DNA from: Squalus acanthias
Lineage: Eukaryota
Assembly (NCBI GenBank): GCA_030390025.1
Contig: CM059432.1
Location: 64,544,001 to 64,608,000 of the forward strand
DNA length: 64,000 bases
Reading direction: 5' to 3'
The notes below the pieces were generated by a model. The model saw only the letters and a list, made by a program, of their open reading frames with translations, had not been told where the DNA came from and made no database searches. Shown piece after piece: positions 1 through 64,000 of the stretch. The translations under genes and the position numbers were made by a program. How positions within the stretch are numbered: position 1 is the stretch's first letter; every line of letters starts with the position of its first letter.

Positions 1-714
1 ATCTGATCCCAGTGGTTATGTCGGGATTGCTCCTACTGGTGCCCTCCAGTGCTGACCCCACTAGAGTTTGCGCTGTCAGTGGGAGGGCACCTCACTTTCA
101 TGGGATAAATGGGCACAAGTGCCACTTCGTATGTCCCATGCACCCTGAACATTTGGCCACCACCCACCCATGGGGGAGAGTGGGTTTGCCCAGTTCCCCC
201 TCCCCCGCAACCCCAGCCATGTTCCCTTCGGCCCTCCTGGGCAAGGGGTCTGATCTGTTATTTATTTTTAATGAAGTTCTTTTCTTTGTCTGACCTCGAC
301 CACATCTGCCCTTGTGAATGCTGGTACACCTCATTCAACGTATTCGCCTCAATTGATGCGCTGGATCCCAGTCCAGCCTAAGGGCAGGAACTCCCAGTGT
401 AGGGAATCCCAACCCCTGGCTCCATCTGCTTGTTTTCATTTGCCTTTTAAGAGGTGGTGGGTGGTTTCGCCCTTAAAGGGAAAGCAAGAAACTCTGGAAA
501 ATGGCAGGGATCCGGTGCAACTGGGATTTCCGCATTTTCCTGGGCAGTCCACTGGTCTCCGGCTGGAATTGCGGTGGGAGACTGGTGAATCCTCAAGCAA
601 TTTTACAGCCATATAATCTAAAAGCTCTAAAATACCTTCAGTACTCAATTAAATATACAAATTCCTGAAAGGTGGAGCTGAACAGAGACCTAAGAGTTCA
701 AGGGGTAAAAAAAA

Positions 715-1319
715 GGGGGCGCTACCTTCACCGGGGCGCTAATTTTAGCGCCCTGAAAAAGTTGGCGCCCCCGCGGCCAATTTTCCCAGGTAGCGCCCCG
801 AGAGGGAGGAGGAGCGCTACTGGAAGCGCCCCGCGTCCCTCTTGGGCCGCTGTAAGCCAATATCGCGGCACATTGCACCACAGTACAGCAGGCCTTCCTC
901 CCTTATTAAAGGGGAGGGACCTGGCGCAGCGTGTCCCGGCGCCCAGCTGGGCCACCAGGGATCAGGAGTGCCGGCAAACGAGCCCGGCACTCAAGAGGAG
1001 TGCTGGGCTCACAGAGAGCAGCCGGCACCCCGCGGGGGGGCTTCACTGGTGCCAGGGACAGCAACGGGGGTAGGTGCTGGCAGGCGACCAGCAACAAAAA
1101 TGGCCGTCTGCCACCTCCCCTTTACCTAGCAATGCTCCGGCCGCAGGTAGGCCCCCCTGACCCTGGCGGACATAGCGTCCGGTGGTAAGTCGGGGGGGGG
1201 GGGGCGCCACCCAATATTACAGCTGAACCGCGAGTGGGGTGCTGCGCCCAGGTGCTAGTTGATTTGCGCCCCGTTTAGGGCGCTAACAGGAGGCGCAAAT
1301 CAACCGAATTTAGCCCCCC
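715..1319. mobile_element. Harbinger-type non-autonomous element (MITE), left end degraded
   Basis: Right end GGCGCTAACAGGAGGCGCAAATCAACCGAATTTAGCCCCC matches the right end of the Harbinger at 45502-49592. The body is similar to 61027-61660 and has many GCGCC/GGCGC subterminal motifs. Confidence 0.7.
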
Positions 1320-1339
1320 AAATATATAATTCCTTGAAA

Positions 1340-2815
1340 GTGCAGGTGCAATGAGTTAAAACCATAAAAAGGCCAACAGCATTTCGGGTTTTATAAAAAA
1401 GGGCATAAAGTACACAAATGAAGGGGTAATGATAAATTTGTAGATTCGAATAATTAGCCCACAGTTAGAGCACTGTGTGCAGTTTTAAGTGCTCCGTTAT
1501 AGAAAGGACATTAAAGCCAAAAAGGACATCCAGTGTAGATTTACCAGGATGATGCCAGGGATGAGAAACAATAGTAATGAGGAGAGATTTGAAATACCAG
1601 GACAATTTGCACTGGAGCTAAGAAGGGGTTTTAATCATTTTGTTTTTAAATTATGAAGCATTTTGATAGAATGAATAGTAAAAGATTGGGGGAGGGGGGT
1701 GATTTTCGACAGCGTGTTCAGGTGCTAAAGAACCTCCGAGGTTGCCGAGGTGGGGTCTTTAGCTGAAACGGCGGTTTAGCCCGTGTTTAGCGCAAGACGC
1801 CATTTTGGTAAAGGAGTTAAATTGTGCGCTAGGAAATGCCACCCAGAGGCTTGTTAAGGGGCTGATTGATACTTAAATTGCTTGCTAGTGCTTATTGAAG
1901 AGGCTGCATGGCACTTTGGTGACTAGTGCTTGCCCTAACGTCCTCTCTTAACAGCAACCAGCTGTTTGGGAGTAAACTAGTCATTGCTGAGGATTTTGAG
2001 CGCTACTTAAAAGTATATCACCTTTCACTGTTCACTTGCTGCTGGAGCTTTGAAGAGGACCTTTGAAACAGATCGAGAGACTTCACCAACACACTATCAA
2101 CATTTATTCGCGAAATTCACCTGGTGGTTTGTGGAGGCGGTAAACCCTAGCACCACGATCTACTGCGCCCGGAGATTGTGACGTCATCCGGCTGTGCATC
2201 GCCCCGGTAGCTCCCCGGACTCGAAATTCATTTCCGCCCCCTGCAGCATTGCCGGGCAAAAACACCGACAGCTGCAGGAGGCATTGATCAGGAGACCGGG
2301 CGATTCGGGGGCAATATTTAAAGGCGAGGTGGCCGAGGTAGGTTAAAAAAAATCTGAAATGATCTTTGCGTTTTTTTTTGTTTCGTCGCCACCCATCAAT
2401 CAGCCCGGCACTCTGCTGCAGTGCATCGGGCTGATCAGGCCGGATCGTGGCTGCCATCGGGGACCAGGTAAGTTTTCTCCTTGTAGAGCCTGCAGCGATG
2501 GCCGTTCCCTTTAAGGGAGGGAAGGAGCTTTCCAACGCGACTGCATTGCACAGCCCATTGTGAAGCACTGCACAGCTACCACCCCACCTGCTGCCTGTTG
2601 CGCTCCACTTCCTTCCTGGAGTGCAAAACCGAATTTTTTAAAAGTTGAGAAACATTAGCGCCTGGCACAAATTTTCTCAACTTTTAAAAGTTAGCGCCCC
2701 AAACGGGGCTATAATGAATTTCTCCCCCCTATTTCTTCTGGTTTTGGAGTCAGGGATGAGGAATCATCAATTTAAAATTGTCACTAAGAGATTGAAGAGA
2801 AAGGTTAGAGCAGCT
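1340..2815 (+). mobile_element. Old CR1 LINE 3' fragment, split by the GC-rich insertion at ~1690-2729
   Basis: Decayed match to the CR1 ORF2 C-terminus DNA seen elsewhere in the window (CCACAGTTAGAGCACTGTGTGCAGTTTT, TTTACCAGGATGATGCCAGGGATGAG). It resumes after 2729. Confidence 0.6.
1690..2729. mobile_element. Harbinger-type non-autonomous element, probably composite
   Basis: Ends GGGGGTGATTTTC ... GAATTTCTCCCCC resemble the other Harbinger TIRs in the window. It has GCGC-rich subterminal motifs and interrupts a CR1 fragment. Confidence 0.55.
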
Positions 2816-5104
2816 GAGGTAGAATTTGGTCCCTGTCATGCCCTGGGCACAAGGTAAGACTTTGGGGGACCAATTCCCGGGCACAATTTTGTTTGCTCGA
2901 TTCCCTCCCTCCCCATGGTTGGGCGTGGGATGCCCGCCTATAACAGGCATTAGGCTCCTTAAATATACTGATCAGCAGCCCCTTGGAAAATTCGGCAGAA
3001 TCTGGCCGGAGCAGTGTCCAAGATGGCTGATATTGAGAAGTCTCCAATTGGTCAGCTGTGGGCACCGATCGGGTACCATACTGCATCACGCTCTGTGCCA
3101 GAAAACCTTCAGCTGACTGATTCCAGGCCAACTTGAAGTTCAATGCTTACATTTCATTTTTATCCCTCTTCTGCTTGAGTTTCTCATGGTTGGGTTTAAC
3201 AAGCAAAAGGCTTATTTTTTTTCTTATTGCTTATTTTTGAGAACTTATTTTAGGTTGGGAGCATTAGTCAGAGTAGTATCACAAACGGCAAGTAGTGAAT
3301 TACTGCTTTTTACCAGGTATTGCAACTCTGTTTACACATGTCTACGTTTTCCTGAAAATTAACTTACAGAGGAAAACATGACCTATAGAGTTAGATAATT
3401 TTATACAGTTCACCTTTGCAACATTCAAAATTGGAAGTCAGTCAGGATGGGCATTTCATTCCATGGACATAAATAGTTTTTCACACTGATATTTCAAATC
3501 TGTGAAAATAAAACTCTTATTGAAGGTGTGTGGAAACGCAGTACTTCAAAGACAATGCAAGATCAAACAGTAACCAATGAGAGTGCAGATCTTCAGGTCA
3601 CATCATTCATATGGAAGGGATGTAAAAAATTCCCATTGTGCATCTAAATAAGGCACACATCACATGTTACACGTGTAAGAGGAAATAACATAAAATATGT
3701 ATGTAATCTGTACATACTGTACCTGACTTACAAATACACTAAATGCCATATATTTTAAAGCAATTCCATTTAAAGTTTGAGTAGCTCAGCAAGAAAGTTT
3801 GGTATTACTATAATAGGGGCTGCTCTTACATACAGGCCAGGTGCTATCACACACCTTGCTATATGTTTACCAGAGCAAATTTTTCTCTCTCTCATTTCTA
3901 TCCAAGTGAACCATGTGTATTAAAATAATAGTGCACAATTAATAAGTCATTACTGAAATTGTAAATATTGGCAATGTTGAAAACCTATTCTCCCCAGGTT
4001 ATTGACTTCATTGCAGGGCAGGTTACAGGGTGGGTTGCCAAACATTAACACAATGTTGTCTCTATACTTCTAACATTATACAGGATATTCTAATCAGGCT
4101 CCATTTGGTATACATTTCCACATGGCAATTTGCTTGAGTGAATGCTATCCTGTCTAGCAGATACACTGCTTTGTTCCAGATGCTCAACAAGGTATGAACA
4201 CATGTTCTCAGGCTCGTGTCCAAAACTTCAGGCCTGGCACTGTCATATTAACTTAATGCCAAGATTGACTGGAGAGAAGCTGCATTTATTCTTTCTGCAG
4301 GGTGGGCATAGATAATTTGTTGGAGCAGATTCTCTGGAGCAATTAGCTTTCTATTTTGTGAGACTGCCATCACACATGGGAATCCATCCTTGACATTAAA
4401 CGAACAAAACCATTCTCTAACCAAGTGTGCATCTTTGGTTTTCATTTTCTCTTTTTCCAGTCCGTACCTGCAGTTTCTCTCTCTCGCTCTCTCTCTCTCT
4501 ACCCTACAACAAATCTGTGGTTCTCTCTCAGGATCCCAGAGTACTTAACTATGCTTTTCCCTCTGTCCCTGTGGTTCTCTCTTGTCCGTGTGTGTGTCTG
4601 TTTGTGTTTGTACTTCTGTTTGTGTGTGAGATTGTGTAACTAGAAGTATTTGTGTGTATACATGATCTTCCATCCTTCCTCAAATGTTCCATGCCTCTTT
4701 CCTTGATGCCAGCTCTGAACCCATCCTCCTCTCGCAACGGTAAATGACTAAGTTTTGTTGTATTCTCTCCAAAGCCAGTATGTCCCTCCTGTAGCAGGTG
4801 ACCAGACTCTATTCTGGGGGACTGGACGAGTGCTTTGAACAAATAGCTACTTAGGAATTATGGAGAACATTTTTTGGGAGGGAAGTTAAAGACAACACAA
4901 TTGGCAATTAAGAATCAAGGATAACTGGAAAACAATTGTGCCCTTTAATTTATGTCAGGTGTTTTTAAACTCTTTTTTTTGCTCCCTAAAATACATTGGC
5001 CGGGAATATCCTGCAATGGCTATTTTGGCGATGAATGCCATGCGCTAGACCAGTGTGTGCCCTAATACTCCAATAGCGAATTTATGCCTAAGTTTGGACT
5101 GGCT

Positions 5105-5508
5105 GGGCTGGATTTTCATTGACCCGTGGAGGCAGGTTTGGAGGCATGTGGGGGGGTTAAAATTGCGAAAACTGGCGGGCGGGCACAAGTCCGCCTCCAT
5201 CCCGCCTCCACGCAATTTTCATTAAATCGTGTCTGCTGGTCCCGACTCCGTCCTGCCTTTAAGAGGTAGGATAGGCTGTTAAGGCCCTTAACCAGCATTA
5301 AATTGGCTCTATAATGCCATTTTGAAAGGCCTTTGTGATTTTAACCCTTGTTCTACGGGAAGCACGCCTGTTCTGAACCACGAATGTGAAACCTGGCGGT
5401 AACACATTTCGAAAGCTGACTATCAGCTGCAGGTCCACTATTGCAATGGAGAAGTAGTAGTAGGAAAAATATCTGGGAGAAGACCTAGGGCCGCTGCTGC
5501 TCATTTTG

Positions 5509-5543
<35 letters not shown>

Positions 5544-5800
5544 GACTTGTGCATCCAGGTCCTCTCACAGCAAAGGCCAGGCAGTCTTTGCAGACCTTCA
5601 ATGCAGCAGCAATGATGACATCATCAGAGGCGACTTTCAGACTGAAAACACAAATTGGGTCATGGGTTCCCACATGCTGGAACTCAATTGACCAATTAGG
5701 TGAAAATTGCATCAATCTCCCACATCCAATTGCAGTCGGGTGCATAACACGAAAAGTTGATGACACGACCCCAACCCGCCCCAGTATCAAAATCCAGCCT
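5105..5800. mobile_element. Harbinger MITE, internally deleted derivative of the 32616-36831 family
   Basis: TIRs GGGCTGGATTTT ... AAAATCCAGCCT, flanked by GCT on both sides. The two halves match the two ends of the element at 32616-36831. Confidence 0.75.
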
Positions 5801-5869
5801 GCTTTGTTCAGGGAAACCAGATCTACATGCAGCCAAACAAGTGGTCCTTAAAGGCTGCCAAAAGACATA

Positions 5870-7690
5870 AGGGCTAGAAATTCATGTACTTATCGTCACT
5901 CCGTAGCACCATGAAATGCAAAAAAATGGCAGCCGCCGCTCTTTCATCAGCAGGTGGAGGGTCCCACGGTGGCTGCCATTTTCCTCCATCTCTTTGTGCT
6001 GCCGGTAACTGGCGGCACCCTGGAAAAAATGGCGATGTGGTGACGTCAATCGGTATGCAATGCTGACTTAATGTCACCACTCCGAACTTTGGCCCTAGCG
6101 CTGAATTCAGTGCTGGGTCCTATGCACGCCAAGTAAACAGTGGTGATGTCAGCACCTCTTAAAGGGACACACACATCTTTCAGGTTAGTTTGGATTGAAG
6201 ATTTTGGACTTTTAAAAATTTTTATTGAAGTAGTGGCTTGCTGCAATAGATGATAAAAGTTTTTTTTAAGTGTGTAGCGAATGCTGCTGGATGCTTGCAA
6301 GGCTGTGGATGGTAAAGGAAAGCCTCTGAGAAGACAGAAAATGCTGCAAATACTCAGCAGGTCAGGCAACGTTCATGGAGAGAGAAACAGCGTTCACGTC
6401 TCAGGTCGAGATGCTGCCTGACCAGCTGAGTATTTCCAGCATTTCATGCTGTCATTTCAGATTTATAACATCTGCTCGCAGAGGGAAGAGGAAGACGCAG
6501 AAGAGGAAGAAGAAGGCATTAGGAAGGATGCAACCCAGACAGCACCTTTCTGGCCGGGATGGAATCATCCGCCTGTGGTACCAGTGACCTCAACGCCTAT
6601 TCCCCTTTCCACATTTGTCCCACACTTTACCTTCCCTCTGTTATTGACCATCACAGCGTTCTCTTGGCCACAATGCTGAAATACAAGCCACCACAAAGCA
6701 AACTTTCAAATCCAACTGTATATATCTATTCATCCAATATGACATCATGAAATCAACTCATTACCCATATGCATTCCCTTAGTGACTGTCTTGTGTGTGC
6801 CTTTACCTATCCTACTGATGTCACGCAGTGCTACCCCTAGTGGTTGCAGCATGGCTGGTGGAAGGCTGCTGACTTTCAGTGGGGGACACTGCAAATGGCC
6901 TTGCTGGTCAACCTTGAGGAGCTGGTGGCTGGGAGTGTGAAATCAAGTGATGGTGTTTCTTCTTCTTCTTCTTCTTCTTCTTCTTCTGCTTCTGCTTCTT
7001 CTTCTTCTTCTTCTTCACTCTCCTCTCCCTCTTCTTGGCCAACCACTGGCTGGGCAGGCTGCATTTCTTGGATGTGTGAAATGAGGAAGGCACAAGGGTG
7101 GAGTTGTGGTGACGGGAGGGCAGGAAAGGAAAAGGTGCATACCAGAAGGAGGATAACGTTTGAGGATACCAGCATCTTTTATCCTTTCAGCCCCGCCGCT
7201 GGCCAAGGGCTCAGCCATGCCCCTGCCAAGATCGCCTGCACCGTCTCCTCCAAGGGGGGGAGGTGAGGCTAGGAATGGGAGATGTGCCTCGTGATTGGTG
7301 CAGGTTGTTGGTAGATGAGTGATTGCAGGAGCGGGGGGGGAGTCGTGCATTGAGCAGTGTGTGAGGCTAGTGGTGCAGCTGGTAGGAGATGGCTTTTGAA
7401 GATGCATTCACTGAGCTTGACCACTGGTCTGAGGTCATGAAGCTTCTTTGGGCACTGGAGCCAGGTGGTGGGGGTGACACTGCTGGCAGTGACGGCCTCA
7501 GTGATGTACTCCCACGTCGTTCTTTCTGGAGGGTCTCCTGGCCCCTGTGGGTAGAGGACATGTCTTGCAGTGTTGACCCCCTGCACAAAGCTGGAGTGCT
7601 GAGTGCGAGACCCTGGGTGGCCTTCCCTGGTTTGCTGAGACCTTTGTGTTCGTGCTGAAGCACTTTTACCATTTTTTGAGGTTCGGAAGG
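5870..7690. mobile_element. Decayed Harbinger remnant with (TCT)n tract and a Penelope pLTR piece at ~6330-6465
   Basis: Starts GGGCTAGAAATTC (TIR-like). Glu-rich coding-like remnants lie on both strands in convergent arrangement, as in the better-preserved Harbingers. Confidence 0.4.
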
Positions 7691-7724
7691 GAATTCAGAT
7701 TTAAGAACTGAATAATCATATTGG

Positions 7725-8265
7725 GAATTACATTGTTCCACTGAAGCTCAACGTAAGCTCGAGGAACAGCACCTCATCTTTCGATTAGGCACTTTACAGC
7801 CTTCTGGACTCAACATAGAGTTCAACAATTTCAGATCATAACCTCAGCCCCTATCATATATATTTTTTTTCCACACTTTTTTTTTCTTCTCTCCCACATG
7901 GCAGCTGTCTTTCATTCTGCCAGCGCAATTTACACTTCATCTCGAGCCATCTTTTAGTTTCTTAACCTGACCCATTACCATCTCCTTTTGCTTTGAATAT
8001 CTCTTAATGCCTCTTAACCTCTCCTGCCTTCTATCCTATCACAGACCTTCCCTTTTGTTCTTTCATCCCCTCCCCCCTTTCCCAGCTCCCACACTTGCTT
8101 AAAAATCTGTTCCATCTCCAGCTTTTTTACAGTTCTGACGAAGGTCATCGACCTGAAACGTTAACTCTGTTTCTCTCTTCACAGATGCTGCCTGACCTGC
8201 TGAGTATCTCCAGCATTTTCTGTTTTTATTTCAGATTTCCAGCATCTGCAGTATTTTCTTTTTGT
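7725..8265 (+). mobile_element. Penelope-like element 3' fragment (GIY-YIG tail plus pLTR)
   Basis: Encodes ...QRKLEEQHLIFRLGTLQPSGLNIEFNNF, the same family as 29456-29785. The pLTR carries the hammerhead core CTGACGA-AGGTCATCGACCT-GAAAC. Confidence 0.85.
8135..8164 (+). ncRNA. Minimal hammerhead ribozyme core in Penelope pLTR
   Basis: CUGACGA, stem II AGGUC/GACCU, GAAAC, and palindromic AACGUU. Confidence 0.7.
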
Positions 8266-8625
8266 AATCATATTGGGACTTCTTTTCAATGTAATTTTTG
8301 TTAAATTAAAATATTTAAATGAGCGACCTGTCTCTTGGGTGTGGGTTGGTTGCCTGCTGTATGCTGACAACTGGAGGCGGGTTGGGTTCAGGTTTGAGAT
8401 TTTTAACATTTTAACATCCCACCTGACCCAAACCCTCCTGTTTTTGGATGTTAAAATTTCCATCATTGCCTCAAACCCCCAACCAATCGTCGCCTTGACC
8501 CCCCTTCCAATCACTGTCTCGACCCCATCCGTCTCCCGATCGCACGCCTCCCTCAATGGCACGCTCTCTCAATCGCCCCTCTACTAGTCGCTCCCTCCCT
8601 CCATCTCCCAGCTGCCCTGCTCCCT

Positions 8626-9066
8626 GGGCTGAGTGAGTTGTCCTATGAGGAGAGATTGAGCAGATTGGGCCTATACTCTCTGAAGTTTAGAAGAATGAGA
8701 GGTGATCTCATTGAAACATATAAAATTCTGAGGGGGATTGACAGGGTAGATGCTGAGAGATTTTTTTCCCCTAGCTGGAGAGTCTAGAACTATGGGGCAT
8801 AGTCTCAGGATAAGGGGTCAGCCATTTAAGACTGAGATGAGGAGGAATTTCTTCACTCAGGGGGTTGTGAATCTCTACCCCAAAGGGCTGTGGATGCTCA
8901 GTCATTGAGTATATTCAAGGCTGAGATAAATTTTTGGACTCTAGGGTAATCAAGGGATATGGGGATAGTGCAGGAAAGTGGTGTTGAGGTTGAAGATCAT
9001 CCACGATCTTATTGATTGGCAGAGCAGGCTCAAGGGCCTACTCCTGCTCCTAATTCTTATGTTCTT
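8626..9066 (+). mobile_element. CR1 LINE 3' fragment
   Basis: Encodes LSYEERLSRLGLYSLKFRRMRGDLIETYKIL; tail ends in (TTCTTATG)n. Confidence 0.9.
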
Positions 9067-9460
9067 AATGTGGTGAGGGGGCTTGGCATTAAAATTGAGA
9101 TGTGATTGGCAAGCTTTTCTGATGCAAGGTCATCGACCTGAAACATTAACTCTGTTTCTCTCTCCACAGATGCTGCCTGACCTGCTGAGTATTTCCAGCA
9201 TTTTCTGTTTTTATTTCAGATTTCCAACATCCGCAGTATTTTGCTTTTGTCTTATGTTCTCCTGGCAGGTTACCCAAGGAATTGCATTGAATAGCACCAC
9301 GAGATGTTTTGCCCAGTTCATTTCTACCAGTGGACAAAAATATGATGGTGTATATTTTTCATGAGTGTCAATGGAACAATTATTGTGACAAAATGTGTCA
9401 AAAGCTGTGCCGCATGCCAATCACATCTCAAGTTTAATGCCAAGCCTCTTCACCACATTG
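9067..9460. repeat. ~48-bp terminal inverted repeat element (old MITE) containing a Penelope pLTR fragment at ~9119-9252
   Basis: AATGTGGTGAGGGGGCTTGGCATTAAAATTGAGATGTGATTGGCA at 9067 is near reverse-complementary to TGCCAATCACATCTCAAGTTTAATGCCAAGCCTCTTCCACCACATT ending ~9459. Confidence 0.6.
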
Positions 9461-10519
9461 TGAGAAATGGAATACTTTCCTATTACGGGCACCAAGCTAG
9501 GGGTGGCTCGGTCACATGTGTTGCTTCTGCTGCACCACTGAGTGAGATACACAAGTTCATTTCTGAACCCTTCTCTGTGGCGAGTATCTGATTTCAGCTC
9601 ACATATCTGGGAAACAGAAGATGCTGAAAAAAGTCAGAGACTGGCTGCATTGCAGCATTGGCTAAACTCTAGGTATGGGTCACCTGACTACTCTCCAAGC
9701 AGTGGAATGGAGAAAACCTAAGAAGAGAGAGAAAAAAGTATTAAAAAATAATTGGGAAAATCCTCTATAGGTTTGATACTATTTTCAAGATTTATTAAAT
9801 ACAACGTTATATCATCTCATAAAATTCTCAGTTGATTTTGAGTCTTCCTGCAAGTTAAGCATATAAATGTTTTTTTTTAGATTGCTTGTACCATTTTAAA
9901 AATTGAGAAATATGATTGTAAGGAATTTGTTCCATTTAATTCAAATTGGAAACAGATAAATGCTTTTAGACAAGTCTCAGTTCAGTCACTCTTTGCACAA
10001 CAAAGCACTTCCAGCCAAGGAGCTCAAATCAGCAGTGGCACGATACACATGAACACATCTTCAAGCAAATTTAGGCTGGTTGTGCAAAAAGCCCATTTTT
10101 AATTGTTAAAGTAGTTTTGTCTTAATATAGTATATGAGACTTAAAACTACTGCTGACAAATGCATTATGCAAGTGGCAACTCGGTGATTTAACTTCTGAC
10201 AGGAATGATCTCTGTAAAGAGGCTGAGGTTTCTGAAGACTACAGGGATTGCATACAGCTCAGAATCAGCAATGTTGGGAGTGTGATACAATGCTCGTGTA
10301 CTGTACATTTCCTGACGCAAGCTAAATTTTTACAAGACAAAAACTGCTTATCTTGCCCAGATCACAGGTGTTGAGGAGAGATGCTGCAGGGATAAAGCTA
10401 GAGACTTCATTTAAAGATAAATTGATTCAACTTTTTTCCCAGTTCCAAGATTTCTGGCCACCAGAGGGATTGCATTGAGTGCTCCAGTAGCAGGGGACTT
10501 AATACAGGTCCAGCAAGAG

Positions 10520-10765
10520 CAGGAAATGAGGAGAAATGTTTTTACGCAGCGAGTTGTTATGATCTGGAATGCATTGCCTGAAAGTTGGTGGAAGCAGATT
10601 CAATAATAACATTCAAAAGGGAATTGGATATATATAGAAAAGGAAAAATTTGCAGGGCTATGGGGAAAGAGCAGGGGAGTGGGACTAATTGGACAGCTCT
10701 TATAAAGAGCCGGCACAGGCACAATGGGGTGAAAGGCCTCCTTCTGTGCTGTATCATTCTATGAA
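10520..10765 (+). mobile_element. CR1 LINE 3' fragment
   Basis: Encodes MRRNVFTQRVVMIWNALP followed by a CR1 3'UTR; same subfamily as 14195-14522. Confidence 0.85.
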
Positions 10766-10806
10766 GACTGCTGCTGGGGCTTCCCCTGATATCAGGTGGC
10801 ACACAT

Positions 10807-11647
10807 GGGCCCTAATATTTACGAGGAGTTGGGGAGGGAGCGGGGGCGGGTGTTTGCGGGGGGAATCCCGGGAATGTAGAAGTCCAACCGAATATAATGC
10901 TCATTAGCATACTTTACCTCCGTTTCCCACCCGGCAGCCGGCCGGATTGACAGGCTGGTTGGCTGCTGGGCGAGAAAGCCAGCGGTAGAAGATCGCAGCT
11001 GGGAACTGTTGGGGACAGCCCCCCAGCAATCGGAAAAGATCGGGGGCATGGTGGGGGGAGGGCTTGGAGCGTGGCAGCGAGGAAGGAGTGAGGAAAAGAT
11101 TGTGACATAGTGGGGGGTGCGTCAGCAGATCATTGCAGGGGGCGTTAAAGATTGCAAGGAGGTCAGAAAATCATGGGGGTCAGAAAATCGTGGGGTTGGA
11201 AGATCGCGGGAGAGGGGGGGTGCGGCAGATTGTGGGGTGGGGAAGAGATTGCAGGGAGGGAGAAATCGTGCTAGAAGACTTGCTTGAGGGACACTTCTGC
11301 TTCTCCTGGCCCACAAACAGTGCTCCAAAAATAACTTAGCTGCTGGATCTGACAGCTCCTGCCTCCCTTTAGCTGCCGGGTCCGGAGCTCTGGGAGACCC
11401 AGCTGGCCAGCATTAAATTAAAATGGCTGCCAAAATCTGAGGAATGGAGCCTCATTAATATTATAATCATGGACCACCTCTCCAGACAGGATTACTCAGG
11501 CGCCTCCAAACCCGCCATGATTAAACCGGAAGAGGAAGACACAGAAGAGGAAGAAGCGGGTTGGGGTCAGGTTTCACGTATTTACCAATTTAACCCTGAC
11601 CCTCTTCTGCCTGTCGTGGGGGGGGGGGGGAGAGTTAAAACTCCCCC
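10807..11647. mobile_element. Harbinger-type MITE
   Basis: GGG-starting and CCCCC-ending termini, CAT on both flanks, GGCGGG subterminal motifs. Confidence 0.5.
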
Positions 11648-14522
11648 CATCAAGTCCCGCCACTCTGTTACATGGTGCATCTTCTATTTCAAGCACACCT
11701 ACCTGGTAATGACAGTAATGATATCTGTAAGGAGGTATGCAACAACAGAATGGCTCTATCCTGTGAGATTTGAAAGAGATTTCTTTATTTCAGTGTGGAT
11801 ATGGTATGTGACCAGAATCATGCAGAGAAATACCTATTACCCTGGAAGCTCTCACAATGCCTTCATTTTAAGGCTACCAATTGTGCTACCTTATTTGAAG
11901 GGGAATAAAGTGTGAATGAATGACTCCAAGGAGACCAAATCCACCCTACGCGGCCATTGCTCATGATACTCATGTGCCAATCACAGAATGAAGCAGAGTG
12001 CAGATGAAATGAAGTTAATGCTACAACCAGAATTGTTATCAAAAACATTATTGGCATCCTTACAGTAAAATCCCATCCTCAGGGTTTCCAGAATAATTGC
12101 TGTCTGCTACATAACTTTGCCCCAAAAAGAGGGCTCAGCATGCAATTCAATAATCAGGATGGCAACACGATGCCAGAGTAAGGGATTAAAAATGCTAGCG
12201 AGGAATTAGCAGCAGTTTTAGCATCGGCAAGTTGGGGCAACAAAAAGAAGAATAGTGCAGCAGGAACTAACTCCAGGTGCCACAGTGTCACAGCTGCTCC
12301 ATTGTTTAAAGGGAAAGATGCCAAGTAACGGATTCCAAACCACTTTGCCCATAATCAGCTCTGTCAAACATCACCTATTATTTATGTGGAGCTCCTGCTC
12401 TATTGTAGCTAATGACAGATAAATGCACAAGCGACAGAATGTCCAGACTATGGCTTCATGCGTGTTCTGTGCTTCTTCAAAACAAACCTGCTAAGTGTCT
12501 CAGCAGTCTATTTCTGAAACCTGTGCCTTGTGTGTGATTATAGGTCCCCATTAAGTCTAACAGAACATAATGACCTACAGTTATGCAAGTTGGTAATCCT
12601 GGTTTGTTAATTTGAGGTTGGGGCACTCGCGTCCAAGTCTTCCTTCATATATAAGTAATAACCTGTCAAATTAGTTGATATTCATTGCTTCGAATGAGCT
12701 AGAATTTCTGAGGGAATAGCAGTTCTTATGATTTGAAATTGAATAAAATTCGAGGTTGAAAATACCAATTCAGAGAAAAAATCCAGTAAAAAATATACAA
12801 AAGAATATAAATACCACTTCTCTGGCAATTTGTGGAGATCCCACTTGCAATCTGAATACCTATACTGTCAGCGTTCAGCAGTGGTGGTCAAAACTAAATA
12901 ATATTGATGCAACGTCTGGATTCCTTGAAGAGTTACTCAGCCATTGAGCAATGTCCCAATAAACTAGAGAGCAGTACTCAATGAAAATGACACTAAGCCT
13001 CACTTGTGCATCAATCATCATTCAGTTCTTCATGCCAAGGGGACATTCTGATTCAAAAAACTGCTTCCATGGAGACATTTCTAAATAAACTAATTGTTTG
13101 CCTTTTGCTAGGGAAGAGCTGTTTCTACTTTCAGTGTGCATAAAAAATACATTTGTTTTAAGCTGAGCTGTTTCAAATGAATTTGTTCATTGGAGCACAG
13201 AGTGAACTACTCTCTAGTGTCAGAAAAACTTACGATGTATTTTGTTTCTTAGCTATAAGCATTCAAGAATAACAGTGGTTAAAATTGTTTCATAATTTGT
13301 TAGAATTGCATATATTTGCCTCTTATATTAACCATACATCGACAATCAAAGAACGATCAGAATCTATTGGACCGATTGCTGGGTAAGATTGTAGGGCGGG
13401 GTTCACACGATAACTTATCAATGGCATATTAAAAGGTGTTAAAATTCTATGGAGTAATCCTCCAGGATATGGATGGAGAAACAGTTTTGGTGGAAAATGC
13501 AGCTGACATGTGATTGAACCAAATCTTCTGAAGAAATTACTAAACTGATGAATTTCAGTACTAGCCAGTTGTACCCAGATAAACATGTGGTGGATGACTA
13601 AACTTTTATCTTTCAACCTGACACAAAACAATCAAAGATTTTACTGGCCTCGAGGATTCCCATTACTTCTACTTTTCCTGTAACAATGTGGGGTTTTTAT
13701 CGAGCCATTTTCTCTGTCAACGAATGTATCACAGCTCCCATAAGTGGACCTTAGCACTAGAAGCTGTATTTCTATCAATAATCTGCACTAACTCGAATTG
13801 CATGACCGAAGGATAAACATTTACCCTATTTGCAGTAATTTGCTTAGTAGATATGTACTCATAATAGGGAGTGGTGTCCACAGGGAATGATACCCTCAGG
13901 GAGCGCATGCTGGGTATTTACAGATGTATGGTCCATGATTTTATTGAATGGAAAATTATGGACTGTATGCCAATGGTTTCCCAAATGCATTCCCAGTGAG
14001 TGACAATTCCAACTGTAAGTGAGGGATTGTGGAGCCAGTCAGTCACTTCAAAATGGTAGGTATTGAACCCAGAACAGACATACAGGCTAAGCCACCTCAG
14101 ATATTTATTTGCAGCTAAATAGAAGTATTGCAGTAGATTTTTGTCTTTCCCGCCTGGGTAGAGAGCAGAATGGAAAACCTGGTGGGGAAGTTAATAGAAT
14201 CATAGAATCATAGAATGGTTACAGCATGAAAGAAGGCAATTCGCCCCAGCGAGCCTGCGCCGACTCTTTGCAAGAGCACTTCAGCTAGTCCCACTCCCCT
14301 GCCCTATCCCCGTAGCCCTGAATTTTTTTTTCCTTCAGATACTTATCCAACTCCCTTTTGAAAGCTGTAATTGAATCTGCCTCCACCAACCTTTCAGGCA
14401 GTGCATTCCAGATCTTAACCACTCGCTGCGTAAAAAGTTTTTTCTTACGTCGCTTTTGGTTCTTTTGCCAATCACCTTAAATCTGTGTTCTCTGATTCTC
14501 GGCCCTTCTGCCAATGGGGACA

Positions 14523-16775
14523 CAGAAACATAGAAACATAGAAAAATAGGTGCAGGAGTAGGCCATTCGGTCCTTCGAGCCTGCTCCGCCATTCAATATG
14601 ATCATGGCTGATCCTTTATCTCAATACCATATTCCCGCTCTCTCCCCATACCCCTTGATGCCTTTTGTGTCCAGAAATCTATCTATCTCCTTCTTAAATA
14701 TATTAAGTGACTTGGCCTCCACAGCCTTCTGTGGTAGAGAATTCCACAGGTTCACCACCCTCTGAGTGAAGAAATTTCTCCTCATCTCAGTTCTAAATGT
14801 CCTACCCCTTATCATGAGACTGTGACCCCTTGTTCTAGACCCCCCAGCCAGGGGAAACATCCTCCCTGCATCCAATCTGTCTAGCCCTGTCAGAATTTTA
14901 TACATTTCAATGAGATCCCCTCTCATTCCTCTAAACTCTAGTGAATACAGGCCTAGTCGACCCAATCTCTCCTCATACGACAGTCCTGCCATCCAAGGAA
15001 TCAGTCTGGTGAACCTTCGCTGCACTTCCTCTATGGCAAGTATATCCTTTCTTAGGTAAGGAGACCAAAACTGCACACAGTACGCCAGGTGTGGTCTCAC
15101 CAAGGCCCTGTATAACTGTAGTAAGACATCCTTGCTCCTGTCCTCAAATCCCCTTGCAATGAAGGCCAACATACCATTTGCCTTCCTAACTGCTTGCTGC
15201 ACCTGCATGTTTGCTTTCAGTGACTGGTGTACAAGGACACCCAAGTCCCTCTGTACATCAACATTTCCCAATCTATCACCATTTAAATAATACTCTGCCT
15301 TTCTGTTTTTCCTACCAAAGTGGATAACTTCACATTTATCCACGTTATACTGCATCTGCCATGTATTGGTCCATTTACTCAACTTGTCTAAATCGCCTTG
15401 AAGCCTCTTTGCATCCTCCTCACAACTCACAATCCCACCTAGTTTCGTGTCGTCAGCAAACTTGGAAATATTACATTTGGTTCCCTCATCCAAATCATTG
15501 ATATATATTGTGAATAACTGGGGCCCAAGCACTGATCCCTGCGGTACCCCATTAGTCACCGCCTGCCACCCGAAAAAGACCCATTTATTCCTACTCTCTA
15601 TTTCCTGTCTGTTAACCAATTTTCAATCCATGCCAGTATATTACCCCCAATCCCATGTGCTTTAATTTTGCATACTATCCTCTTATGTGGGACTTTATCA
15701 AAGGCCTTCTGAAAATCCAAATACACCACATCCACTGGTTCTCCCTTATCTATTCTACCAGTTACATCCTCAAAAAACTCCAGTAGGTTTGTCAAACACG
15801 ATTTCCCTTTCATAAATCCATGTTGACTTTGTCTAATCCCGTTGATATTTTCTAAGTGTCCTGTTATCACATCCTTTATAATAGACTCTAGCATTTTCCC
15901 TACTACTGATGTAAGGCTAACTGGTCTGTAGTTCCCTGTTTTCTCTCTCCCTCCTTTTTTAAATAGTGGGGTTACATCTGTCACCCTCCAATCTGCAGGA
16001 ACTATTCCATAATCTATAGAATTTTGGAAGATGACAACCAATGCATCCACTATTTCCATGGCTACCTCTTTTAGTACTCTGGGATGCAGATTATCAGGCC
16101 CTGGGGATTTACCGGCTTTCAGTCCCATTAATTTCTCCAGCAATATTTGTTTGCTAATACTAATTTCCTTTAATTCCTCCTTCTCACTGGACCCTTGGTT
16201 CCCTAGCATTTCTGGGAAGTTATTTGTGTCCTCTTCCGTGAAGACAGAACCAAAGTATTTGTTTAATTGCTCTGCCATTTTCTTGTTCCCCATTATAAAT
16301 TCTCCTGTTTCTGACTGTAAGGGACTTACATTTGTTTTCACTAATCTTTTTCTTTTTACATACTTATAGAAGCTTTCACAGTCTGCTTTTATGTTCCTTG
16401 CAAGTTTATTCTCATACTCTATTTTCCCCTTTTAATCAATCTCTTGGTCCTTTTTTGCTGAACTCTAAACTGCTCCCAATCCTCAGGCTTGCTACTTTTT
16501 CTGGCAACTTTATATGACTCCTCTTTGGATCTAATACTATCCTTAATTTCTTTTGTTAGCCATGGTTGGGCTGCCTTTCCTTTTGTGTTTTTGCACCAGA
16601 AAGGAATGTATAACTGTTGCAATTCATGTATTCGTTCTTTAAATGTTAGCCATTGCCTATCCACCGTCATGCCTTTTAATGAAGCTCCCCAATCTATCAT
16701 AGCCAACTCACTCCTCATACCTTCGTAGTTTCCTTTGTTTAGAGTTTGGACCCTAGTTTCAGATTGAACTTCTTC
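14523..16775 (-). mobile_element. CR1 LINE B, 5'-truncated, nested in CR1 A
   Basis: (ACATAGAA)n tail at the left end. RT ORFs are well preserved, and CR1 A sequence resumes on the other side. Confidence 0.9.
14621..16770 (-). pseudogene. CR1 ORF2 reverse transcriptase, frameshifted
   Basis: Motifs NYRPVSLTSVVGK, LDFQKAFDKVPH, GVPQGSVLGP, FADD across ORFs 16419-16718, 15598-16341 and 14621-15619. Confidence 0.92.
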
Positions 16776-16789
16776 ACCTTCCCTCTATC

Positions 16790-18330
16790 TACTCTGTCCA
16801 GACCCCTCATGATTTTGAACACCTCTATCAAATTTCCTCTCAATCTTCTCTGCTCCAAGAGAACAACCCCAGCTTCTCCAGTCTATCAATGTTACTGAAG
16901 TCCCTCATTCCTGGAATCATTCTCACAAATCTTTTCTGCACCCTCTCTAAGGCCTTCACATCCTTCCTAAAGTGTGGTGCCCAGAATTGGACACAGTTCT
17001 CCAGTTGGGGCCGAACCAGTGTTTTATAAAGGTTCATCATAATTTCCACAATTTTGTACTCATACCTCTATTTATGAAGCCCAGGATCCCTTAAGCCTTT
17101 TTAACTGCTTTCTCAACCTGCCCTGCCACCTTCAATGATTTGTGCACAAATACCCCCAGATCTCTCTGTTCGTGCACCCCCTTCAGGATTGTACCATTTA
17201 GTTTATATGTCCTCTCATTCTTTCTACCAAAATATATCACTTCACACTTTTCTGTGTTAAATTTAATCTGCCACGTGTCCGCCCATTTCACCAGCCTGTC
17301 TATGTCTTCCTGAAGTCTATCACTCTCTTCCTCACTGTTCATTATACTTCCAAGTTTTGTGTCATCTGCAAATTTTGAAATTGTGCCCTGTATACCTAAG
17401 TCCAAGTCATTAATATATATCAAGAAAAGCAGTGGTCCTAGTACCGACCCCTGGGGAACACCACTGTATACCTTCCTCCAGTCTCAAAAACCGTTCACCA
17501 CTAATCTCTGTTTCCTATCACTTAGCCAATTCCGTATCCATGCTGCCACTGTTACTTTTATTCCATGGGCTTCAACTTTGCTGTCAAGCCTATTATGTGG
17601 CACTTTGTGAAACACCTTTAGGAAATCCATGTACACCACATCAACCTCATCAACCCTCTCTGTTACCTCATGAAAGAACTCAATCAAGTTGGTTCAACAT
17701 GATTTGCCTTTGACAAATCCATGCTGGCTTTCCTTAATTAATCCACACTTGTCCAAGTGACTGTTAATTTTGTCCCTAATTACTGTTTCTAAAAGCTTCC
17801 CCACTACCGAGGTCAAACTGACTGGCCTGTAGTTGCTGGGTTTATCTTTACACCCTTTTTGGAACAATGGTGTAACATTTGAAATTCTCCAATCCTCTGG
17901 CACCATCCCCGTATCTAAGGAGGATTGGAATATTATGGCCAGTATCTCCATGATTTTCTCCCTCAATTCCTTCAGCATCCTAGGATGCATCCCATCTGAT
18001 CCTGGTGACTTAACTACTTTAAGTACAGCCAGCCTTTCTAATACCTCCTCTTTTTCAATTTTTATCCTATCAAGTATCTCCACTACCTCCTCCTTTATTA
18101 TGTCGATGACAGCATCCTCTTCCTTGGTGAAGACAGAGGCAAAGTACTCATTTAGTACCTCAACCAGACCCTGTGCCTCCATGCATAGGTCTCCTTTTTG
18201 GTCCCTAATCGGCCCCACCCCTCCTCTTACTACCCTTTAACTATTTATATGCCTATAGAAGACTTTTGGATTACCTTTCATGTTGGCTGCCATTCTATTC
18301 TCATACCCTCTCTTTTCCCCTTTTATTTTC
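16790..18330 (-). pseudogene. CR1 A ORF2 reverse transcriptase fragments
   Basis: NYRPVSLTSVVGK, SQHGFVKGKSC, SKFADDTKLG, LYKTLVRPQLE in several broken frames. Confidence 0.9.
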
Positions 18331-19146
18331 TTTTGCCCCAGGAATCTAAAGCCCTCCCTCCTGCACCATCTCTTCAGCCATGCATTCATCTGCGCTATCC
18401 TCCTATTGCTATACTCACTAGCATGTGGCACTGGGAGTAATGCAGAGATTACTACCTTTGAGGCTATGCTTTTTAATCTCTTTGCTAGCTCCCTGAAATC
18501 TGCCTGCAGGACCTCATCCCTCTTACTACCTATGTAGTTGGCACCGATATGGACCATGACCTCTGGCTGTTCACCCTCCCGCCTCAGAATATTCTGCTGC
18601 TGCTCGGTGACACCCTTGACCCTGGCACCAGGGAGGCAACATACCATCCTGGAGTCAAGTCTGCGGCCGCAGAAACTCCTGTCTTCTCCCTTAACAATCT
18701 AGTCCCTTACCAGTATTGCTTTCCCACTCTTCTTCCTACCCCCCTGTACAGCTGATCCACCCGTGGTGCTGTAGACTTGGCTCTGGCTATAATCCCCAGA
18801 GGAACCATCATCCTCACCAGTACTCAGAACTGAATACTGGTTGGAGAGCGAGATGCACTCAGGGGACTCCTGCACTACCTGCCTGGTCCTCCTCTTCTGT
18901 CTGGTGGTCACCCATTCCCTTTCTGCCTGCACATTCTTTATCTGAAACGTGCTATCCACAAAGCTCTCAGCCTTACGGATGCACCGCAGTAACGCCAGCT
19001 GCTGCTCAAGCTCTAAAACCCGGAGCTCGAGCTCCTCCAGCTGATGACACTTACTGCACATGTGGTTGTCCAGGACACAGGAAGCGTCCTGGAGTCCCCA
19101 CATGGCACAGGATGTGCATTCCACAGGACTGAGCTGCCCTGCCATG
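18330..19146 (-). pseudogene. CR1 ORF1 (Cys-rich zinc finger, leucine zipper, SGNH esterase-like domain)
   Basis: MAGQLSPVECTSCAMW...CSKCHQLEELELRVLELEQQL, then VCCLPGARV...VMVHIGAN. Joined directly to mid-ORF2, so the endonuclease is deleted. Confidence 0.85.
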
Positions 19147-19269
19147 CCTTTACGTAATAGACTATTAACTAGAAATACATACCAGCTACTCACCAATCAG
19201 CGCCTTCTCTGGTTGTGATGTCACTTTAGCTGTTTTGCAGTTGTTGCTTTTGTTGTTGTTTTTGCTGGA

Positions 19270-19620
19270 GGTTCTCCGCCTCCTCGCTGCCACCACTGCT
19301 CCAGTCTGCGCTCTCTCTGGGCCTCCCGCTCAATTTATCCTCTGTCTCCTCGCTGCTGCTGTTGCTCCGGTCTACGCTCTCTCTGGGCCTCCCGCTCGGT
19401 TTATACTCCGCCTCCTCGCTGCCGCCGTTGCTCCGGTCTGCGCTCTCTCTGGGCCTCCCGCTCAATTTATCCTCTGTCTCCTCGCTGCTGCTGTTGCTCC
19501 GGTCTACGTTCTCTCAGATCCTCCCACTCGATTTATAGTCCGCCTCCTCACTGCCGCCACTGCTCCGGTCTGCACTCTCTCAGGGCCTCCTGCTCGGTTT
19601 ATCCTCCACCTCCTGCTGTC
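19270..19620. repeat. 66-bp tandem repeat, ~5 copies, upstream of CR1 ORF1
   Basis: CGCTCTCTCTGGGCCTCCCGCTC recurs at 19309, 19375 and 19441, with further diverged units after that. Confidence 0.9.
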
Positions 19621-19929
19621 CTGTGACATCACTCCTTGTTTTTTTTAAGCCACTGCCTCCGCTGCCGCCGGTCCCGCTCAGGTCCACGCACATCCCTAAC
19701 AGAGCCCATCGGATTTTCCTGCTATTAATTTTAATGAAAGGAAAATCATTTGGGTTCTGTTACCAGCCTGAAAAACACACCATCAGACTTTCCTGTCTGC
19801 GCTTCGCCCAGACAATGCTCAGGAATGGTTGGTATCTTTAGAAAAGTTTGAGAATTACCGCCAGGCGCTAATGCTTTAGACTGCATACAAAATTCATTCT
19901 CACTGCTCAAAGAAATGACTGGGGCACTA

Positions 19930-20156
19930 AATCAAGTGTTTTAGTGGTGTTGTTTGAAGGATAAATGCAGCCCTGCTGTTCCGTAACTAGTGCCATGGGA
20001 TCCTTTACATCCACCTGAGAAGGCAGAAAGGGCCTTGGCTTAATGTCTCATTTGAAAGACGGCATCTTTGACAGTGCGGCACCACCTCAATACTGCACGG
20101 AAGTATCAGCCTAGATTATGTGCCTTCTGACTCAGAGGTGCAAGCGCTACCATTGC
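19930..20156 (-). mobile_element. DeuSINE (SacSINE1-like) fragment
   Basis: Reverse complement reads GCACATAATCTAGGCTGATACTTCCGTGCAGTATTGAGG...GATGCCGTCTTTCAAATGAGACATTAAGCC, which resembles the Deu-domain SINE body as I recall it. Confidence 0.7.
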
Positions 20157-21759
20157 AATTAGAAACAGAACAAAGAAATTTAAGATTTGTAACCTATACA
20201 TAAGACTAACTTACATGAGTAGGATGGGGGAAGAAGTAGTGGTGTTATGCTGATGTCATAAGTACACTGATTTCCAGGACAGTTTTGCTGCATTGCAGTA
20301 CATCATAGAGCAGCAGGCAGTTGTAGGGATATCTGTAACAGCAACATCCATTCCAGAAACCTTAAAAGCTGTCAGAGCTTCTCACACAGATGGCAGATAG
20401 CAGCCATAGATCCCAAGAGATTGGAAGGGACTACCTCTTCTGGCCTTGACAAGATTGGTAATGGATTGCAGAGAACCCTGAGAGAGAGCTTCACTGTTCT
20501 TATTGGGAGCATTAGCTCTGCTGTCACGTAGATAAATGGCCCTGGTGAGAAAGTGCCCAGTAGCAGCAGCAGCATGGTCAGAATGGGAACAGATGATGTT
20601 TCTGGCTCTCAGTGCATCAGCACCTTTTTGCCAATCTCCTACAACACCTGTATATGTGGCAGAAAGCACGCAGGGCCAGGCTATGAAGTGTTGCAGCTTT
20701 CAGCAGGTCGATCTCAGGACTTAGCTGCCAGGAAACTAGGGCCTCCTCAATCTTATGAGGTTGCTATTGGCATGCAGCTGCCAGTCACTCCTGGGGCCTG
20801 GCTTGATGTCACTTGATACATTCAGAGAAAGAGAAAATGAAGAGAGATTACTATGTTGTTCTGATGAGTAACTTTCACATGTTGCTTTCGGGAGAAGGAG
20901 TAACGCAATAAGCAGCTTCAGTATATGCTTTACTGTCAGTTAGTAAATTAGAGAATTGGGCGAGAAGGTAGAGTGACAGAGGTTGCTAACAATGCCGAAC
21001 TGGCAGCTGCCCTCCTGATTCTCCCTCTCTGGTAACTGCTGTGGCCTTTTTCTCCAAGCATTTCAAGGGATTCTTCCTCATGTGGGGTTAGTGCTCTAAT
21101 GTTTGGGGGTCTGCCACCTGTTATTGATCTCTCATGGTTATTTTGGGCTGTTTTCGCCTACAATGAAAGTTAAAAGCAGGTGAGACATTCCAATTCAATT
21201 GCAAAATTCCAATTGTTATGGTAATACTCAAGTGTCAGCATGCAGCCCACAGTGGGTTTGATGACATGTACATGCAACTGTCATTGGGAGGATTATTTTG
21301 GGTTGAATGCTTATAAGAATGTGGCATAAGAACACTTCCTAGTGAAGTCTTAGGGCGTAAAAGGCATGCCACTGCCTCATGGTCACTCACGGTAAGCTTT
21401 GAAAGTACTTTAAAACAATATGAGGGGGTGGTAATTGTCTGTATGGCACATGTTTTGTGCACCATATTAATGTCATGTCACAGTACGTTCTCCTTTCTTC
21501 CTTGATCTGGTAAGGTAATTGAACATTATCCTACATTGCTTCCATGTGTGCTATGCTGTGGAGGAGATATTAACACTAGACATAGTCCCATTCATATTAT
21601 GCTGCTTTCCTTGGGGCCTCCAGTGGTCATTACTGAAGAAGCACCCTACCCTAAGCATCATTTCATAAATAATCTTTATGACCCCATATCAGAACTGGGC
21701 CGCTCTGCTGGCTCCAGGTATTTTTTCACCAGAAATTTCCTCATTACATAAACATCTCT

Positions 21760-23578
21760 ACAACAACAACAACAACTTGTATTTATGTAGCACCTTTAAC
21801 GTAGTAAAACGTCCCAAGGCGCTGCACAGGAGTATTATAAGACAAAAAATTGACACCGATCCACATAAGGATAAATTAGGGCAGGTGACCAAAAGCTTGG
21901 TCAAAGTGGTAGGTTTTAAGGAGCGTCTTAAAGGAGGAAAGAGAGGTAGAGAGGCGGAGAGGTTTAGCAGGGAATTCCAGAGCATAGGGCCTAGGCAACA
22001 GAAGGCACGGCCACCAATGGTTGAGCGACTATAATCAGGGATCCTCAAGAGGGCAGATTTAGAGGAGCGCAGATATCTCGGGGAGTTGTGGGGCTGAATG
22101 AGATTACAGAGCTAGGAAGGGGCGAGGCATGGAGGGATTTGAGAACAAGGATGAGAATTTTGAAATCGAGGCATTGCTTAACCAGGAGCCAATGTAGGTC
22201 AGCGAGTACAGGGGTGATGGGCGAACGGGACTTGGTGTGAGTTAGGACATGGGCAGCTGAGTTTTGGATGACCTCAAGTTTATGTAGGGTGGAATGTGGG
22301 AGGCCAGCCAGGAGTGCGTTGGAATAGCCAAGTCTAGAGGTAACAAAGGCATGGATGAGGGTTTCAGCAGCAGATGAGGTGGGGCAAGTGCGGAGATGGG
22401 CGATGTCACGGAGGTGGAAGTAGGCGGTCTTTGTTATGCTGCGGATATGTTGTCGGAAGCTCATTTCAGGGTCAAATATGACACCAAGGTTGCGAACAGT
22501 GTGGTTCAGCCTCAGACAGCTGTTCGGGAGAGGGATGGAGTCAATGGCTAGGGAACGGAGTTTGTAGTGGGGACTGAAAACAATGGCTTTGGTTTTCCCA
22601 ATATTTAATTGGAGAAAATTTTTGCTCATCCAGAACTGTATGTCGGACAAGCAGTCTGACAATTTAGACACTGTGGAGGGGTCGAGAGAAGAAGTAGTGA
22701 GGTAGAGCTGGGTGTCATCAGTGTACATGTGGAAACTGATGCTGTGTTTTCAGATGATGTCGCCAAGGGGCAACATGTAGATGAGAAATAGGAGGGGGCC
22801 AAGGATAGATCCTTGAGGGACACCAGAGGTAACGATGCGGGAGTGGGAACAGAAGCCGTTGCAGGTGATTCTCTCGTTATGATTAGATAGATACGAATGG
22901 AACCAGGCGAGTGCGGTCCCACCCAGCTGGACGACAGTGGAGAGATGTTGGAGAAGGATGGAGTGGTCAACCGTGTCAAAGGCTGCAGACAAGTCAAGAA
23001 GGACGAGGAGGGATAGTTTACCTTTGTCACAGTCACAAAGGATGTAATTTGTGACTTTGATGAGAGCCGTTTCGGTACTGTGGCAAGGGCGGAAACCTGA
23101 TTGGAGGGATTCAAACATGGAATTGCGGGAAAAATGGGCACGGATTTGGGAGGCAACAACACGTTCACGGACTTTGGAGAGGAAAGGGAGGTTGGAGATG
23201 GGGCGGTAGTTTGCAAGGACGGAGGGATCAAGGTTTGTTTTTTGAGGAGAGGGGTGATGACGGCAGATTTGAGGGAGAGGGGGACAGTACCTGAGGAGAG
23301 AGAGAACCGTTAACAATGTCAGCTAACATGGGAGCCAGGAAAGGAAGTTGGGTGGTCAACAGTTTGGTGGGAATAGGGTCGAGGGAGCAGGAGGTGGATC
23401 CCATAGACAAGATTAGCGCAGAGAGGTCATGAGGGGAGATCGGAGAGAAATTGGAGAAAGATGTGAGTTCAGGGCTAGGGCAGGGAGGAACCTTAGAGGA
23501 AGTTTGGCCCAGTGGGCTAGGGGAAGGAAGGGAAGTGGCAGAGGCAGCTGAACGGATGGTCTCAATCTTAGAGACAAA
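21760..23578 (-). mobile_element. L2 LINE, 5'-truncated, RT pseudogene
   Basis: NYRPISNLPFLSK, LLDLSAAFDTVDH, GVPQGSILGPLLF, YTDDTQLY. The L2-type 3' end ...GGTGCTACATAAATACAAG is followed by (TTG)n. Confidence 0.92.
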
Positions 23579-25321
23579 GGGCAGGTTTTTGTCATTGGGG
23601 GCGGGCTGGGGGCGTGTCAGGTGGTCGGCGTCTCAGGACCCCACCTCCGATGTGAGGCGGGACAAAAGTGTGATTTTGCCCTAATTCCAGCATGTGGGAA
23701 CCCCTTGCCCAATGAGTCTTTTGATACTGAAACTCGCCTCCGATGACGTCATCTATGCAGCTGGATTTAAGGCCTGCAAGCAGCCTTGGTTCTTTTTCAG
23801 CCTTACAACATACTTCTGAGGGATTCCTATTGCTACTATGTCCAGCACCAGACTAAAGTGTGCACCCAGATTTGATGAGGCCTCCCTCCAAGCTCTGGTA
23901 GAGGGAGCAAGAGCAAACAAGGAAGTGCTCTTTCCTTCCTCAGGGAGGAAAAAGCCTCCACAACAGACCAAAGCTGTGTGGCTGCAAGTGGCACAGGAGG
24001 TAAGTGCCATTTCAAAGTGCAGCAGAACCTGGCTGCAGTGCAGAAAGAAGTTTCATGACCTTCTCCACACAGGAAAAGTGAGTATTCCATCCCCATGACC
24101 CTCAATCTGATCCCCATCGCCTCTCCTCACCAGCACTCTGCTTTGTCAACCTCCTCCTCCACATCCCACTTCAACCTTACATCCCTGCACCCTTACCCAT
24201 TTCCTCTCCCTCTATGGTCACATTCACTTAACTATTCGACTATGCAGCCCTCGCACTCCCTATCACTGTGATGCTATGACAACAACTTACAACACACAAG
24301 GAGGGGCCTTAGTCTTGGCACCTCACTCCATTTTTGTGTCCTTCTAAGCATCCATGCTATGGATTCTCTACACTCACTCCTTCATTCTCACTCAAACTCC
24401 ACTTGTGTCCATCATTGCAGGAAAAGAGAGCCCACAATAAGAGGGAGAGGACGAGGACAGGAGGAGGGCCACCCTCAATAGCCCAGTTCACCACTGCGGA
24501 GGAGGTGGCCCTGGAGATCGTGGGAGTGGAGGAGGATGCGCAAGGAGATGGACAGATGGGCGCAACAGAGCAAGCTGGTGACAGAATAGTTTTTCATCTC
24601 TCTCATTGACATTGCATGAGTGACTGATATTGATGCTCTAACAGATTGACTTATTATCATCTGCATATTTCAATGTGCATACAACGTTTATCTCACATGT
24701 CTAACTCTTTCCTTTACTCCCCAACAGGACCAGCGACAGCCCCCCTCCCCACTGTCCAAGAGGAAAGGAAATAAATGGTTCCCATGCTTCTGGTATATAC
24801 CTCAGTTGAGGAAGAGCTCAGTCAAGGTGGGGAGAGGGATTTCCCAGGAGGTCACACTGGAGATGGGTCTCAGGCTCCAAACTTCCACAACAATGAGTAG
24901 GCCTGCTAAAAGTTCCCCCAGACCTGAGACAACAAAGTTCTGCCACCTGCAAATGATGATTGCTGAAAACTCCTTTTTAATGGAGCTGCAGCTGTCAGTA
25001 AGCAATTCACTTGTGAGGCCACCAGGATTAACTGGCGTGTTCCAGAGGAGACGTGCAGCACAGGGGAAAAGTGTTAAATTCAGAAAGGCCTCTCAAAATT
25101 GGATTATAGAGGCACTTAACAGGTAGTTAAGGGCCTTAAGGGCCTATCCCTTAAGGCCAGGCCTCTTGGAGGTGGGATGGAAACGGGGTCTGAAACTCTG
25201 ATCTGGGAAAATTGCTCGGAGGCGGGCCGGAGGCGGGATCGGAGCTGCCCGCCATTTTTTGCGATTTTAACACCTCACACGCCTCCAATCCCACCTCCTC
25301 GGGCCTGGCAAAATCAAGCCC
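23579..25321 (+). mobile_element. Harbinger, internally deleted (keeps Myb/SANT exons 1-2, lost transposase)
   Basis: TIRs GGGCAGGTTTT ... AAAATCAAGCCC with AAA on both flanks. Myb exon 1 at 23838-24077 (APRFDEASLQALVEG...WLQCRKKFHDL). Confidence 0.85.
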
Positions 25322-25519
25322 AAAGAATCTCAAGGCCTACCATTTTAGGCTGCTGCCAACTTTAAAACCTGTAGCTGCCAATGATTTTTTTTGCCTCGAA
25401 CAGAGGTGCTCATCTGACAAATTTAAGTTATGATGCGGAGATGCCGGTGTTGGACTGGGGTGAACAAAAATGAGAAGTCGCACAACACCAGGTTATAGTC
25501 CAACAGTTTTATTTAAAAT

Positions 25520-25552
25520 TACGAGCTTTCGGAGCTGTTGCCCCTTCGTCAG
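25520..25552 (-). ncRNA. Minimal hammerhead ribozyme core in pLTR
   Basis: Minus strand reads CUGACGA-A-GGGGC-AACA-GCUCC-GAAAGCUCGUA. The partner copy at 27372-27404 has GAAG in place of GAAA. Confidence 0.7.
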
Positions 25553-25758
25553 GTAAAGGTACACTGAGGGAATCTATTACACAGTATATAAACACAGAAA
25601 GCAATTTGTCTGCAGAGATACAATCTTTTAGGGAGGCATTACATCAAAGACACATCAGAGTACAGCTAAGACAATGAGATGGGTCACAGGGGTCCAACAT
25701 GTCAAATCCTGCCGTCTGCAGTTGAGCTTTTAACTTTTTTTTTTGCCTCCTCGCCACG

Positions 25759-27129
25759 ATGGACGTATCTGCACTCTACACCAATATCCCCCACGATGAC
25801 AGCATCGCTGCGACAGCCTCAGTACTCAACACCAACAACAGCCAATCTCCAGACGCCATCCTACAACTCATCCGCTTCATCCTTGACCAAAATGTCTTCA
25901 CCTTCGACAACCAGTTTTTTACCCAAACACACGGAACAGACATGGGGACCAAATTCGCACCCCCATACGCCAACATCTTCATGCACAAGTTCGAGCAAGA
26001 CTTCTTCGCTGCACAGGACCTCCAACCAACGCTGTACACCAGATACATCGACGACATCTTCTTCCTTTGGACCCACGGCGAAGGATCACTGAAAGGACTA
26101 CACGATAACATCAACAGGTTCCATCCCACCATCAAACTCACCATGGACTACTCCTCAGAATCGGTTTCATTCTTGGACACACGAATCTCCATCAAAGACG
26201 GACACCTCAGCACTTCACTCTACCGCAAGCCCACGGACAACCTCACGATGCTCCACTTCTCCAGCTTCCACCCTAACCACGTTAAAGAAACCATCCCCTA
26301 TGGACAAGCCCTGCGAATACACAGGATCTGCTCAGACGAGGAGGAGCACGATGGACACCTACAGACACTGAAAGACGCCCTCGTAAGAACGGGATATGAC
26401 GCTCGACTCGTCGATCAACAGTTCCGATTGGCCACAGCGAAAAACCGCATAGACCTCCTCAGAAGGCGAACACGGGACACAACCAACAGAGTATCCTACG
26501 TCGTCCAGTACTTCCCCGGAGCGGAGAAACTACGCCATGTTCTTCGCAGCCTTCAACGTGTCATCGATGACGACGAACACCTTGCTAAGGCCATCCCCAC
26601 ACCTCCACTACTCGCCTTCAAGCAGCCGCCTAACCTCAAAAGTACCATAGTTCGCAGCAAATTACCCAGCTGTCAGGAGAACAGCGACCACGACACCACA
26701 CAACCCTGCCACGGCAACCTCTGCAAGACATGCCAGACCATCAGCACAGATACCATCATCACACGTGAGGACACTACCCACCAGGTACATGGTACATACT
26801 CATGTGACTCGGCCAACGTTGTCTACCTCATACGTTGCAGGAAAGGATGCCCCGGAGCATGGTACATCGGCGAGACCATGCAGACACTGAGACAACGTAT
26901 GAACGGACACCGCGCAACAATCGGCAGGCAGAATTGTTACCTCCCAGTCGGGGAACACTTCAGCAGTCAAGGACATTCAGCCTTGGATCTGCGGGCTAGC
27001 GTCCTCCAAGGCAGCCTTCGAGACACACAACAACGCAAAATCATCGAGCAGAAACTGATAGCCAAGTTCCGCACCCATGAGGACGGCCTCAATAGGGATC
27101 TCGGGTTCATGTCACGCTACAGAACGTGA
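25759..27129 (+). CDS. Penelope RT plus GIY-YIG endonuclease, 5'-truncated but uninterrupted (456 aa)
   Basis: MDVSALYTNIP, GTDMGTKFAP, RYIDDIF, YRKPT, C-x4-C-x2-C linker, NVVYLIRC...WYIGET...RMNGH. Confidence 0.9.
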   Translation: MDVSALYTNIPHDDSIAATASVLNTNNSQSPDAILQLIRFILDQNVFTFDNQFFTQTHGTDMGTKFAPPYANIFMHKFEQDFFAAQDLQPTLYTRYIDDIFFLWTHGEGSLKGLHDNINRFHPTIKLTMDYSSESVSFLDTRISIKDGHLSTSLYRKPTDNLTMLHFSSFHPNHVKETIPYGQALRIHRICSDEEEHDGHLQTLKDALVRTGYDARLVDQQFRLATAKNRIDLLRRRTRDTTNRVSYVVQYFPGAEKLRHVLRSLQRVIDDDEHLAKAIPTPPLLAFKQPPNLKSTIVRSKLPSCQENSDHDTTQPCHGNLCKTCQTISTDTIITREDTTHQVHGTYSCDSANVVYLIRCRKGCPGAWYIGETMQTLRQRMNGHRATIGRQNCYLPVGEHFSSQGHSALDLRASVLQGSLRDTQQRKIIEQKLIAKFRTHEDGLNRDLGFMSRYRT

Positions 27130-28720
27130 CTCGACATCGTTGTCTGTCTTTCCAGTTTTAAAACCCCCCCCCCCCCCCCAAAAAAAAAGTTAAAAGCTCA
27201 ACTGCAGACGGCAGCATTTGACACGTTGGACCCCCTGTGATCCATCTCATTGTCTTAGCTGTACTCTGATGTGTCTTTGATGTAATGCCTCCCTAAAAGA
27301 TTGTATCTCTGCAGACAAATTGCTTTTTGTGTTTATATACTGTGTAATAGATTCCCTCATTGTACCTTTACCTGACGAAGGGGCAACAGCTCCGAAGGTT
27401 CGTAATTTTAAATAAAACTGTTGGACTATAACCTGGTGTTGTGCGACTTCTCAAATTTAAGTTAGGCTGACTCTGGAAATTCAGATGTGGTCAGCGCTAT
27501 GCAGGTCAAATACGTGAGAGCTGTGGACTGCTTAACTTTTGGTCACATTTATGCCCAATCAGTATTTTTAGTAACATAATTTGATGTGGATTAATTCAAA
27601 ATAGAGTAACAGATTAGACAATTTACCAACATTCATATAAACCACATACTCACTTTCGAAAAGCAGTTCCATTTAGTGCTTCAGAGGAAACTTTATCCTC
27701 TTGTTAATATGTAAACTTATAAAACTTGATAGATAATGAGGGATACACATAAAAATCATAACTTTGTTATACTTTAAATTTTCAAATTACTTATGTAAAT
27801 GTCAATTCTAAATGAGACAAACTGCATAACATTAACCTAAACACAGAACAAACACTGTCATGCACTGTACTTGTGGATTAGTGTGGCACGTTCAAGTGTG
27901 GTGGACACAAGTTTGTGACTGTTGTTGTGTGCTGAGTTTCTGATCTGAGTCAGGCTGTCAGTTGGAATCACAGAGAGGCAGCAATGTGCTACTTTACAAA
28001 GGGGGAGGGAAGAATGATGTGAGTCATCTCAAGGCGTTCGTGCATACATACTTTTAGCAGCCAATTCCAGAATGGAAGAGTGCAGACAACTGAATTATTG
28101 ACCACCCTCACAGTCATGGAATGGCAAATGACATCAGGCAGTTTAATGAGAAGGAAAAGAAAGTGAGAACATAACAAACTAATCAGCAATTTCATTCAGC
28201 TATGAAGCCCACTCCTTGCACAGAACATATACAATCTACTATATTATGTATTCCGACTCACTCATTTCATTTCCAGAGTGAAAGTTCAGCATAAATACTC
28301 TCTGACCCCAAAAGGTTATCAAGCTACACCCCAAACTATTTATTCATTCCTGCATCTTTAATATTTAAACTTGCATGATCACTTTCTATAGATGACACTC
28401 CCCAATCCTCCTCAGCTTCCTCAATATACGAGCCATCATATCCTATACTGCATTTGATTATTTAATTAAAATGTGGGATAAAGTACTTTAATTTCAAGAA
28501 CAATAGTAAAATACTGCAGATCTGGAAATCTGAAATAACAACAGAAATTGCTGGAAACACTCAGCAGGTCAGGCAGCATCGAGGAGAGAGAAACAGTGTC
28601 AACGTTTCGGGTCGAACCCTTCATCAGAACTGGAAAAGATAAGGGAAGAGAGATTTTTAAGCAGGGGCAAGGAGGAGGGGAGGAAAGAACAAAGGGAAGG
28701 TCTGTGATAGGATGGAAGGC

Positions 28721-29299
28721 CAAAAATGAGAAGTCGCACAACACCAGGTTATAGTCCAACAGATTTATTTAAAATTACAAGCTTTCGGAGCTGTTGCCCC
28801 TTCGTCAGGTAGAGTTACAATGAGGGAATCTACAATATTTCACAGTATATAAACACCGAAAGCAATTTGTCTGCAGAGATACAATCTTTCAGGGAGGCCT
28901 TACATCAAAGGCACACCAGAGCACAGCCAAGACAATGAGATGGGTTACACACCAAAAAAAAAATGAGATGGGTCACACACCAAAAAAAAAGTTAAAAGCT
29001 CAACTGCAGACAGCAGGATTTGACACGTTGGACCCCCTGTAACCCATCTCATTGTCTTGGCTGTGCTCTGGTGTGCCTTTGATGTAAGGCCTCCCTGAAA
29101 GATTGTATCTCTGCAGACAAATTACTTTCGGTATTTATATACTGTGAAATATTGTAGATTCCCTCATTGTAACTCTACCTGACGAAGGGGCAACAGCTCC
29201 GAAAGCTTGTAATTTTAAATAAATCTGTTGGACTATAACCTGGTGTTGTGCGACTTCTCATTTTTGTCCACCCCAGTCCAACACCGGCATCTCCGCATC
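28721..29299. mobile_element. Non-coding fold-back Penelope insertion made only of two inverted pLTRs
   Basis: 28721-~28947 is the reverse complement of ~29039-29267. TSD AGGATGGAAGGC at 28709-28720 and 29300-29311. Confidence 0.9.
29179..29211 (+). ncRNA. Minimal hammerhead ribozyme core (mirror copy at 28776-28808 on minus strand)
   Basis: CUGACGA-A-GGGGC-AACA-GCUCC-GAAAGCUUGUA. Confidence 0.72.
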
Positions 29300-29857
29300 A
29301 GGATGGAAGGCAGGAGAGATTGTCTGACAAAAGGGATGATGGTGCAAGGCAAAAGGAGAGGTAATGGGACAAGTTAAGAAACAAAAGATGACTCTAGATG
29401 AGGTGTGAGGAAATAAGAGAAAAAAATAAAAAAATAAAGAAATACAGGGGCCAATTTATAGTCTGAAATTGTTGAACTCGATGTTAACTCCAGAAGACTG
29501 TAAAGTGCCTAATAGAAAGATCAGGTGCTGTTCCTCGAGCTTACGTTGAGCTTTATTGGAACAGTGTAAGAGGCCGAGGACGGTGAGGTCAGAGTGGGAG
29601 TGGAGCGGAGAATTAAAGTGACAGGCGACAAGAAGCTCGGGGTCACCCTTACGGACTGAATGGAGGTGTTCCGCAAAGCGGTCACCCAATCTGCGTTTGG
29701 TCTCCCCAATGTAGAAGAGACCGCATCGTGAGCAGTGAATACAGTATACTAAATTGTAAGAAGTACAAGTAAATTGTTGTTTCACCTGGAAGAAGTGTTC
29801 GGGGCCCTGGATGGTGGGAAGGGAGGAGGTAAAAGGGCAGGTGTTGCATCTCCTGTG

Positions 29858-31485
29858 TGTAAGGGGTTCGCGTGGCTCTGTGCTTAGCCTGGGTGCTAGT
29901 GCGGGGTTAGGCCTTGTTGCCTGTTCTGGTCTCCAGCCAGCCTGGTGACACTAGACGCCTGTGAGTGGTTCGACCCACTCGCCCTTATGGTTCTGACACT
30001 GGACTTAGGTGCGAGAGCAATAATGCAGAGAAAACTCAGGTAGACCCAGTTGAATAGTGCGAAATGGAAAATCTTTATTGCATATTATTCAAGATTACGA
30101 AATACATGTCATAAGCACAGATTAATGACAGTACAAACTTACATACATTTATGCAACTAGGTTTAGGGAAACGAGGAGCGCACGACACATCGTAAAAGGG
30201 GACACACATTATAATTATCCTTAAAACATAAACCCTCCCCTATCAATACCTGTCCTAATCTAGATCTGTAGGATCGAGACTCATGCTCACCACTCGTGAT
30301 AACTCGGAGAATTCCGAAAACGCTGCTCGGATGTTTTCACCACAGCACCTGAATATCCATGTGTTGATCAGGGGTCTCTGTACCCCACTTGTTTACTCGC
30401 TTTGCTCCGGCTAGCAGGCTGGACCGTCTGCTGTCATGAAGATCTGTGTTGACCTCGGACTCCAGATACAGTTCGAAGAAGAGTCTTACTGTGCTCGACA
30501 CCAGTTGTCGGTGGAACTCGAAGAAAAGTCTACCAGGGCCAGTTGTGGAGTAGCCGATAGAATTCGAAGAAGTGGTTAATCGATTTTCGGGCGCGGTCGG
30601 GGTTTACTGACCGCGGCGGCACGTGTAGTCGTCTTCTTCTCTTCTCATCTCATCTCATCTCATCTCCTCTCGGGCCTTCGGTTCCGACACCGTTTACCGA
30701 CTTCTCGGATGGTGCGCCCGCTTACAGGCCTTCGCAGACCAGCTCTCCACAGATCTTCGCGGCAAGCCACGAGGTTGACTCCCGGAAAATCAGCGGATCA
30801 GAGAAGCGAGTCAAAGGAATAAGAGTCGAGCGAAACAAGAGAAAGATGGACGTTTGGACACTACAGTTATAGTACTGTAATTCCTTATCTCCCGCCCAAT
30901 CTTAATGTTCATCTTTTGTCATGTTTTGGCGCTCAAACTTCTTGTATGGGGTGGTACTTGTCGTTAATGGGTTTCGGTGATACTTGTAACTGTCTGAGTA
31001 CCCGTTAATATTTCTCCCCTTGTGGAACCGGCTAGGAGTCTCCCTGGAGGGGTTTTGGGGGCCTCCGATTCTTGTTGTGAGTACCCGCGAACGGCTCTCT
31101 CATCGTAGAGCCGTGGGGAATTTGCGTATCAATGTCTTTTGGATGGGCCCCTAATTGCCCAGTACAATAGCCCTCGTTTGTGCATGGAAAACCCGATTCC
31201 AGCACTTATATTCCTTGCTTGGGTGTTAAAATGCAAAACGATCTCGTCTTGTCTTATCTCAATATGCTGAGTCCTGTCCGATCTTGCTGAAATGTTTATT
31301 GAAACACCATCTTGTCTGCCTGCTGAAAGTCTAGAACCTTCTGCCACGAGGCGTGACGGCCATTTTACAGGCTGCTTGTGTCCGTTTTGAAACCTGACAG
31401 CATTTTGCTGAAATAAAGCTGTGTTTACGAAACTGTATGTCTCTTTCTCATTATTTTTAAATCGCGATAATTTGCGAATTCTACA
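29858..31485 (-). mobile_element. Solo LTR, family A (~1.63 kb)
   Basis: Termini TGTAAGGG ... TTCTACA, with TGTG TSD at 29854-29857 and 31486-31489. It is a reverse-complement homolog of 43353-45003 and interrupts a Penelope ORF. Confidence 0.85.
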
Positions 31486-32894
31486 TGTGCTTGCATGGGA
31501 AGGTGCCGGGTGAAGGGGAAGGGGTGTTGGGGGTAATATAGGAGTGGACCAGGGTGTCGTGGAGGGTGCATTCCCTTCGGAATGCTGAAAGCAGGGGTGG
31601 GGGGAGGGGAAGATGTGTTTGGTGATGGGATCATACTGGAGATGACGGAACTGGTGCAGGATGATCTGTTGAATGTGAAGGCTGGTGGGGTGAAAGGTGA
31701 GGACAAGGGGAATCCTATCGTGGTTCTGGGAGGGAGGGGAAGGGGCGAGAGCAGAAGTGCGGGAAATAGAACGGACACGGTCGAGGGCCATGTTAACCAC
31801 GGTAGAGGGGAATCCTCGGTTGAGGAAAAAGGAAGACATACCAGAAGCACTGGTATGGAAGGTGACATCGCCAAAACTGATGCGGCGGAGATGGAGAAAC
31901 TGGGAGAATGGAATAGAGTCCTTACAGGAAGCGGGGTGGGAGGAAGTGTAGTCCAGGTAGCTGTGGGAGCCTGTGGGCTTATAGTGGATGTTGGTCTATC
32001 CCCAGAAATGGAGATAGAGAAGTCGAGGAAGGGAAGAGAAGAGTCGGAGATGGACTGTGTGAAGGTGAGGGAAGGGTGGAAATGGGAAGCAAAGTGAATG
32101 AAATTATCTAGTTCAGGGCGAGAGCATGAAATGGCACCGATACAGTCATCAATGTACCGGAAAAAGAGGTGAGGGAGGGGACCTGAGTAGGGCTGGAACA
32201 AAGAATGTTCCACATATCCCATGAAAAGGCAGGCATAGCTAGGGCCCATGCGGGTACCCATAGCAACACATTTAATTTGGAGGAAGTGAGTGGAGTCAAA
32301 GGGGAAGTTGTTCAATGTGAGAACAAGTTCAGCCAGGTGGAGGAGGGTGGTAGTGGATGGGGACTGGTTGGGCCTCTGTTCAAGATAGAAGTGGAGCGCC
32401 CTCAGGCCGTCCTGGTGGGGGATGAAGGTATAGAGGAATTGTACGTCCATAGTGAAAAGGAGACGGTTGGGGCCAGGAAACTAGAAACTGTTAAAGTGGC
32501 GGAGGGCGTCGGAAGAGTCACGAATGTAGGTGGGAAGGGACTGGACAAGGGGAGAAAAAATAGAGTCGAGATAGGAAGAAATGAGTTCTGTGGGGCAAGA
32601 ACATGGTTAATTAGAGGGCTAGATTTTGATACTGGGGCGGGTTGGGGTTGTGTTTTCCACTTTTCGTGTTGCCCACCCTAATCTAGATCGATGTGGGAGA
32701 GTGATGCGATTTTAACTTAATTGGTCAATTGAGTTCCAATGTGTGGGAACCCATGGCCAATGAGTTATTCTAGTCTGAAAGTCGCCTCCGATGACGTCAT
32801 CATTGCTGCTACATTTAAGGTCTGCTACAAGCCTTGCTTCTTCTGCAGACTGCCAAGCTTCTGGGCTTGTATCTTAGAGGCAACTGCAGGAGGA

Positions 32895-34818
32895 ATGGCC
32901 AGCCAAAGACCCAGGTCTGCTCCCAGGTTCAATGACATTGCCCTGCAAGCTTTAGTGGAGGGAGCAAGAGCCAACAGAGAGGTGCTCTTCCCTTCCTCAG
33001 GGAGGAAGAAGCCTCCCCAGCAGACCAAGGCTGTGTGGGTCCAGGTCGCCCAGGAGGTCAACTCTTTATCCATCACCCGCAGAACCTGGCTCCAGTGCAG
33101 GAAGAGGTTTCATGACCTTCTACGCACTGCAAAAGTGAGTATGACTTTCCCTTCACCCTCATTCTGATCCCCATTGCCTCTCCTCACCAGCACTCATCTT
33201 TAGCAACCTCTTCCTCCATATCCCACTTGACACTGACATCCATGCAGCCTTACCCATTCCCTCTCCCTCTATGGTCACATTCACCTTACTATTCGACTAT
33301 GCAGCCCTCACACTCCCTATCACTGTCATGCTATGAAAACAACTTATAACACACAGGGAGGGCCCTTGGTCTTGCCACCTCACTCCATCTTTGTCTCCTT
33401 CTAAGCATCTATGCTATGGACTCTCTACACTCACTCCTTCAATCTCACTCAAACTCCACTTGTCTCCCTCATTGCAGGAAAAGAGAGCTCACAATAAAAG
33501 GGAAAGAGCTAGGACAGGAGGAGGGCCACCTTCATTAGCCCAGCTCACCCCCTGGGAGGATGCGGTCCTGGAGATCGTGGGAGTGGAGGACGATACACAA
33601 GTGGGGGACGGACAGACGGGTGCATCACAGCAAGCTGGTGACTGAATAGTGTTCCATCTCTCTCATTGACATTGCATGAGTCGCTGATAATGAATCTGAA
33701 GCTCTAACAGATGGGTTTATGATCATCTGCAATATGCAATGTGCATGTAACCTTGGCATCACATCTCTGACTCTTTCCTTTACTCCCCCACAGGACCATC
33801 GCAAGCACCCGTCCCCACTAGCCAGGAGGAGCAGCCTGAGCATCCAGACTCCTCAGAGGAAGCTGCAACCTCTGAGGGCGCAGGGTCAGCAGAATTCAGC
33901 ACACCCAGCACCAGCGCAGAGACTCACACCTCGGTGGGACCCTTGGGACATAGAGTAGTGTTGTCACCTGGTGTATCACAGCTCACAAGTGAGCATCAGC
34001 AGATGGTGGAGACAGGGACAGCAGTGGAGAGTCCTAGTGAGAGGGCGCAGAACTCTCCTAGCTCGGTTCAGCTGCATGTCGACCCTCTGCCTCTGGGGCC
34101 ATCCATAAGATCAGCGGTGCTGGGACTCCAGGAACAGATGCAGGAGTCTCTGACAGGTTTTGTCTCCAGGGTCGCTGTGAGTGTGGAGCGAATGGAGGAG
34201 TCCATAGCGAACATGAGCAGAGCCTTTGCGGAGTCATTGGCACATGAACGCATCACCATGGAAAGGATGGCAACCTCCATGGAGGTGATAAGTCGCCAGA
34301 GTGCAGAAAACATGGTGAGTGTTCTGAATAGAATGACATCTCTGGAGGAGCGATGGACATCTATTGAACAGAGAAATCAGACCTTCATGGAAGTCCTTCT
34401 GAGTAGGACTGCCAGTGCAGATACGGGTCCCCATGGCCCCCCTGATATGCAGCAAGGTGCTCTCAAACCACTTGCAAGCGCTGAGGTGGACCTGACCCAT
34501 GAGAGGGATGTTGGTGGCAGACAACAAGGAGGTGGGGGCTCCTCTCCAAGCGCTCACACTTCCATGCCACTGACAAGTCCTCGGTCAGAGCCCCACCAGA
34601 GTCCGCACCCAACTGAGATTGGCGTCTCAACCCTTGCCCAGCCGTAGGAGCAGCAGACTGTTGCCGAGCCCTCGCAGGTTCACAACCCCAGAGGACGCCC
34701 GCCAAAGGTGTCGAGACAGGAGCAGCAACAAACTGAGCAGGGGGCCTCCACCTCTGCTGAAGCCACAGGGGAAGCACCACGTAGGAGCACGCGTAAGAGA
34801 AAGATACTGCACAAATAG
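32895..34818 (+). pseudogene. Harbinger Myb/SANT-like DNA-binding protein, 3 exons (32895-33134, 33478-33637, 33794-34818), one premature TAG at 34645
   Basis: GT-AG introns with compatible phases. APRFNDIALQALVEG...W...WLQCRKRFHDL; REKRAHN...RTGGG; C-terminal RGRP and PRRSTRKRK. Confidence 0.85.
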
Positions 34819-35069
34819 TCACAAGGGTAGTCACTTGGGTGAAATTTGATGTTTAATGTAAAAAAGCCATCAGATGTTAAGTGTAAATAAAGACTCTGAT
34901 GGCTACAGCTGCAGTTGTGGCGTCTGTCATTTCACTAATAGGACTTCCACAATGAGGCCTTAGGATAACTTGCAATTGTCAGTATGGTGGTCAAAGTGTT
35001 AGGGATCCGCTTGGTCATTGTCGTAGCTCTGGTAAGAAGCTGCGAGGAAAAAGTGCTTGATTGTCTAGG

Positions 35070-36302
35070 CTAAGCAAATCTAGCCAATATGAGTGCGTCC
35101 CTTGCATTCCGGGCAGCTATGGTCTTGCGTAATGCTGCCGCTGGTTGATGGGCCTCTGCAAGATGTTCGTACTCTCTCTCCTCCTCCTCCTCCACATCCT
35201 CCTCCTCCTCATCTGAGGAGGCTATGTGAGGAGCCACTTGGTCCTCCGGTATCTGCAAGCCACGACGCTGTGCCATGTTGTGAAGTGCACAGCAAACCAC
35301 GACGATTCTGGAGACCCTGGCTGCTGAGTATTGCAGGGCTCCACCTGATCTATCCAGGCATCTGAAGCACATCTTCAGCATACCGATGGTTTGCTTGATT
35401 ATGGCTCTGGTGGAGATGTGGCTGGAGTTGTAGCTCTCCTCAGCTGCGTTGGATGGGCTCCTCAAAAGCGTCATTAGCCATGTCTTCAGGGGATAGCCCT
35501 TGTCTCCAAGTAGCCATCTGTTAAGTTGGTCTGGCGGACTGAAAGCGGAGGCACACTAGACTGGCGCAGTATGAAGGAGTCATGGCAACTGCCAGGGTAC
35601 TTGGCACAAACATGCAAAACTTCCTTCTTGTGGTCACACACCAGCTGAACGTTGAGGTTGACAAAAATACCTGGATTGCGATGGGGTGCCTTAAGGGCCA
35701 CATGTGTGCAGTCAACGATGCCCTGCACCCTTGGAAAGCCTGCCAGATTAGCTAATCCAACCGCACGCGTCGTGACACTTGCTCGATCCTTGGTGAAATG
35801 GATGTGATTGTACGCGATGGCAAAGAGGGCATCGGTTACCTGCATGATGCAGGTGTGTGCGGCCGCCTGGGAGATGCCGCTGATGTCTGCTGCTGATCCC
35901 TGGAATGAGCCTGAGGCAAAAAAGTTGAGTGCGATGGTGACTTTGATGGCCACTGGTAAGGGGTGTCCACCTGGTCCTCTGGGCTCCAGGTCTTGTTGCA
36001 GCATTGCACAGATGTCACCCACTACCTCTCGCGAAAGTCGGAGCCGCCTTTGGCTGCTCAGACATGTTGAGGTAGCTGACCCTCTGTCTGTAGACCCTGT
36101 TTGGGGGGTATCTCCTGCGCCGATGGCCTTCCATGCGCTGGCCACTTCTGGCCTGTGCAGCTTCAGGCGGGTGAGCAGCAGCTTGGCGCTCCTGCTGTTG
36201 CTGCTGCTGTTGGTGCTGCTGTTGTTCATGGTTCTGCTGGTGCCGCGGCTGGTGTTCGTCCTCATCTGATGCCCAGGAGGGAAGGAAAGAAATGGCTCCC
36301 AT
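35070..36302 (-). pseudogene. Harbinger DDE transposase (HARBI1-like nuclease family), frameshifted
   Basis: [59 protein letters not shown]. Confidence 0.92.
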
Positions 36303-37399
36303 GCCTCTGGTATATACCTCAGTTGAGGAAGCGCTCAATGAGGGTGGCGAGAGGGGTTTCCCAGGAGGTCACACTGGAGATGGGTGTCAGGCTCCAAACT
36401 TCCAGAGCTGTGGTTATGCCTTCTAAAAGTTCCCCCAGACCTGTGACAGCAAAGTCCTGCCACCTGCAAATGATGGCTGATCAAATCTCCTATTTAATGG
36501 TTGAGCTGCAGCTGAGAGTCAGCAATCCAATTGTGCTCCCGCCAGGTTTCACCGTCGTGTTTCAGATCAGGCGTGCTTCACGTGGGAAAAGGTTAAACTA
36601 GCAAAAAACTATCAAAATGGCATTACAGAGCTAATTTAGGGCTTGTTAAGGGCATTAATGGCCTCTCCCACCTCTTGGAGGCGGGACGGAGACGTGACCA
36701 GTAGACACGATTTCATCAAAATTGTGTGGAGGCGGGATGGAGGCGGGATGGGGCCCGCCCGTCAGTTTCTGCAATTTTAACCCCCCACACGTCTCCAATC
36801 CCGCCTCAACGGCCCTATGAAAATCCAGCCCAATGGGTCTACCAGAGCAGTCCTGTTTGTGGTTCTTGGGAAGGAGGTAGAAGCGGGCTGAACGGGGTTG
36901 AGGGACTATGAGGTTGGCGGCCATGGAGGGAAGATCTCCAGAGGAGATGAAGTCAGTGACAGTCTTGGAAACGATTTCTTGATTTTCGGTAGTGGGGTCA
37001 TGGCTGACGCTGAGCTCTTTTTCCGTTGCCTTCGTCTCTGTGCCCACTTCTTTGCCCAGGAGTCTTCCCCCCGCACAGCGGACCATTTCTCCCACTTTCA
37101 GAATTCTCGTTCTACCTGGACCCCTCCCTCTGGCATCTTACCCTCTCTGGATCTTTTCATTGCTAACTGCCGGCATGACATTGGCCGTCTCCATTTCTCT
37201 GCGCCCCTCACTCACTCCAACCTACCTCCCTCTGAACTTGAAGCACTCCGTTCTCTCCGATCCAACCCTAACATTGTCATTAAAACTGCTGACAAGGGTG
37301 GCGCTGGTGTTGTTTGGCGAACCGACCTCTACCGTGCGGAGGCTGAACGCCAACTCTCTGACACCTCCTCCTACCTCCCCCTGGACCATGATGTAGAGG

Positions 37400-39054
37400 T
37401 GTGAAGGAATAGCCAGGATTCAGAAAAATACACGATACTAAAAACAGATTTCTAAAATTAATAATAAATGACATACTGGGTTAAAAGTCTGAAAGCCTCG
37501 GCGACACAGGCTGTAGGCACAATACAGGCTTCTGAGATAAAGATCAGTTATTCACAAGTTGTAAAACACCACAGGCTTTGAAATGGAATGGGTTATTGAC
37601 CAAGAAACAAGCCCTATTGATAAAGCAAAGGTTTGCTTCCAGAGCGTCTGGACATTGGAATCAAAACAATGGAATGACTCAAGTAAAGCGTTATAATCTA
37701 ACACGTCGAACAGGTGTACAGAACATTAAAAAAACCAAGTGCCTTTGAGAAAATGACATCAAGTAAGAAATACCTGTCGTAAAATAGTTTTATGTTAAAC
37801 TTAGAAACAGGAAACATGATTAAATATGCAACCAATTGAGATAGCTAGAAAACAAGTAAACACTGAGTTAAAGTGTTTTCAATTTACATATTGTAAATGA
37901 TACCGACAGAAAGCTTTGAAGAAATGACATCAAGTGAAAGAGACGCCTGCTGAACAAATAGTTTTAATGTTAAGCTTGAAAGATGGAGTCCCAAGGTCTG
38001 ATAAAAACCAATTGAAGTAAATTAGAAATGCATGAAGATTCTAGAGAAGTGTTTTCAATTTACATATTGTAAATATGATACCTACAGAAAGACTTTGAAA
38101 ATGACATCAATGGATGCACCAAGCAATTACATTATTCTTGTATTGAACTTGGAATATCACAGAGTCACAACGTCTGATAAAGACCAGTTAAAGTAGTATT
38201 AGAAATTCAATAGAAAGACTTCGATAAGTATTGCATCAAACAGAAACCATTGCTGTCATTGTGTTTATGATGGTTTTGGAAACACCTAAACAGGAAACAA
38301 GTCTAAAAGCATTCAACAGAGATATCAATAAAGAATAGAACAAAGTCACCAAAGAATGACTTGATACGATTAGCTTACATCAGCACGAATACTTCAAAGG
38401 ATAAACCACCCAAAAAAGATATAAAAATAGACCTTTTCAAACAGAAAAGTCAGAAGTCGCTGGGAAGACAAGCGTTTCTCAACTTTACAGACATACTTTG
38501 TAAGTTTTTAACTTTTGTGTCTTGGGGATAAAGGTACTCTTATTTGATTTTGGTGGATATTCTGGATTAAGAAATAAGTAGAAGTGTGGAAATGTAACGA
38601 AGTTAAGATTTGAGAATAAGGATCTCTAATAAGAAAATGTAAGCTATTTGTATTTTGAACGATTAAAGTTGCGATTGCCATAATAAATGTTATCTAAATG
38701 TTGGTTCGTTAATAAATCTATATATTGTTAGAATTGTCTCAAAGAGTATTCTGTATCATCTTGTGAACTCAATTTCTGTACACTCAAAGGAGTTGCAGAA
38801 TTCTGGGGGGTATTCTGGACCCTTATTATATCCGGAAGGTTACAGTCTAGTTAAACTTATTAAAAGTACTATCTGGAGGACGGTAACATCTTTAGACCGT
38901 TTCTTTCCTTTAGGGAGAGGTAGTCTGACCTTTAGATCCAATTAAGCATCTTATAGGATCCGGCTACCGCAAACTTTAGTCGAAGGTAAACGTCTGGGGA
39001 ATACGCCTGGTCTGGGGTAGTCCGAAAGGGCTAGGACTTGTAATTATCCCTTCA
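37400..39054 (+). mobile_element. Solo LTR, family B (1655 bp, AT-rich)
   Basis: TG...CA ends with a GAGG TSD at 37396-37399 and 39055-39058; removal restores the Harbinger Myb codons EQGASTS. TATAAAA at 38420, AATAAA at 38682 and 38711. Confidence 0.78.
37745..38230 (+). repeat. ~175-bp diverged tandem repeat (about 3 copies) in the putative U3 of LTR B
   Basis: AAATGACATCAA at ~37751, ~37922 and ~38099; GTGTTTTCAATTTACATATTGTAAAT occurs twice. Confidence 0.8.
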
Positions 39055-41147
39055 GAGGCACCTTGCTCACTTTGATGCTGCGCCTGCTTAGACACCTTTG
39101 GTGGGTGTCCTCTGGATTTGGGAGCCTGGGAGAGCTTTGCAACAGTCTGCTCTTTCTGTGGCTGTGTAGGGGCTGAAACAGCCATCTCAGTTGGGGGTAG
39201 AATGTGGGTCTCCGCAGTGGCATGGTAGTGTGAGCGCTTGGAGCCCACATTTCCTTGTTGCCTGCCACCAACATCCCTCTCATGGGTCAGCCGCACTTCA
39301 GTGCTAGCAAGTGGCTGGAGAGCACCTTGCTGCACATCGGGGGGCCATGAGGACATGTGTCTGTACTGGCAGTCCTCATAACAAGGACGTCCATGAACCT
39401 CTGGTGTCTCTCCTCAATAGATGCCCATCTCTCCTCCACAGCAGACAATTTATTTTGAAGAGTCACCATATTTTCGTTAGCCTGGTGACTTATGTCCTCC
39501 ATGGCGGTTGCCACCCTCTCCATGGCGGAACGTTCATGCGCCATTGCCTCCACCAAGGCAGTGCTCATGTTAGAGATGGACTCTTCCATTCTCTGCACAC
39601 TCGCAGTTACCCTGGATGCAAACCCTGTCAGAGACTCCTGCACTTGTTCCTGGAGTTCCAGCACCGCTCTCTTTCTGGATGGCCATAGAGGCACAGCATC
39701 TGCATGCAGCTGAGCAGAGCTGGGAGAATCCTGCAACCTCCGACAAGGACTCTCCACTGCTGTCGCTGTCTCCAACATCTGCTGATGCTCACTTGTGAGC
39801 TGTGATGCACCAGGTGACAACGCTATTCTAAGTCACGAGGGCCCCGTCGAGGTGTGCGTCTCTGCGCTGGTGCTGGGTGCGCTGAGTCCTGGTGACGCTG
39901 CTCCCTCAGAGGCTCCAGGTTCCTCTGAGGAGTTGTCTGGCTCTTCCTCCTGGACAGTGGGGAGGGGGGTGCTCGATGGTCCTGTGGGAGAGTAAAGGCA
40001 TGAGTTAGACATCTGATTTTGAGGTAGCAGGAACATCCTTTTGTGCAGCTGATACAAAGCAAATCTCTATGAACATGCCATTGCAGTCAATCATGAAATC
40101 TAAATGAGAGGGATGAAACTCTATTCTGTCACCAGCTTCGTCTAGTGCGCCTGTCTCTCCATTGCCCACTTCCAGATCCTCGCCATCTCCGACGATTTCG
40201 TGCGCAGCCTCCTCCTCATTTATCAATGTAGCGAGGGTTGGTGTGCCTCCTCCTGTCTGTGTTCTCTCCCTCTTATTCTGGGCTATCTTTTCCTACAAGG
40301 AGGGACACAAGCAGAGTCTCAGCAAGAGTGATGGAGTGAGTGTGAAGAACCAATAACATAGAAGCTTAGAGGGAGACCAAGATGGAGTGAGGTGCCAAGA
40401 GTAAGCTAGCTCCCTGTGCGTTGTTAGTTGTTGTCAATGCATAACAGTGAGAGCGAGTCTAAGGGGTGCATAGGCAGGATGGTGAAGTGATTCAGTACAG
40501 AGAGAGAGATGGATAGGTAAGGGTGCAAGGGAAGAAAGGGTAAGGTGGGATGTGGAGGAGCAGGCTTACAAAGCAGAGTGCTGGTGATGAGAAGAGAAGG
40601 GAAGCAGATTGAAGGTAAGTGTGATGAGATACTCACTTTTGCTGATCGCAGAAGATCATTAAAGCTTTTCCTGCACTGGATCCGTGTGTGTGAACAAATG
40701 GACCTTGCTCTGACCTCCTCAGCAATGCGCAGCCAGGCTGCCTTGGTTTGCTGAGGAGGTTTCCTCTGGCCACCGGCAGGGAATAGAATCTCCCTGCGCC
40801 CTCTAACTCCCTCCACAAGAGCTTGCAGGGAGTCCTCAGTGAAGCGTGGTGCTGCCTTCACTCTCGATGAACTCATTGTGGCCTTGCCAATTCCAGACTC
40901 CAGCAGAATCAAGAACTGAAAGGCTGAAGCTGCACGGGGCCCTTAAAAACATCCGCACTAATGACGTCAACAGAGGCGACTAACAGACCCGATCCGAGTC
41001 ATTGGACCGGCCAGCTCGTACCACTCAACTTAAGGGGCTAATTAAGCTAAAATCGCAACTGGGGATCAGATGCAGCTGGCAGTGGGTCCGGACCCCACCC
41101 ACCAGGCAACCCAACTCCACCCCGCCTCCTCCATTAAATTCATGGCC
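39055..41147 (-). mobile_element. Truncated Harbinger with Myb/SANT pseudogene (exons 40876-40637, 40292-40133, 39981 onward)
   Basis: MSSSRVKAAPRFTEDSLQALVEG...IQCRKSFNDL with the same exon structure as 32895-34818. One TIR (GGCCATGAATTT); the transposase half is missing. Confidence 0.85.
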
Positions 41148-42010
41148 ATAGACAGGTTGACTGAGTGGGCAATAACATGGCAAATGGAATACAATGTAGG
41201 GAAGTGTGACGTTATCCACTTTGGTAGGAAAAACAAAAAAGCAGAATATTTTTGAATGGTGAGAGACTGGGAAATGTTTGTATTCAGAGGGACCTGGGTG
41301 TCCCTGTACATGAATCACAGAAAGTTAACATGCCGGTACAGCAAGCAATTAGGAAAGCAAAAGGTATGTTAGCTATTGTTACAAAGGAATTAAAGTATAA
41401 GAGTAAAGAAGTCTTACTACAATTATACAGGGCATTGGTGAGGCCACACTTGGAATACTGTGTGCAGTTCTGGTTTCCTTACCTAAAGAAAGACATACTT
41501 GCCTTAGAGGGTGTGGAACGAAGGTTCACTAGACTGGTTCCTGGGATGAGGGGATTGCCCTATGAGGAGAGATTGAGTAGACTTGGCCTATATTCCCTAG
41601 AGTTTCGAAGAATGAGAAGTGATCTCATTGAAACATATAAAATTCTTAAGGGGCTTGACAGGGTTAATGCTAAGAAAATGTTTCCCCTGGCTGGGGAATC
41701 TAGAACACGGGGTCACAGTCTCAGAATAAGGGGTCGTCCATTAAGGACTGAGATAAGGAGAAATTTCTTCACTCAAAGGGTTGTGAATCTTTGAAATTCT
41801 CTACCCCAGAGGACTGTGGAGGCTCAGTCGTTGAGTATATTCAAGACAGAGGTCGATAAATTTTTGGGAACTAAGGGACTTAATGGATATGGGGATAATG
41901 CGGGAAGGTGGAGTTGAGGTAGAAGATCAGTCATGATCTTGTTGAATGGCAGAGCAGGCTCGAAGGGCCAAATGCCGAAATCCTGCTCCTATTTCTTATG
42001 TTCTTATGTT
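41148..42010 (+). mobile_element. CR1 LINE 3' fragment
   Basis: WQMEYNVGKC...LYRALVRPHLEYCVQFW...RNFFTQRVVNL with (TTCTTATG)n tail. Confidence 0.92.
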
Positions 42011-42427
42011 CCACCATCTACAAGGCATAGGTCAGGAGTGTGATGGAATACTCTCCACTTGTTTGGATGAGTGCAGCTCCAACAACACTCAAGAAGCTGA
42101 ACACCATCCAGGACAAAGCAGCCCGCTTGATTGGCACCCCATCCACCACCTTAAACATTCACTCCCTCCACCACCTGTGTACCGTGGCTGCAGTGTGTAC
42201 CATCTACAAGATGCACTGCAGCAACTCGGCAAGGTTTCGTCGGCAGCACCTCCCAAACCTGCGACCTCTATCACCAAGAAGGACAAGGGCAGCAGGTGCA
42301 TGAGAACACCATCACCTCCAAGTTCCTCTCCAAGTTATACACCATCCTGACTTGGAAATATATTGCCATTCCTTCATCGTTTCTGGGTCAAAATCCTGGA
42401 ACTCCCTCCCTAACAGCACTGTGGGAG
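42011..42427 (+). mobile_element. LINE 3' fragment that hosts the provirus; continues at 58724-58856
   Basis: VRSVMEYSPLVWMSAAPTTLKKLNTIQDKAARLI...WNSLP. Sequence is continuous across the GGAG TSD and ends ...CACATCCCAGGAACGAATAAAAAAA. Clade not assigned. Confidence 0.75.
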
Positions 42428-43161
42428 TGTAGGATAGAGTGTACCTGTAGGATTTAGTTAGCATTATTAAGATTGTATAACCATTTTTATATAACTATAG
42501 TATGTGAACTTGTATGTTAAAAACCTAAAAAGTCTGTATAAAATGGTGAATGGCTGAGACCAAAGCAGGATGGGATATTATGCCAAACTGACTAAAAACC
42601 TCTGTTATAAATTACTGAAGTAATGGAATGTTGTGTTAAGTAAACCCAGAGAGAGTAGGAGGCATGGAATTCAGTATTGTTATGGAAAAGAGATAGAAGT
42701 TGGAGACAGCCTTCATTTAAGAAGCTGCAGAATAGACAAACTGTTTAGAAAACACCTCAAGGATGTTCTGTAAAGCTCACAGTAGAAAAGGGGAGAGAAT
42801 CATAGACCGTACTTGTGAAGGTCAGAATGGTGAGATAGCCCAAGCAGCTGCAAGTTGCTATGTATCTTGAAGGGAAAAAAGGTATAAAGGAACAGCTATT
42901 GAACACTGGAAGCAGCGCGAAACCAGAGGATGAGAAGCTTCAGTCAACAGATCACAGCAAGAGAATAAAGAGACTGCGTCACAGTCACTCGGAAGGAACG
43001 CCGGGGTTCAATGAACAGACTGCGACTATCTTCTTGTTAAGTATTACTTCTTTGTACTGGATGTTTAATGCTTAATAAACCTGTTTTACTTATACACAAT
43101 ATACCTGTACCCAGAGTGGTTTGTGTAGTTATGGACAAATTATTATAAAGAGCTTTTAAAA
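42428..43161 (+). repeat. 5' LTR of provirus
   Basis: Direct repeat of 57992-58717. TATAAA at ~42883 and AATAAA at ~43074. Confidence 0.95.
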
Positions 43162-43162
43162 T

Positions 43163-43180
43163 TGGCACCCATCGTGGGGC
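43163..43180 (+). promoter_or_regulatory. Primer binding site, tRNA-Lys(CUU)/Lys1,2 type
   Basis: TGGCACCCATCGTGGGGC versus the canonical Lys1,2 PBS TGGCGCCCAACGTGGGGC (16/18 match). Confidence 0.88.
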
Positions 43181-43352
43181 TGTGACTATTAACTGAAACC
43201 AGGTCTATTGTGCATAAGGCAGGCGCTTGGATTTTTGTCTGATCAACGAAAGTCATTGTGGAAAGTTAGGTTATCTAACAGATAGTGTCTCTTTAACGTA
43301 CAGCAGAATGTCGAGTGAGAATTTTTTTTAGACTTTAAAACGAAGTTAATGA

Positions 43353-45003
43353 TGTAGAATTCGCAATATATCGCGATTTTATAAATAAGGAGAAAACACA
43401 TAGTTTCGTTCAAACAGCTTTTATTTCAGCAGAATGCTGTCAGGTTTTCAAAGTGGACACAAGCAGCCTGTAAAATGGCCGCCACGCCTCGTGGCAGAAC
43501 ATTCTAGACCTTTCGATAGGCAGACAAGATGGCGTTCCAATAAACATTTGTGCAAGATCGATCAAGACTAAGCACATTTAAGATAATACACGAGACATCA
43601 TGGGTTTGCAGTATACACATAAATACTGAAATCGGTCTCCCAGGTGCGAATAAGGGCTATTGTACCAAGTAATCAAGAACCCATCCAAAGACATTAATAT
43701 GCAAAATCCCAACGACTCTACGATGAGAGAGCCGTTAGCGGGTGGTTACAGAAAACATTTGGAAGCCCCAAAACCCCTCCAGGGAGAACACCGACCGATT
43801 AAACAATGGGAAAAGTATTAACAGGTACTCAGACAATTACGAGTATCCCCGAAACCCATTAAAACGGAGATCACCCTATACAAGAAATTTGAGCGCCAAA
43901 CCCTAACAAAAGAAAAGACATTAAGGTTGGGCGGGAAAAGGGAAGAGTTTGCACTATAACTGCAAGCTCCAACCGTCCATCTTTCTCTTATCCTTTCGAC
44001 TCCGTGCCGTTTGCCTCGTGTCTCTTTTCAAAAGACTGTTGAACTTTACGATCCGCCCGGATCTGCCTCGTGGCGTGCCGCGAAGATCCGTGTGGAACTG
44101 GGCTGTGAAGCCTTGAAACGGACGCACCATCCCGAGAAGTCGGTAAACGGTGTTGGAACCGAAGGCCCGAGATGAGATGAGATGAGATGATATGAGATGA
44201 GATGAGAAGAGAAGAAGAAGACCATACGTATCGCCACGGTCAGTAAACTCCGACCGCGCCTGTAGGTCGAATAGACATTTTCCTTGCCCAGGAAGACCAT
44301 CTTTGAATTTTACAGAACAGCCAGGAAGACTATTCTTCGAATTTTATCGCATCAGTGCGAGGGCACAGGAAGACTCTTTTTTTGAGTAGAGTCGGAACTC
44401 CGAGGACAACACAGATCTTCATGACAGCAGACGTTCCAGCCTGCTAGCCGGAGCAGAAACGAGTAAACAAGTGGGGTACAGAGACCCCTGATCGACACGT
44501 GGGTGATCAGGTGCTGCGGTGAGTTTTCGGAATTCTCCGAGTTATCACGAGTGGTGAGCATGAGTCTCGATCCTACAAGTCTAGTTTAGAGCAGATATTG
44601 ATAGGGGAGGGTTTAAGTTTTAAGGATAATTGTAATGTGTGCCCCCATTTACGATGTGTCGTTCGTTCCTCGTTTCCCTGAAATTAGTTACATAACTGCG
44701 TGTAAGATTGTACTGTCATTAATCTGTGCTTATGACATGTATTTCGTAATCTTGAATAATATGCAATAAAGATTTTCCATTTCGTACCATTCAACCGGGT
44801 CTACCTGAGTTTTATCTCCATTACTGCTCTCGCATCTAAGTCCAGTGTCAGAACCGTAAGGGCGAGTGGGTCGAACCACTCACAGGTGTCTAGTGCTCCC
44901 AGACTGGCTGGAGACCAGAACAGGCAATAAGGCCTAAACTCGTACTAGCATCCAGGCTGCACAGAGCCACACGAATCTCACAGGTTCAGAGAAAACCCTT
45001 ACA
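43353..45003 (+). mobile_element. Solo LTR, family A (1651 bp), inserted at the start of gag
   Basis: TGTAGAATTC ... CCCTTACA with ATGA TSD at 43349-43352 and 45004-45007. (ATGAG)n at ~44170, AATAAA at 44765. Homologous to 29858-31485. Confidence 0.87.
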
Positions 45004-45869
45004 ATGAAGAAGTGCGAGGATGCACAGTTACAGACGTTAGTAGTAGAATGTCTAACAAAGGATAAGAGAGTACCCTTTGAGGACATTGTTGCGTTCATTG
45101 AAAAACAAGTCAAGGAGAAGAGATGGAAGCCAGATAGGGCTGTGCAGCTAATGGCTTATGCGGCAGTGTATTGTGTAGAGCAAGATAAAGAGACCTTCCT
45201 AGAGATGGAAAATAATAAAACCAAGTTAGTGGACAATCAGGATAAATTAGAAAAGGACAAGCTACGGCTGATAGAAGAGAATCAAACGTTAATGGAGGTA
45301 ACAAAAACGTTAACGGGTGAGAAGTCAAAATGGGAAAAAGAGGCTGTAGAGTTAAAAAGTAAGACTGAAGTTCTTCAGGGCCTGGTCGGTGCTTCGACAG
45401 CAATAATACAGCAACAGAGTATTAATGCAGTTCACGTCAGCGCTGCAATGCAGAACATTGAGGAGGCTAGGTGTCAGGTAGCCTCCTTAACAAAAGACAA
45501 TGGGGGAGAAATTCAGTATCGCCCCGTTCAGGGCGCGATTATCGGTCAGGCGCAAAGTTTAGCGCCTGCCGCTAATTATCACCTCCGACTGCAAACTTGT
45601 CTTTTATCGCCCCTGGAGGTGATTGGAGCGCTAAATCAGGCGCTGCACACCTGTCTTAAGGTGCAAAGGCCGATGAGCGAGGCACTAACTTAGAGCGCGG
45701 GCGCAGCGCAGCGCAGGTGATGGCAATTAGCGATGGAACACAGACACACTGGCACCAGACAGTTCTTAAAGGGGGGGGGGTCGATCTTGCTCTCCAGCCA
45801 CACCCTGCTCATTGGAGCCTTGAATCTCGGCCTGGAGAGACCTGGGACTACATTTTCCAGCCAAGGACT

Positions 45870-47617
45870 ATGGAGAGGGTGAGAGAACGAGCTCAGCACT
45901 TCAGCGAGCGGGCCTTGGAGGCTCTGGTTGGCGCGGTGGAGCATAGAAGATCTATACTCTACCCTGAGAGTGGCAGGAGGCCTTTGCCGCGCGAGTACAG
46001 AAGAGTGTGGAGGGAGTTGGCTCAGCACGTCTCCTCCAGGAGCATGGTGACCAGGGCCCATATACAATGTCGCAAAAAGTTCAACGACCTCACTCGGGTC
46101 GTCAGGGTGAGTGGCTTTTTTTCAATACCTCTCCATCCCTCCATCTCAACCTCACTCTATGGCCAATGCCCAACACTCACCCAACACCTATGGCCCTCTC
46201 ATGAAACACAGACGCACATTCCACACTTTGCGTACAGCAAGAGCTATTCAATTATGGGAGGCACATCAGGCAAGACCATGGCTGTATATCTACTCAGACG
46301 CCATCCTTTTTCTTGCAGGCCAAGCTATCTCATAATAGGAGACAGCAGCAACGGACGGGTGGAGGGCGGCCTCAGCTGCAACTCCTCAGCGATCTTGAGG
46401 CGCGCGTCCACAGGATTGTGGCAAGCCAGGTGATCGGTCCCGTCGCCCCTAGAGAGGCTGAACCCGTTCTGGTCAGCAATGGTAAGGTCATCACCTTTTT
46501 CTCCTCTCTCATTCCACTTGTCCCTCACAACACCAGCCTTTGACACTTACAATCCAACTTACTAAATCGCTGCACTCCTTCCTCCCTTACTGCCCCCCTA
46601 TCCTGACGCTAAAGCCACTCTTGTACCTCCCTGCTTTCAGATGGTGATTCACCAGCTGAGGAGACGGGCCCTCAAGCTGCCAGTGGGAGTGAAGCTGCAG
46701 GCGAGGAGGAAGAGGAAGCCGGAGCATCAGCGCCACCCTCTCCCGAGGAAGCCCATGCCCACACTGGGAACACGTCTTCCCTGGAGGGGAGCAGGGGGGA
46801 AGGGGCTGATGAGGGTGAAGCTCCAGGACCCAGCGGGCTACAGCAACGCGATGGAGGTGGGGAAGCTCGGGGGCCTTCTCCCCGGAGGAAGAGTATGCCA
46901 GCGAGTCGTGCTGCACTGGACGCAGAGGAGGAGCGGCTCATCGCTGAAATGAACACCCAGGTGGTGCACATGCACACTCAGCTCATGGGTACAGTGGGAA
47001 GGGTGCCCAAATGCATTGAAGCACTGGCAAGGAGTGTGGAGCACTTCGCTGCAGCACAGGCGGATGCCACGCTGAAGCTTAGTGCTGCAATTCAGTCACT
47101 GGCTGTCATGACCCCATCTCAGACTGCTCTCATGCAGACTCAGATTGAGGTCACGCAAGCACTGACTGCTGCCATTCTCGCTGGTTCGGACACATTGCCC
47201 CGGGGTTCTCACCGCGCTGCAGCAGGCCAGCAATCTGTGCTCCAGCAGATTGCTCCGGATGCTGAAGTGCTGCCCCGTGGGAGTACCAGTGTGTCGGTCG
47301 AGCAGGGAGTTGCTGTCCTCTCTCAAGATGACAGCATTCCTGCTGCCACCACTGTCACTTCCCCATTGCACTTGCCACCGCCTGTAGCCCAGACTGCTGC
47401 CGCCCATGCAGAGTTGGTGCAGTCTGCAGTCAGGCCCTCCAGGCCCAGAGCTGGTCAAGGCCGTCCTTCAAGGGCATCTGCAGTCTCAGGTTCTGATAAT
47501 CAGAAGCCTTCCACCAGCCTTGCTGCAGCTACTGGGGCCCCATTACGGAGGAGCAGTAGGGTGGGAAGGGGGGAAGTGCGCAAGGGAAGGAGATCACCCT
47601 CGAAGGACAAAAAGTAG
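45870..47617 (+). CDS. Harbinger Myb/SANT-like protein, 3 exons (45870-46106, 46319-46481, 46641-47617), apparently intact, 458 aa
   Basis: GT-AG introns (phase 0 and 1); the spliced frame is open throughout. MERVRERAQHFSERALEALV...W...IQCRKKFNDL; RTGGG; basic C-terminus. Confidence 0.82.
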
Positions 47618-47928
47618 GAGGTGTGACGAAATGTTGGTCAATTTTTTATTAAAGGCCGAGGTTCGCGTTCAAACTTTTGTTTAGTGTTTTGGACATTATC
47701 TCCAGGTTGTGAGAACCAGTTATGTTAATGAATGATTTTTTGTGTTTGTTTCTATTAGTTTGTCATGAAGAAATGACACTCACATAGTTTGTAAAATAAA
47801 TATGTTTTTGTATTCAAAATGTACATGTTTGGTCTTTGGACTCATTGCTTCCTTGGCTGGCTTAGGGGTTGCGGGTTGGTTTCATTCATGTTGTTCTCCA
47901 TGGCAGAAGCCATTTCCTCAGCAGGGGC

Positions 47929-49100
47929 CTAGAAGCGGCTTGCTATCAGCTGTTGACGGACGGCCCTTGCAGTTTCAACATTGTGGGCCGCCCTCCTGCC
48001 TTGGTGCTGCTGATGATCATCCTCCTCCTCTTCCTCCTCCTCTTCCTCCTCCTCCTCCGGTGGTGCTCCAAGGCCTGGTGGCATTGGCTGGGTCCTGAGG
48101 ATTGCCAGATTATGCAGCATGCAGCACACAACTATGAAGAGGGAGACTCGCTCAGGCGAGTATTGCAGGGCTCCTCCTGAATGGTCCAGGCAGCGGAACC
48201 GTTGCTTGAGCACGCCGATCGTCTGCTCAACGATGTTCCTGGTGGTGAGATGGCTCTCGTTGTACCGCAGCTCAGCAGGGGTGTTGGGGTTATGGAGCGG
48301 TGTCATCAGCCAGGTGCACAGTGGATAACCCTTGTCCCCGAGGAGCCAACCACTGATGCGGTGCTTGGAAAAGTTCTGGCACAGCAGTCTGGCGCAGGAT
48401 GAATGCATCGTGGCTGCTGCCAGGATAGCGGACATTGACAGCGAGTATCAGCTGTCTGTGGTCACAGACCAACTGGACGTTTAAGGAGTGGAACCCCTTG
48501 CGGTTGCGGAAATCCTCTGCATTCTCATGCGGTGCACGCAATGCCACATGCGTGCAGTCAATGGCGCTCTGCACCATGGGGAAGCCCGCTAACCTCGCAA
48601 AGCCCAATGCGTGTTCATGCTGTTTGGCTCGGGTCATCGGGAAAGAGATGTACTGGCGTCTCCTTTTATAGAGGGCATTTGTGACCTGATGGATGCAGCA
48701 ATGGACTGCGAACTGGGAGATATTGGCGATGTCCCCAGTAGCTGCTTGAAAGGAGCTGGTGGCATAAAAGTTCAGAGCCACTGTCACCTTCACTGCCACC
48801 GGCAGAGACATCCTGGTCCTCAGTAGAGGCTGCAGACCTGGCTGCAGCAGGTGGCAGAGTTCAGTGACCACCTCTTTGCTGAAGCGCAGCCTGCGCAAAC
48901 ACTGCTCCTCAGACAAATTAATGTAGGAGAATTGTTGGTGAAATACCCTGGGAGGGTAAGGTCTCCTGTACAGAGGCCTGTTGGCCCTCCTCCGTCTGGC
49001 CATGATTGCCACTCTCTCTCTGCGTCTATGTTGCATCCGAATCTGCAGGCGCAGTACGCCGCCCCAAATCAGTGCAGCCCCAAGTCTCTTGGCAATCAAA
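47929..49100 (-). pseudogene. Harbinger DDE transposase, one frameshift near 48355
   Basis: [74 protein letters not shown]. Start codon uncertain. Confidence 0.92.
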
Positions 49101-50992
49101 GTCATGAAGGTCAAATCCAAAAGTACCTGCAAAGTGATGCTCAGTAGCCAAAACTACTTCACACAGCGTTGACTCTGTGCAGAAGTCTCTTCTTCTCTCT
49201 TTCAGAATCTCTCTCTCTGTCAGAATGAGTGGTGCAAAAATGTCTACCACAGAAAAAGCCAGGAAGAGGCCGCCTTTAAATAGCGCCCCCCCAGCCCCTC
49301 ACCGACTGGGAAACGTTCCAGTCTCCCTGTCGTTGCTTGCGCCAGGCGGAAAGGAGGGGGGTGCCACTCAATATCTGGTCAGGGGCGCCACAAGGGTGTT
49401 GCATGCTCGACTGACGTCAAGATCTGCGGGCGCAGGAGATCGGGGCGGTACTGTTTAGCGCCGCCGCAAAATGTCTGGTCAATTTCGCGAGCGACGCAGA
49501 CATCGCCGCACCCGGGCGCTAGTTGCTTTGCGCCCCATTAGCGCCCTCTTAAGGCGCTAACGGGAGGCGCAAACCAACCGAATTTTTCCCCCAATGACTG
49601 TCTTACCAGACAATTAAATGATTTACGAGGAGCCCTAAGAGAGGCTCTTCAGCACCCCCAAAGGGAGTTGGACCACAGGCAGTGTCATATTACTATACAA
49701 CAGTTGGAAAACCAGCTGGGTGAAGAATGGGCTGTAATAGCAGCCGTCACGGGAGTAGACCCCCCTGCGAGTTATGATAAAGAATGCAAGGAGTTAAACG
49801 GAGAACTATATCCTCCCTTGCTACCCCATTCCCAAAAGGCCCCCGTCTCGTATGCCACCATCGACCTGGCTAAGAGGCCCCCAGCCTAAGCTGATAACAA
49901 TATCATAAAAGCCTCAGTGGACGAGCCTGCACCTGTTAAAGCCCCAGTTAATGTTCTGACTCACACCCAAGTGGTTCCTAACGCGCCACCAGCTGCTGAC
50001 GGGTGACCAGGCACAAGCAGGAGCACAACCAGAGGCAGCCCACCCGGGAATGCTGTGGGCGGGTACTTATGAACGATCCCAGCCCCTGAACTATGCAGAA
50101 CTACAGGCATGTGTCCAGCAATTCAGACCAGTTAACCCACGAACATGCCCCATAGAGCTAAGGCAACGTATAGTGGGGTTCCGGAATTACCATCCTAATT
50201 TTGAGGACAGTGACATGAAAAATGTTATACTGTCTGCCTTGACTCCGGACCTACAGACCAGTCTCCCATTCATGGCCTTTAATGTGGGGCCTGAATAACT
50301 TAATCCCAACTATACAAACAGCTCTGGGCTTGGACACTATTGATCTGGTTCAGAAATTAAGCCAGTCTCAACAAGGGCCTCATGAGACCCCTGCTGCATT
50401 CGGGGATCGGTTGTACACTGTTTATGAGATGATGCAGGCACGCCCCAATGATAATGTCTTAAACGAGAAGAATGAGGCAGCATTTAAGAAAATATACTTA
50501 AAGAATATTCAGGCCTCACTGCGAGCAGCCTTAGGGCACACTGTCAGCCACAACTCGCAATGGACAGACCTGTTAAGAGACGCTAACGCTGCATGGGCCT
50601 ACGCTAAAACTCAGGTCCAGGTACCAACAGCAGAGACACCAGTGCATGTAGTTGAGGGACCCCAGGCCTCCCCAGTATCACCACCCGGTAAGCAACCCTT
50701 GATATGTTATAACTGCGGAAAGGTGGGACACTTTGCAAAGGATTGCCAAGGTCCTAGACAGACAGGCTCTGGAGGTGGGAGGAATAATAATAATTACTCG
50801 CGATTTGGTCCGTCCCATTCACTCAATCCAATGGAGAGTAAAATAGATGCCCTAGGCTCATGTATGGAGAGAATGTCATGTATTATGCAAACTCTTGCAT
50901 CGACCCAGATGTCGGGGTGCCCCGTGGCTCCAACTATGAGCTCATCATTCCCGCCCCCACCATTGCCCCAACAACCCAACGGCCCACAATGA

Positions 50993-53900
50993 TGGGGCCC
51001 GGCCCCACCGGCCTGGTCTGAAGTGGGGTTCAGACGAGATGGTCATGGTCGACCGGTGGTCTCAGATTTGCTGCCTGGGGGCCGACAGCAGACGATGCTA
51101 ATAGACACCGGTTCATCTGTTACAATCCTGCATTCCCCAGACCCGGAACGCCAGCTTGAATTAGGCAAAAGTAGCTTCGTAATAACAGGAGTCACCGGCA
51201 CACAGGTACCAGCATACCTGGGAAAGGAAGTTAGTATTGTCCTGGGTACAATCCCCGTAAAAATCACCGATCCATTATTTATGTGTATGACAAACGAAAT
51301 GGGAATACTTGGCAATGACACCCTACGGGGAATGACAGTCATTATAGATTACAATCAGAACTGATGTGGGTTGAGTCTAAACCAGGAGATGTCGTGCAAA
51401 TCTCAGACGCCCACTCGGTGTTTGCTATAAAGAAGCTTGAGCAGATAGCGCTGCCAACACATTCCCTGCCTGCCGTTAACTCCTTAGTAACTAAACACGC
51501 AGCAGCCTTTGCTAATCTAAACACGACTGTGGGAGAATGGAAGGGGAAACGCAAATTAATGGGCCACCCCATCGCACATGTAAACAATACCCGATTCCCC
51601 GGGAAAGTATTCCGTATTTGCAAACAGTCATTGCCTCATTAGAAGAACAGGGAGTACTCCGCAAACCACCAATTCCCCTGCATGGCCGGTTAGGAAGCCA
51701 GATGAATCCTGGAGGCTTACTATTGATTACCGAGCCCTAAACAAAGCTTCCCCACATCAGAGTCCGACTGTTAGTCAAGCCCCTTCGCTACTGACATCCA
51801 TACCCCCAAAAGCTACTGTCTTCTCTACCCTAGACATAGCGAATGGTTTTTGGAGTATCCCAGTTGCTCAGGAGGACCAGTACAAATTTGCTTTCACATT
51901 TGAGGGGCAGGGCTACACGTTTACGTGTTTACCGCAAGGGTTTCATAACTCACCATCAATCTTTCATCAGTATATGGCACGAGCAGTTAAAGACTTTTCT
52001 AAACCATCAGCCCTTCTACAGTATGTTGACGACCTGCTCCTGGCTACCGAAACAATGGAGGAACACCTAGAACTTCTAGATGAGTTGATAGGGTTAGTAC
52101 AGAAGGCAGGGCTAAAAATAAATCCAAAAAAGACTCAGCTGGCAAAAGATGAGGTTACCTTTCTGGGAGTAAAGATTTCAGCGACCGGCCTTAGTCCGGA
52201 CCACCAAATAGTAGAGACTATTCAGCGACTCCCATTGCCAGTTTCGAAGACCGCACTGCGATCCTTTTTAGGCTTGGTTGGATATCAGTGAAATTTTATT
52301 CTGAACTTTGCAGACTTGGCTAAACCTTTGTATGATCTTTTAAAGGGCGATGCGGAAGAGATACAATCCGTATGGGAAGACCACCATACTGCTGCAGTTA
52401 GTGATTTGAAACAAGCCACGATGCAGGCTACTGCTCTCATTTCCCCGGATCACAGCCAGCCCTTCCATCTTGAAGTAGGCTCCACCCCTACCAGCCTAAC
52501 TGCCATTTTAAGTCAGACCCAAGCAATCAGCGAGACACTACGCCCCATCGCATACGCCTCATGTATCTTACGAGGGGTAGAAAGCACATTCTCAGCATGT
52601 GAGTGCCACCTGTTGGCCACATTTTGGGCAGTCAATCATTTTATTTATATCACCGGACTGCAAAAAGTGATTTTGCATTCACCACACACGCCCCTTAATC
52701 TGCTGCTAAAACCAAGTGAGACTGAGGTGTCCTCTCAGTGAATCAGTAAATGGACACTTGAATTGTTACAGCGAAACCTGGACATTACTCCTAAACGAAC
52801 TACACTGTTACCTCTTATGCTCGCCTATGAGGGAAGCCCACACCAGTGTCCATTACCAGTACTAGATATGGAACCAAACCCGGTAAATGCCAATGCCATA
52901 TCTGGAGCTCGAAATGTGTACGTAGATGGATCATCATACTATGTAGACGGCCATCCTAGAACTGGATGTGCCCTCATTGATATGGATGCTCCTGATTGGT
53001 CAGTGGGATTCCAGGTTCCCGCCCACTCCTCCCAACAAGCAGAACTAATTGCTGTAATTCTTGCTGCTCACTACACGACTACGGATGAAACTAATATCTG
53101 GTCTGACAGCAGCTATGTCTGTATTGCAGTTATGGCCCTTCCCCTATATCATACAAATGAGTTTTGCTCATCAGATGGTGAATCTTTATTACATTCTGGT
53201 CTCCTCTGTAAGCTATAGAAAGTGCTCCAGGAGCGAGTCGCTCCATTTCATGTAGGAAAGGTAGCAGCCCATCAGAAAGATTCATCTCCCCACTCCCGAC
53301 GTAACCAGGCAGCCGATCGTCTTGCTAAGGAAGCTGCTGAGAATGGCTGTCTATTGCCTTGGTGGGTGATGAATGACACTCAGACGCCTGTAGTGGGGGC
53401 GGTAACTAAAACCAAAACCATTGATCTTTTGGCCCTACAGGATTCACACGCTCCCTATGTGCAAGTAATAGCCTGGCATGAACAGGGACACCCATTACCA
53501 GCACCCACCCCATGGGCAGACTCAACTGTAGTACAACATGGTGCGGATAAAAACCCTCCCCTGCTAATGGTCAGGAATAAAGAGGGAGACTTAGTAGTTT
53601 GTATTCCTCCTCAGTTGAAGGAAGAAATTCTGTCCCTCTTCCATTCTCACCCGACAGCGGGACATTACTGAGCGGCCACTACACTACGAAAGTTATTACC
53701 CGTTTGCTGGTGGCCTGAAATGGAGCAGCATGTGGAACAATGGGCCAAAAATTCGGCACTTGCCGGGTGAGTACGTACTGTGTACTCACCCGTAAGCCCT
53801 CCTGAAGTGCCGGTTTCCTGCATGCACTGCGCATGCGCCGGAAACCGGAACTTCCGGTCTCGTGAAGGGAGCGGTTCAGAGGTGAACCGCGTGCACGGGA

Positions 53901-55440
53901 GAGGCTGCGCGCACGCAGCGAACTTAGGTTTTTTTTCAGGTTTCTCCGGGAGGTAAGTATGAAAAAGCTGCGTTTTTAAAAAGGAGGCGCAAGACCCGTT
54001 TTTAACAAGGTAAGTGGTTAATTAATTACAATTTAAACATTTTTTCAACAGGTTTATCTTTTTTAGATACTTTAAAGAAAGGTAAGTTTATTTTTAGCGC
54101 TGTTAAAAAGTATTTTAATTTTTTCAAAAATTTTAATTTTTGTTTAAAGTAGTTAATTTATTTAACTTATAGTTATTTTAAAAATGTGATGGTTTTTAAA
54201 AAAAATTATTTGAAGTTTAGGTGTTGTTTTGGGGCCGATTTCAATTCATAGATTTGACCGGTCTTCCTGTCAAATCTATGAATGAAAGATGGTCTGCTGC
54301 CATTGACTCTCCATGGCCCACGTGATCCCAGGGGACGCATCGCACTAACTACGCCCCTGGGATACACAAGCACTGCGCGCCGGCAGCTGCAAGAGGCCCA
54401 GGAGCTGAAGTCCCCGTGGGCCCAGAGGTCAACAGCAGGCGCGGTAGGTAGGTACGCGCGGGATCCTTGCACCCGCGGGAAGCCAGGGAGCCTAATTTCT
54501 GGGCCAATATGTTAATCGCTGCCTGCCCTGCCTACAAACAAACCCTCCTTCATGTTCTAATCGTGCCTTGCTTAGGTCACAGCCCCCCCCGAGGGACCAT
54601 GGACACACCTACAGATTGACTTTATTGGTCCGCTAACAAAATCCAAGGGTAACTACGAGTATGTACTCGTTGATATTGATCAGTTCACTAAATGGATCGA
54701 GTCATATCCCACAAGAAACAATAAAGCGCGCACTGCTGCCCTGAGTGAGGTGTTCTGTAGGTGGGGATTACCACTACAAGTGGATAGTGATCAGGGTCCA
54801 CACTTCACGGGGGCAGTTTTCACAACCCTACAAGAAATGTTACAGATAAAACATAAATTGCACATTGCGCACCATCCACAATCATCAGGGATTGTGGAGA
54901 AGGGGAATCGAACTCTAAAAACAATGCTGCAGAAGCTGTGTACAGAACACCCCACTCAGTGGACTAACATGTTGCCCTTATGTTTGATGGCAATACGTTC
55001 TACCCCACACGGGACTACGAGGGTAAGTCCATATGAGGCTATGACTGGGAGACAAATGCGGATACCAGGACACGTAACATTTGGGAAATAACACACCATT
55101 AAAGTTACACCCTTGTAGCCAAAAATGGTTACAAACCTTGATAGATCATATGGACGAGATGAACAGGCTGGTGGCCATTAACATAGGCAAATCGCGTGAA
55201 CAAATCAAGCGATATTATGATAAGAGAGTAAAACCATTTGAGTATGAGGTTGGGGACCAGGTAATGTTACTAAATTTCTCTCCAAAAAAACACTCATTCG
55301 AGGTAAAATGGACGGGCCCTCATACCATAGTAGATAAACTAAATCCAGCTGTGTATCTACTGAATATTCCATATGGTCCGAAGGGAGAACCTAAACTGAA
55401 ATGGTTCCATATCAATCAGATGAAAACTGTTAAGAATTAA
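50993..55440 (+). pseudogene. pol: pro-pol: aspartic protease, RT, tether, RNase H, integrase
   Basis: LIDTGSSVT; LDIANGFW, LPQGFHNSP, QYVDDLL; RPIAYAS tether; VYVDGS/QQAEL/IWSDS/NQAADRLA; HSHPTAGH...CLPC; LQIDFIGP, SDQGPHF, HHPQSSGIVE; WTGPH. Multiple stops and frameshifts. Confidence 0.95.
53742..54505. mobile_element. Harbinger-type MITE inserted in the integrase zinc finger
   Basis: TIRs GGGCCAAAAATT ... AATTTCTGGGCC with an AAT TSD. Removal gives WWPEMEQHVEQYVNRCLPC in frame. Confidence 0.9.
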
Positions 55441-55473
55441 GATGTTACATTTTGGTCTACCCATAGGTTAAAG

Positions 55474-57948
55474 ATGTGGCTCTGTATACTGATATTGATG
55501 ATTGGATGTGCAGTGAGCTCTACAGAGGTAACAAAAACTTTTGACATTACCATCAACATCTGTACACCGGATCAAGGAGGTGAATGCACCCCACTCCCCA
55601 TCTATGGAATGGAGCCTCAAATTGTTGGCGGACATAAACAATCAAAGAACCAAAGTGGTTCATCTGAGACATATGGGGGGAATGTTCCGGTTTGGATCAG
55701 AAACAGTACAAAAGATAATGTAACAACAACATATGTGACGGGTTGTGGTATATTACAAGAAAAGGTGTATAGTTAGGAAATAAAAGAAGGATATGGTGTG
55801 TGTATCAGGTGCGGGATAAGGGACAGCAAAGGCCCAAATGTGTGGAAATTCCGAAAGAAAAATAATGGAATCTGGGAACAGGTACAAGAATCAAACCAGG
55901 GCCCAGTAGCTTCAGAGAGCAAGGAATACGTACAATTATGTTGGCCTTGGTGGTGGAAGAAACACACCGGCCAGTATTCTTGTATTGGGTCAAATATTAT
56001 CTCGGACCTTAAAAATCAGGGTGATGATTGGCCTCCTATCCCCGAAGATAATATAAAGATTACCTCAGCAGGGAATTAACCCTTTGTGACAACCTTTAAA
56101 CGTTGGGGAAATTATAGGGACCCTGAGAATGAGGATAGCAGCATCGTAGAATTCAAAAATGCAATAACTGGATGTGTAAGGGAGGATGGGTATTTCTATA
56201 GCGTTAGGCTCACACCCTTTGAGAAAACAAACCATTCAGAACCCAAGAGGGAGTACTCGCGAAACAATGCCCCCACTTAAAACCTGGACCTGGGAATGGT
56301 CTTGTAATTATCCCTACCTATAAAGCAGTGTATCATCAAGTAATACCAGAAGTGGCCCCTGTTATCCTCAATTTAACAGACCAAATACTACCAAAGTGGT
56401 GCCCTGACAAAACAGCGCAATTAACTCAAAGAATGCTGCAGCAGGTTTTTAGCCAATAATGGAAAAAGGCGACTTTGTTGACGAGCATAGAGAAAACAGA
56501 AGGGGCCTTCCACCACGAGCTTAGTACCGCTCAAGAGGAAAGCCAGGGAAAGAGTAGACAGAGAAGAGGATTGATAAATGATGGGCTCACAGGTTTCAAC
56601 ACAGTAACCTCAGTAGTTAACTCAATGGATTCCGCAGATTTACAGAGACAATTACAAACGGTAAGGGAGAAATTGAAGGAGATACTCAGTAAGGAAAGCA
56701 GCATAGAAAGCGAGGAGCTAAGGGAGGATCTGGTAATGACCATACACCTGCGGGACATCATACACGAGTTAGAGGATCATGCCAAAAGAATTAATGAACT
56801 GATTAGAGAAAACAGAAATGCCTCTGATCAAGCAGCCCATCATGACGTATGCATTATGTATGGGAATTGGCTGATTGAGCAAACTAGGGAAAACCTTCAG
56901 ACCATCAATAAGGGATGTCTCCCCACTTGGGTCACGAATAAACACTTATCAGGGCTATCCAGTTATTACGATGATGCAGAACTATGTAAGATCAGAAGTT
57001 TGATTAGGATCCACCCCTGTCAAACACGAATGCCACGAGGTAGGGAGTCAAAGGTTGATGGGACTAATACTGCAAATTCCTAGTCTAATGAATCGAACCA
57101 GGCCCAGCCCCCTATTTAGAATAAAGAATATAGGAGTAGTAAAAGGAAATACTATTAACCGATTTCTCACGGCACCACAATGGTTAGTACAGTTAGAAAA
57201 ACTAACATGGATTGAACCAAACCTACAAGGATGTAACACAAATGAGGATGCCCTTGTTTGCCCATACAGTTTGTATCATCATTCAAAGGACATCTGTGGG
57301 AATGAAGAACAGTTAAACTGTACTATGGAAGTGACAGGCTCCTCAGTTGTAAGAACTAGATCAGCCTACATACGAGAAGGGAGGTATTGTTTTACCACTT
57401 TAGAAAACTCTTAGAATCACGGAACACTTGAATGTTCAATAACCCCAGGGACCTACTGTATCACACCTACAAAGACTACGGTAATAGGAGGAAAAATTCT
57501 CCTTGCAATAGCCTCACATGACCAGCAGGTATTACAAGTAGAAGATAATTTAAATATAAATCTAGAAGGTTATGTCACTAAATTCGGATATGATATCCCT
57601 GAGCTACCTGAAGCCTTAACCGAATTAATAAATCAAGTGAGCACCTCCCAACGCCATTATTATACACTGGTGCAAAGGAATAAAGCTATAGCCAAGGAAA
57701 TTCCAGGTATCGAAGATCAAACACACTGGTGGGACATAGGGACAAACATGGAACTTCCTCCTTGGATTAGGATAATTTCCCATGTACTGGTCAAAGCCCA
57801 ACTTGTAGTACTGATATGCTTACTATTCTACACCTGCTACCTGAAACACCTAATGTACGAAACCCGATCACGTTTAAATATGATCACAACCCAGAATATC
57901 TTAGAGTTACATAAACGTAGGAGAACAAACCCACATGTAAGATTTTAG
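55474..57948 (+). pseudogene. env: env glycoprotein (signal peptide, SU, furin site, heptad region, Cys-rich region, TM)
   Basis: MWLCILILMIGCAVSS signal; RQRR|GLIN at 56556-56567; hydrophobic IISHVLVKAQLVVLICLLFYTCYL near the C-terminus. A candidate splice acceptor (CCCATAG) lies just upstream of the ATG. Confidence 0.88.
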
Positions 57949-57991
57949 TTTTGAGGGGTTGGCAAAATGCCTCGCCCTCAAGGTAGGGATC

Positions 57992-58723
57992 TGTAGGATA
58001 GAGTGTACCTGTAGGATTTAGTAAACATTATTAAGATTGTATAACCATTTTTATATAACTATAATATGTGAAATTGTATGTTAAAAACCTAAAAAGTCTG
58101 TATAAAATGGCGAATGGCTGAGACTAAAGCAGGGAAATTATGCCAAACTGACTAAAAACCTCTGTTATAAATTACTGAAGTAATGGAATGTTGTGTTAAG
58201 TAAACCCAGAGAGAGTAGGAGGCATGGAATTCGGTATTGTTATGGAAAAGAGATAGAAGTTGGAGACAGCCTTCATTTAAGAAGCTGCAGAATAGACAAA
58301 CTGTTTAGAAAACACCTCAAGGATGTTCTGTAAAGCTCACAGCAGAAAAGGGGAGGAAATCATAGACCGTACTTGTGAAGGTCAGAATGGTGAGATAGCC
58401 CAAGCAGCTGCAAGTTGCTATGTATTTTGAAGGGAAAAAAAGGTATAAAGGAACAGCTATTGAACACTGGAAGCAGCGTGAAACCAGAGGATGAGAAGCT
58501 TCAGTCAACAGATCACAGCAAGATAATAAAGAGATCGCGTCACATTCACTCGGAAGGAACGCCGGGGTTCAATGACTGTGACTATCTTTTTGTTATGTAT
58601 TACTTCTTTGTACTGGATGTTTAATGCTTAATAAACCTGTTTTACTTATACACAATATACCTGTACCCAGAGTGGTTTGTGTAGTCACGGACAAATTATT
58701 ATCAAGGGCTTTTAAAAGCTACA
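57992..58723 (+). repeat. 3' LTR of provirus (732 bp)
   Basis: TGTAG...CTACA, preceded by the short purine tract AAGGTAGGGA and followed by the GGAG TSD. Confidence 0.95.
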
Positions 58724-59563
58724 GGAGTACCTTCACCTCAAGGACTGCAGCAGTTCAAGAAGGTGGCTCACCACCACCTTATCCAGTGCAATTAGGGATG
58801 GGCAATAAATGCTGTCCTTGTCAGTGATGCCCACATCCCAGGAACGAATAAAAAAATATATTAAAAAACAATCAAACATTAATGCCTTTCAGGCACATTC
58901 CTCCTACAAAGTATGGGTCAATCCACAACAAACAGTATTTACATAATGCTTTTGTCTTGAAGATATTTACAGTTAATTATTCTGCTGGCAATTTATAATT
59001 CATAATACATGTAAAACTATACTGAAATCTTTATTGCTGAGAATTTTGTAATTTGCAGTTGAGCAGGATCTAGGCTGAATAATATCTTCAAGCCAAACTC
59101 CAGTGTCAAATTGATGTGAGAAAATCTGCCTTTAATCTTATCCGGTAATACTTACTGGCAGTCTGAATTTTAATTCTGTCAGCTGGGCATAGAGTGTGGA
59201 CTATGAGAAAACTGGTTATTAAAATGTTTGATGCTTGTCTTTGACATGAATTACAATTAACATAATATATCAAGTCATCACAGTCTCAAGATGATCACCA
59301 TAAAAAGGTTACACTGATGAGTTTGTAATGATTCTGAACTTTTAGTAACATCAACAGATCAAGTGGCCAATATTATGCTTGCTTTTTCTTTAATGGATTT
59401 CTGAGTTCTATATTTTTTATCAGTAAAAGCGAACAAGTGAGTGATGGTGCAAATCAGGTTATCAATTTGTGCGAACATTAGTTCTCAGGTATCAGGCTAG
59501 CTTCCAGTTTTGCAGTCAGCTAAAAACAAAAGTGGGCAGAATTTTATAACTCGCATACACTAA

Positions 59564-61025
59564 GGCCACGATTTTGCCTACCGAGGCCGGGTCTGGTGTG
59601 GCCGGGGTCGGTGGTGGGGTGCGACCCCGCTGCTGGCTCCAGCCTGCTCTGTGAAAAGAATTTTACGTTGTTTGGGCTTGTTAAGCCCGCTCTGCGCATT
59701 TTCCGGCCAATTGAAGGAAGCGGGTGTGATGACATCACTTGATGACCCGTCATCAGCTGGTTTCCTTAAAGTGACCATGGCCACATTGATTTTGACAGTT
59801 GTGCTGTCAGTGTTCTACAGCATTGAGGTGCTGCAAACACTGACAAACACTGCACAAAGGTGAACGGCTGCACCCAGGCTCTCGCATGACTCCCTCCATA
59901 TGCTTATAGAGGGAGTCACAGCACGCTGGAGATTCTCTTCCCTTCCTATGGCATGATCAGCCATGATTGCATTGAATGGCGGAGCAGGCTAGAGGGGCCG
60001 AATGGCCTACTCCTGCTCCTATCTTCTATGATTCTATGATTCTATGGGCGGAAGAGACCTCCCCAGGAGATCCACGCAGTCTGGTTGCACATTGCACAGG
60101 AGGACACAAGCAGGGATGTCGTCAGGAGTCCCTGGCTGCAGTGGCGCCAACCTTTCAATGATCTCAGTAGATCACAAAACATTACTGCAAAGCCACACTC
60201 AAACTCACTCTGCTGTGCCACTCATCACATTCCTATCACTCTGCCTTCCCTACCCTACTCCTGCACATCCTTACTCACACCAACTTACCTTGCACCTCCA
60301 CCCATCCTCCCTATCTACATTATCACTTCCCTATCTCACTAGCCACCCCTCACACTCACCTTCATCCTACTGCAAGCATACCAACTAACAATACACAAGG
60401 GTAGGCAATTGAGTGGTTTAGACAATGTTCATGTCAAGTTTCTGTTAATGTGTTGTCAAACATTGAAATCTATATTTTCAACACTTCACCTTATTGAGAT
60501 CTGTACATACCTTGAGAAGTGTCTTAGTGAATTCCAGTGAATGTTGAAACATAACTCCCCTCCTGCTATTGTGATGAGTGTGAAAGGAATGGCTTGGACA
60601 TTATAGGGATGCTGTATGGTGCTGGTGGGGGATGGTGTCAACCTGGCGCATCATGTGGCAGCCAGGGTGTACAGCGTCAAGTGAAGTAAATCTGGCTATG
60701 GTGATGTAATCGCTGGCCTCCCGGGCAGCAATGTTGTCAGGTGCTGATGCCATGGTTCCTGTGCAGCGTCAGGTGATGGCGGAGAAGGTTGGTGTTGTTG
60801 TTGGTGATGTTGGTGTGCTTGGTGATGTTGGTGTTGGGGCTAATCATGGAAGGATTCAGAGGACCAAGGTGTGATTTTGTTCAAGGGCACCAATGTTGCT
60901 GGAATAGATGGCAGCTGCAGTTGAGATGACAGAAGCGATCTGTCAATGGTGAGAGAGGTTGTTCCAATGAGGTGCCATTGGATAACGAGTTGGCTCTAAA
61001 CACTTGCAAGTTACAGAAAGCTCTA
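59564..61025 (+). mobile_element. Old Harbinger remnant with decayed Myb exon; contains a short CR1 3' tail insertion (~59950-60045)
   Basis: GGCCACGATTTT terminus; AAPRLSHDSLHMLIEGV...WLHIAQE...WLQWRQPFNDL. The CR1 piece has a (CTATGATT)n tail. Right boundary uncertain. Confidence 0.6.
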
Positions 61026-61026
61026 T

Positions 61027-61660
61027 GGGGGAAAAATTCGGTGGCGCACCCTTTGGGGCACTAACGTCGCCAGGGCGCTAATTTTAGCACCCCGAAAAAG
61101 TTAGCACCCCTGCGCCATAAATTCAGTAATAGCGCCCCAAGCAGGAGGCGGGGCACTACTAGAAGCGCTCCCCCTCCTTCTTGGGGTGCTACCAGTGAAT
61201 TTTGCGGTGCTACGTGCAACAGCGCCATGTGCATTGGCACGTAGCGCCGCGTAATTGCAGGCCTCCCTCCCTGATTAAAGGGGAGGGGCCTAGCGCTGCA
61301 CACACCGGGGCCCTGCTGGACCACTGGGGAGCAGGGTGCCGGGAAAACAGCCCAGCACTCAAGAGGAGTGCCGGGTTGAGTGATCGCGGCCGGCACCCCG
61401 AAGAAACAAGGGGAAGGGGACAGGTGCTGGCAGTTGGCCAAAAAAAATGGCCGCCCGACACCTGCCCTTTAAGTGGCATCGCCGCGGCTGCAAAAACGCC
61501 ACCCTGACCCTGTCGGACATATCGTCCGGCGATAGGCCAGGGGGCGCAACCCAAGGTTGCGGCCGGGGCGCGAGCGGGGTGCTGCGCACGGCGCTGCCGC
61601 TAACCTCCTGCTGAATTTCGCGGGGGACGTTAGTGGTGCCGCGCCCAGGTGCTAAATCAA
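61027..61660. mobile_element. Harbinger-type MITE, same family as 715-1319
   Basis: GGGGGAAAAATTCGG terminus; shares GGCGCTAATTTTAGC, CCCAGCACTCAAGAGGAGTGC and GCCCAGGTGCTA with 715-1319. Confidence 0.7.
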
Positions 61661-62253
61661 AGCAGTCTCAACTCATGACAGGGTGAGCTGGTGTGTTCCC
61701 TGAGCAGCGGGTAACCCGTGGGGGAGCATGTAAAATTACAAGGTAGACTCAAAATAGCATTAAATTGGCTGTTAACAAGCCATTTAATGATCTAAATTGT
61801 CTCCCCCGCCACTTGGTGTCGGGTCTGTTCTGCGCAGATAGACCCGACACCTCGGAGACTCGCGTGGAGGCGGGTTGACAGCGGGTTTCCTACCCACTAT
61901 CAATCTTTGCTATTTTGACAGCGGACCCGCCTCCAAACCTGCACTCTGAGCACCGGCAAAATTCAGTCCTTAGTGTTTACTCTGGCACAGAGATGAAAAA
62001 TGTCAAGAATACAATCTGCATATGCAGATAAAGAAACGTGCAGGTTACGAGTATTCTTTATAACACATGACAGTCCTCTAGTCTATGTGTGTCTCCCAGC
62101 TACCACAGGTCCCAGATTTACTGGAGGAGGCACCAAGCTACTAGAAAACTCCAGTTTGCCTGTTGGTAACCCAATACCAATCATCCAGGTAATTCCGTAC
62201 TAGGGTCAACTTTGTGACATTGACCAGGAGCTTCCTCGAAGCTGCTTCTGCAG

Positions 62254-64000
62254 TGACGCGGAGATGCCGGTGTTGGACTGGGGTGGACAAAATTGAGAGG
62301 TCGCACAACACCAGGTTATAGTCCAACAGTTTTATTTGAAATCACAAGCTTTCGGAGCTATCGATTTGCTCCTTCCTCAGGTGAAGTAAATTAGATACAG
62401 AATCTCCAAAGCATATATAGATGGAAAACAAAGCATGTGTACTTTACAATTGCAGACCAATAAATTAAATCATCCTGACTATCTGCCGAGGTGTGATAAA
62501 GTTAATTAAGTCAGCCAGGAAGGTACCACATCAAAGACATAGCAAGATACAACTGAGACAATGAGGTGTAGTCGCAGGGGTTCTAACGTGTCAAAAGCTG
62601 CCGTCTGTATGTAAAACGAAAAGCTTTAACATTTTTTTACTTTTTTACTGGGAAAATTTTTACTTTTTTACTGGGAATCACATCTGTGAACAAGCTAACG
62701 ACGACTCGAGTCCGGATCACGTCATGTATCATGACATAAACCCAAGATCCCGATTGAGACCGTCTTCATGAGTGCGGAACTTGGCTATCAGTTTCTGCTC
62801 GATGATTTTGCGTTGTCGTGTGTTTCTAAGGTTGCCTTGGAGAACGCTTACCCGCAGATCCGAGGCTGAATGTCCTTGACTGCTGAAGTGTTCCCCGACT
62901 GGGAGGTAACAATCCTGCCTGGCGATTGTTGCGCGGTGCTCGTTCATACGTTGTCTCAGTGTCTGCATGGTCTCGCCGATGTACCATGCCGCGGTGCATT
63001 CTTTCCTGCAACGTATGAGGTAGACAACGTTGGCCGAGTCACATGAGTATGTACCATGTACCTGGTGGGTAGTGTCCTCACGTGTGATGGTGGTATCTGT
63101 GTTGATGATCTGGCATGTCTTGCAGAGTTTGCCATGGCAGGGTTGTGTGGTGTCGTGGTCGCTGTTATCCTGAAAGCTGGGTAATTTGCTGCGAACGATG
63201 GTACTTCTGAGGTTAGGCGGCTGTTTGAAGGCAAGTAGTGGAGGCGTGGGGATGGCCTTAGCGAGGTGTTTGTCGTCATCGATGACATGTTGAAGGCTGC
63301 GAAGAACATGGCGTAGTTTCTCCGCTCCGGGGAAGTACTGGACGACGTAGGGTACCCTGTTGGTTGTGTCCCGTGTTTGCCTTCTGAGGAGGTCTATGCG
63401 ATTTTTCGCTGTGGCCCGTCGGAACTGTCGATCGATGAGTCGAGCGTCATATCCCGTTCTTACGAGGGCATTTTTCAGCGTCCGTAGGTGTCCATCGCGT
63501 TCCTCCTCGTCTGAGCAGATCCTGTGTATTCGCAGGGCTTGTCCATAGGGGATGGCTTCTTTAACATGGTTAGGGTGGAAGCTGGAGAAGTGGAGCATCG
63601 TGAGGTTGTCCGTGGGCTTGCGGTAGAGTGAAGTGCTGAGGTGTCCGTCTTTGATGGAGATTCGTGTGTCCAGGAATGAGACTGATTCTGAGGAGTAGTC
63701 CATGGTGAGTTTGATGGTGGGATGGAACATGTTTATGTTATCGTGTAGTCTTTTCAGTGATCCTTCGCCATGGGTCCAAAGGAAGAAAATGTCGTCGATG
63801 TATCTGGTATACAGCGTTGGCTGGAGGTCCTGTGCAGCGAAGAAGTCTTGCTCGAACTTGTGCATGAAGATGTTGGCGTATTGGGGTGCGAATTTGGTCC
63901 CCATGGCTCTTCCGTGTGTTTGGGTAAAAAAATGGTTGTCGAAGGTGAAGACATTGTGGTCAAGGATGAAGCGGATGAGTTGTAGGATGGCGTCTGGAGA
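62254..64000 (-). mobile_element. Penelope-like element (relative of 25431-27453), runs off the window end
   Basis: pLTR 62254-~62700 with hammerhead core at 62342-62380 (minus: CUGAGGA...GAAAGCUUG). Confidence 0.92.
62729..64000 (-). CDS. Penelope RT plus GIY-YIG endonuclease (partial, open to the window edge)
   Basis: MGTKFAPQYANIFM, RYIDDIF, NVVYLIRC, WYIGET; highly similar to 25759-27129. Confidence 0.9.
   Translation of the reverse strand, partial: SPDAILQLIRFILDHNVFTFDNHFFTQTHGRAMGTKFAPQYANIFMHKFEQDFFAAQDLQPTLYTRYIDDIFFLWTHGEGSLKRLHDNINMFHPTIKLTMDYSSESVSFLDTRISIKDGHLSTSLYRKPTDNLTMLHFSSFHPNHVKEAIPYGQALRIHRICSDEEERDGHLRTLKNALVRTGYDARLIDRQFRRATAKNRIDLLRRQTRDTTNRVPYVVQYFPGAEKLRHVLRSLQHVIDDDKHLAKAIPTPPLLAFKQPPNLRSTIVRSKLPSFQDNSDHDTTQPCHGKLCKTCQIINTDTTITREDTTHQVHGTYSCDSANVVYLIRCRKECTAAWYIGETMQTLRQRMNEHRATIARQDCYLPVGEHFSSQGHSASDLRVSVLQGNLRNTRQRKIIEQKLIAKFRTHEDGLNRDLGFMS

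Follow-up and report, generated by a model that had tools for sequence, protein, structure and literature searches.

The last gene of an endogenous provirus of Squalus acanthias, at 55474–57948 of the 64-kb stretch of DNA analysed here (64,000 nucleotides, hereafter the window), raises the question of what kind of fusion protein it once encoded. A first-pass annotation had taken this envelope protein (Env) for a non-orthoretroviral one, with a post-cleavage subunit resembling F proteins and spuma-type class I fusogens, and had called it a fossil fusogen linking these families. Sequence comparison across the 64-kb window places env between two long terminal repeats (LTRs), in the following arrangement.

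42428–43161, forward strand: 5′ LTR, which starts with TG and lacks the six bases with which the 3′ LTR ends
43163–43180, forward strand: primer-binding site, presumably tRNA-Lys-like; similar sites are found by pattern in two of six sister copies
43353–45002, unstranded: nested insertion in the leader, missing in four of six sister copies, with related repeats elsewhere in the window
45003–45502, forward strand: 5′ part of gag, rich in coiled coil (from Pfam and sister-copy comparison)
45503–49592, unstranded: Harbinger-type DNA transposon within gag, with a Myb/SANT ORF on the forward strand and DDE_Tnp_4 on the reverse; missing in all six sister copies
49593–50992, forward strand: 3′ part of gag, with one CCHC knuckle and an in-frame TGA at its end, before the protease
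50993–55440, forward strand: pro-pol, broken, with an RVP-type protease, reverse transcriptase (RT, YVDD), tether, second RNase H and integrase
55474–56267, forward strand: 5′ part of env, with the signal peptide and an additional N-terminal region that likely binds a receptor and shows a weak Ig-like signal only
56268–56567, forward strand: env pre-cleavage, F2-equivalent segment, with two conserved cysteines, a long β-strand and a helix; the furin motif RQRR ends it
56568–57948, forward strand: env post-cleavage, F1-equivalent subunit, with fusion peptide, long HRA-like helix, Cys-rich β domains, HRB-like helix, TM and short tail
57992–58723, forward strand: 3′ LTR, which ends with CA and is followed by GGAG

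The two LTRs are 95% identical (24 differences over 725 sites, K2P 0.034) and are framed by a 4-bp target-site duplication, GGAG, at 42424–42427 before the 5′ LTR and at 58724–58727 after the 3′ LTR. Pfam recognizes zf-CCHC, RVP-type protease, RT, tether, RNase H and integrase along the provirus. Compared with six sister copies, the window provirus carries three nested insertions, the Harbinger element in gag included, and its native length would therefore be about 9.8 kb; an insertion of about 760 nt sits in pro-pol at 53742–54504. Only 43 nt separate the end of env from the 3′ LTR.

The Harbinger element (45503–49592) has an 83–85% identical relative at L047 423–4664, upstream of an env copy of a second family. 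Insertions 76–80% identical to the roughly 750-nt element in the integrase (53742–54504) occur in two sister proviruses (L042 7887–8631; L043 3905–4641 and 7988–8617); the L042 copy occupies a nearly identical site in inverted orientation, which hints at a target preference. At the gag/pro junction (50990–50992), an in-frame TGA is found in the window and in all six sister copies (L041–L046), and it is followed by C in four of the six, as TGA-CGG in three and TGA-CAG in one. UGA-CGG is a leaky readthrough context; the usual readthrough stop of retroviruses is amber. Elsewhere in the window, an RT ORF whose C-terminal part is endonuclease-like, and which we take to be Penelope-like, occurs as two inverted, 94% identical copies (62729–64000 on the reverse strand and 25846–27129), and a tandem repeat with a 66-nt period lies at 19274–19603.

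The env gene begins with an ATG at 55474 and a signal-like stretch. All the motifs that the first-pass annotation had pointed out are found in it: RQRR at 56556–56567; from 56568 on, the fusion-peptide-like GLINDGLTGFNTVTSVVNS, whose mean hydropathy of 0.45 agrees with its description as weakly hydrophobic; LILQIP, LFRIKNIG, PNLQGC and LVCP, all after the cleavage site; and a TM segment at 57772–57828 (hydropathy 2.37). The post-cleavage part measures 1378 nt or 459 codons, close to the 460 first estimated. In-frame stops at 55774, 56077, 56457 and 57412 interrupt the gene, as do frameshifts near 56244–56274 and 57016–57023; the motifs are therefore spread over more than one frame, and the copy in the window cannot make the protein.

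Env is more than a chance open frame, because at least 150 matches to an env piece were scored across the 3.7-Gb genome, forming a close group and a 35–40% group, because the database holds 54 homologues, and because its cysteines are conserved: 11 of the 14 in the aligned query frame are kept in 84–100% of aligned rows and one in 53%, the two of the TM and tail not being kept. Twenty of the 54 homologues were looked up and 18 of these named, in sharks, a skate, the coelacanth and frogs. Two word-index protein searches with env gave no match. Over ten sister env frames (347 codons), picked for being open and analysed with no transition correction, pN/pS is 0.15 for shared and 0.34 for private changes (Fisher p 0.003), a difference that fits selection on env during the spread of the family.

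In the second large family of this genome, env is about 35–40% and RT about 61–70% identical to the window; within 10 kb upstream of its env no RT was found in either of the two copies examined, so that env and RT are not linked there. Three gene models (P0095, P0101 and P0090) join env pieces to a cadherin-like gene, fbxo15 and a Niban-1-like gene, which may reflect faulty annotation or exonisation of env. Long Env ORFs that are almost identical to one another are numerous in frogs (16 members in Mantella, 32 in Discoglossus and 3 in Bombina; clusters of P0109, P0123 and P0130), and recent activity of these relatives is therefore suggested.

Does env belong to the gamma-type envelopes? The CX6CC motif had been reported missing at first pass, and neither CX6CC nor CX5CC occurs in any of the three forward frames of 55474–57948; among 52 env-family rows the CX6CC pattern appears in two, both times within the TM helix. 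In Pfam, the six window env pieces and 12 sister frames matched neither TLV_coat, the gamma-type family named beforehand as the match that would speak against an F-type reading, nor any other Env family. With the homologues added, no Env or F family rose above the cut-off; Fusion_gly had no match in any env-family member scanned, and Baculo_F gave a hint (E 0.0011) in one of 33 proteins. The env profile, run against PDB sequences, retrieved no F protein and coiled-coil noise only. The class Ia hallmarks, CX6CC and a short TM subunit, are both lacking in the window env. The class Ib order is present, with the cleavage motif followed by fusion peptide, long HRA helix, HRB helix and C-terminal TM.

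For structure prediction, the natural open frame of a sister copy (L002:1051–2745) was given to AlphaFold instead of the broken window copy. With a 52-row alignment, the monomer model reached a pLDDT of 74 and a pTM of 0.53; an earlier model built on 12 within-genome rows was unusable (pLDDT 37). In the predicted model, both subunits form the core, β-rich domains I and II come after HRA, and residues ~20–435 align with F and foamy Env. Foldseek against the PDB matched it to hPIV3 F (E 2.6e-11), NDV F (3.6e-9), RSV F (4.7e-9) and foamy Env (8.1e-7). Against BFVD, the best match was a nameless entry of 928 aa, A0A384ZVF2 (E 7e-16); baculovirus F (1.9e-13), WEHV1 Env (1.2e-8), WDSV Env (1.1e-6) and feline foamy Env (7e-6) were found as well, and arthropod mononegavirus glycoproteins were also among the matches. 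This ranking, with F first, then foamy Env and baculovirus F, agrees with the layout proposed at first pass, and the AlphaFold and Foldseek check it had called for listed no gamma-type TM among the top matches.

A search independent of Foldseek gave the same picture. In its first pass, 9 of 48,161 chains scored Z ≥ 8 and rows 1–15 were all F or foamy Env, including NDV F (Z 11.2, rmsd 17.1, 346 aligned) and prefusion foamy Env (Z 9.1, rmsd 5.8, 281 aligned). In the second, hPIV3 F reached Z 12.9 (rmsd 12.3, 333 aligned) over model residues 21–431, pre-cleavage strand included; the residues before the cleavage site, from 21 on, align with F2. Among the fold matches listed, the sole gamma-type TM is EIAV gp45, matched over a 56-residue helix (Z 5.5). 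TM-scores are low (0.25–0.40) and the rmsd large, as is expected when conformations differ, yet this limits the fold claim.

Since the model is largely helical and coiled coils fill rows 16–50 of the wide search, the F match could in principle be an artefact of long helices. We hold this to be highly improbable: the F rows cover model residues ~20–435, β domains included, at Z 8–13, against at most 5.7 for the coiled-coil rows. As judged from the predicted fold, the env family is thus very probably an F-type (class Ib) fusion protein, an endogenous retroviral env that likely mediated entry in the manner of paramyxovirus F.

If it worked like F and foamy Env, whose refolding scheme we take from the pertinent passages of PMC11468914, the protein would form a trimer cut by furin at RQRR. 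The HRA segment would then refold into a coiled coil and insert the fusion peptide in the membrane of the cell; zipping back of the HRB helix would make the membranes merge. The conserved cysteines flanking the cleavage site (C58 and C208 of the model) would tie the subunits together, and the pre-cleavage segment is predicted to supply a strand of the core. The region of about 260 residues that precedes this core likely bound a receptor. Its Ig-like hints are all sub-threshold (Ig_3 E 0.046, neuroplastin E 0.48, V-set E 0.045 for P0105); the UniRef name of P0081 is a further one.

In sequence, the nearest named relatives of env are found among retroviruses. Over 36 named-virus genomes, an env-family HMM gave its two highest scores to the Envs of snakehead retrovirus (SnRV, 44.8 bits) and walleye dermal sarcoma virus (WDSV, 45.0 bits); of 16 foamy Envs, the highest-scoring one reached 19.5 bits. 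Shuffled controls stayed below: 200 shuffles peaked at 5.1 for SnRV, and 300 block shuffles at 12.7 for WDSV and at 4.0 for foamy Env. For 62 ORFs drawn from 19 control genomes with a gamma/delta RT motif (CX6CC in 18 of them), the score was at most 3.8 bits. With hhalign, the values are 96.4% for SnRV, 97.0% for WDSV and 80.2% for foamy; the WDSV HMM match includes a composition bias of 18.1. In these matches a CP..GP..G motif and the furin site fall in register, as do the fusion peptide and the cysteines further on. The two viruses (L021 for SnRV, L040 for WDSV) were identified by matching RT or RT motif to rows of the PMC7947760 supplement.

SnRV resembles the window element in its homologous Env, a Gag with coiled coil and CCHC, gag and pol sharing a frame with a stop between them, and similar RT motifs. 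It differs in the length of Env (~1130 codons of open frame, against ~820 in the window), and the window Env has a short tail and leaves no space for 3′ accessory ORFs. In the epsilonretroviruses WDSV and WEHV, Env is homologous over profile positions 12–527, lacks CX6CC, and has predicted structures that Foldseek matched to our model; its N-terminus is much longer, and the RT, which for WDSV falls within the gamma/epsilon group, is far from that of the window. The WDSV Env could therefore be retained or swapped in. The general link between F-type proteins and retroviruses is already known, from foamy Env structures (in the sections of PMC11468914 on this point), from lokiretrovirus Env (in those of PMC7947760) and from the F-type Env of errantiviruses (in those of 10.1101/2023.10.26.564294), and Viro3D (PMC12583693), in its relevant passages, expects further retroviral cases. 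The literature searched, whose coverage is incomplete, nowhere describes the Env of SnRV or of the walleye viruses as F-like, and prior mention is possible; the sequence bridge from the env family to SnRV and WDSV is possibly the new part, along with its implications for the ancestral retroviral envelope.

On which retroviral backbone does this env sit? We placed the window RT in two trees, the first with 78 of 80 database matches, two short ones being dropped, and the second with 44 chosen rows. It pairs with P0002 of Xenopus tropicalis (60% identity, support 100/98), and the pair belongs, with elements from frogs and the coelacanth, to a basal polytomy. As judged from RT sequence, the backbone is a basal lineage of canonical retroviruses, common to frogs and the coelacanth. 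It is SnRV-like in build, which does not imply a sister relation to SnRV: the RTs share 38% identity and do not group in the free tree, and forcing them together is not rejected (p-AU 0.057).

Lokiretroviruses have an Env that the passages of PMC7947760 devoted to it describe as F-like, with signal peptide, RXKR-type site, fusion peptide, coiled coil and TM, alongside a dual RNase H. The element might accordingly be a lokiretrovirus, the group extending to cartilaginous fish. It shares with Loki the F-like Env, the dual RNase H and a coiled coil at the start of gag; in the Loki Env passages of the supplement, the same LNLP..NVG..PNL..C......CP.......CG pattern can be recognized by eye; and the nearest Pol relatives are automatically named NYNRIN-like, the Loki integrase being close to CGIN1 according to the part of PMC7947760 that treats it. 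Against this, the window RT reads LPQGFHNSP where Loki RTs have CPFGY[AS]NSP, a branch of 1.36 (support 100/100) separates it from Loki, and its nesting within that clade is rejected at a p-AU of 2e-51; the cartilaginous-fish genomes in those tables of PMC7947760 that we drew on are unmarked for Loki. We therefore rejected a lokiretroviral identity, which is very improbable. With RT apart, env or integrase may still have been captured from Loki by recombination.

A foamy-like element is another candidate. The best PDB sequence matches of the RT are foamy RTs (143 bits), in a database that holds no SnRV-like RT to compete. The presumed Lys-like primer-binding site, the 4-bp target-site duplication and the structural match to foamy Env point the same way, and Env might be a foamy Env without the inserted receptor-binding domain (RBD). 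Shark and Xenopus hosts would fit the foamy-like group of CmiFLERV and XtrFLERV, for which PMC5512871, in the portion bearing on these elements, reported only pol. Grouping with foamy RTs is weakly rejected (p-AU 0.02) in a tree whose foamy rows are seven mammalian ones, shark and fish FLERVs lying outside it. Further against it are the CCHC knuckle, the RVP-type protease, the in-frame gag–pol stop, the N-terminal signal peptide and the 43-nt gap between env and LTR; measured against a foamy control, the element lacks the spumaretrovirine A9 protease, knuckle-free Gag, Foamy_virus_ENV match and accessory genes after env. The Envs themselves are alike in predicted core fold and, weakly, in sequence in the β region. 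They differ in that foamy Env, of class Ib, has an N-terminal TM and an RBD inserted between N-SU and C-SU, as given in the structural sections of PMC11468914, whereas the extra region of the window Env lies N-terminal to the core, after the signal peptide, a coronavirus-like placement. On balance, we think a foamy-like ERV unlikely, and keep to the basal lineage shared with frogs and the coelacanth.

Another reading is that env was captured late from a mononegavirus or a baculovirus-like source and has no bearing on the ancestral retroviral Env. In structure, paramyxovirus F and the glycoproteins of arthropod mononegaviruses do take the top scores, ahead of foamy Env, and the passages of PMC9040795 on Loki prefer independent env gains. 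The F proteins of paramyxo- and pneumoviruses, baculoviruses and errantiviruses are the best structural matches and share the F2/F1-like order of parts; they are 10–15% identical to the window Env, which differs from them by its extra N-terminal region and retroviral context. By sequence, homology extends to the Envs of SnRV and WDSV and, weakly, of foamy viruses, but to none of the solved F proteins, and the env family is found in sharks, a skate, the coelacanth and frogs, the hosts of the RT relatives too. Late capture is in our view doubtful.

The env of the window is a single, dead copy, F-type on a basal retroviral backbone. The description of it as not orthoretroviral holds for the gamma/beta type of Env; it does not hold for the subfamily, as the two best named-virus Env matches, SnRV and WDSV, are in Orthoretrovirinae, where the taxonomic passages of PMC12193657 place the walleye viruses and, as an unclassified member, SnRV. 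As for a fossil fusogen linking several families, the F-like fold stands, and the link itself had been published before.

In its sections on classification, PMC11468914 assigns the Env of orthoretroviruses to class Ia and takes the structural gap as support for the foamy/ortho split; four scenarios for the origin of retroviral Env are left open in the corresponding discussion of PMC7947760. In one possible history, somewhat less likely than not, the F-type fusogen is the ancestral retroviral Env, kept in foamy viruses, Loki, the basal lineage of sharks, frogs and coelacanth, and two extant orthoretroviruses of fish, namely SnRV and the epsilonretroviruses of walleye. The split between classes Ia and Ib would then run off the ortho/spuma boundary, the gamma/beta Env would be a later replacement, and the env family described here would serve as the sequence bridge. 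If SnRV, WDSV and a basal ERV lineage all carry a class Ib Env, the order "F-type first, gamma/beta-type later" becomes testable, and two of these viruses, SnRV and WDSV, have already been studied in the laboratory. The F-type entry machine is perhaps more widespread in retroviruses than usually stated.
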